A stretch of DNA of 64,000 bases from Proteromonas lacertae (lineage: Eukaryota): NCBI GenBank assembly GCA_002245135.1, contig NGBS01000300.1:62001-126000 (forward strand), written 5' to 3'. Under the pieces are notes generated by a model. It worked only from the letters and a program-made list of their open reading frames with translations, did no database searches and was not told the DNA's origin. The position numbers and the translations under genes are program-made. The first letter of the stretch is position 1. Each line of letters starts with the position of its first letter. Shown one piece after another: positions 1 through 64,000 of this stretch.

Positions 1-377
1 TCAATACTCTACCCATGATTTCTTCAGCTACTCCATTGTTGTATGTTTCAGCATTATCAAAATAATTAATACCATTTTCAAATGCTGTCTATTGCTTTTT
101 AAAAAAGTATAAATATACTTTCATTAAGTCATACGCAAGTGATTCATTAACTTGAATTCCAAACGTCACCCAAGCTCCAAATCCTAAACGACTAACTTTC
201 AACCCAGTATTTCCTAAATAACTGTAAAGCATTTTAGGTTTAGTTTCCTAATTACATAATTAAAGTACAAAACAATACAAAAATAGCTGTACAACTCTCT
301 ACACCACAAAATTCATTGTCTGACGCAAAGACTGAGATGATAAATATCATGTAGAATGAGAAAATCAACATTTTCAT
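1..377 (-). CDS. Aldo-keto reductase, voltage-gated K+ channel beta-subunit-like (5' part; runs off window)
   Basis: Manual splicing (GT-AG introns 248-278 and 89-118) gives MKMLIFSFYMIFIISVFASDNEFCGVESCTAIF-ETKPKMLYSYLGNTGLKVSRLGFGAWVTFG...AFENGINYFDNAETYNNGVAEEIMGRV, the Kv-beta/AKR6 N-terminal signature. Confidence 0.85.
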
Positions 378-452
378 TTTCTATTATTTTGAAACGATCA
401 TATTTTTGAAACAAAAAATACTAAAATCTAAATGAATCGTTAAATATATAAT

Positions 453-1444
453 TTAATTACAAAAATATTTCTTATAAAAGTTATTTATCCTGATATCTCT
501 CTCTTTCATTAGTTGTTTCAGTCTTTTCTCACCTACGGTTGGTAATTTTTTAAATTTTGATTTATTCTCATTAATTCTAACTTTAGCTTTTTTAACTGCT
601 TTTTTAACAGTAACAGTCTCTTCTGGCATCTCTTTCAATATCTTACTTTCTATTTTGCTCTTGTTTTCATCACTTTTACTAATCTCTTTTATTTCTTTCT
701 TTTCAATTGGAATTCTACTAAATATTTTGGCTTTTTCATTCAATTCTTTCAAATTCTTTTCTATTTTCTCATTTCTTATTTTATAATCATTCTCGTTATT
801 ATAGTTTTTACTTTTATTATAATCATTTATTCTTACTTTAGCTAATTCTCTTCCAGCAATGTAATTACCAGAGTTTGCTTCTATTTGGAGAATTTCTTCG
901 TTTATTTTATGATTTATTAAATTTTCTGTAGGTATAAATTTTGTTTCAGATATTTCAATTGTTTTTTTATTCTTTGATTTTAATTTTGGTTTTGGTATTC
1001 TACTTTCTTTTGACTTTGATTGTATATAGGATGTTTCATTTGGCGAACTTACTAGTTCTTCAATGATTTTCATCATTTCAGAATCAATGTTTGGATTTTT
1101 ATGGTTTATAGTTGAAAAATTATCTTCTTTTGATTTATTTTTATTATTATTATTTTTTGTGGATATATTTGGCTCATTAAATATTATATCATCATAATTT
1201 TCACTTACATCTGGTGGTTTCTATATAAAACGATAATATTAAAATAGAATACATTTATTGTATCTAAATCTTCAATAAGTAATTGATATCGCTTTTGGAC
1301 ATCATCCAAAAAACTATTAATATCATCTGCTGCTGATTCTTTTAATGAGTTTTGCCAATCACTATTATAATTGGTTGAATATCTACTATCAGCGTCATCT
1401 AAATCATTCTCATGTAATAATCTCTGAAATTCTTCGTAGTTCAT
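453..1444 (-). CDS. Hypothetical K/E/N-rich protein, 2 exons
   Basis: ORFs 1205-1444 and 453-1076 join in frame through a 32-nt GTA...TAG intron at 1221-1252. No family recognised. Confidence 0.65.
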
Positions 1445-1515
1445 GCGTAAATGAGTTTTAAAAAATTCAAACTGTCAAACTCTAGGCTTGATTTGAGAAT
1501 TATTTTTTTTTGAAA

Positions 1516-2370
1516 ATGTCTCAATTTGACGAATCTGAATTTGCAGAAATACCCTTTTCTTCTACAGGAGTAGATAAAATCGATGAAACCAATTCCAACT
1601 TAATAGATGGAGATATAGAAGCAGGAGTGCCAATGAATACTCCTAGTCAGCAGGAAAAGCCATCTTGGTTTAGTTTATCAAGATTGACAGGATTAAAAAC
1701 TGTATAATGCAATTTTCTATTAGATTAGTACTTTGATTTCGATACAGTTGAAATCACTGAACGAATTCGTCGAGCAGCATTTCCATTAAAAAGAGAAATG
1801 TCATTTTTTAGATATACTGAAAATAAACCCGATTTGTATGATGTTTATAGATATTTATTCTTTTAGATATGGACCATTCTGGATTGCAGCTACTTTAATC
1901 TTTGCAATTAGTTTATGTTCAAATTTAAATTCATATTTAATAACTTCTGAAAGAAATGCATGGTATTTAAATTATGAAAATTTCTCAGTTTCATGTACAT
2001 TGGTTTATTTTTATATTTTAATCATTGCTGGAGTGATATATGGATATAGTACAGTATTTAATTTAGATTTGAGGTTTACAAGTCTCCTCTGTTTATTTGG
2101 ATATTCATTATTGCCTTACATTCCAGCTGTTGTTTTATCTGTTATTCCATATAGCATATTGATATATTTGTTCTTGATATTAGCATTTTTATATCAAGGA
2201 TACTTCTTATACTTAGATTTTTGGCCATTGTTCCAAGTATAGATATTTTATTATTATTATTATTTAAATAGGATCGTGCTCCTACTCATAGTATGATATT
2301 AATGGGTATTATTGGAGTTGTTAACTTCTTCTTTGCTTTAATGATCAAATTTTATTTTTTCAGTAATTAG
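1516..2370 (+). CDS. Yip1-domain Golgi membrane protein (YIPF1/2-like), 4 exons
   Basis: Introns 1702-1728, 1836-1866 and 2237-2271. The spliced protein has YFDFDT...KPDLYGPFWIAATLIF, LCLFGYSL..YIP and a C-terminal KFYFF. Confidence 0.9.
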
Positions 2371-2523
2371 TTGAAATGAATTACTTTTACTTGAATATAT
2401 TGATTTTATGTTGTTAGGATATAAATAATATTACATATTATCGTTTTATTTAATTTCTGAAAAGAATGTCGTTTCATTGTGTTTCTTTTCATTTTTAATT
2501 CTTCTTCATTATTTCATTTCCAA

Positions 2524-4390
2524 ATGGCATGTGCTAAAAAGAGATATTATGTTGTATGCTTTTGTATGGCTGGATTTTTATGTGTATTCAATCCTTAAAA
2601 TAGTTTCAATTGTAGACATATTTAATGAGGACATCATTTTCTGTAACAACGATAGCAATGAGCGAAGAATATCACTGGGATGGTATAAATGCATTATGTG
2701 ATATTTAGAACACACAAAAGGTTCAATTTTATCGTCTTTCTTCTGGGGATATATTATTCTACTAGTTCCAGGTGGTATATTGTCTAGAAAATTAGGAGGA
2801 ACATATCATTTTGAGAATTGTTAATGTTCTTGTTATTTTCTTAATTATTGTACTAAATTAACAGAATATTGTACATTAATATCATCAGTACTATGTATGT
2901 TTATACCGACAATTTCAAAGAATTCTACAATGATGTATACTCAATTAATCATATTTCTTTATATAATAGAATGTTATTCAATTGTATATCAGGTTTAGTA
3001 GGAGCATTAGCTTACCCATCTATATCAGTATTAACATCTCAATGGGCACCTGTCAATGAAAGGTCAATTCTTTGTTCAATCGCAAATCTTGGATCACCAT
3101 TAGGTTTAACGTTTGGTGCATTGTTTACTGGTCAAATTGTTGATAGTTCTCTTGGTTGGAGAAGTGTATATTATATCTATGGTAGTGTAGCAATAGTTTG
3201 GTTTATTATATTCTTCACGTAATATATATAATTATTATTCTGATTTAAAAATAGAACAGTATATCCATCTCCAGATAAAGATCCTTGTTTATCACAAGAA
3301 GAAAGATTATTATTCCAGAGAGAGAAAATTCCAGAAAGAGATATAGAAATGAATGTTCCATCACCAGAGGATCATAATAAAGATAATAATAATAACCATA
3401 CAAAAGAAGATATTTCAAAAGATACAGATTCATTAATACCAAAAAAAGAAAAGAAAGAAAAAAGACAAGGGAAAAGTAGAGCAGATAATGAAAAAGAAAT
3501 AGAAGAAGATGAAAGTAATAGACCAAGTTTAACAAGAGTAAGTTATTTAGAAGTACCAACCATTGTAATTCCTAAAGAAAGTGAAAATAGCAAAAAGAAA
3601 AGAAATATACCATGGAAAGCTATTTTTACACATAAATGTGTTTATGCTATGTATATAATTATATATATATATAACTTATCTTTCTTTTGTAATTAGATTT
3701 GTTATTCATTTCACTAATAATTGGTGTTTTTATACATTAATGACTTATTTACCAACATTTGTCAAATCTAAGTTTGATATTCCTACAGGTTATGCATCTT
3801 ATTTGTCAATGTATCCATTCATGAGTTATTCAATTGTGCAATTAATTATTGGATTTATAAGTGATAAAATGATTGCTTCAGGAATTACTGTATTAAGAAC
3901 AAGAAAGATAATATCTGCAATTGGATTTATTGTTACAGCCATTTTCCTTTTAATTCCAGTATATATATATATATATTTATTTATTTATTTTCTATTATAA
4001 TTGAAATAGTGTTTTGTAAATAACCTTCAAATATGTTTGATATCTTTGATAATATCTGTAGGTGTGACTGGATTACCATCTACTTCTTATTATGCTAATA
4101 TGATTGATATTAGTCCAGATTATAGTGGAATTATTGTTTCTATTTCAAATACATTTGCAACAATTCATATCATTTTTAAATCATTTATTCATTTTATTAT
4201 TCTCTTTAATTTATATTTTTTACCTGGTATTCTATCTCCTTTAATTACAGCTGCAATAATTGGACAAAAACCAACCAATTTACAATGGGGAATAGTGTTT
4301 GGTATTGCTTCAGTGTTGTGTTTATTTGCTTCAGTATTCTATTGTATATTTGCAGATTGTAATAAACAAAAAGAATTAAATGATTATTAA
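2524..4390 (+). CDS. MFS anion:cation symporter (SLC17/sialin/PHT4-like), 9 exons including two AT-AC introns
   Basis: GT-AG introns 2584-2615, 2683-2708, 2935-2969, 3219-3254, 3651-3696 and 3959-4009; AT-AC introns 2803-2853 and 4167-4223. Motifs: KGSILSSFFWGY, WAPVNERS, GWRSVYYIYG, IPWKAIFT, DISPDYSG..SNTFATIPG. Confidence 0.9.
2803..2853 (+). other. AT-AC (U12-type) intron 1, 51 nt
   Basis: Donor ATATCATTTT, branch-like TTTTCTTAAT (2836-2845), acceptor TAC. It contains an in-frame TAA, and removal restores SRKLGG-T-KLTEYCTLISSVLCMFIP. Confidence 0.85.
4167..4223 (+). other. AT-AC (U12-type) intron 2, 57 nt
   Basis: Donor ATATCATTTT, branch-like TTCTCTTTAAT (4200-4210), acceptor TAC. Removal restores the conserved SNTFATI-PG motif. 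There is no GT in the interval. Confidence 0.85.
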
Positions 4391-4470
4391 TATTCGTATT
4401 ATTTAAATGATTTTATTCCCCTTACAAAAACAAATATATTTTTAAAATATATTAATAAAAAACAGGTTAT

Positions 4471-6558
4471 TTAGCAGCAGCATTTTTTATTACAACTACT
4501 ACTTTCTTTACAACATTTGTCAGCACAACAACTACAATCTTTACAACTACAGTTATCAGCACATTTACCATCTGTACATTTGCAAACACCATCACAACCA
4601 CATTCTTTACAATTACATGAACTTGAACATTTTCCTCCTACACAACAAGAACCACGACAAACTCCTTTACAATTTCTTCTTCCACCTCTTAATAATGGAA
4701 TAATTTTATTTAAACTTTCAATATTATTCTCTAAAACCAATAAAGTGTTTTGACTTACACCAACTTTACATATATCTAATAAATTCTCAATTTCACCTCT
4801 TAATCTATTAACTCTATCCAAATGGTTCTTTTCATCCATTAATAAACATTTATTATTATTCTTACTGCCATATCCAATGAATTGTAATGGTCCTGGATTC
4901 TCATATTCATCATTAACTGCCCATCTTTCTTCATTTCTCTTATAAGCTCTGTAACTATCACCATGTAAGCTAATCTTAGATGGTTCAATAAAGCATCTAC
5001 CACTAGCATCAGCTTCCCAGTCATTCATCAACATATTGAGTGGAATACCAACTACTTTCCATTTACATACTTCTTCATTTAAGTTATAAATTGATACTAA
5101 ACATCCTGTAATTCCACTCATTATTAAACTACCAGCACCATAACCACATGAATAACCTAAATCACAATCAAAGTTACTAGGTAAGGATGATCTTTCTTTA
5201 TAACCTAAATAGTTAGTTACTGGGCTAAATGCTCCATTATATTTACCTAACTTCTTTCTATGATTTAATTCTCTTTTAACTAATTCGGCGAATAATTTTT
5301 CAGTACTAATTTGTGATAATTGAATATTACCTCTTGATTCTCTTTCCTTTAATAATTGACTTTGAATTATGGTTGGTAAACTTTCATATAATGCTCTTGA
5401 CCATGGTGTTAAATTCTTATTAATCTCATTCTCTTTCTTTCCATTATTCAATAATTCGTTTAGTTCATTAATTAAAGTCTTTAATTCGTGGATGTTTTCA
5501 ATATAACCTTCTGGAATTAATACAACACCAAAGTCTCTGTTACATTGTTCATGTCTTTTCACAACTAAATCAGCTAATTTACTAATAACTCCACCTAAAC
5601 TTTCATGGTTTCTATTAGCTTCTTCTCCTAATAATAACATATTTGGATGAGTTTCTAAAGCACATTCTAATGGAATATGACCTGATTTTCTACCCATTAA
5701 TCGAATAAAGTAATAATATTTCTTAGCTGAATTACCATCAGTGCATAAATTACCTATCAATTCACTGTATACTCTACAAGCTGTATCAAATCCTACAGTT
5801 GTTTCTACAAGTTTAGATTTCATATCTCTAGTGATAGTTACTGGTACACCAATTACTCTTGTCTTAATACCTGTTGCTACGAAGTATTCAGCAAGATGAG
5901 CTGCATCTGTGTTAGTGTAACATCCTCCGATTAAAACTAAACCATCTAAACCTAATTTTTCACATGTCTTTCCTGCTAATTCTTGTTCTTCACCATCACG
6001 GATTTTATCAGCTGCTCTACCAATCAAATCGAAACCTCCTTGATTTCTGTAAGTTGATAACATTTCGTCGGTGATTTTGACATAGCTAGCTTGGAATAAA
6101 CCAGCAGTTCCACCAATGAAACCATATAATTCGGATTTTGGATTTGAAGCTTTTAAAAAGTCATATAAACCACTGATGACATTGTGACCACCTGGAGCTT
6201 GACGTCCACAGAATAAAATACCAACTTTGAGTTGTTGACAGTCTAATTCTTTATCTGAAACTGATAAGCTGACCATTGGGTATTCACATGTATTTGGGAA
6301 GTTTTCTTTAATTAATGGACTTGGTTCTGATCCAACAATTTCGCATGGCTATAAAAAAATAAATTAATAAAAAAATTGCATTTAAAGTGAATATATAATA
6401 TTAGATACTTGTATTTTCTTTGGATTTGCTAAGACATCTGGCAATCTGGGATGATAAGCTAATCTTTCTTTTTCAAGAGAGCTCATATCATCTTTACTTC
6501 TATTGCCTGGCTTGATGACAACCTTGATACCATCTTTATTTGTGAATGTAGTTGACAT
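4471..6558 (-). CDS. PPi-dependent phosphofructokinase, alpha-like (probably non-catalytic/regulatory) subunit with C-terminal metallothionein-like Cys-rich tail
   Basis: ATG 6558, intron 6349-6408. Motifs GRQAPGGHNV, TVGFDTA and FIRLMGR are present. Catalytic motifs are altered (GGCYTNT for GGDDSNT; PVTITRD for PKTIDGD), as in plant PFP-alpha. Confidence 0.88.
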
Positions 6559-6676
6559 TTGTTACTAAAAAAAGCTTCAAAAAATCTAAATCTAAATTGA
6601 TAAAAATGATTGGCTTGTTACTCAATTTCGCATCTTCTAGACATTTCTAAATACTATCTTATCTAATTTCATAAGA
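6559..6676. promoter_or_regulatory. Probable bidirectional promoter between PFK alpha and beta genes
   Basis: Only 118 bp separate the divergent ATGs. Contains ATTTAGATTTAGATTTTTTGAAG (minus strand) and GATTGG (CCAAT-like). Confidence 0.55.
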
Positions 6677-8331
6677 ATGAGTACATTGCAATTAGCAAGA
6701 AGAACAGCAAAGCCAATATTGCCAAGTGTATTCTCTAAATCATTTGCAGTTGTTGACAACACAGAGAAGAAAGTCACAAATGATCGTATAAACTTGATTT
6801 TCTAATTTCATTAATAGCAAAAATTGATGAAATATTCACTAACACCCATGCATTACCACCAGTTATTGTAAAAGAAAGTTCTAAACCAGATGAACGTAAA
6901 AAATTAAATTTAGCTGTTGTTTTATCAGGAGGTCAAGCTCCAGGAGGTCACAATGTCATTGCTGGTATTTATGATTATTGCAAACAAAATGGAGGTAAAA
7001 TGTATGGTTTCTTGAATGGTCCACATGGTGTATACACTTGTGAATATAAAGAAATTGATGATGAATTCATGAATAAGTTCAGAAATATGGGAGGATTCGA
7101 TATGATTGGTTCTGGAAGACACAAGATTGAAACACCCGAACAATTTGAAGGTTCAGTCAATGCTGCTAAGAAATTAGATTTAGATGGTATTATTATCATT
7201 GGAGGAGATGATTCAAACACAAATGCTGCAATTTTAGCTGAAGAATTCAAAAAGCAAGGATGTAAATGTAAAGTAATTGGTTGTCCAAAGACCATTGATG
7301 GCGATTTAAAGAATGAATTTATTCCAATATCCTTTGGATTTGATACAGCCACAAAAACATTTTCAGAAGAAATTGGTAATATTTGTTCAGATGCTATTTC
7401 ATCTCAAAAATATTGGCACTTTATTAGATTAATGGGAAGATCAGCAAGTCATGTGACATTAGAATGTGCATTACAAACTCATCCAAATGAAACAATCATT
7501 GGTGAAGAAGTAGCTGAAAAGAAATCAACTTTAAAAGATATATCTACACAAATTGCCAATACAATTGTGAAGAGAAGTAAAGATAATAAAGATTATGGTG
7601 TTGTATTATTGCCAGAAGGTTTAATTGAATTTATTCCAGAAATGGGAACTTTATTACAAGCTATTAATGAAATATTAGCAACAAACACTGAAGGAAATAA
7701 TAAAGATCCTGAAGTTATTGCTAAGAAATTACCTAATAAAGAATTACATGATTTATTCATCTATTTACCATCCAATATTCAACAACAATTGTTAATGGAT
7801 AGAGATGCACATGGTAATGTTCAAGTATCTATGATTGAAACTGAACAATTAATCATAGGAACTGTCTCTAAAGAATTAGAAGAATTAAAGAAACAAGGTA
7901 AATACAATGGAACATTTACAAGTCAATGCCACTTCTTAGGATATGAAGGTAGATGTGGTTTACCATCATTGTTTGATAGTACATATTGTTATACATTAGG
8001 CTATAATGCTGGTGCTTTAGTTAATGCTGGTAAGACTGGTTTAATGAGTTATGCTAAGAATATTGATAAAGATCCTAAAGATTGGGAAGTTGGTGGTGTT
8101 CCATTAACTAATATGATGAATATTGAGAGAAGAAATGGTAAAGATAAGCCAGTTATTGCTAAAGCATTAGTTACATTGAAAGGTGCTCCATTATCATTCT
8201 TCTTGAAACACCGTGAAGAATGGGCTGTTGGCGATCATTATAGAAATCCAGGACCTATTCAATTTGAAGGTGAAAGTGCTAAAGAAGTGAATATTACTTT
8301 ACAATTAGAATGTCAAGCTCATCATTTGTAA
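6677..8331 (+). CDS. PPi-dependent phosphofructokinase, beta (catalytic) subunit
   Basis: ATG 6677, intron 6786-6817. Motifs SGGQAPGGHNV, GGDDSNT, PKTIDGD, FGFDTA, RLMGRSASH and GYEGR. Confidence 0.95.
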
Positions 8332-8407
8332 TAACGATAATTATTTAATCTGTTTTTTTATTAGGGGTATATTTGATAATGAACAAAAATAAAAAATAAA
8401 TATGAGT

Positions 8408-8854
8408 TTATTTATAATCTTTCTTCTCCTCTGCATTTGACGGATGTTTCTCACTACTTTTGTGTTCTTCTACTTCATCATCACTGTCAGTTGCATCTTC
8501 ATCGTCGTCTGCACTATCATCTTCAGAAGATTCTTCGGATCCAGAAGAACTAGACTCTTCTTCCTCTTTGCCTTCATCATCATCTTTAGATTCTTCTTCA
8601 TATTCATCTGGATCTGGTTCACCTAGCTTTTCTGCTATACATTCAGGAATAATTGCTTTATATTGAAGTAGTATTTTATTTTTTGGTTCTTTTTTCAATA
8701 CTAACAATAATATAATTCCAAAACTAATACATTGTTCAACTAAAGCCATAGCTTCTTTATATTGATGGTTATTCATCATTTCCATTAACTATAGTAATAA
8801 TTATATTTCATAAAATACTTTATATTGTTCTGATACTTCTATATGTAGAGACAT
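8408..8854 (-). CDS. Small TPR-like plus acidic-tail protein (ERICH2-like)
   Basis: ATG 8854 and two ~30-nt GTA...TAG introns. The spliced protein has MMNNHQYKEAMALVEQLLKKEPKN followed by a D/E/S-rich tail. Family assignment is by recollection only. Confidence 0.6.
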
Positions 8855-8926
8855 TTCAAAATAAGCAAAATGAATTTGAATATTTGTTTGACTATACTCA
8901 AGCTTTTTTTGAAAAAAACGTTCGTT

Positions 8927-11384
8927 ATGACTGATAATAAGGATCACACATATATTTACGGAATAGATTTGGGAAGTTACTATACAGTTGTGTCTAAATG
9001 CATAATGTCTTCTAACAACTGTAAGATTGATATTTTACAAAACTGTTTGTTTCACAGATTAACACCGTATTAATATAATTGTATTGTGACTATTAATAGT
9101 AATTGCGTTGTAGTTCATGATAAACAATACTTTACAGGGGATTCTGCTCAAAGACTTGTATTTGTTGTAATATATTTATTATATGTATAGCAAAAAAGAT
9201 ACAATAAAGAATATTATACATGTGATTTGAGTTATTTGGGAAGAAAGAAAAATGAGACAGAAGAAGAAAGATTCACTCATTATCCAATGGTCTTCACCAA
9301 AAATGATCCAATGCAAATACGAATAAAAGAAAAAGACATTGCATATGAAGAACTGTTATATTTCTTATTAACTGATGCAAAGAAAGTAATGACAAAAAGC
9401 CCATCATTAAGAGAAGAAATAGATTTAAGAAATTACAATAACTTAATTACAATATCAGTTCCATCTTTTTTCAACAACAATCAAAAGAGTATTATTCAAA
9501 ATATTGGAGAATTGATATTTAATACTGATAATAATACAAAAAGTCCATTGAGAGGTGTAAATACTTTAAAGACAGTGAAAAAAACTTCACTCTACACATT
9601 ATACACATTTGAAGCAATTGCATATACATATGGTTATGAGAATAATTTAAAATTTACTGGATTACCTTCTTATCGATTATTCATTGATATGGGTTATAGT
9701 TGTTGTACTTGCTTTTTAGTGAAATATACTAAAGATGAATGTAAAATTGAAAGTTGTTATTACGATGAAAGTATTGGTGGGAAATTTATTGATGTTTGGT
9801 TATATAAACGTTTAGAGGAGAGAGTAAGAATTCAATTACCTGAAGTAAATTTAGATAATAATGTAAAGTTTAAAGTAGCAATAAAAAATGAATTAATGAA
9901 ATCCAAAGAAAAATTGTCAGCTGCAGGAGCTTCTGAAGTTGTTGTTCGAATTGAGTTAGGAGAAGATGATTTTGAAGGAACTTTTTCTGTGAAAGATATA
10001 GAAGATATATTAATAAAAGAGAAAAAAATAGATGAGAAAATTATTAATTTAACAACAAAAGCAACTTCATTATCTTCACTTTCACTAAAAGATTTTCAGA
10101 TAGTCGTTGTTGGTGGATCAATGAGAATTCCTTGCATTCAAAAAAGTATCTTGAATTATTGGAGTAAAAGAGATAAAAATATTACAAGTTTAACATATAC
10201 ATTGAATATGGATGAAGCTGTTGCATGTGGATGTGTTGTTAATTCATTGTTTTCTTCTACATCATACAAATTTAATTCTTGTAAAGTTGGTAATATAAAC
10301 CAAACAAATACAATTCAAGATGATAATAACTATAGAAATAGAAACTCAGCATATTATGAATCACTTAAGAAATTCTTTATAGAAATTGAATATAGTAATA
10401 ACATGGTTATTGAAGGATCAAAATTACAGAATGACTATGAAGCATTATTATATAAATACCAACATATGTTTGAGGAGATAGAAAATAGTAAATTTAATAA
10501 ACAATTAGCTTACTTATTAGAAGAAATAAAGGTTGTTCATAATAAACCAAGTGAAGATGCAATAACATATTATAATACACACACACAACATTTGAACTTA
10601 CAGCTAGCAGGGTTTTTAGAATATTATAATACTGAAAAAGAAAATATAGTAAAAGAATTGAAGAGAGCGATTAATAGAAAAGAAGATAAAATGATTGGAA
10701 ATTTAAGTAAAATATATAATCCAATGATAGAAAACCCAAACAATTATTCCATTCCTCAGATAAAAGAAGCATTGAAAGAAGTTAATACTAAGAATCCAGA
10801 TAAAATAATTTCAAGTAGTGAACATTACTCTAAACAGGAAGATATAGTTGATAATACAATTAAAATGGGAAAGGAAGGAAGAGAAAATTTCGTACAACAA
10901 CAACAATGTGATATGAGTAAACAGAAAGGTGGTAGTAATCCACATGAAAATTATCATTATCGTAGTAGTCATTATGGAAGTAAAGATGTTAGTGATGGAT
11001 ATAATAATTCAGGACATCAACAACAATTTCAACACAATGGTAGAAATAATGTTCAACCTCAACCTTGTATTTATAATGATGGTAAACATGCTGCAATAAA
11101 ACCACCATCACAACATCATCAACAACAACAACCTCCACCAAACAGAGCATCACCTACTATTGAAGAAACTAAACATGAATTTATTGCTAGACATTCACCT
11201 GAACCACCTGTTAGAGTATATCAATCCCAAAGAACTACTCAAAAAAAAGATAAAACATATGACAATGCGAATATAGATAAGAAAAAACTAATCAAAAATC
11301 CAACAACAATTTAATCAACAAAATAATAGAGGATTTGGTGATAGAGGTTATAATATTAAAACTAATCAGAGTACTTATCATTAA
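8927..11384 (+). CDS. Divergent Hsp70/Hsp110-family protein with Q/N/H/P-rich tail (0-frame stop at 11314; +1 extension to 11384)
   Basis: ATG 8927 and two GT-AG introns near 9068-9100 and 9158-9190. Motifs YGIDLGS, FIDMGYS, VVVGGSMRIP and TLNMDEAVACG. Confidence 0.8.
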
Positions 11385-11494
11385 TAGATACATGCTAATC
11401 TTTGGTTATTATTTTTTAAAAATATCAATCCCACAAATAATTATTAATAATAGTTTAACAAAAATGATTAGATATAACAATTTACATGATTGTT

Positions 11495-11920
11495 TTAATC
11501 TTCTTTTCCCAACTTCACTGTGATTTTGTAATTATCATATTTCTCTTTTAATCTTTCCAAAGTCTAGTTTATAACATCATAAAACAAGAAATTATACCTT
11601 TTCTACCTTTTGTAATTCACCAGTTAGATAATCTGCATCAGCTTTTTGTCCAGAATCCTAAAGATATAAATACAGAAATATACTAAAGCCCAATCACGTT
11701 GGTATTTAATATTCTCAATAGAAGTTTCATACGAATCGATTTTCTAGTATATCATTATTTGTATATTTTATACCTTTTTCAATTCAGTCTTCTTCTTCAG
11801 CTGAATATAAACATGACCAACAGACCAGAATTTAAAACTACCTGTATGATAAAATACAAAAGCAGTTAAGAATATAACCACAACAATAGGAAAATATAAC
11901 AAAAAATTCAAGATCCACAT
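11495..11920 (-). CDS. Small hypothetical protein with N-terminal hydrophobic anchor and coiled coil, 4 exons
   Basis: Three GTA...TAG introns give a continuous ORF: MWILNFLLYFPIVVVIFLTAFVFY...QLKKKTELKK-KIDSYETSIENIKYQRDWAL-DSGQKADADYLTGELQKVEK-TLERLKEK...KED*. Confidence 0.7.
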
Positions 11921-12050
11921 GAAAAACAATAAAAAAAGAAAAATTAAAAAGATCAAGCAAAATGTTTGAATTGAATATTTTATGTCCTTCCATACTCAAA
12001 CAAAATAAACACAATAAACATTACAAACAATAAATTAATTCTAAATCAAT

Positions 12051-12999
12051 CTATCCAAAATATGTTCCACTCAATGGATCATCACTTTCATCATCATCTT
12101 CTTTTTCTTCCTCCATTTTCTCATCTTTTAACTTACCAGGTAATTCAGAAGAATATCGGTTAGTATCAATATCAACCTTTTTCACTAAATATATATAATA
12201 ATTATTAAAATATAAAATACAAGGAGGATATATTTGTAAATTATTCACTTCAATTTTTTGTTCATTTTGTTGTTGTTGTGTATTTGAAAAATAATAAGTA
12301 TTCATTTGTTGCTTCTGCTGCTGTTGAATATTAATACGGTTTTCATTATTTCCATTTATATCTTCAATACATTCAATTTCAATTCTTTCATTCTCATTCG
12401 TTGGCTCTTCATCATATTGATTACTAGCATCTGTACCTTTCATTTCACTCATTATTTTCTGTATTTCATTGTTTTCTATAAATTTACAAAGTCTGTTTAA
12501 TATATATATTTCCATTCCTTCATATAATAAACCATTATATTGATTGTATAAAACATAAAATGGATGTGAAACTGAACCGATTATATCTTTTACTTTTCCT
12601 ATTATTTGATGATTATCGTTAAATAATAATGTATAAATTTCTACATATCTATTCATAATTAATATAATATTCACTATACGGTTGGTTTTCTACTGATTCA
12701 ATCACTATATCATCATCAACTATTTTGTATATTTTACCAACTTTCGTAAATACATCATCTGCACTTATTTCAATATCGGGAATTTCTGATAACAGAGGAT
12801 CTTCTGTAACTTCGTGCTCAGTTTCTATTTTCATATAATAAATAGGTTTTACAATACTTAATACTATTGGTTTATCAATATCTTCAATATCTGAATCATC
12901 CTTTTCATCATTTACAACAACTTTCTCTAATTCTGGTTCTTCATCGCTACTGTCACTTGTATCAGATATATCGCTTTCACTAATAAACACTGGTTTGTC
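12051..12999 (-). CDS. NAF1: H/ACA snoRNP assembly factor NAF1 (Gar1/Naf1 domain)
   Basis: ATG 12999 and three GTA...TAG introns. Acidic N-terminus, LKTEHEV, VGKIYKIVD, IGKVKDIIGSVSHPFYV and KGTDASNQYDEE. Confidence 0.85.
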
Positions 13000-13084
13000 T
13001 ACAAAAACAGATTCTTCTTTACTTTCTTCAGAAATAGAAAAATTAGTAGAGTTTGACATTTTGGCTTGACAGAAAAAAAATATA
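13000..13084. promoter_or_regulatory. Probable bidirectional promoter between NAF1 and EBP2
   Basis: 85 bp separate the divergent ATGs of two ribosome-biogenesis genes. Confidence 0.5.
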
Positions 13085-13846
13085 ATGTCTTCAAACGAAG
13101 AATCTGAAGATGAATTCGATAAAGAAGTGGAAGCAATGAAACGTTTAAAGGAAGAAAGAAACCCTAATAAAAGAAAATCAGAAAGAATAAACAATATTGA
13201 AGGACTTGAAACATGTCTTGAAGAAATAAAAGTAAAATTACCATGGCTAGAAACATTGAGAATATCACAAAGTATTGATGAAAGTGTATCAGCTGACGAT
13301 GACTTGAATAGAGAATTAGAGTTTTATAAAGCCACCATTGCAGGAGTAACTAAAGGAAGGTCAATTTTGGAGGAAATGAAAATTCCTTATCTTAGACCAA
13401 AGGATTATTTTGCAGAGATGGTAAAAACAGATATTCATATGGATCATATAAAACAAGCATTGGAATTTGAACAACACAAAATGGACGTAGTAGAACAAAG
13501 AAAAATAGATCAAATGCAACGAAAATTTGCAAAGAAAGCAAGACAAACAAAACAAGAAAAGAAAAAACAAACAAATTATATAAAAGAATATAAAGGAAAT
13601 TCAAAGGGTTTAGAAGAAGCATTAAATAAAGAAGATAATGTCACAAAGAAAGGAAAAGGTGAATTTAGTGTGGGAAAGAAAAATAGTAGTGGTAATCCAA
13701 AACCAAATAAAAGAAGACAAATGAAGAATAAAAAATATGGTGGAACTAAAAAGAGAGGTAGTAAATGGCAAACACAAGAAAGTGCTAATAATATATCATC
13801 CAAAGAATTTAGACGTGCACAGAAAAAACCAAGATTTCATAAATAG
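13085..13846 (+). CDS. EBP2: rRNA-processing protein EBP2
   Basis: Motifs LPWLETL, DDLNRELEFY, IPYLRPKDYFAEMVKTDIHM, and KRRQMKNKKYGG..KRGSK. Confidence 0.93.
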   Translation: MSSNEESEDEFDKEVEAMKRLKEERNPNKRKSERINNIEGLETCLEEIKVKLPWLETLRISQSIDESVSADDDLNRELEFYKATIAGVTKGRSILEEMKIPYLRPKDYFAEMVKTDIHMDHIKQALEFEQHKMDVVEQRKIDQMQRKFAKKARQTKQEKKKQTNYIKEYKGNSKGLEEALNKEDNVTKKGKGEFSVGKKNSSGNPKPNKRRQMKNKKYGGTKKRGSKWQTQESANNISSKEFRRAQKKPRFHK

Positions 13847-14009
13847 ATGTAAAATCCTTTCTATTTTTTCCTTATTGTTGTTTATTAATATGTTTTATTA
13901 TTATTGTGTATTGTATTACCTTATAAAAAATGATTTATACATAATTTAAATATATTAATCAAATACTGTTTATTCTTTATTATTATTATTATTATTATTA
14001 TTATCTAAT

Positions 14010-14670
14010 TTATACTGTTCCAGTTACATCATCAGGTTTTTTAACAGCTGTAAATAATTTGAATTCATTTGGTAATTCTTCTTCTGAATATAGACGATCT
14101 GAGAAGTAAATTCTTCGTATTCTGCAGTTGGCATGAATTTGTACACGTAAAGTTTCAATATAATTTGTACCATAGGCTCTACGTGTGAAATCAGAAAGAT
14201 TAAATTGAATTTGATTCCATCCATCATCTAATCTCATTGGCATTGTGCATATAAATGGTTTGACACGTGTGGTTGATTGATAGTTTGAGGCTCTGAATCT
14301 TCTTCTTACGTTTTTATCATCCAAAACTTGTACTTCAAAAGTAAAGTATTTTTTCATCTATTGAAAATAAATCATAAATATTAAATAATACATTTTTTAT
14401 AATCATTACTAAGAATGGCAATTTAATTCCCAATGTTTTGTTTGGATTTGCAGGACAAGTTATAAAACAAGTGCTAACATTTGTGCCACAAACCTCAAGT
14501 ACACTAGAATTGATATCTTGATCTGTAATTCTTTTGATATGGCCATTTCTTACTTGTTTGTCCCATATTTGCAATGGCTTGCTTCTATACATAGATTATG
14601 ATATTAACTATTTATACCCAATACTATATAAGATAGATAGAAAACCTGATTGATATTGATTCTTAAACAT
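14010..14670 (-). CDS. CFAP20: Cilia- and flagella-associated protein 20 (BUG22), 3 exons
   Basis: [39 protein letters not shown]...[27 protein letters not shown]...[22 protein letters not shown], with two GT-AG introns. Confidence 0.97.
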
Positions 14671-15137
14671 CTCTCTTCTTCTTTATTCTTACTATACAGG
14701 ATCTATAAAACATTAGAAATCACTCAGAATTATTTATAAGATATAAAGAATGTTATATCCTTCAATATACATTTTTTAAGTAAAATAAAAAACGGCTTGT
14801 AACAGCACTTTTTGAAACGGATAATTTTTCTATTTTTAAGAATGATTTTTTTTCTTATTAAGTATATATGTTGTTTGTAGTAGAATCGTGTATATTTGAA
14901 ATATACACTAAAGATGATTTAGGAAAGAAGATTTAAGACTAGTAAATCCAGATATTGTTAATCTTTATGAAGAGATTTTATATAAAATTGGTGAAATTAG
15001 ACATTTATCTCATTAAATTTCAATCTTAGAGACTTTATAGGTTGAATTACCAATTATTATAACAACATATTGGAAAGAAAATGTGCAAAGGAATATTACA
15101 ACCTTTTATTAATCCTTTGATATATTTTATCAAAATA

Positions 15138-18100
15138 TTAACTTCTAACTACATTTTCATCCAATTCTCTTATCATTTTTTCACTATTATAAACCTTTTT
15201 ACATATTTCTTTATATACCATTTCTCTTATCGTCTCAGATATAAATCTAAGTTTATCAGATTTAGTTACATCATTTTCATCTGTTTCATATATTATCATT
15301 CTTTCATATTCTCTCTGCAATAAGGAATATTTACTTATTCCTTTATTCATTTCCCTCTCCAGTTTATGATCAACTATATGTGATACTTCATATTCCATCT
15401 CTTTTTTATTATTTTTATCATAATTTCTTATTACACCTCCATAATATTCATAGTTATCTAAATATGATTTTATTATTTCTTTTAATTTGTCTTCACTAAT
15501 TCTTAATCCATTCGATATAGATTTATATTTTGTGAATACTTCGTAACTCTCTTTCAATTTTCCATAATACAATTTTATTATTTTTACTACTTCTTCTTTT
15601 GTAAATGGAGGTATATACATCAACAGTGGACATCTTTTACTCTGAAATGTTTTACATTTCTCATCACATGGATTAGCTAAAACTATAATCATTTTTGCAT
15701 CAGGGTAATCATCTTCACCTACAACAAACCCATCAACAATAACAATATATGGTTTTCTAAAGTTAACTTTTGGTGATTGGTCTTGTTGACTTTTGTATTC
15801 TAAATATAAATTAATCTGTCCTTTTACTTCTGCTTTAAGCTAATCCTTCAGAATATTAGCTAATACTGTTTTACCTATTTTAGCATGACCAAATATTAAA
15901 TAATTTCTTTGATATTTAAAATTAAAATTATCTTTACAAATAATATTCAACATATCATCAAAACATTTTCTCATTAAACATATTCCATAATTTCCTACAT
16001 ATACATCAAAATCTTCTTCTGTTATTGTTTTTGTTCCGCCTGTTACTATTGTTCCTCCTTCTATTGTTGTTGTTGGTATATCTGCTATTAGAATAGATTT
16101 ATATTCAATTATTTGTTGTTTGTATTCTATACCACAATACTTAAAATCTCCACATTTTATTTCACTATAATCCTATTTTATTATAAATACATAATATATA
16201 TTAATACTTTTATAGACTCTTCCATTTTCCCTCTATCCTCTTTTTTATTAATGCTTTCATTATTTAATAACACTTTTATAAAAACTCCATCAACTATTAA
16301 ATCAAAGTAATTATTTTCATCCAATATAAAATAAACAAGATTCAATGATTCTTTATGATAATATAATGATACTCCTTTTTCACAACTTAATCTGAAATTA
16401 GGATTTTCAAAAGAATTTTCTTTTTGACTTAATTCATATGCTATGATTTGTTTTAATGTATTTCTTTTCGTAGTTTCATCAAATGAAGAACCATATTTCA
16501 TTACTAAAATATCATATTCATTTTTACATTTTGGTGGATAGAATTTACAATCAATATAATTCTTAACTGAATTGGAAATATATATTAATTTTTCTTGTGG
16601 TTTTAATATTTTATATCCTAAATCATTATCTGTTTCTAGTTGTAAATCATATTTCAATATAAGATTGGATAATGGACTATCATGTAAATTATTTTTATAT
16701 TCATATTGTATTTTAAAATTATTATAACCAATAGAGCCTATCACTCCTTCGATCAACTGTATATAATAATTCCAATAATCTCTGTTTTCATAGTTTCTTT
16801 TATACAAATAATGATAATAAATTAGTCGAGGATTATTTCCATATCTTTTACATACTTTCTCAAATTCACCATCTTTATCAAAGCCAATACAGTTTACAAA
16901 CCACTCATTAATATCATAAAAAGTTAAAGAATCAAAATATAATTCTTTGCATAGAATTTCTTGCATACTGTATTTATCATAGTTATGACTATCAGGTGAA
17001 CTTATTGAAATGATTTTGTTACCACTTCCAAATTCTTCATTTAAAGTATCAACTATTATTAGCGAATCATTAATATCTTTTAATGGAATTTTAATTTTAA
17101 ATATAACACCATCCTTTAATAAATAAATTTTCTTTTGATCAGGACTTCCATTTCTCTTTCCTTTTATTACATAAACATCTTTAAAATTTGGAAATTCGAT
17201 AACATTGTATAGAAATTCGTATAGAAATGTAGTTTCTTTTGTTAGATTATCGATCTTTTCGTTTATTCTCATTATTTCTAATGATTTTTCATAAGCAGAT
17301 TTGTTTTTATTTTCTTTTCTCAATTCATTTATCCTTACAATATTATTATGTATAATACCATTCATTATTTCTTTTTCTTTCCTTATTTCTTCTTTCTTTA
17401 AATAAAACTTCAAAAAGTATAATAAAACATATATAAACGATGTTTTGCCAATACCTGGTTGACCAGTAACTACTATATTAGATTTATTTACTTCAGGTGA
17501 AAAACATTTACAAATGTTTTTAAACATTTCATAATAACATATTCTAATGTAAATTCTATTCTTTGGAAACTGGAAAACATTTTCATTTACATCATCTGAG
17601 ATTGCAAATTCTAAATATTTCACATCATCTATACTTTTAATACTCAAACCATTCACTACTTCCACAAAACTATCTGGTGAATCAAACAAGTTTGAATCAT
17701 CATGAAAATATTTCAATAATACTAATAATTCAAATATATTTTTACTCTTATCTACATATTCATGTTGTTTTCCTTCAAATATAAATGTAGAGTTAATATT
17801 TTTCTTTATATTGTCAATATCATAAGGTTTGTTGGTTTTTATTAAATATAATAGATATTCAATCATGTAATATTTATTATAATTATAAATTCCATATATT
17901 GTATTTGGTATTTCTATTCCATTTATAATTACTTTATCACCATCAACATTTACTTCATAATCCTTTAATTCATAGTTGTCGTATAATTCATAACCTAATT
18001 TTCCTTTATAATATTCTGTTAATATAACTGAACTATATTTATTACCAACACTAATATATGGATATATTGATGAAGGTAAATTAGTTGATATTAGTTCTGC

Positions 18101-19025
18101 AGTACCATTTTCTTGTTTTATATACATTCTCTTGTTGATCATATCAAATATCACTTCATATTTTCCTTCTACTTTATCACCAATATTGGCTATTGGTGCT
18201 GAAAGATTGTTTCCAATCTTCAGAGATGAACCTTCTAATAATTTGATGTATGGATATATCTCATATGATGAATATGCATTTTCACAATAGCCAAAACTAA
18301 TACCTTTACTACCAATACGTAATATTTCATAATAGAAATGATAAATTCCATCACTCATTTCTTCATTTATCATATTTTTACCTTCAAACACTTCATTACA
18401 TACAACATATTCAATTTTATCACCAACTACTTTTTTATTTCTATATAAATCATCTATTTTTATGATGAGAGTAACAACATTATTTTTGTCTTTCTCTATA
18501 TATGTAATTCGATATCTTTGTATCATAAAGGGTGGTACATACCAACAATTACCAAATTCATATTCACTATCATTTTGTCTTATTATATATGGATAAATTG
18601 GAGTTGCTAAGCCATCTAACACTTTCATTTTTATTCCATTTCCATATCTAATATACATTGTCTTTAAATTCATATCATAAATTAATTCGTATTCAGCACC
18701 TTCTTCGGCTTTAATACCAGAAATAGTCTCTCCTTCCATTATCTTTATCAAACACCTCAGCTGAATCAGTTTTTAACTTGATATAACCACAACTATCTTG
18801 TGAAGCAAAATAATAATATCCAAAACAAAAAAAGTGATTCAATTTCGTTATTTTGACTGTGAAATGATATACTCCTTCTTTCATACACAAATTAAAGTAG
18901 TAACAATTTTTGTTTTCTACATTCTTAGTTATATTATACAAGGATCTTTCATATCCTGGTGTATTAGTTAGCAAAGTTTCCTCATGTTTTCTTTTCATTT
19001 TTACAACGTCTATATATACATCCAT
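15138..19025 (-). pseudogene. Two SPRY-like repeats plus two Crinkler/RHS-type P-loop NTPase domains; contains a +1 frame break and an in-frame TAG (pseudogene or recoded)
   Basis: ORFs 18711-19025, 16181-18751 and 15138-15692 link via a +1 shift (~18735), intron 16173-16207 and a TAG at 15840-15842. Walker A motifs VTGQPGIGKT and IFGHAKIGKT; downstream YIVIVDG, YIPPFTKEE and YGGVIR. Confidence 0.65.
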
Positions 19026-21121
19026 TTTCTAAATCTGAACTGTATATATTCCAATACTTCCAAATTGTTAATAATAACGGCTTAAAATAAACTAATAGCT
19101 GAGATAAATGTAATTATAATTTGAATGAATAGCCAATCAAATCTCTTAAAATTAACCAATCAAAAGTAATTTTTATGCATTTCGCTTTTCTTGTGATATG
19201 TAATGAGATGATGGTTAATATTTTGTAGATTGGTTTATATTTACATGTTATAATTATTTTCTGTATTAAAGATACATACATTTTAAATATACATTCCTCC
19301 ACATTACACTCATTTTAGTGCTGTGAATGAGTTGAAATCATTTGTACTGCCTATTGAAATTGTTATATAATACATATACTGCAACATTCTACTAACAGCT
19401 GTATTTATTCTATATGTTTGATTTCAAATACTATTTTTCATATATATAGTTCATTTGATCTTCATTTAATCTAAATCTAGATAGCATTATTCTTTTTATT
19501 GGGGTAATATCAGTGTTTGGTGCATTAGCCTTTATTAATGATAATTCAGTCATCCAGTAACTGTACTTATTCTATTATAATCTATATAATCATCAATTTA
19601 TCAATTCTTGTATTTCTATATCACTATAAGAAAGTTTGATATGTCTGGCTTAGAAAGCATGTAAATTCTGTTCAAGGTGATAAATTAAATATTAGCTATT
19701 AATGTACAGTTGCTTTACTTGATAGACTATTTAATATAACTGTATTTTAAAAATAGAGTTCAAGCCTCTTTCAAGCCTACTTTTTCAATTTTAATATTAA
19801 GTTACAAATATTTAACATATAGTAGATTATCAGACAATACGATATACAGCCAACGTAACTATTTTGAAAAACTAAGTGTATATTTGTTATATTTAGAGGC
19901 TTAAGGTTACGTTTATAAATTTAACGTAATCTAAAGCCCTTTTATCTCTAAACGGCTTACAACAAAAATCTTTATATTTACCATCTTCAAATATCTTATT
20001 AATTTTTGGATTTAATTTGTTCTATTTATGTTTTAACCATCTTCAGTTTCATCAGCTGCAATTACTTCAACAAGTTTATATTATTTTTTATGTTACGTAG
20101 TTTATAACTAAGTAAATTAATTGATTTTATTGAGGAAGAAGGAGATAATTGTATTCAATCATAGCTGATTTGGATTGGAAAATGGATAAAATCTGTGTTT
20201 TGATCATTATCCTTTAATTTAATATAATTTTCAGAACTTTAAATTGACTTATATTTTTTAAAGATTCTTCAATACCAATATAATATTTCTTTTATCTTTC
20301 TTTAAATTAATATTTATTTTCACATATTCTTTTAAGGATTTGAGTGATGTTTTGATCTATAAATTTTTAATTGTATTTATAGTATTATTCTTTTTTAAGA
20401 ATTTACTAACTTTTAACTCTGATATGCCATTCTCCAGAATAATTGGAGAAAGTACATTATTAAATCATCTCTATCTCGATTAATATCATTTTCTTCACCA
20501 TTACCATAATTACCATATTCACCTTCACTATTATCTTCTATACTATTATATATTACTACTGTACTATAATTACAGTTAATAGGAATCTTCTGATTGTTTT
20601 CTATTACTACAATATAATTGTTACTACTTTCGTAGATTATATTAATATTGAAAAAGTCTACTATAATGTATTTTGATTAATTTATAATCCAAATCCTGTT
20701 ATTCTTACTATTGCTTTTCTGCAAATACTTTTAGACATTTCTCTAATGTCATTTATTCTTCTAGTCATTTCATGATGGGTTGATCTAGACAAAAATAAGA
20801 TGTTATTATGTATTGTTTAATAAAGTATGTCCTTCCAAGATTTTACATTTTTTACTATTATAAAATCAATTGGTTAATACATTTTAAGAGTAATTAGCCT
20901 CTCTATGAAACTAAAATCATAAATTCATCTTTACAGTATAAGTGCTTTGGTTTTTATCATTTTATCCTAGTTACACCCAAATAATTTACAAAGTATGTAT
21001 TGTGTAGTTTACAAATAGCACATGAAGGCATTATCAAAATGAATTGTACTGTAAATTTAATCACACAAAAAACAAATAATAAGTATTAGGTATAAATTTT
21101 TAAAATAGAATAATAATAATC

Positions 21122-24100
21122 TTATACTTCAACTAGTTTGTCTTGTTTTGTATCTGTATTAGTTTCTGTTTCATATTCTGTTTCTTTAATCTCATCTTCA
21201 GATGTTGTTGTTGTGGTGGTGGTTGCAGTTGTTGTTGTTGTGGTTGTAGTTGTATCTACATCTATTGTAGTTGTAGCTGTTGTTTCAGGAGGATTTACTG
21301 TGATTTCACTATCAGTTGTTTGATCATCACTTCCTTCATACTTCACATTCAACACAATCTCACTTCCATCGCAAACGTTCTCACTATTTGCATATTTACT
21401 ACAATATCCATCGATTCCATTTATATTTTCACTCTTTACTCTGAAATACCACACACCTATACCACCAACATCAAATTTCATCTTCAATGCAGTAAATGAG
21501 TTATAAGTTGAAGGAATATTATATTTATAAGTATAATAACTATTAAAGTGTTTATCCTTTGTATATTCTACATAATAGGATGTAATTGCACTTCCTCCAT
21601 TCGCTATTTGTGTACCAATTGACATTATATTGTATGGACATATTTTAGCTTCTCTTTTACCAGAACACCATAAACCATGTGATGGAACATAGGGTGGTAA
21701 TATTTTCATTTCAATTGTTAAATTCTTATTTTCTACTTGCAATACTAATGGTAAACCTGGTGATTCTATTTATAAAAATATATATAAATAATAAATATAA
21801 TTAAAATATACGTTTTGTAGGAATAATTGGTTCTTTCACTTCATAATAACCACTTTCTCCATAGACATTCTTTGATTTTACTCTTAAATAATACTTTTCA
21901 TTTTCTTCTAAATCTACAATTGTATAATATTCTGTTATATCTAAAACCATTTCAGCAGAATCATAATTCTCAAAATCATTATCTTTTGACCATTCAATTA
22001 TATAGGAAGTAACCTTTGATATTTCATAACTTATTGGTTGAATGGTAATTGATTTATGTGATGTTATACCAATATTGATAAACTTTGGTGGATAAGGAAT
22101 ATCTATAAAAAATAATAAATATAAAAAATACTTGTTGCTTCTGTATCTTCAATTATTTCTCCAATTTCACTCCATCCCATTTCATTATAACAAATTGTTC
22201 GAATATAATAAATTACATTCTCTTTCAATCCTTCTAATATGTAACTAGCTACATTCAATGCTTCTCTCAGATTTCTACTCTTTACATTTCCATTTTCATC
22301 TAAGATATCCTCTGGTAAAACAATTACATATTCAGCATAAAACATTCTTCCATTTACTTTTCTTCCTTCTAATTTATTAGTTTCAAAATCAGGTTGTGAA
22401 TCTACTTCAATCACATAATTAGTTATTCTTCTATCTAAAACAATCTCTATTTCTATTGAAGTAGGAGTTATCTGTATAATTGAAGGAGCATTGTTATTCT
22501 CTGGTAAGTAAGTTGGTTTTTTACTTTCTTCAGTGTATATATATTCACTATAACCACCATTATTGTATGTTCTAACTCTGGCAAAATAGGAATACATCGA
22601 ATCAACATTCTTTACTGTTATTGGTAAATTATAACATTGTGTAAACTTATAGACTGGATATTTCATCAATGGATATATCACCACATTCTTTGAATCTGTC
22701 TTTATATTTTGGATTATTATATCATCAATATCTTTAAATGTAATATAATATCTTCTAACAGTTGTATCATCTCCTGGTACAAATTTATTCACTTCAATAT
22801 TACTAAAGATTGGTAAACTTGTTTCTTCATTGGATATATCTAATAATATTGATTGTAAACTACCACTAGGTGATCTTAATGGATTATATATATCTAAATC
22901 ATTAATATTTTCATCTTTCATTTCAGCTACACAATCCATGTAAATATCATTACTTACATAACTTTCAATTATATGTGTTGTTCCTATATGTGATACTTCT
23001 ATTTCAACATTATATATTATATCACTAACATTATTGTAAGGATAAGTATCAAATACCCATACTGAATATGATTCACTATTACTACATCTAATCTTGTTAT
23101 CTTTAACAGTAGTGGTAATTCCATTGACATCTTTAATTTCATATTCTACTGTTTCTATTTTTGTAAATTCTTTATTTTGGCTCAATTCTAATTCATACCA
23201 AAGTACAGCTTCTTCTTCATTTCTTATTTCTACTTCTGGCTCTAAATATGATATTCTAAGGGTATTTGAAATGGGAATATTTTCTAAATATGTAATATTT
23301 GATGGTTTTGTTGTAGGTTTTATTGGTATTGATATATAATTTGGTGGATCTGAATATTCAGTAACATTATCATAATAATTCATATTAATTTGTATTATAT
23401 ATGCATGACCAGGATTAATTACAGTTGAGTAATAATTAGTTGATGGTTTTGGATCATAATCAAATTCTACCAAGTTATAATTGGATGGATAGCTTCCTGG
23501 TAAAGCTTCATCACATTCATTATCTAAATTATAAGAATCATAAGTACCATCACAGTTTATTGGTTGTTGTTTAAGATATACATTTGTTAGTGAATATACA
23601 TATTCAATATAGATTGGTGGAATATTATCATAAGTTGATATAAACTCAATTGATATTTTACATTTTTCTTCATTATCATTTCTGCTCATTATATTTACTT
23701 TCACAGTTCCAAAATTTAATCTTTCATAAGATGATTTAATCTGTTCTACTAATTCACTACTACTACATTTATGATTATAATTGTCTATATAACTTCCATA
23801 TATCTTATTATCATCTTTATCTAATACATATGGTATAAAACTATCAATATTGTTATGTATAATAATAATCTGTTTTTCATGTTGACCTAATGGTTTAGAA
23901 CCATAATGAATATTCTTAAATATCACATTATATGGATTATATTTCACTAATGTTGGACTATCGATGTATCTTACAGCTTCAGGTTGAATAATCTCCACAT
24001 TTCTCATAAATGTAATATTTGGATAGATTATATCATAGATAATGTAATGATTTGATTGTTTCTTTGTTATTTCACAGTTTATATGAATTGCATTGATGAT

Positions 24101-27100
24101 TTTAGCTCTCATGCTCATAGCTGATTCTTTTGACTTTAAATCCACTTTAATCATATTAATCTTATGGGATGTTTCGTTATAGATATAATACTTCATGTAG
24201 AAATGAGATTGTGAATTTAAGGAGGTTAATGAGAGTAATATTTGATGATGAACTGAATTTGTAACATTTTCACTGATTATTATGTTATATTTAATACTCT
24301 TATCTTCATCTTCTACATCATTTTCTTGGTTGATTAAATTATTCCATTTTATATGTAATAAATGTTCTTTACTGTATGGATTTATATCTGTATAAGAAGT
24401 AACATCAATCTTATATTTGGATAATACTTTATTTGTTGGTTTAAGTGTAATATATTCAGGTAATGAATTAACACTATTGCTTACACCATAAGCAGTATGT
24501 GTTGTAATTCTGAAGTAATAATTGATATTATATTTCAACTGTATTCTTAAATGATATTCTTTCAAATTTGGACTATATCTATTCGGATAAACAACAGTCT
24601 CATTATTTATATAGAATTTATCTTCAATTACATTCTTACTAAATGTACTGTATATACTGTATTGTATAATATAATAATCTATAGCTGATCCACCTGTCTT
24701 TATTGCTTCACTCCATTTCAACTCGATTATATTATTATAATATTGTTCAACAGTGAAATGTAATGGATTGGATGGAATAGTATTCTTTGGAATAACTCCT
24801 TTCTTACAATAACTCCAATTGATTTTATTATTTTCATCTTCTTCATTGTCATTGTCATATTCAATATCATTAATTGCTACAATTCTTGCAAAATATACTT
24901 CATTCTCTGCTAATCCATTGATTATATAACTATATCTTGTTGTTGATATTATACTTCCGTCTTCTTCTATTTCTTCTTCTAATACATTCAAATTCTCTAC
25001 TTTAACTATAATATCAGTGTATAGTTTTGTAAATTGGTCATTCTCACTGAGTTGTATATGATAACTGATAATTTCACTTCCTCCATCACTTATTGGTTTA
25101 TTCCACTGTAATTCTAATGAATTTATTGTATCATATTCGAATTCTACATTTAAACATTTACTTGGTATTTCAGCTGGTATAAACAATGACTTTAAGTATT
25201 TTGGTTCACTCTTTCCTGCTTTATTCTCACTTTGAATTGAGATACTATATTCAATTCCACTCTCTAAAGTATCTATAACAATACAACCATCACAATCATT
25301 AGAATATATTCTAAAATCACAATTCTCAACATCATTCTTGATTATTTCAAAACTATTCAATTTTGTATTATCTGTCAATTTAGTCATTGTGAATTTCAAT
25401 TTGTATGTATTTACAATTTGTACATCATAATTACCAGGTATTGTTGGTAGAATATTTCTAACATTGGTATGTTTACATTTCACTATATTCTCATTTATTA
25501 AATCATAACAGAATAAATTACCAGTTATATATATCTCTAATATTTCATCATCATCTTTATTATTATTATTTACATTTCTTTCTTCACTGTTATTATCATT
25601 TTCATTATCTTTTCTTGTTTTTAATGTATTTATTGTATTAATGATCTTTTCATCTGTTATTTTAATTGTAGCAGTAGTTTCTATAAAATCTTCATTTTCA
25701 TTATCTTTAATTTCTATTTTACCAATTGTATAATAGTTAGTTATTTCTTTTTCTATGAATATATTCTGAATTGATTTGAATGATTCTAGTTTTTGTCTCA
25801 ATTCATTAATTTTTATAGAATATGATATATCAATAGTTTCATTACCATATTTCAACTTATACATTCCATTTCTATTACAATACACATCTTCATCATTCTT
25901 CATATAGAATTCAATATATTGTATGTAATTAATATAATAATAATTATCAAATATATATTCCTTTCTTACTCTATTAACTGTAGAGTAATTGATAATATAT
26001 TTATCAATTATATTTCCATATGTATTAATTGGTGATTTATAACTTAATCTAATTGAATTTGAATTTCTTGTACTACTTGGATAAATATCAAATATTTCTA
26101 TATTTACATTATTTCCTTCTAAATATTGATAAGTAATCTTTAACAAACTATTATCTGATGTTGGTAAATAATCAATAAATGTAATATACCATTTATATAA
26201 ATTCAAATCATATTCTTCTCTTCTAACTTCCACTTTGTTTATTCCATGTAATCTTTTTAATTCATTCTTCATTGTTCATTTCATCAACATTATACTCTAA
26301 TGAACCAGTTACATAATTTTCATAACCCAATAAGAATGTTCCAGAAATCTTCTTATTATTCAATTCATCCATCTTTACAGTAGTAATTTGAAGATTTTCA
26401 ACATGTTTCATTTTCAAATCATAAGGTTTAACGGTTATTAAATTATGTGGATCATTTTCAGTGTAATAACTTATTATCCAATAAGAACTGTTTATTGTAT
26501 CTGTATAAACAATATCAACATCCACTATTTGATGTAAAGATCCTTCAAAACAGTTTATTAAATCATCTTTATTTTCTATTGGATAATCAATTATACATTC
26601 ATAATTGTCCTGTAATATTTGTAACTTTCCACTTATTAAATTTCCTCTCTTTGATATATAAGTCATACATTTATTATTGGTATTATTAACTTGACATTGT
26701 ATTAGATTATTATGTCTGGATAAATAGGTAATTGTCCAGAATGAATTAAATGGATCTTCAGGTTCATCTTTTATTACATATATTTCTCCAATTAATGGAA
26801 CTTGAGAGAGGATTTCTGTGAAATTACTTATTGATAATTCATTAAATTGTTGTTTTTCTTTATCATTATCATCTTCTCTTGTATTTATTGGTTTTGGTTG
26901 GATTATTTCTATCTTTGTTTTTTCTTTATCATAATTTCCACTACATCCTGTTATATCTGTAATATTTACATTTTCTATTGAATTATCGTCTTTTCCTGAT
27001 AAATCAATAGAAATAATATAATAATTTTCTCCAACCTCTTCATACACATTACCATAAGTTGTTAAGTTATTTCTATAATCATCAAAGTTATGAATACCTA

Positions 27101-30100
27101 AACACAATTCATTTTTATTTAATTTCAATCCAATACTTCCAGTTGGTAATTCTTCATTATTCTTTCCATAAATTTCAATCTTTATTTGTTTACTTATTTA
27201 ATTTAAACTCCTTTTCATCACCATTATAATCTCTTATTCTATATGACAATGTTGATGGTTTAATTGGTTTACTATCTGTAGAGAATAAATGAACTACTTG
27301 AATTTCTGGTACAAATTCAAGCTGTTATATTCACCAAATGTTGATCTAATGTAAACTTACTAGAAGTAATCAACATTTGCACTGGAGATTCATTCTTTGT
27401 ACGTCTACCAGTAAACTCACTTGGTGGTAATGGAAGGTTTACTGGTTTTTCACATATTGGTTCTGAATAATTACCAATGAATTTCTTTCCACTAGAACTT
27501 TCACTAACAGCTAATACTCTTACACAATAATATGTATTTGGATCTAAATCAGAAACAACTGTATAATTTGGTGTATAACCATGAACAATCTTTTCCACTA
27601 ATGGATAAATCATTTTTCCATCATATTGAATCAACGGTTCTATTAATGATATATCATCAATTACATTTAAGAATTTCATTTGATATTTCTTTCCAGTTTC
27701 TTTAAACACTTTCAAATTATTGTATTTATTACCTGCATATGATGGTACTATAGTAAAAGTATTATCTTCATCATTTATGGATTTAACTGTATAAGTTGGT
27801 ATTTCAATATATACTGGAGAATTTACTGTTATTAATGGACAAGTTGTTCTATCAATTACATTGTTTGTACCTATATCTCCACTAAATTCACTCCATTCAA
27901 CTTCACCAGCATCTTTTACTTCATCTCCACTACAATCATTTTCTGTAAAGAATTTAACTGTATCTTTTGTAATTTTTCCTTCACATTTACTATCAACACT
28001 ATTCTTACCATAACATTTTATATCTCTGTAATACACTGTATATTTAATACTATCATTTACTTGTTTCATTTCAACATGAATATTGATATTAGTTATATTG
28101 ATAAACATAGAATCAAGATCAGATTCTGTATCATTTATCATCATACATTCACCATCTATTTTATAACTTTTGACTTCATTATTAACTGTGAATGAAATCT
28201 GTAAAGTTCCAATTGGACAAATATCTGATATTTCTAACTGATTAATTCTACTATCATCACTACTATCATCTTCTTCTTCCTGTAATACTCTTCTATTCTT
28301 CTCATATTCTTTTTCTAATGAAATACATCGTTGTAAGAATAGTATGTTCTTGTTTATTGATAATGGATATTTACTTGTTATATTTATATACTGTATTGTC
28401 TTATTATCATCTATATCATACTTATAACTATAATAATCATGATTTAATAAATGATTAAATCTTTCATTTGTATTTTTATTGGATTTTGATGGCATTTCCA
28501 TACAACCTGTTTCTCTACCATCATAGAGTACATTATACTGTGATTTTTCTATTAAACTTAAATACACAGATATTTGTGTTTCATATGTGGATAATATTTT
28601 AACATTATTACATACTAATATAGAGAAATCATTTATATTTATATAATCTTTGATATTTTGATTTACACAATATATTGTATTATTATTATAATATAACAAA
28701 GTATTCTCTGGTAATATATTGTAGATTGTATTTAAACTATTCTTATTGGTTGATAATTCTGGTACAAAACAATCAGTTTGTTTATTTCCATTAGTCATTG
28801 AGATTGGAGATTTATTATTGATTGGTAATATCATCTTATATGTTGGTATATATTCATATTCATAATAGTTATTGTAATAATTATCACTACTTAATATATT
28901 TAATGAATAATAGACAAAATCAACAGTTATATTCTCATTACCACTAGTTTCATTATTAACTGTAATATAATAAACTCTATTCATTTCATCTTTATAAATT
29001 ACATCGAAATAATCTGTGAATAATTCCAACATTTCATTTATAGAAGTAATTTCTGTTAATAATGTGTTATTATATTGAAATCTTAAAGATGTTTCATTCA
29101 CTGGTAAATGTAATATATAATAATCACTGCCATTATTATAACTCTTCATATCTATTACATCATAATTGATTATATCATTCTCCATTTCTATTTCTAATTT
29201 ATTCACATCAAAACATGTGGAATTACAGTCAATATCTAATGTTATTGTTAATGTTTCACTCTCTTTATTATATTCTGTTAATATATTTGCTATATGTGAT
29301 GATAATTCATATAAATCATCATAATTATTATCTTCAATACTATACTCAACAGTAATATTCATATCATCAATCTTATAAGTTATATTCAATTCATTTTCAT
29401 ATTCCATTTGAGTGATGTTGATTTGATATAAATATTGATGTTCATATATTTCAAAGTCTGATTTAATACATGAATCAATTGTGAAATATAAATTAAACTC
29501 TTCTTCATCAACTACTTTATCATATAAATATATGGTAATATCTGGTTGGTATCTCATTAAATATGGTTCAGTATAATTATATATAATCTCATGATAATCT
29601 GATAGATTATTCTCTATTAATATCTTATCAATAACATCGATTATTTCAACAGTATCATTTATGGATATACATTTTGAACTTGTTGAGTTATATCTCAATG
29701 AGATCATATCATTCACTAGCATATTATTGATGTTAATCTGTTGAATTGTTGTATATTCTAATTCTCTATTAGAACAATCATATATATGAATATTATCTTT
29801 TATTGCCTTTAATATTGTTTCATTGAAATAATGAGTATCTTTTAATATGATTGTATATGTTACTTTATCTAATTCATCTTCTTTATTTCCATCACTTTCT
29901 GTGGATAATTCTTCACTTTCAGTATATTCAAAATTGATTGATATATCAATATTTGTATTGTTAAATAATATTGAATATACTTTACCATATACTTCTGTTA
30001 AATCTTTATAATCAATAAAACAACCAGTATCTTTCTCATACAATTTCATACCAATTGAACCACCTAATTCTAAATCAGATACTGTAAATGTAACTTTTAT

Positions 30101-33100
30101 ATCAGGTGTAAATGTATTAGATACATAATATTTTCCACCATTTATTTCCACTATATTTAGATTTGGTAATATATCACCTATAAAATCTCTATAATTTGGA
30201 TCTAAATAAACAGTTAAACCTTCATTTCTACTTGTATTGGATATTAGTTTTCTAGTTTCACCTAATTCTTGTTCTATTTCATCATTATTATTATCTTCCA
30301 ATTCTCTATTAATATCACTATTACCTTCATCTATTAAGATTTGACTTCCTGGACTTAATATTGATGATAATTTAATATCACTATTAACATTCTTTACTAT
30401 TTTACTTCCTTTACCAACATTTACTCTTAGATTTGGTATAGATAACATTACAGTGTTTAATTCATTCAATATATATGGATTTAGTGTAGTAATGTCATTC
30501 AATGCACTTTCAATAAAATCAACTCCATACATATCAATAGCATATTCACCACTGTCAATACCTTCGTATTTGATACTGAATAAATCATTTGTATTAAATT
30601 CTTTACTACATTTTGATATATCTCTAGGTGTAACTGTAGTATAGTTATTATTATTACCTTTTGAATCAATTACTTGCAGTGTATTTGATGGACTATAAGT
30701 ACAACTACCAATTGGATAACTTGCTTTATGTGAAATAGGATTTTCATGTTGTTTTATATACATTCTAATCTTTATTCCTCCACTTAAATTGTGTATAATG
30801 TTTGTATTATTCCAACCATCACCAATTTCACTTATTTCAATATATACTTTATATGTTCTATTATAGAATCTATTCATGAAATTTTCACTTATTTTATTGA
30901 ATGACATTGAATGTAAATCAACTATATCATTTTCCACATCTGTTGTATTGATTATTTCATTATTTAATATCAATTTCAAATCACCTATTAATCCATTATT
31001 ATACGAATCATATTCTTCATTATTTATCACTTTTACTATCTCTCTATTACTATAACTATTATAATTAACTATCTTTTCTTTTGATTTGACTAAATATTCA
31101 ACATCTTCATCATCATTATTATCATTTCTTATATCATAATAAGTATTGTCTTTTGGATAAGATAATTTACTTTCATCTATTTCAATATCAAAATTAGCTA
31201 TTGCTCTTGGTCTATAAACATTATTATTTATAAATGTAAACTGATAAGTATTTAATCCATAAATATTATTATATTTCTTAACTCCAATGTTGTTTATAAA
31301 CTTACATTTATTGTAGATAACTTCTCTTATTGATTCTGTTGTACTTAATTCATTATCTATTGTAAATCTACAACAATATTTATCAGCTTCTTCTTCAATT
31401 GATGATTTAATCTTCACATCAAATCTACCAGATATTGCAGTTCCATCTCTTGTAAGATTTGTATTGATATTTACATCATAATTCAACATATAAGTTGAAA
31501 CATATAGAACAGTTTTATCTGATTTTATACTTCCCATTCTATTACCAACATCATCAGATATGAAAGTAATTAAATATTTCATTGAACCTGTATTTATATC
31601 AACTGTTCTATTAACAGATACTTCACCAATATTCTTCAATTTTTCTAATACATTTCTCATTTCTACATCATTGATAGAATAATCTATTGGATTAGTTGAG
31701 AATATATCTTTTGTATTACATCTTTGACATTCTGTTGTATCAAATGTTAATATATAACTACCACTGATTGGATTAAAACCAGTATTTGTATAACTAATAT
31801 CAATTGAATCATTATATCTTATAACATTTCCATTCTCTGTATTATATTTTGGACCATAACTAATTGATGGAGTGTAAGAATATAATTTCGTTAATGGACC
31901 ATAATATGTTTCATTTGTTTCTTCATTTATTATCATTTTATCATTGCCAAATGAAATATTCCATGTTGATATATGCAATGCTTTTTCTATATCATTTTGA
32001 TTTAATTTCTTAACTGTAAAGGTATTTTCTATTCCTTCTACTTTATATAACTTTCCTAAACTTTCTTTTATTTCCTCTTCAGTTGAATCTACATTGAATT
32101 CCACAATATTTGATATATCATCAGGTAAATAAAGTGCAAATGAATCACTAAATATTGATCCATAGATTGTATGAATTTCTATATTTCCATTGTATGTTAT
32201 TTCTACATCATTTGTTACTGATTCTATTGGTACAACACTTCCAGCTAATTCATTACATATATATTCTATGTTAATTGTCATTCCACCATTACTGAAATAT
32301 TTATTACCTTTTGTTATATTTATACAACTAGTATTTACAAATAATTTATTCAATTCTGTTTGTATTTCATTTATCATATTATCTACATTACTATAATTAT
32401 AAGTAATAGCATTAGTCTTTTTATCTTCATACTTCAATTTGAATTTTCCATCTAATTCAACCCCTGGATTAATAACTATCATTTCTACATTACAACTATC
32501 ACTTGTCACATTCTTTATTAATTCATATTTACCAATAAATGTAGAATATGTTATATTCAATACAAACTCACCGCTGTATATTGAACCTGTTTGATATACA
32601 TCATATCCATATTCAAATTCACACTTCTTTTCAAAACACTTATTATCATCACATGATAATTTCTGTAATTGTTTCTTTGTTTCTTCATCTAATCCTTCAA
32701 TATGCCATCCACTTCTACCTGAATATGTTGGTATTGTAATATTAACCATTGAACCATCAGTCATTTCAAAGCTAATAACAAAACTGTTCAAAAATTCACC
32801 TTCCTCTAATATAGTTATTTCGTTTTTTATATTTTCAACTACTTCTTCTTTTTCTTTATCATTCAATTGATTATTATTACTAATAATTCTAATAGTTGGT
32901 GTTGGGATAATTCCTTCCAAGTGATTATATTTAATTGTATATTTTCTACCATTTCCATTAATTGTTGGAACAATTGTTATTTCTGTATTATTCAGATTAA
33001 ATTTGTTATTAAAAACTCTTTGTAATGTTCTATAGTCTGTACTTAATTGATAATTCAATATTATATCTCTTTCTAATATATCAGTTGTAATAAATCCATT

Positions 33101-36100
33101 CATTGGATATCTTAACTCAATATCTACAGTATCAGTATCTCTAATTACACTTGCAGATTGTATCTTCTTTATTGATTTGGCAACACTTGTTGTTAATTCA
33201 AAATCACCAAGTCTTGAGTCAAATTCACATGTTAATACTGCACTTCCTGAAGTACAATTGATTAAATCATATGGTGAAGATGCTAAGAATGATGGTAATC
33301 CACCAAATAAAACTCTAAAATCATCCTTTAATTCATCAGCTTTTGGATTGTTCAACTACATTTGTTGTATTAATGAATATTTTAAAATCTCTATCAGGAG
33401 AATATTCAAAATCACCATCATAATAATTAACAGTATATTTAATAAACTGAATTCTCATATTACCTACTGGATTAAACTCATATTTCACACCTTTATTCAC
33501 TTTTGGTTCTATAACAATATCTTGAATAGGTGTAGTTGATGGTAATGTGAATATAAACTTTTGTTTTGTTGGATTTCTTTCACCATCAAATGTGATGATT
33601 GATTTTTGATTATGTCTATCTTCTTCAGCATTTCCTATTTGTATTGTCATTACTGTTTCTTTTACATTCATTTGGAGGAGTTTCTAATTCTATAATTGCA
33701 TCTTGTTCAGTTATTTTATCAGGTAATTGTAATGTCAAATTAGTGATTCTTGTATTAACTGGAACTTCTAATGTATAATCAACAATTTCTAAATCAACCT
33801 TCGGATTAGATATTTCCATCATTTGTATATCATTCTTTGTATATAATGTCTCATTACCCATTACCTTCTCAAATGATTCATCATCTGACCATTGCACATG
33901 GAATTCTGTAATTGTATTTCCACCATCACCATATGGTTTATCCCAAGTTACTAATAAAGATGTTGTATCAGTTGAATTTATTGGATAAACTTTTACATTC
34001 GTTGGTTGAGTTGGAGCAAATGTTTCTTCGAAATTCAACTCTACCATTATTGATTTTGAATATAAACTTGATCCTAATATATTTCTAGCTTTCATTCTTA
34101 TATATAATGGATTATCAAATGGTTGTATTGCTGTTGTATTTAATACATAGGAATAAGTAACATCTCCTGTTTCTGGATCTGTGATTGATGTAATTGATGA
34201 AGTATCATATATTGATGTTGTTCTGGATGGAATAAACGATGATACTCCAGAATATTCTATTAAATATTCCAATATTCTACTACCACCATCACCAGCAAAA
34301 TCTAATTTCCAACTCAATAATATATTGATCTTTGATAAAGCTAATGATGTTAATTCAGTTGGTGGTCTTGGAACTGTATTTTGAGGTCTTACACCAATGA
34401 AATTTGTTGGATTACTCATTCCTAAATCATTTGCAGCGGTTAATCTGATCTTGTATAATCTATCAGTTGAATCTGGTAGTGTAACTGTTATAATGAAAAT
34501 ATAATATCCCATTTCATCTATTTCTGATTCATTAAGATAATAGAACTTATAGCCTCTTTCTTCTACTATTTCTTCTTCATTATCTTGTGTATTTCTTCTG
34601 TTATTATTCTTGATTTTATGTAAACTATCATCAAACAAACTTGTAGTCCATTCAATTAAATAATATATAATTGGAGAACCACCAGTATCAGTAGTTTCTT
34701 TCCATTTAATATGTATCAATTTTGAACTTAATGATGTTACTATTATAGTTGATGGTGGCTTTGGAACAGTATGCGGAATAATAGTATATGGTGTTGAATA
34801 TGTATATGGTCCATTGTCAATAGCATTTGTTACATATATTAAGAAAGCGTATTCCTTTTCATTCTCCAAGTCTGCTATTGGAATTGTTACTATGCTATTG
34901 TCTTCATTATTATCAATATCTTTTAATTTATCTATTTCTTCTCTTGTATATATTGCTTTATGTAAACAACCTTTCTTCTTATTATCATCATAATAATCCC
35001 AAGTATTTTCTTGTACTTTAGTAATCAATATTCTAGCATTTGGACCTATCAAATGATTTGCTTTTTGTTCTAACAATTTCATTGGAGAGTGATTATTAAT
35101 GAATTTAATATCATATGTATAACCATATCCATTTTCAGTCTTTGTTACTATTGGTTTTGTTATTCCTCTTAATAATGATAAATGATAATGCAATCTTTCT
35201 TCACTGATATTATAATTCATTTGAACTGTACAATCATAAGAGAATGATGTATCATAACATAAAGAAAATGTTCCATTGAGTGGATAAATACCATTTTGAA
35301 TTGATTTTACAGTGACGAATTCTGGTGGATAAGCATATAATAGTGGATAATCGATTATTGGATGTTGAATATTTACATTACATACTATATTTTCAGTACA
35401 TTCTACTTCTACACTGTAAATAGTAGAGAATAATTCCAATGCTGATTTAATATCTGCTGCTAATTTTTCTAAATTATCTTTATCAACAATAATTGCATCA
35501 GTCAATTCTTCATACAACTGTAATTGAATTACTTGAATAAATGGATTTATTGTAATTTCTTGTTTTTCAGTATATAATTTGTCATTAACTAATATATTTG
35601 CACCAACAATGTTAATTCTTTGAATCTCAAATTCTGCTTCTGAACAATTATCTGAATTAGGTTGATAATATTCAATAACATAATTATTAATCTCATTTCC
35701 ACCATTATTAACACTATTCATATCAAATGTAACATTTATAGCAGTTCCATTTGCGATTGTTGCATTTAATTCAGCAACTTCTGATGGTTCAGCACTCATA
35801 TAAATACTTACAATTGAACTGAAATTACTATAACCTAATGAATTCTTTGCACTCATTCTGCAGTAATACATTCCATTATGGAAATCATCACTTATTACTT
35901 CTAATATATCTGAACCATATATTGCCATTGATACTCTGATTCCTTCACTGTTTGTAAAGATAAGTGGTAATATTTCACCTAAACCAATTTCTTTAGTTAT
36001 TGATACTGTATGTGTCAGTCTTACAGCATATGTATTATTTTCTCTTCTCATCACTGTTGATTGGAATATTGATGGTAATGTCAATAACATTTCTTCTAAT

Positions 36101-39100
36101 TTCTTCATATTTTCTTCATCTCGATTATAAGTTAAATCAAATTCTCTAGTTTCATATCCTTCATAATACAAACTTGTAGTATATGTTTTTTCATTTCCTT
36201 CATAATCTTTAGCTACGTCTAATTTTATTGTCTGTACAGATTCAACATAATCACCAGACACAATTGGACATACACCTTCCTGTAATCTATAAACATTAAT
36301 AAACGAAGATGAAAAAGGAGTTTTAGTTTCAACTTCAATTAAACCTAATTTTCCACACATATTATTGAATGTTATATTATATATAAACTTATCTTCAACA
36401 ATTGTTAATGTAACATTCAATCCAACCAAATCTTGATCATCTTCATCTATATCAGTATGTAATCTTAAATCATCAACTAATGTCATTATATTCTTATTCA
36501 TTTCAATTGCACTAACACCAACTTGAGTTTCTACTTCAATTCCACCCCATCTTAATATAATTTCTGTTTGGTTCTTCAGATTTGTTTCAATTACTTGAAT
36601 TTCTGGTTTTCTTCTTACTATCTTAATAACTCTTTCAGATTCTCTATTAAATGTAATATCTGGACTACATTCTATTCTGTATAATATAATATCACTTCCA
36701 CCATTACTCATTGGTTCATTATATATAAACTCTATTTCATCATTACTGTTATGATTGTCTAATATAAGATCAGGTGGTAAAGGTAATTGTTCAGTAAACA
36801 TTACATTATGAATTGTGGAAGGTAAACTATAACCAAAATCATTATTAAATGAATATAATTTCAATACATATGGAACATTTGATTTTAGACTAGGATGATC
36901 ATTTGTTGTGATATAATTACTATAAGTTATAAAACTATATGGTTTTTGTATTTTCACTCTCAAACCACTAGCTCCATATAATTGTGGTATAATATTGATT
37001 TGATTTATATCAAACCTATTTGACTTGAATAACATTTGTATTCTTGAACCATAATATCTGATTATTGAAGGTTCTACAATCAATCCTTCTTCTATTGGAA
37101 CTTCAAACATATCACCTGTTGATTCTAATCGTAATACTTTAATAATCACTTTTGTATCATTTATAGCAACTACTTCAAATTGAATATTATTTATCAATAT
37201 CTTAACAAATATTGTAATATCTCTATTCACTTTATTACTATATAATTCATAAATATCTGTTTCATTCTTATAGTGTTTTAATCTCCATATTCCTGGTAAT
37301 ACTTCATAAGGGAAATCTGTAAATATTGTCACATTACCAACACTAGAAATACCACTAAATAATGAATATAGTTCTTCTTTTAATATATTATAATTTCTTG
37401 TATATTCAATCACTCTTTCATTTCTATTATTCACATTTACAGTTATATTACCATAAATATCTTTACTAAATGCAGTAATTGTGATAAATATTGATCTATA
37501 TATTTGAACATCACTATTTAACACAGATGTATTAACATGGAATGAGATTAATGGATCTATAATACGACTGAATGTAACATCCCATAAATTGAATTTATCA
37601 TAAGATTTATATTCAACTGAAACATCTGTATCTAAATTCATATCTTTTAATTGTTTTTTAAATGAATTCTCCATCTCATAAGCTGTGAAATTAGGTAATA
37701 TATCATTCAATGATTGTTCATTATTAATTATTAATTTATAATTACCTTTTACATCTTCTAGATTTCTTGGAATTACTATTGAATAAGTAACATAATGATC
37801 TAAACAATCACCATTTGTCATACCATTATCTGTATAAACAACACAATTTGGATAATTCATTAAATTGTATGTTACATATGGAGATGGTAATTCTGAATAA
37901 TCCATATTATATTCTACTAATATTTTCTCAATATCATATTCTACTACTTCTATTTCGTTAATTGTATAAGCAACTTCACATGTGAAATTAAATATCCATT
38001 CAATCGTATAATTCTCAGTATAAACTATTGATACACTTATATTGATTATATGAGGTAATGAATTCAGTGATAATTCAATCATTTCAACTGTTGATTCATT
38101 TAATGTTAAATAATAAGTCATTTCATCACCATATTTTAATCTCAAATTACCTCTTGGATAATCATTAGCAAAATACAATGATTTAAATGTAATTGTTTCT
38201 ATTGTATTATAACTATTATTGGTGTTATTATTATCTTCTGGATATATTTCTACTCTATATTCAGTAATTGGTATTTTCTGATTCACATCTGTACCATTCC
38301 ATTTAATCAATAATTCAGTGTCAGAATAACATTTCCATTCAATATTCTTTGGTTCTTCTGGTTTCTTATTTACTATCATTTTCACTGGTAATATTCCTTC
38401 ACCATATTCTTGAATTGTTTCTGTTGAATTACTATAATCATTTTCTTTATTTATTGAATATGCAGTTACATATACTTCTTGTTCAAGCTCTAAGTTTGTC
38501 AATCTTCCTGTCAATTGAGGTAAATGACCAGTTCTTTCTTCTGAAACGGTACAATTTATATTATCTGATAAAGCTTGACATATCAAACTATCTACATCAC
38601 CTAAATTATCAATAAATGTCAATTGCATTGTCCAACCAAATTTATTAGTTGTATTCTCATTAATTAATTCAGAATTCAAATGTCCAATCATTTCAAAGTT
38701 CTCTAATGCGCTTACTAATTCTCCTAAATCATTCTCTATATTAAATATCACATATTCATTTTTATAACTAATATTCACTTCACCAGTAAAGTTTTCAAAT
38801 GAATTGCTGTATATATAAATATACTGTATTTCATCAATACTTTCATTTAATAATATTGATTCTTGATAATGATTGACATTATTACCATATTCTACTACTT
38901 CTAATTCCAATAAATGTGATTTTGAAGATGAATGAATAAACAATAAATCATTGGTAATTTCATGGAAATAAGATGTAAATGTAATGTAAAATTCTTTATT
39001 TGTTATTCCGCTAAATGCTTCAACTTCTATTGAACCAATTCCACTTAAATTTTCTAATGTCTTTTTGATTTGTTCTACAGTTGAACTTAGATATAATCTA

Positions 39101-42100
39101 TCACTTAAATCTACTCTATATATTAATGGATTCTCTACTTCAATATCTGGACATATTGGAACAATCAATTGATCAGATGAATATATATTACTAAACAAAC
39201 CAACTACTAAATAATCACCTTTTATATTATCATCATAACCTAATGTGATTATAATATATAATGTATTATTAAACAACAATATATCTCCTACTACAGCATT
39301 ATTAGTTGATCTGTTATAATATATTCTATATTCATTATTACTATTATCACTACAATTAATGTATTTACCTAAGAAATTTCTTTCTACCTCAATTTCAATA
39401 TTCTCTTTTGATTCTGGAATATATTGACTTAAATATATTCTAACATTATTGTTATCAATTTCACCATCTTCATCCTCTTCATTATTATTATTATTATTAT
39501 CAATCATTTGTTTATTTCTAATCAAATAAGTTCTATTGAATATGTAGATAGATTCACCTTCATATAAATATCTTGAACTATTCTCACTTACATCAATATA
39601 GATATTGTTTGAATAAGTTCTAGCTTTTATTCCACTTTCTATGAATTTACTCTTCTTATTCTTAATACCAATTTGATATGAATATGAGTTGTATTCTTCC
39701 TTTGAAACACTTTCATAAAACAATGTGTAAAGTCTCACAACTGGGAAATAATGACCTGGATTTCCTTCTTGTACTGTTTCTACAGTTATTTCTTTATTTA
39801 TTTCATTACCTTCACATGTTCTTAATTCTATTAGTTCTACATCTCCATTACAGTCCTTTTCACCTATAAACTCTATTTCAAATCCATTAGTTAAATTTCT
39901 TATCTCTATATCTTCAATTGAAGGTAATAATGATAATTCGTTATATAGAATTTCTTCATTTACTTCATTATATACAAAACAATTTTCAGTTGTATAACCT
40001 TTAAATGAAATAGTGAAATTATAATCTTCATTAATTGCTTTATCACTAAATAATATCTGTTGTATTTCATTCACTTTATAACCATAAGTAACATTAAATG
40101 ATTTGACTGGTAAACCATTACTACCTTCTGGAATATTCTCTTCAGGAATATGATTGAAATTAATCAATAAACTATCATTATCAGTGTTAATATGATATAA
40201 AGTAACATTCGATGGTGGATTTGGAATTGTATAAGTTCTAATTGGTTCAGATGTATTTGTAGAATATTGATAACTGTATTGGTCATTTATATCAACTGAT
40301 TTTATTCTAATATAATAATATTTACCAGGTATTAAGTTATCTACTGTAATATTCCTATTTCCATTTTCATTATTATTATTATCACTATTTGCATCTACTA
40401 ATAATCTATACTTCAATAATTTAGGTAGTTCAATTGTCATATTTGTAGTAGAGTAAGGGATTAATACGTCTGGAATACATGTATTGTTTTTATCATTAAT
40501 TATATCACAAATACTATTGAATGATGGAATTTCATCAACATCTATTATATATGACTTAATCTGTTGATTTGAAACAAAATAATCATTCCATTTAATAATA
40601 AATGAGAATTGATCATTTCTCTCTACTTCTACTGATGTTGGTGGTAAGTTTCTATAGTATATTATACTCCTCAACCGATTCTTCAGATAATTCTTTATTG
40701 TTACTATTCTTTTCATAGGATAATACATAATATTCACTATCTCCAAGATAATTGGTTGCTTTTATTCGACAATATAATGTATTGGATGTTTGCACTTCAT
40801 ATGAATATTTCAATTGTCTTATTCTTACAGGTAAACTATCAATTCTGATTATTTCTTTTACTTCACTAGTTTCTTCATTATCTTCATTTAATTCGGCAGA
40901 TGGTGAAGTGTTGCCATTGCCATTACCAGTAGTAGTTGTTGTTATTGTTGTGAGATCTTCATCATATATCAAACCAGCTGAATTAATATCCAATTTACCT
41001 GTAATATCTTTATAATATAAAACTTCAACAAATGTTATATCCCAACTATATCCATAAGGTAATTGATATCTTTTCACATTTACTTCATTAATTGAACCCA
41101 ATGATTCTAATGAAATCTTCATCTTGTAGGAAGTAACATTATACTCTAATGGAACTGTATATTGTGTTCTAAATCTCAATAGGAATGTTCCAGTAATATT
41201 CTTATAATCAACATAACTAAGTGTAACTCTATCAACATGATATACTTCCTTATATTTTGATTCATCTTCTTCTGTTTTTGTATTTAATAACAATTCAGAT
41301 TGTGTTGTTGTAAATAATGCATTTGTTGAACAAGTTATTGTATAATTATCAATATGTAATCCACCATTAAACTTAGGTTCATCCCATTCATATCTTATGT
41401 ACAAACTATTTCTATCACTATTGCCGTTTTTGTAATCATAACCTAATCTTCTTATATATCCTCCACTTATTATATTTGGATGTCTGTTGGTAGGTATTAT
41501 TGATTTTGCTTCATTATCATAGAAATCAGAACAATATAATTGATTACAAGCTAATACTTTAACAAATACCTCTTTATTGGGAGTTAAACCATTAATTATT
41601 TCTTCCTGAGAATTGTATGTGGTAAATGAAGCTTCAGCACGATTATTACCATATATAAAATGATCATTGATAAAGAATTTCTCATATACTCTAGTAAATG
41701 TATTTATAATCTTAATAGAGAATATATATCCTAAGGAATAGTAATATTTCTTCACTTCTACATCTATTATTGGCTCTAAATCTACTAATGCATTTTCAAT
41801 TGTAGTTGTACTAACAGTAGAACCACTGAATGGACCAACTCTTGGTTTTAAATACAATGGATATTCTGTTCCAAATATTCTGGATTTATCTACAAATTCT
41901 TGATTTTGTGTATAATTACTTATTTTTCCTAAGATAAATTCTCCTTTTTCTATTTCTTTACTATTTTCATGTATTCTATATTCATCTAATTCTGATGTTG
42001 GATCTCCAATTGAGATATAATCACCTATAACTAACTTCACAGAATTTGAAGCAGTTGTATTAAATAATCTATATTCTACTTTGACTTCCTCATCTTTTAT

Positions 42101-45100
42101 TCTAGCATTTAGTTTTGCACTACCAATGAATGATTTTAATCTACAAATATAGCCGTAATTAATATCAACATTAAATGTAACTTCTAATGTATAATTATTA
42201 GCATCACAAATATGATATCTACTACTATCTTTTTTATTTATCGAATAGTCACATAATCTATATTCCATTCCATTAATTTGCACAAATTCTGTTGGATACA
42301 ATTTCAAAGATGAATAACTGTCAAATCTAAATGTTTTTTCACCTGATTCCGCAAATATACATCCAATACATAATGGATTATCAATATCATATACTCCTTT
42401 ATTATTATTACCATAATATATATAGAAATCACCATAAAATTGAGCTGTAACTGATTGACTCTTGAAATTAGTTATCTCATAATTGATTGGAATTGAGATA
42501 TTTCTTGAATTTTCTTGGAAATTATTTTCATCTTCTGAAACTAATATCATTACTGATTTTAATGGAGAACCACCATCAGTTACATTCAAATGGAACAATA
42601 CTTCAATACTAGTCTCATTATGTAAACTGACATTAAATTCAGGTGATTGTGGAATAATTGTAACAGTGAAATTATATATTTCACTTCTATCACTATAGCC
42701 TATATCATTTTGGACAGATATAAATATGTAATAGCTTTCACCTACTTCAACATTATCAAATATAATAGTTGGTTCATTTACATATCTAACTTGATAATTC
42801 TGTGGTTTTATACTTGCTGGGGTTATTGATTTAACTTTAATATAACATGAATTAATACAATAAATATCTTCATTAGTTAATTCATAATAATCAGTAAATG
42901 TTATTACAAACATGTTTGATCTATTATTATCTTTAGTTATATGAACAGTATGCATTGATAATAAATTACTTATTGCAGATTCTAATTCTTTCACTGTAAT
43001 ACTCTTAGTAAACTTATATGTTGTACAATTCAATACATTGAGCATAAAAGTATCTTCTTCATTTGTAGTAGTTATTTCCAATTCAAATACGCTTTCAATA
43101 CCATGAGGATATTCATTCTGTATTAATATTGGATAATATTCTACTTTATATTGTTTAAATGACATATCATATTCATTATCTTTATTAGGATCTTCCCAAC
43201 TAACTCTACAGGTTGTTGAATTTACATAATTATAAGTCATATTCATAGGCGATAAATATTTCTTTATTATCTTTAATTTCTCTGGAGTTGGGCTAATATA
43301 TTCGCCTTGACCTACTGTATTATTAGCTAATATTCTAACATAATATGTATGATATAATATTAAGTAATTTATATAAACAATTTTATCTTTTGTATTAATT
43401 GTCCAATAATCATGGAAATAAGATTGTTCAGATATATCAATCACATAATTCAATATATTTGGATCAGTTTCACCAATATAAACTGGTAAATCAAACTGTA
43501 ATACCATTGATGTTGTATTAACTTGGTATAATTTTGCATTTTCTACTGTATCTGGTTCTTGATTGGTTAATCTAATTGTCTTTTCTATTGATGAATAACC
43601 ATAACCTAAATCATTATATGGTGTTACTTTTACATAGTATAATCCTGGTTTTGGTATTCCACTAATTCTTCTAAATGTTTGTCCTCCTAATTCTTCAATT
43701 TCTGTTTCATTCTTCATATAGAAATAACTATTACTTAAACTGAATTCTTGCTCAGATTTTACTACAATATCACCAGAATTAGATTTATCACTTATTAAAA
43801 CTGTTGGTACTTTTATTTCATTTCTATTGTAAATGTATGTAATTGTATAATTATCTGAATCTCCTTCTACTTTTATTTCACCAATTTCTGGAATATTCAT
43901 TAAGTATTTAGCAATCATTTGAACTGGAACTGTATTATTCAAATAACATGAACTTTCACATTTATCGTCAAAATCATATACTAATCTATATAATTCATCT
44001 GTATTTACTTCAACACTATGAATTGTATGTTGTATTTCACTTGAATTGAATGAAATTGAACTTACTTCAATTGCATATTTCTTTATATAAGATTCACCAA
44101 ATATGATTGGATATTGGATATACACAGCAATTGTTTCACTCATACACATTTTACTACAATCATAAACATTACTTAAAATAACACTTGGAGCTTCAGAAAT
44201 GCCATAAATTGTTTCAGATTTTTCGAACCAATCTGAATACCACAAATTATTAATGATTCTTATTCTATAATAATACAATATTCCTGTAATAACAGCATCC
44301 GAATTGACCAAATAGAATGATTCATTTGGATTAACATTGAAATCCATATTTATGACCATTGAGTTATAATTATTAGATATATCATACTCTAATTCAATCT
44401 TATCAGCTTTTGTACCAGATTCTATAGAATCATATATCCAACTTAATGTTGTTGAATTATCAACAAAACAATTATAACTATCCAAACATCCAATTGTAAA
44501 GTTATCTGGATAAGATGGTATTTGTCTTGCCTGTATCAAATCAACACAATATGGATAATAACCATCTGGGCATTTACCTACAGCAAAATCACTTTCATCA
44601 CTTTCTAAGGTTACTACATCTAATCTATTAGATGCTGTTAATGTCAATGTATAATTAATTCCTGGAATTATATTCTCAGCTATACCAATGTAATAAGTTT
44701 CATTTACTATTGTAATTTGATCAAATGTAATATTTCTTACATATAAATTACTACTGTTATTTTCTTCTCTTAAATATACTGTATAATAGATTATATTTGC
44801 ACCATTATTATACTTTGGAGGTGAGAATGTAATATTTAATTGTGTTTTATTATCAACAACTGGATATACAATAATATTGTATGGTTTAGAAGTTCTACCA
44901 AATGGAATTATGTAATTGGATATTCTTGAAACACCTAATCCAAGTATATTCATTGGAATTACTTGAATATAATACTTCAAACCAGTTATTATTGATCTAT
45001 ACTTTAATGGATGAGTAATATCAATATTTATTGTTTTATTCTCTGATTCTACTTTGAAATAATCAAAATCTATTTCTCCATTTACTATTGTGATATAAAT

Positions 45101-48100
45101 TGAGTTATTATATTTCAATAAGGAAATTTCAAATTCTTTATCTTCACCTTCTTCATTATTATTTGAATCAGTAGAATTCTCATTTAGTAATACAAATTGT
45201 TCATAAATATCATACAATGTTTCATTATTTATTTCACTTAACAACTTAGTAATCTTTGTATTATTCTTATAATAGAATGAAATAACTTCATCTGTTAAAT
45301 TACCTTCATTTATTCTAAATGGTAATGTTATATTTACAGCAATAACATCTTGTCCTAAGTTTATATTACAACTCTCTTTACATTCATTATCTTCCTCTTT
45401 AACTATATAATAGTAAGTATTATCTTCACTCTCATCTCTACATAATGAATCTAAACACCAATTAATCTTATACATGATAATTTCAGTTCCTCCATTAGTA
45501 CTATTAAATCCATTTCTATCTATCTTTTGACCTACCCATGTCAAATTGATCCAAGCTGCATTATCTATCATATTCCTAGCTGTAATACTATCAACTTTAT
45601 ATGGCAATTGATTCACTGGTATAATATAAGGAACTTCTACAATCTGTGGATAACTAAATAAGAAATTTCTTTCATCAAATATATAGCTATAAAATCTAAT
45701 ATATTGTGGTTGATTATCTACAAATTGATCATATTGATAAATATAAATATTATCTAAATCCATCTGTTTACTCACATTAAACTCTCTATAAAGACTTATT
45801 TCAATTAAATATCCTTCTACTCTATCAGGATATAAAGGTTTATTCCATCTAAAACCAATTCCACTACTACTTATTATATAATATCGAATATTACTTGGTG
45901 GAGTTGGCTGTCTTATCTCAGGATAGAAATTGGGTGTATTAAATTCATATCCTTTCATTAAGTAAATACTTCCATATAAACCTTCATTATCTTCATTCAC
46001 TAATTCTATATTCTTATTTCCTAATATTCTCTTACCATTATTCAATCTCTTTGGTGCTTCTGCTGCACATTTCTCTGAACTGTAATAACTAACATAATAT
46101 AAATATTCACCATCTTCATTTGGATTTAAATATTTGTTTATATTCACTAAATAACCATCTTTTTCGTATGTTTCATTTCCATAAATATATTCTTCCCATA
46201 TTTGTTCAACAGAAACATCTTCTTTTTCATCAATTACTAATTTCTCATAACAAGTTAAACCATTTGTATAAACATATGCATCATTTGATAAACTATATCC
46301 AATACTGTTATAAGCTACAATTCTTATATAATATTCAACGAAATTGTAATTGGATATATCTAAACTGTATGAATAAAAGACATTTTCATCATATTCTTCC
46401 TCATCATCTATTTCATCTACTTTGAATGTCTTATGTGTTGAATTTCTATACTTATTATTATCAGCAACTTCTATTAGATAACTTGTAATAATATCTCCAC
46501 CATTACTTGCTGGTTTCTTCCATGATATTACTATTTGTTGAGGATTATATAAATTCATATAAATATCTAATGGTCTTGTACTAACTGTTTCAATTGGTGT
46601 TAAAGGTCTTGATAAATAAACATAATCACTTAACATTTTCATCACTAAACTTAATGATACAATTCTTACATAATAATCTGTATAACTCTGTAATCCAGTT
46701 ATTGTCAAACTGTTTGAGATTGAATTGGATTGTATTCTTTCTATTTGAGCTATTGGTTCATTTCCTTTCAAAGTTCCATTTCCACTGTAAACTATATAGT
46801 TATAATAATCATCAACACTTGAAACAGATAATAATGGCATAGGGAAAGATGTATATTTAAATGTAATCTCATAGATGATTGAATATCTTGAATAAGGTGG
46901 AACTAAAGAAGGATATTCTATTGTTTTACTAACTTCTACTTCTTGTATTGATGGAATATTTTCAATAATAAACTTCAATTCATTTGCTGAAATATTAAAA
47001 TTCACAGCTGATGATTTATAACCTTGGAAATATAAATAAACATAACCATTTAAATCGTATGTACTTGAAGACATGATAAACCTCTGAACTTCATTATTTT
47101 CTTCTAAATATATTGTCTTTGGACTTACAATGAAATGTTCATTTGTATCATAATCTATCTTATATCCTTTCAACTGCATACTTTCATATAATAATGGATG
47201 TTCCCACTGTATATAAATTGCACTGTCATTTACAATATTTCCATCTAATAGAATAGGTGGAGTATGAGGTCTATATAATTGTACTTTTACTGTATTATTC
47301 ACATATTGATAATCACTCCATATATTATAAGTTGGATCAACATTACTTACTGATATTCTAATGAAGTATGGAACACCAGGTGTGAATGACGTTATATTAA
47401 TATAATCAATTGAATCTGTTGTTGTCTTATCATTTGCTCTGAAATATGTACAATTATAAAATGGACTATTCAATATTGGTTCTTTAAAATCAACATGTGT
47501 TATTTTTGCACTATCACCTTCATTATCAACAGTAATATTGATTTTTGGTTGATATGGTAATACAGTCAAATAATAAGTTAAAGCGAATTTCAATTCTTTC
47601 GATTCTTCATCATAAGTTCTAGAAACATCTAAGAATTCATTCAATCTTGGATAACATCCACTAATATATTGAGAAAAACTATGAGCATTGATATTATAAT
47701 TGATTTTTCCACAATCAATATTATTAATATAGATATTAAATGTATTCTTTGTTGTTGTTATTGTTGTTTTATAACTTGTTTCAGCATTAAATGTTGTATT
47801 TTCACTTAAATTAATAGAAATAATATCGCCTGGATAACCTTCATATTTATTTGATAATACTTTTTCTACTCTATCTCCTTCATCTCCATCAATTTCAAAT
47901 TGACTACAAGTACCAGATAAGAACTTGATAACATAATAAGTTGGTTCATATCTAAATATATCAACTTTTCCTATCCATAAGTTACTTTCAATTTCAGATT
48001 TCATTGTCTCTACTGAAGTTAATGAGCTGATTGGTTTAGTTTTCTTATTATCACATGTAATAGTAAATTCATTACTACTAATATGTAAATAATAACTATT

Positions 48101-51100
48101 ATAATATTGATGTAAATATGGTTTAACATTCTTAAACTCTAACAGATTGTCATATATATCATATTCTACTTTATACCATATTATTGGCATTCCACCATTA
48201 TCTCCTTGTGTTAATTCAAACTGAACAGTTTCTTCAGTTATCTGATATGCATTTATACTAATCAATGGGTTTGGTTTGTCATATGGTCTGACTGTTCCTT
48301 TGACTTTTGCTGGTGGACTTAATCCTACTTTATTCATAGCAAATATTGATATTTCATAGTCATGTCCTTTTATTACATCAGTTATAGTATAACTACATCC
48401 TATATCATAATCTTCAGCACATTCTACTTCATCACTTTCATATCTTTGTTCAAAATATAACATTTCAACATTCACACAATGTATTACTATTATGTACTTA
48501 GTAACAGGAGTTCCTCCATTAAACAAAGGTGCATGGTAATACACAATAATTGATGAACTATTGCTACCTATTGCACTTACATTATATGGTTCAGTTGGTA
48601 TTCTTGGGACAGTTTGAATGGTTTTTGGTATTGAAAACTGACCAATGGAATAATTTCTATTATTATGACTTGACACTGTAACAATATAATCAACACCAGC
48701 TTCAGCTAAATCTAATCTCTTAAAATATGATTCTTGATCAGCTACTGCATTGACTTTCACAGATCTATAACCTTTAGGTAAAGTGAAGTTAGAAACTTTT
48801 GAAATACTAGCATCACAATTTCCATCTTTATATTTAATTATTTCAAACTCTGAAACTTCATTATAAATTTCAACAGTATATGTACCTTTTTCACCAGTTA
48901 TATTACAATAATGAATTGATGATAAACCATTCAAATATTCCTTCAAACTACTAGCACTAAAGACTTCACCTTCAATAACATTAGATTCAACATCATTCAC
49001 TCTAATACTGTAATTATTACAACTATTATCCAAACCAGTAACTGTAAATACAGCAGGTTGTATTGTTGAATTAGCTAAATAATATTCAATTAAATAGTAA
49101 TCAATTACTCCTCCATTGTCACTAGTCTGTTTAGGGAATGTAACTTCAATTGTTTTAATGAACTTTGGTTCATATAAATCTGGTGCTCGATCTTTATCCA
49201 AATTATATACCAAAATATCACCAAATTCAAATGGATGTGGTTGTTTCATTGGAATTATTGGATCAATGAAATTAAAATATTTACCAATACCCATTCCATT
49301 AATTGCAGCAATTCTAATATAATACTCTCTGCCAGATAATAAGTATTCTATTTTGTAGTAATTCTTTCTTGTTCTTATTGTACTTATTTCATTATTATTA
49401 TCGTCAATTGGTTTTAAACTCCATTCAATTGTATATTCTTTAATATCCTCATTTCCATTCCAACCAAATAAATTATCCCAACCACTGTTTCCTTCTCTTT
49501 CTATTGGTTCATCATAATATACAGTTATTGATTTATCACTTCTTTCATCATATTTAAATGTAACGTTATCTGGCTGTTCAGGAACTTCCATTGATATTCC
49601 ATATGTTGTATAAATTGTATCTCCAAATGAATTAATTGCGATTATTGTGATATTTGTGATTGTACCAGGAGTTAAAGGCCATAAATAATTCCAATATTTA
49701 TTATTATCATTCTTTACTTCATTTGAAAGAACAGTATTATTACACCATTCTCCACTTAGATTGTTATATGTTATAATATATTTCATTATTGCTTCACCTC
49801 CATCATCTACTGGTTCATTCCATTCAACGTATAATGCAGTTGCATTTACTATTGAAATAGTAACATTCTCTACTGGTGATGGAGCATATCCTATTGCTTC
49901 TACATCATATTTCTCTTCAGCTAATTCAGTAGAATTGTAGAATAATCTTGTAGATGGAATAATCTGTTGTTTTTGACTTTTAGAACTCCATTGTAATTGA
50001 ATCATTCCTAAATTCATATTATCTCTATACTCAATTGTAATTGGATAAATTCTATTTTGAATTGCAGAAAAACTAGCTGTTTTACTCAACACTTGATCAT
50101 TCTCATCCACATTATCATTGAAATTATTAATCAATAAAATATCATCAATAACTACTTTACAACCATCATTATAAATACAAGTAATATTATAATCTTCACT
50201 ATAAACAAACTGAATAAAACCAGTCCATTTAATTGACACAATATCTTTTTCTCCATTATAAATTTCATCTGACCAATAGAAATCGATTATTCTATCCACT
50301 CTTCTACCCAATAAAGTGCCAGTTAACCATCTACTACTATGATATTCACCTAATAAACCATTTCTAGATAATAAACTAATATTTAATATATAATAACCAA
50401 CTCTTGGAGTAATATATCCACATTTTACTGTTAATTCATCTTCTGTGGTATTATATTCATAATAATCATTATTACAGCCAATTGGTGTGACTCTATTATC
50501 ATTATTATTGTTTGGATCTTTAGGTATTAAATTGGCATAAAATGCACTTCCTTCTATTCCATTGTATGTTTCTATTGGACAAAGTGATGTTATTGTTAGA
50601 TTTACTTTATCTAATACTGGAATATACTCTATTCTATGTAATTCAACATAATTCTGAATGTATATTTCATATGTTTCTTTCTCTTTTATTTCATATAAGT
50701 GATAATTAATTATTGTCTTAAGACTACTGAAATATTCATTCAAATTATCAGATGTAAAGTTATTCTTAGTAAAATATTCACTTCTCATTTCATTTCCATA
50801 TAACAAATAGAATGTTGTTGTGTTTTCATTATCTACTTCATTTAATTTTATTCTTTGATAATTCATTTTCTTATCACAATTATACAACATTATTTTACTG
50901 TTTGATTCTTCTAAAGTTGTATTTAAATACATTTCTCTTAAATCACCAACATCTGTTAAAAACTCGATAGAAATACAATTATAACTACCATCTAAATACT
51001 CTGTGACATTTAAATCACCATATACATTCCATTCATTTAATGATTCTGTGATATTTTCCATTGAAATATTACATGGGAAATTTGGTGTATATTTAAAACC

Positions 51101-54100
51101 ATTCTTTAAGTCTGGAATATATAATGCAAATAAACAATCATCATTTCTATAAACATCATTACTTATTCTAATAATTTGGATTTCCTTTTGATAATAAGAG
51201 TTTACAGAATTATTCCAATAATCCCTTAACAAAATACTAAATGTTGTATAGTTATTATATACTCCATAATAAATACCAGTTTCACTGATTGTATAGTTAT
51301 TAGCAAATGAATTAATTGTTACTTCACCAGGTATTACATTTGCATAATTATAAATTGTCAATAATCCAAATTTATTATTCTCTAATGATATTGAGATATT
51401 CAATAAACCAGATTTTCTAGGTATAAAACTAACATTATATAATCCATTATCAATATATTCAACACTTTCAACATCAAAATCAGTATATTCACTATCTGTT
51501 AAAGTAATATTAAACTTATCTAAATCAAATAATTGTATATTATGGTAAATATCTCTAGATTGTATATAGAAATATGATAATTCATTAGATATTACTTCAT
51601 AATTATCATTCTTATTAATCACTAAACATTCATATAAATAAGTTTCACTTGGTAAGATAGTAATAGAATATGGAGAATCTTTTCACTTCAACCATTTCAC
51701 TATTAGAATCATTGATATAAACGTGTAATAAGTATTTACCAGATATAGTGTGTTGGAAATAAACATTATATAAACCTGTATTACTTCCTATTCTATGGAT
51801 TGATGTTATAGTGATTTCTTGATTTGTTGTATTTGATTCAATATCTGATACATAGAATGGTTCAAATAGACTGATTCTACCATTCTCAATATATAATACT
51901 CTCACAGTGTATTTTTCATTTATTGATAAATAATTACCATTTTCTATACTCCAATTTGTCATATTTTCATTTATAGTCATCATCGTAGAGTTTATACTGA
52001 TTGTACCACAATTCTCTTTATTACACAATTCTGAATAATCCAATGGTTCTAATGTAAATGTTGAATTAATACTCTTTATTGGATTATCAACTGATTCTAA
52101 TACAAATTTCAAATCATTTCCTATTTCATATTTACCTGTAGTAGCAATGGTATTATTATAATAATCTTTAGTATATAATCTAAATTGAGTAACTACATCA
52201 TTATAAACTGTATTATTGGAAATTACGGCAAATGTGTTGGTTGATAAATCACCTGGCAAAATGTTTAATTTATTAGGCATATTTCTAAATGAATGTAAAT
52301 AGAATAGATTTTCTTCTGGAATAACACTTCTCTCATTATTTCCATACTTCCATTCTAAAGTAATTGTAGAATTCATTTCTCTTCTTGAGAAGAAGAACAC
52401 TATTGGAATGTATTTATCTCCTTCTAATTCAATAGAATTTGACTTTAATCCTTTACTTGAATCAAAACTCTGTTCAGTTATCAGTTTATTATTGATAATC
52501 AACTTAAATCCATTGTTTGAATAAACATAAAATGTATAGGTATTATTCTCAGGAATGTATAAATAACCTTCCCATAAAACAGTATAAATATTACTTCCTA
52601 ACTGTTTAAACTGTTTCACATCTTCTATAGTAATAGTTTTACTAATCATTGTTAAGTTACAATATTGTATATCATCAGGACAATATCTTTCACTTACTCT
52701 TAATGGATTTAATATATCATTATTATCAAATATATTCATTCTTATACCATTTGCTAAGTATTTCATATCAATATCATATTTACCAGCTATTTTTGGCTCA
52801 TATTTAACTCTACAAATTCCTTCACTTTCTATCATTGAACAATCAACAATTTTATCATTTATATCTATTCTGATACTGTTATTATAATTATCTTCCAAAG
52901 TCATTATTAATTTTTCATTCTCTACAATTGTTGCATATTGTCTATTATTATATTCATCCAACATATGTAATGTAATTACTTCGTTTATATGAGATCTTGT
53001 ATTAATATTATATTGTGTGATAATATGAATTGGATTAATTTCTTTCATTGCTAATACTTCTATTGTTTGTGGTTGATATACTGATTCATTATTGTATGTT
53101 ATTTGTGGTGAGAATTTATGACTGATTGTTGAATGATAGGAGATATTAAATAATCCACTTCCTAAATAATTGATCAACATATTACCATCTTTAATAATCT
53201 TGAATTCTAATTCTACTTTTGGTTGATTTTTAATTAATTGTATATATAATGTAGATGGACTTGATTCTACTGTAAAATTCATTAAATAATATTTATTACT
53301 ATCACATACCATATCACCATCACTTGCATTTGTTGATAATTTCAAATGATGATCAGTTTCAATATATTTCACCAAATCTAAAACGGTCATATTTCCAATA
53401 TTAACCATTTCACCTTTACTATAATACATTGTACCAATCATTACATTTATTTCACAATTATTATTATTATTATTATTACAATGTAATACTCTTTCTTCAT
53501 GTGTTGTAATATCATGATTATGATCTAAATCATATAAGTATGGATTGACTAAATTAACATCAATATCATCAGTAGTTTTGTTATTACCAATCGAAGGGAA
53601 TTGTATTTGTCTCATTGTCATATAGGGTAAGAAATTATTAGAAATAGGTTCAGTGAAGTTGTAATATAATTTCATATTTAGATTCAATGGACTTGGTATG
53701 AAATTTGGTGTATACTTTACAGTTATTTGATATATTGTATTAACTTGATTTCCTGTTACTCTACTAGTAACTATATCACCATAATTCTTTCGACTTGTTA
53801 CTGTTATTGTTCTTTGTTCATTGTTATATCTATCAAATATTTTTTGTACATCTTCAGTTGAATTTTCTATGTTTATATGTTCAGTCATTTCTCCTTCAAT
53901 TTCAAAGTAATAATAACCACTAATTGGGAAATTATCATGTTCATTTTCTTTCTCAACATGTATAGTATAAATGACTATTTCATCAACTTTTTCATCTGTT
54001 AATTGTAAATAGAAGAAATATCTTTCATTAGTAATTGAATATGTTTCTAAACCATAAACATAAGATGAAGCAGGATGAATGATATTATCAATTACTTTCA

Positions 54101-57100
54101 ACTCATAATTTGAATTAACTTTCTTATGTTTATAAGCAGGTGAATATATGTCAACTTTGTATGTATCAGCTACAAATAATTTAGTTAATACTGGATAAAA
54201 TTCACTATTCTCTTTCTTTCTGTATAATTCAACTTTTACTTCATTTGTTTTTGATGTTAATACATCTCTTTTGAAGTAGAATAAATCTGTTGATAATTGT
54301 GCAAAATAGTGATATATTTTTCCTTCAATAGTCTGATCTGGATCACAAATAACATGTGATGTATGTACAAATGTAAATTGATCTTCTAACATAAAACAAG
54401 TATAAGTTAAATCAATTGTCATTGTATAAATATCGAACTTTAATGTATAAAAATTTTTAGTAAAAGATTTAGGAATTGTTACTTCATACATTACTGTCGA
54501 AAATCTATGGATAAAGTCATACTGATTATCATAAATATCAAATAAGAATTCATCATAGTAATTCTCATTTGCACATACATTTTCACTTCTATTATTTCCT
54601 TTACTATCTTTACTTTGTATATAATACCATATTAAATCATGTGCTTTTTGAGTATAAACATAATCATTTCCATTATCATTATTATTGTGTAAATTCTCTA
54701 TACTTCTCAACTCAATCATATTTATATCTAATTTTCCTGGTGATACACAGATTGTATATGTTTTATTTGATATTAATTTATCATTGTAAGTTATGGCAAT
54801 TGAATAATTTCCTGTTTTTGTCAATGTAATTTCACCAAAGTAAGTTCCATTCTCACTATTATAAATACTATATCCTATTTCTCTAGTTTTAGTAACTTCA
54901 TGTATTGCTGTAACTATGAATCTATAACTTGAATTAGTAATTATATTCTCCAAATCATCTTTTGGAAGTATTTCTATTTTCACAGTTCTATCAATTGTAT
55001 TATCTGTTGGTAAAGTAATTTCTGAATGTACAATTGATATTTCATTTGGTATAACAGTTATATCAATTGAATTGCATTCATTTTTCACATTTATTCCACA
55101 ATATAATATCAAATTCTCATCTTTTAATGTTAGTTTATATATTCCATATTTTCTAGCCATAAATTCAACATAATAATATCCTTTTTCTATTCTCTGTAAT
55201 GGTAATTGATAAACTTCAAATTCAGTAGAATGAATTAAAGTAGCATTAAATTCAGATATATCAATATCAGTATTTCTTCCATATTTATCTAAAGTGTCAA
55301 TATATATTCTACCAACTTGACCAGCTTTAACAGTAAAATCAGAACTATGTATATTCACGAATATATAATCTAATAAACCATTGCTTATTTCAATATTGAA
55401 TGGAGAATCTTTGATATTATTTGCTTTATATAATTGGTTAGGATTTATTACTTCTTTTTCTATTTGGTTATGAGACCAACTTAACTTGAAGTAATGATTG
55501 TTTGTATTTTCATTTAATACATATTCTATTACAATATCATAGAATAAATCCTTCTGTAAATAAACACTCTTATGATATTCACCTGGTAATGTTTGATTGA
55601 TGATTTCTTTACCTTCAATATATATCTTTATATAATCATTTGAATTTGAATATATATTATAATAACCATTATTTAAAGATAATAATTTACCACTCCATCT
55701 TATTGATTTATAATAATTATTATTAAATACAAAATCAAAAGTAGAATCTAATTGTGTTTTCACTGGCTTAGAATAGAAGTAATAGTTATTGTAATATTCA
55801 CCTGTTAATCCACCATTATTCAATAATTTCACATATAAATCATAATTTCCTGATTCTTCTACAATATAACTACCTTTATAAACTGGATTTAAACTTGGTA
55901 GAATAACATTACTTTCAATATGAGGTTCATAACCATTCATTGAATGATAATTCATCTTACTTTCATATTCAACAGTGATATAATCTTTAATTTTATCTTT
56001 AGAACCAGTCATATGATCAAATAAAGGAGTAAACAAATCAACAGCATCTGTAACTACACGATAATATGTATAGTTAAATCCTTTATATAAATCAACTAAA
56101 GCAATTGTTACATTACTGAATTGTAATAATATTGATTCTATATCTTTACTACTTGCATCTACTCCAATTGGCATTGATATTTCATTATTATATTGTAATT
56201 GATAATAACCTGATAATCGTGTAGGTGTTCCTCCATTTAGTTTTATATTCATTACACTGTAACGTATAATCATATACTTCTATTGGATAGATATTAGAAT
56301 AAACATCACTAAATCTGATTGTATAAACGTAAGTCAAATCACTCATTCTCTTTGTTATATTTATATTATCTTCACTTATTGATGTTAATAGACTAATATT
56401 CTTAATTAATTCTAATTCTGTCATATCATATGATAGAATATATCTTCCAATATTATTGTTATATTTCATTGTAAATGTTCCATTTGGATGATCTGACCAA
56501 CTCAATAATATTTGTTGAATGCTTGAATAAGGTTTGATATCTCTCACTTTTACTTCATTATCATCATCATTTACATCTTTTACTATTACATTTACAATAT
56601 CTTCTTTATAAAATCTAATAATTAAATCGTATCCATCAAATAACACATCAAATAGATTATTATCAATAAAATACTTCAAATTCATTCTTAAATCATTTGT
56701 AGTTGCATTGACATTGATTTTTGAGTATATTTTATCATTAATTATTACATTATATGTTGTATTATTATCATCACTTCCATTATTATTCAATTTGTACAAT
56801 TCATATATCTTTGTGCCAAATGAATAAGATACTACTCTAGCTAAATTACCTTGATTCATTTTCTGTGTATTATTATATACTTCAACATAGAATAAATCAT
56901 TTCTATTAAACTGTTTAGTGTTTTGAATATTCTTTACTAATTCATTGTTAATATCTTTTGGATAAATAGTAAATTCGTTAATTATTGCATTTCTTAAAGT
57001 TCTGAAGGTTATTAATACATTTGTTTCTCTTAACTGCAATTTCAATTCATCAAAATCAAAAGGTGTTAAATATTTAATTCTTATTATAAACTCCACTTTA

Positions 57101-60100
57101 TTGTTATTATTACCAACTATTTGATTGAATTGTATTTCATTCTTTCCTATTGTCTGTAATTGTGATACTTTCAAATTTCCAATTATTTCTTGTAGTTTCA
57201 ATACACTAATATCACTTAAATTAACATATTCAGAATAATCATAATCAGTTACAAATCTAATTATTTCTTTATCACATTTTACTTGTTGTATTTCATAATT
57301 ATAACCACTTATTCCTTTACTCAATGCAACTCCTTCAGCATATGAATATATAGGACTTGTAGATTGTTCTAGAATAAATGTCAACTTAGTATTTTCAGAT
57401 TCTTTGCTTTCTCTTTGATTATCAAATGATGTAATAGTAAATGAGTAATGATATTTGTAATTATTCAATATAATATCATTCAAATTCATAGTAATCTGTT
57501 GAGATTCTATATTTGGATTGTATATCACTTTATTTAACTCAATTATTGTATCATAATTGTTAATTACTTTAACATATGAAGTTGATGGTAATAAACTGCC
57601 ATAATGACTAATAAAACCATTATTACATTCATCTCTAGATAATTTCACTGAATATTCAACAGAATTGCTATTTGTACTATTCAATAGAGTAACTTTGGCA
57701 TTGTTTATCACAGGTATTTCATTGATTTTTTCTTCTAATTCATAAGCTGTAACATTGTATGGTATTTTGTCAGTATAATAATCATGATATTGTAATACAA
57801 AATAACCAGATTCAGCATTATTGATAATAACCATTAACTCACATCCATATCCATTAATTACATCAGTCTTATATAAGTATAATTTATAACCTAATATTGG
57901 ATTAATAATTGATATATGTTTAGGGTTATTCCATGTAATTATTACACTTGTATTAGTGATTAAATTCCATTTAATATTAGTTGGTGTTTCTGGTAATGGT
58001 GTTGTATATAATTTTGTTGATTTACTGTTACTAATACTATTTCCTATTTCATTCTTAGCTGATACCGAAATGATATATTTCTCATTACATTGTAAATCAG
58101 TTAGATTGTAATAATAATCAATTTTCTCTATATCATTTTCATTAATATCTATTGATACTGTTTGAATGTCAGTTTTATCAGTAAAATAGTGTAATTCATA
58201 ACTGTTAATCATTTTACCACCACTATTTTGAGGTAATTTCCATCTTAATTCTACACTACAACTGTCATCATCTTCTTCTTCTTCAACATCATTATTATGA
58301 TTATTTGTATTAATTCTTCTTACAATTGGTTGAGATGGTGGTAATATTGGTTCAGTTTGTATATTCATATTATTTACATGAATTAAATCACTTTTCATTC
58401 CTCTCTCTTTATTATCATAAATACACTGAATCATAAAATCATAACTACTATCCATTTCAAATATATTATCAATAACGACTAGATTTTTGAAATTCTCTTT
58501 TTCTTCTTTATTACTTCTTGTATCATATAATAATATTTCCTCATTATTATTTCTAATTCCGTAGATTAAATAACCTGTAATATTTCTATTACCTCTACTT
58601 AATGATTCTTCCCATACAAATGAAATACTATATGAAGTATAATTCACTAAATATAAAGTCGGTTTATATAACTCATTATCAATAACATTTGATGATTTTA
58701 CACTAATTGGTTCATTCCAGATAGCAGGTAAACTTCTAACTATTTTATCATTAAACTTACCAACTAAGTTTACCTTCCAATAATATTCATTATTTGGTTG
58801 TAAATAGACTGTTTTATTACCTCGATAACTTGTATTATATTTAGTAGAAATATAATCTTCATTTTCATTAGTAGTATTTATAATCAATTTAACATTATCA
58901 TTATCACTATCAGTTACTATTTCTAATACCTTTGCATCTTTATCATATACATTTATATACTCTACAATCCAATAATAACCTGTATTAGTATAATATCTCT
59001 GTATATTCAACTCAGGTAAATCATTAAACTGTCTATGTAATAAGTAATTCAAATCATTAGCTTTAGTGTCATAAGCAATTGGTATTTCTCCAATTGTATT
59101 ATTATATTTCAATTGGAAAGTTGGATAGTTCAAATTGTAGATATAATTATTCATTAATAAACTCTCATTCTTATCAACATAATATAAGTTAAAATCATCA
59201 ATACTGAAATCCATATAATTGGGTATTCCATTAGTTGTATAGTTTAATATTGTTATATTATATTCATATATAGAATATGGAGTTAATCTATCTGTTACTT
59301 CAACTACAGATATGCAATCTAATTCTTCTAATATTGACTTTAATTCATTTCCTGTTATATTGTATTTGATATTACCAGTTGTACATGTATTAATAGTGAT
59401 TCTATAAGATCCATCCATTGATAATCCTTTCTTAGAGTTACAATACTCACTATCAGTCTCACAATAATAGAAATGTAATAAAGTACCAGTTAAACCACTA
59501 GTATTCACCTCTATTACAGGTAAACTACCATTTACAGATAGATATTCAATAATTAAATGTCCAGGTATTAATATATTGTCTTTATATATATTCTTGTTAC
59601 ATTAACACCAGCAATTGTTGGTAATGAATTTAATGCATTTGCAATTGCAGATTCATCATTAATACTAACTGGTACAGTTGTATCTCCTCTAAATGTAAAT
59701 ATAACTGTTCCATCAACTGGTTTAACTCCTCTTACAACAACAGAATATTCTATTCTTCCATTCAAATTACTAGTGTCAAATGTAATATACTTATTCATAT
59801 TATCTTGATAATTATTGAATGTTAAATAGATAGGTAAATCTAATGTATCTTTACAAATTGGTTTAATATCAAATTCACCACTTCTTTCAACAGTAATTGA
59901 ACTATCAATACCACTCATTATTCCTTTAAACTCATTGAATGATATATTATAATCAACAGAAATATTATCATTAATCATAAATGAACCACTTGTAGCAATA
60001 CAATAAATCATTTCAACTTGTTTCACTTCATCTAATGGAGAATCAATAATGAAATCTTGAACTTCATGAATATCTGAATTAGCTATTGTTTTAATATTGA

Positions 60101-62353
60101 ATGAATAGGGTAATGGTTTAACATTCATTGATATATTCTGAGTAACTATTTCATATTTCTTATTTCTTACTTCTAATTCACAATATACATCATTTTCATC
60201 ATATAAATTTGAACTAATAATATCCCAAGATAATTCAACTGTATTATTCTCACTTATATCACTTGTCTTTAATTCTATTGGTTGTTTTAATAATAATTCA
60301 TAATCTGGCTTGATAATGATAGGATTAGTAACATTATAATCATAATCAGAGAATGTTGAATTGTTATAATATAATCTTCTTCTTACTTGATAATTCTCAC
60401 CTTGAACCATCTCTAGTTTTGTATTGGTTTTATCTTTATTTGTGATTATTACTGTATATAATGGTTTACCTTCTTGAGATATATATGGTATATAAGTAAT
60501 ATTATGAATTAACTCCATTTCTACATTTGTCTTATAATCTTTAATTACATTCAAATTATTGATCTTTAAGTCATCATAATTGAATAAATTGTTATTGAAT
60601 GTGATTAACCATAAACATTCGTAATTTGTATTTTTATAACATACTTTATCTACATCTACATCTTGAATCTCAGGTAATTCTTCTAATAATAATTTCAATG
60701 AAAAATCAGTAACATTAAATGGAATTGGTTTAGTAACAGCGTTTCTATATTCAAAGGTGAAATATCCTGATAATTCATGACTAATATCACTATCTCCATT
60801 TATTATATTGATTGTTACATTGTTTATTTTGTATTGAGGTATTTGGTTGAATGATAAGAACACAATATCATATTTTGATTCATTCATTGATATTTTACTT
60901 TTTATTAATACATCTCCGAATATCTTCATTTCATTGAATAATGATTGTAATACCTCAGTACGATTGTTGATTGGTGGAATTTCGGTAGAATTATCATCTG
61001 AATTATATTCTGGTAATTGAACATTGAATTCTATTTCTTTGTTAATATTTAACTTACTATCTGCTAGTATTGTTAGTGTAATATCAGTAACATTGGTTGG
61101 TAAAGTGAAACTGTGAACTGGCTGGATAAATTGAGTGAATGTTTCACATATTGGAGTATATACTTCAGCATAGCTGGTTTGTTTGAAGGTTGAATTATCG
61201 GTAAAACATTCAACTGTAATATTATCGAAATCAGTATAAATATCATTCAATATAACATCAGCTTCAAATCTATAAAACAAAATATAAAATTACTAAAAAT
61301 ATACCCGTTAAATATGTTTGGCTTGTAATTCCATATTGAAATATTAGTCGTTTCATAATAAAAATTTGTTAAAATCTTATTCAATTCCATCTCTGATGCG
61401 TTGATTGGTATTTCAACTGTTTTATTGAGACTTCTAAACATAAATTGACCTTCTAAACTTGAACCATCACTTGTTGTTAACTTATTACATAATTCAGTGT
61501 CATTCTTACCACTATGACATAAATAGATGTAATTGTCTTCATTCAAATTATTAATTAACTTGAATTCTGGTCTATTGTTATTCTTCATGGATGATTGTGG
61601 TAAATCATACTCAATCTCAATATATCTATCATAATAAGGGTATTTTGAGTTAACATTCTTATCACTCAACTTGAATTCAGATATACCAACACTCACTAAA
61701 CTCTCAGCAATCACATCTAAGCTGGAATTATAACTAATTAAGCTACTTCTTGAGTTGTTGTATTCAATCATGAAATATCCTGCTATTGGTGTAGCATCAA
61801 TATTCTCAAACAATATCTTTGGATGTTTACCGATTAAGTTGTGAGTATAACCAATTTCTATATTATACTCATTTCCAACATTTGGTTGGTAGTAAATAGT
61901 GTAATTACGTTCTGGAGATTCTTCTGATAATTTCTCAACTTCTACTTTTTCTACTATGTTTGGATAACTCTTGTTAATTGCATTAAATATCTCATCAGTA
62001 GTATTCTGGTAGTTTAACTCTGTAGTAATTGTTATATTCATAGATGAAGGTCCAATTATCTTCAATTGATACTTGCCTTTATTTTTTAAGTAGAATCTTG
62101 TCAATTTCTGAGTGTTCTTTGAAGTCATTACGATAGTCTGGATTTCTTTAGCTGGAGAATTAAAAGTTGTCTTTATCTTTATCCCAGCACCACTACTTGG
62201 AAGAACAGCTGTTTTTACTTGAACTATACTACCTTCACCAAAGTTTTTGTCAATATCATAACTTTGATTCACAATCTCACCATAAGGATCGTCAGGAATT
62301 TCAGCACATGTGCATACAAGAAAACACATCAACATTGACAATATCACTCTCAT
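21122..62353 (-). CDS. Giant secreted multidomain protein (~13,700 aa): signal peptide, many FN3 repeats, three PA14-like domains, filamin/Ig-like repeats, an uncharacterised repeat, Thr-rich C-terminal tail
   Basis: ATG 62353 (MRVILSMLMCFLVCTCA). Eleven same-strand ORFs abut or overlap, and motifs continue across the junctions. They are joined by 3 GT-AG introns (61270-61304, 22103-22131, 21766-21811) and 9 frame breaks. (41232-110-10)/3 = 13,704 codons. Confidence 0.8.
21204..21283 (-). repeat. (ACN)n Thr-rich mucin-like tract at C-terminus of giant protein
   Basis: Encodes TTATTTIDVDTTTTTTTTTATTTTTTT. Confidence 0.85.
49940..50370 (-). other. PA14-like domain within giant protein (others at ~52290-52740 and ~55440-55830)
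   Basis: GLLGEYH...RRVDRIIDFYW...SIKWTGFI...NDGCKVVID...YPITIEYRD...IQLQWSS...IIPSTRLF. Confidence 0.75.
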
Positions 62354-62600
62354 TTTGCTATAAAAAATAAATAATAATAAAAGCAAAATAAATTGATGGA
62401 ATTATAAGAGATGAAATAATTTATACCTTCAGTAAATAGCAAAACAAATATCAGTGAAAATGGTCAACCAAAAGTAAATTATGTTGAGTTGTGGTGTATG
62501 AAAATATAAATTGGGTTTTGATAATTTTGGATAACCACATATTTAAAAGTATTTTTATATCTCTTGTAGTGAGTTGGTAACAAAATTAATATTTCTGTAA

Positions 62601-64000
62601 ATGTCAGTAAGCAATTATACATCTGAAATTAACTTAAAACTCAATCTTCCTCCAGATTTTGGTCTTCACAGGTTTGAAGATAATAAGAAATATATGGATT
62701 CTCTTATGAATAACGATGATCCTTATTTATATGTACAAATCAAATTAAATAAAGGAAAAGTGAAAGCTGAGTCAATTCGAAGTATTTATTGGATGGTTGC
62801 TTTAGATTGTGTTGAAATAAAAGAAGAATATCCTGTTAAATCCTTTATACAATCACTTCGTTCAGCAAGGCAAAGATACGAAAATCTCAAGATTTCCTAT
62901 GGTTTGAACTCAAAACTCACAAATACAACAGCAAATGTAGAATCAGACAATAATATAGAAGAATTACAAGAAGAAATAGTAAAGGATATAGATAGATTAT
63001 TTCCAACAGGATGTGAAGATTTTTTCGAGCAAAAGTCAGTTCGTCAAACCATCACTCAAATCTTAACTGTATGGTGTTTAGAACATCCAGTACTACGATA
63101 TAGACAAGGAATGCACGAAATATTAGCTCCAATTTATTACATTGTAGAAAGAGACAAACTATTCAATTACAAAACAAATAACAATGAAAATGATGAAATA
63201 TATGAAATATTCAATCCAAACTATGTAGAACATGATAGTTTTATAATATTTGACAGTTTAATGAAACATTTAAGCGTATTATATGATAATAATGAAATGT
63301 TTGATCATGAAATAAGTGATGATAATTTGCCTTTGATATTAAGAATGTGTAATAAAATAAGTGAATCAATAGAATATTACTCACCTGATTTAATGATACG
63401 ATTTAAAAAAGAGAATTTTGATTTAAGAATGTTTATATTAAGATGGGCAAGGTTGATGTTTGCTAGAGAGTTTAATATCGATGTTGTGTTGAGATTATGG
63501 GATTATACATTTGGTGATATTGCAAAGAAGAAATATTTATTGAGTGAATTAATAGAAGCAGAATGTACTGCATTTGTATAATTATATATTATATATTATT
63601 GTTTTATTATCTTTGTAGATATTAATACAACAACCAAATCTGTTGATGAGTAATTTATGTCATATTATTCAAACATTGAATGAATATCAATTAGATATTC
63701 CAATAGATTTTATCTATCAGCAATCTAAATTAGTATTGAAGAAGAAACCATTGGAGTTTTTAGCTAAAGTAATTATACCTAAATCAATTGCTGAGGAACA
63801 ACAACAAAATAATAATAAACCAAAAATCAATACTGAACAATCATCAATTCAACCACAATCTATTCAATCACAGCAACAGAATTCTCCAAGAGAGAGTAGT
63901 TTTTCCTTTTTCTCATTTTTTTCTACCTTAACAGGTTCAAATGTAAATACTCCAAAATCAGTTGAAAATACTCCAAAGAAAGTGAATAATTCAAAACCAC
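62601..64000 (+). CDS. TBC-domain Rab GTPase-activating protein (TBC1D5-like), 3'-partial
   Basis: IVKDIDRLFP..FF, YRQGMHEILAP, VEHDSF and LRWARLMFAREF..VLRLWD. Intron 63576-63618; the frame is open to the window end. Confidence 0.9.

What the first reader, a model, noticed from the sequence alone, without database searches (positions are those of the whole stretch)
2803..4223. Two AT-AC minor-spliceosome-type introns in one transporter gene, sharing a non-canonical donor ATATCATTTT
Seen: both introns (2803-2853 and 4167-4223) begin with the identical 10-mer ATATCATTTT and end in TAC. Both carry a U12-like branch sequence (TTTTCTTAAT, TTCTCTTTAAT) with the putative branch A 9-15 nt from the end. 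At 51 and 57 nt they are longer than most neighbouring GT-AG introns. Intron 1 has an in-frame stop, and the nearest GT-AG alternative creates a TAA. Intron 2 interrupts the SNTFATIPG motif. Established: the U12 consensus is RTATCCTTT with branch TTCCTTAAC, and such introns are normally very rare. Inference: a minor spliceosome with a shifted donor consensus (C+6 to A) operates here, possibly with compensatory U11/U6atac changes. Two such introns among about 30 in the window hints at an expanded or recently gained minor-intron class in a compact genome.
Basis: partly seen in the sequence, partly recalled or inferred. Interest (0 to 1): 0.82.

Follow-up and report, generated by a model that had tools for sequence, protein, structure and literature searches.

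The report
Minor introns with relaxed donor signal
Two interruptions with rare AT-AC ends in a transporter gene of a probably Blastocystis-related protist are likely removed by the "minor" splicing machine, and they lack a letter that is almost fixed in other species, as does the same site in related genes, which suggests this lineage reads the minor-intron start signal more loosely.

Summary
Observation confirmed. Removing 2803-2853 and 4167-4223 gives a 510-residue SLC17 transporter that aligns without gaps across both junctions. Both introns have C at +5 and a U12-like branch; of 28 predicted GT-AG neighbours, 1 has the C and 0 the branch. The second has no GT-AG alternative.

Read-through proteins of relatives show the same insertion at the second site in five further paralog or ortholog clusters. 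Four of them read H-I-F, which means T at +6. So 0 of 6 readable donors carry C+6 (2 A, 4 T), against 336 of 339 in Blastocystis ST1.

The donor has lost C+6; it has not been shown to be fixed as A. The second site looks old in this lineage, and ST1 already has about 1% minor introns, so "expanded or recently gained" is unsupported. No RNA, snRNA or whole genome was available, so U12 splicing is inferred, and the organism's placement is uncertain. The scan has noted off-consensus AT-AC donors on other DNA, not this one.

The parts
2524..4390 (+). SLC17 (VGLUT/sialin-like) MFS transporter gene, 9 predicted exons, 510 aa
   Evidence: Spliced model has one stop and aligns to P0121-P0123 at 28-39%; MFS_1; VGLUT2/sialin structures E 4e-9 to 1e-7
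2803..2853 (+). AT-AC intron 1, 51 nt, phase 2, in-frame stop at 2822-2824
2803..2812 (+). donor ATATCATTTT (A at +6)
2838..2845 (+). U12-like branch motif TTCTTAAT, predicted branch A 9 nt from the end
4167..4223 (+). AT-AC intron 2, 57 nt, phase 1, no stop; same site occupied in five further clusters of relatives
4167..4176 (+). donor ATATCATTTT (A at +6; T at +6 in four relative clusters)
4203..4210 (+). U12-like branch motif TCTTTAAT, predicted branch A 14 nt from the end
2584..2615 (+). GT-AG intron, 32 nt
2683..2708 (+). GT-AG intron, 26 nt
2935..2969 (+). GT-AG intron, 35 nt
3219..3254 (+). GT-AG intron, 36 nt
3651..3696 (+). GT-AG intron, 46 nt
3959..4009 (+). GT-AG intron, 51 nt

Best explanation
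Both stretches are likely real introns, likely removed by a minor (U12-type) spliceosome that in this lineage probably no longer requires C at donor position +6 and accepts A or T there. Shown: AT-AC ends, C+5, a T run from +7, a branch-like motif 9-14 nt from the end, and a gap-free protein after removal. Inferred from translated read-through: the second site is shared by relatives, with T at +6. Inferred from established minor-spliceosome biology: U12 would pair with the branch (both motifs differ from TCCTTAAC only by two C-to-T changes, which G-U pairs would tolerate), U11 with U11-48K would read +1 to +5 and the T run, and +6 would be unpaired or loosely read and drift with the 74% AT genome. 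ST1 keeps C+6 almost without exception, so this loosening would need some change in U11 or its proteins in this lineage.
For: Gap-free alignment at both junctions. Site 2 ranks 3 of 2663 open excisions, behind two shifted 57-nt cuts with unusable ends, and has 0 GT-AG alternatives. Site 1 is within 0.5 bit of the best of 150 variants against a 30-sequence profile. C+5 and branch motif set both apart from 28 GT-AG neighbours. P0126 (76% identical) has a 22-codon insert at site 2. P0135 has a 56-nt insert followed by the next exon in a shifted frame, ending A[CT]. P0155 and P0174 start the same way. P0134 shows the exon in another frame, then I-S-F, which fits ATHTCNTTY and gives C+5 if the serine codon is TCN. 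A T run like H-I-F-[FL] has probability 0.036 per intron under the window's GT-AG donor frequencies. Blastocystis ST1 has all four minor snRNAs and seven proteins (PMC5608401), and its minor introns are longer than its 30-nt major ones (rows; PMC10639083), as here.
Against: The donor fails the published rule RTATCCTT with at most one C-to-T (PMC2846911). The genome's major donor is GTAT (27 of 28), so ATAT differs from it only at +1. In the H-I-F proteins +5 is ambiguous (A, C or T) and the DNA was not seen. The four T readings are one homologous site, not independent introns. The window's PFK falls outside the ST1-plus-tortoise Blastocystis clade, unresolved, so the ST1 machinery cannot simply be assumed. 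With two references only, site 1 ranked 35 of 1642. The two introns are weakly alike beyond +10 (48 of 2000 shuffles reach the score), so they may not be fully independent.
Confidence: 0.66

Rival explanations
1. One reading: in this species the minor donor consensus has shifted to a fixed A at +6, with a matching G-to-U change in U11 (and perhaps U6atac).
For: Both donors in the window have A, while the 76%-identical ortholog has T at site 2, so a T-to-A change on this branch is possible. Physarum shows branch-site/U12 coevolution (10.1101/2020.10.12.336362).
Against: Two of two A has probability 0.27 under free A/T. Four relative clusters have T. No snRNA was seen.
Confidence: 0.15
2. U2-type AT-AC introns: the major spliceosome, whose donor here is GTAT, also accepts ATAT, and the U12-like letters are relics of a lost minor system.
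For: Major donors are GTAT in 27 of 28 and have A at +6 in 12 of 28. Major spliceosomes can splice AT-AC introns (PMC11347168 passage). C+6 is gone in all 6 readable donors.
Against: C+5, the T run and the branch motif are kept in both introns and are rare or absent in 28 neighbours. The T run is kept across paralogs more than 1.2 substitutions per site apart.
Confidence: 0.12
3. The introns are not spliced as drawn: intron 2 is retained as a 19-residue loop, intron 1 uses GT 2820-AG 2888, or the +6 letter is an assembly error.
For: Intron 2 is in frame here and in P0126 (57 and 66 nt). An open GT-AG alternative exists for intron 1. The window shows assembly-like frameshifts elsewhere.
Against: The P0135 insert is 56 nt and shifts the frame; those of P0155 and P0174 run into stops. 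Retention costs 17-22 bits and the GT-AG variant 15 bits. ATATCCTTT is read in frame in the PFK gene at 7327, so the assembly can carry the canonical string.
Confidence: 0.05

Closest known systems
U12-type introns of Blastocystis sp. ST1 (PMC5608401; PMC10639083)
   Same: AT start, short length yet longer than the major introns, branch close to the 3' end, several in one gene (OAO18147 has three in the rows seen).
   Different: ST1 donors are ATATCC in 336 of 339 ATATC-starting rows, 3 ATATCT, 0 ATATCA, and are loose at +7/+8 (183 of 336 ATATCCTT). Here +6 is A or T and the T run from +7 is kept.
Canonical U12-type AT-AC introns, rule RTATCCTT with one C-to-T allowed (PMC2846911)
   Same: AT-AC ends, ATATC start, TT at +7/+8, CTTAA-type branch.
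   Different: A at +6 lies outside the rule; the +6 T inferred in relatives lies inside it if +5 is C.
Transformed minor system of Physarum polycephalum (10.1101/2020.10.12.336362)
   Same: Lineage-specific drift of minor signals, a +6T class, non-canonical ends such as AT-AT.
   Different: There the branch site and U12 coevolved and there are over 20,000 introns; here the change is in the donor, no snRNA is in hand and no expansion is shown.
U6atac CC variant of oomycetes, Acanthamoeba, Physarum and cnidarians (PMC2396436)
   Same: Shows that U6atac pairing to the canonical donor is not universal, including in stramenopiles.
   Different: Those species keep C+6 in the introns compared; the U6atac of this organism is unknown.

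Membership tests
U12-type (minor) spliceosomal intron | AT-AC (or GT-AG) termini at a true intron position | tested here: met
   by protein alignment, no RNA
U12-type (minor) spliceosomal intron | Donor RTATCCTT, at most one C-to-T | tested here: not met
   A at +6 in both; rule from PMC2846911. Filed as a variant that works like U12, not as a canonical member.
U12-type (minor) spliceosomal intron | TCCTTAAC-like branch close to the 3' end | tested here: met
   Two C-to-T differences each, A at 9 and 14 nt; 0 of 28 GT-AG introns have the motif
U12-type (minor) spliceosomal intron | No polypyrimidine tract | tested here: inconclusive
   Introns are 80-89% AT; intron 2 ends in a T run
U12-type (minor) spliceosomal intron | U11, U12, U4atac, U6atac in the genome and complementary to the signals | not testable with these tools
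   No genome held; no Rfam match in the window
U12-type (minor) spliceosomal intron | Minor-specific proteins (RNPC3, SNRNP25/35/48, ZCRB1) | not testable with these tools
   No genome held
U12-type (minor) spliceosomal intron | Excision seen in RNA and dependent on minor snRNAs | not testable with these tools
   No run was listed
U12-type (minor) spliceosomal intron | Old, conserved position | tested here: inconclusive
   Site 2 is in 6 of 9 rows and all four branches of the lineage clade; site 1 has no comparator; no cross-kingdom intron map was available
U2-type AT-AC intron | Donor fits the genome's major consensus apart from +1, and no U12 branch | tested here: not met
   +2 to +4 fit, but C+5 is in 1 of 28 major donors and both introns have the U12-like branch
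SLC17 / anion:cation symporter transporters (host gene) | MFS_1 domain with similarity to VGLUT and sialin | tested here: met

The most novel reading that the evidence does not exclude
This lineage has re-coded the minor 5' splice site genome-wide to ATATC(T/A)TTT, and its U11 5' end (with or without U6atac) has changed to match, from pairing C in Blastocystis ST1 to T in relatives and A in this species. That would be donor/snRNA coevolution, the counterpart of the branch/U12 coevolution in Physarum, in a class of introns that consensus-based classifiers would miss.
Probability: 0.3. Interest if true: 0.75.

Novelty: new variant of a known kind. Interest (0 to 1): 0.5.

Why it matters
The minor donor is among the most conserved signals in splicing, and C+6 is near invariant in the closest well-annotated comparator. 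A lineage that has dropped it gives a natural test of which snRNA, if any, must pair at +6, a question left open by the U6atac CC variant (PMC2396436) and by the few pairing bases free in U11 (10.1101/2023.12.22.573053). It also matters for annotation: site 2 is in frame, so gene callers read through it, and minor introns here could be undercounted. The presence of minor introns in this group is itself already known.

Tried and rejected
No whole genome is held. No RNA holder or other run was listed; this is no evidence either way. Rfam found 0 matches in the window at gathering and at E 1.

Locus scans: the transporter exon gave 469 pattern matches and 0 relatives in metagenome contigs. A PFK segment gave 11 bacterial loci in genome contigs and 80 of 160 loci in metagenome contigs, none above 68% identity and none with the transporter or other window genes nearby. 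Twelve donor-like hits inspected in those loci did not look like introns. Word-based protein searches gave 0 and 3 hits. Exact look-up of 6 window ORFs found none. The Atlas only confirmed MFS. Among the SLC17 proteins fetched, none of 31 motif matches showed read-through at site 1. One search had two PFK rows in the profile by mistake and was replaced. In one search, P0126 and P0134 fell out by length or motif; both are.

Rejected: chance 9-mer (place and branch argue against it); recent gain at site 2; expansion; naming the organism as Blastocystis proper. PFK trees put it outside the sampled clade, and a neighbouring row looked to me like an apicomplexan fused PFK (recalled), so PFK is a weak marker.

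Print searches: 'U12-type'+'ATATCA'+'splice site' 0 papers; 'Proteromonas'+'U12'+'introns' 0. 'U12-type'+'ATATCTTT' also gave 0 although that variant is published, so literal searches are weak evidence of absence.

Full report
The observation. Both stretches are in the sequence as described. They lie in a plus-strand gene from 2524 to 4390. Removing six GT-AG introns and the two AT-AC stretches gives a 510-residue protein with one stop, 28-39% identical in its segments to insect SLC17 transporters and free of gaps at both AT-AC junctions. One exon matches VGLUT2 and sialin structures. The motif RTATCMTTT is not enriched in the window (18 against 16.2 expected); its position is what counts. Of 11 donor-like hits with a branch motif and an AC/AG end, only these 2 fall at frame breaks on a coding strand.

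Are the junctions right? For site 2, of 2663 open excisions the AT-AC cut ranks third, behind two shifted 57-nt cuts with unusable ends, and no GT-AG cut exists. Site 1 is less sharp. It ranked 35 of 1642 with two references. Against a profile of 30 homologs it scored 452.3 bits, 0.5 below the best of 150 variants (an AT-AT cut with no donor motif), while the best open GT-AG cut, 2820-2888, scored 436.9.

Major or minor type? Because the major donor is GTAT, ATAT differs from it only at +1, so U2-type splicing had to be weighed. C+5 occurs in 2 of 2 against 1 of 28, and a T[CT][CT]TTAA[CT] branch motif in 2 of 2 against 0 of 28. Both branch motifs differ from TCCTTAAC (consensus as in PMC2846911) by two C-to-T changes only. 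This favours the minor type. It is inference, since no snRNA or RNA was available.

Relatives. A search of 1.84 billion representatives with the frame across site 2 gave 193 hits, 150 listed. The best, P0126 (76%), reads through a 22-codon insert at the same place. With cluster members, 11 records in four clusters (P0126, P0135, P0155, P0174) read H-I-F where homologs have P (94 motif matches). H-I-F means C|AT ATH TTY, so +6 is T. The window reads H-I-I (A), and the canonical donor would read H-I-L. In P0135 the next exon reappears in a shifted frame after 56 nt ending A[CT], so that insert cannot be protein. P0134 shows the upstream exon in another frame, then I-S-F, compatible with ATATCNTT; its +6 is unreadable and its end is probably AT. 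Thus 0 of 6 readable donors have C+6. Caveats: these are back-translations, +5 is ambiguous in the H-I-F rows, four of the six are one homologous site with the window's second intron, and the records are not linked to species.

Age. The window gene and eight relatives form one clade (100/99). Six rows carry the insert and three do not, and the insert is in all four branches, three of which also hold a row without it (partial sequences, 17 rows). Two of the three without it end in what looks like read-through of a GT intron, so they seem genomic; P0127 could come from a transcript. One old gain with losses is the simpler reading. Site 1 has no comparator.

The organism. GC is 25.7% and introns centre on 30-35 nt. 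The top named PFK hit is Blastocystis ST1 (58%), close to plant values of about 55%. The best metagenome matches of a 60-residue segment (65-68%) group with Blastocystis where they were placed in the tree. The window's PFK itself lies outside the ST1-plus-tortoise clade, unresolved. I put about 0.7 on a deep Blastocystis lineage or near relative. Tortoise isolates have 21-23% GC and longer introns (PMC10690189, passages and Table 1).

What is known. ST1 has 346 minor introns in 319 genes and the full minor machinery (PMC5608401: section 8, passages, S1 Table). In its S11 Data, 340 rows start ATAT: 336 ATATCC, 3 ATATCT, 1 ATATG, 0 ATATCA. That file is cut at 4 million characters, the ST7 sheet is incomplete, and every such row I saw was ST1. 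PMC10639083 (passages) finds 253 there, short and mostly AT-AC. PMC2846911 (passages) allows C-to-T at +5 or +6 only. PMC2396436 (passages) describes the U6atac CC variant in oomycetes that pairs poorly with the canonical donor. The Physarum preprint (passages; supplements not seen) reports a +6T class and branch/U12 coevolution. The U11 structure preprint (passages; supplements not seen) finds only four U11 bases free to pair. PMC11347168 and PMC8329584 were read as passages. That U11 G residues face C+5 and C+6 is recalled, not from a call. Searches found no paper with this donor, but such searches are insensitive.

Abundance. Two of 30 is 6.7%, interval 0.8-22%; at the ST1 rate the chance of two or more is 0.035, before allowing that the window was picked for them. 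Both are in one gene, as happens in ST1. Expansion is not shown.

Verdict. These are likely minor-type introns in a group where such introns are known, with a real departure at +6 that relatives share as loss of C rather than gain of A. New variant of a known kind; interest 0.5.

Noticed in passing
window 21050-62360, minus strand: Giant fibronectin-III/PA14/filamin gene, over 13,000 codons if it is one gene. About nine frame breaks lack ordinary intron signals (near 59600, 56250, 51680, 40670, 33660, 33340, 27320, 27200, 26270), some in A runs; likely assembly indels.
   Followed up: partly
window 4471-6559 (-) and 6678-8331 (+): Head-to-head pair of PPi-dependent PFK genes; the minus-strand one is divergent and ends in a long cysteine-rich tail.
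   Followed up: partly
window 13057-13087: Predicted start codons of the divergent Naf1/Gar1-like and Ebp2 genes are only 25 nt apart, so their transcripts' 5' ends would overlap.
   Followed up: no
window 6408-6349, minus strand: A 60-nt GT-AG intron with donor GTATCT, the only one of 28 with C+5; it has no U12-like branch motif.
   Followed up: partly
protein P0134: Read-through suggests a 40-nt intron at site 2 that probably ends in AT (AT-AT type), while its sister P0127 has no insert.
   Followed up: partly
window 15138-18960 (-) and about 20000-20750 (-): Long low-similarity ORFs, one with a P-loop-like motif (weak VapE-like hit), next to a stretch that looks like a decayed gene.
   Followed up: no
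window, 28 GT-AG introns: The major donor is unusually narrow at +3/+4 (GTAT in 27 of 28) and has G at +5 in only 1 of 28.
   Followed up: partly
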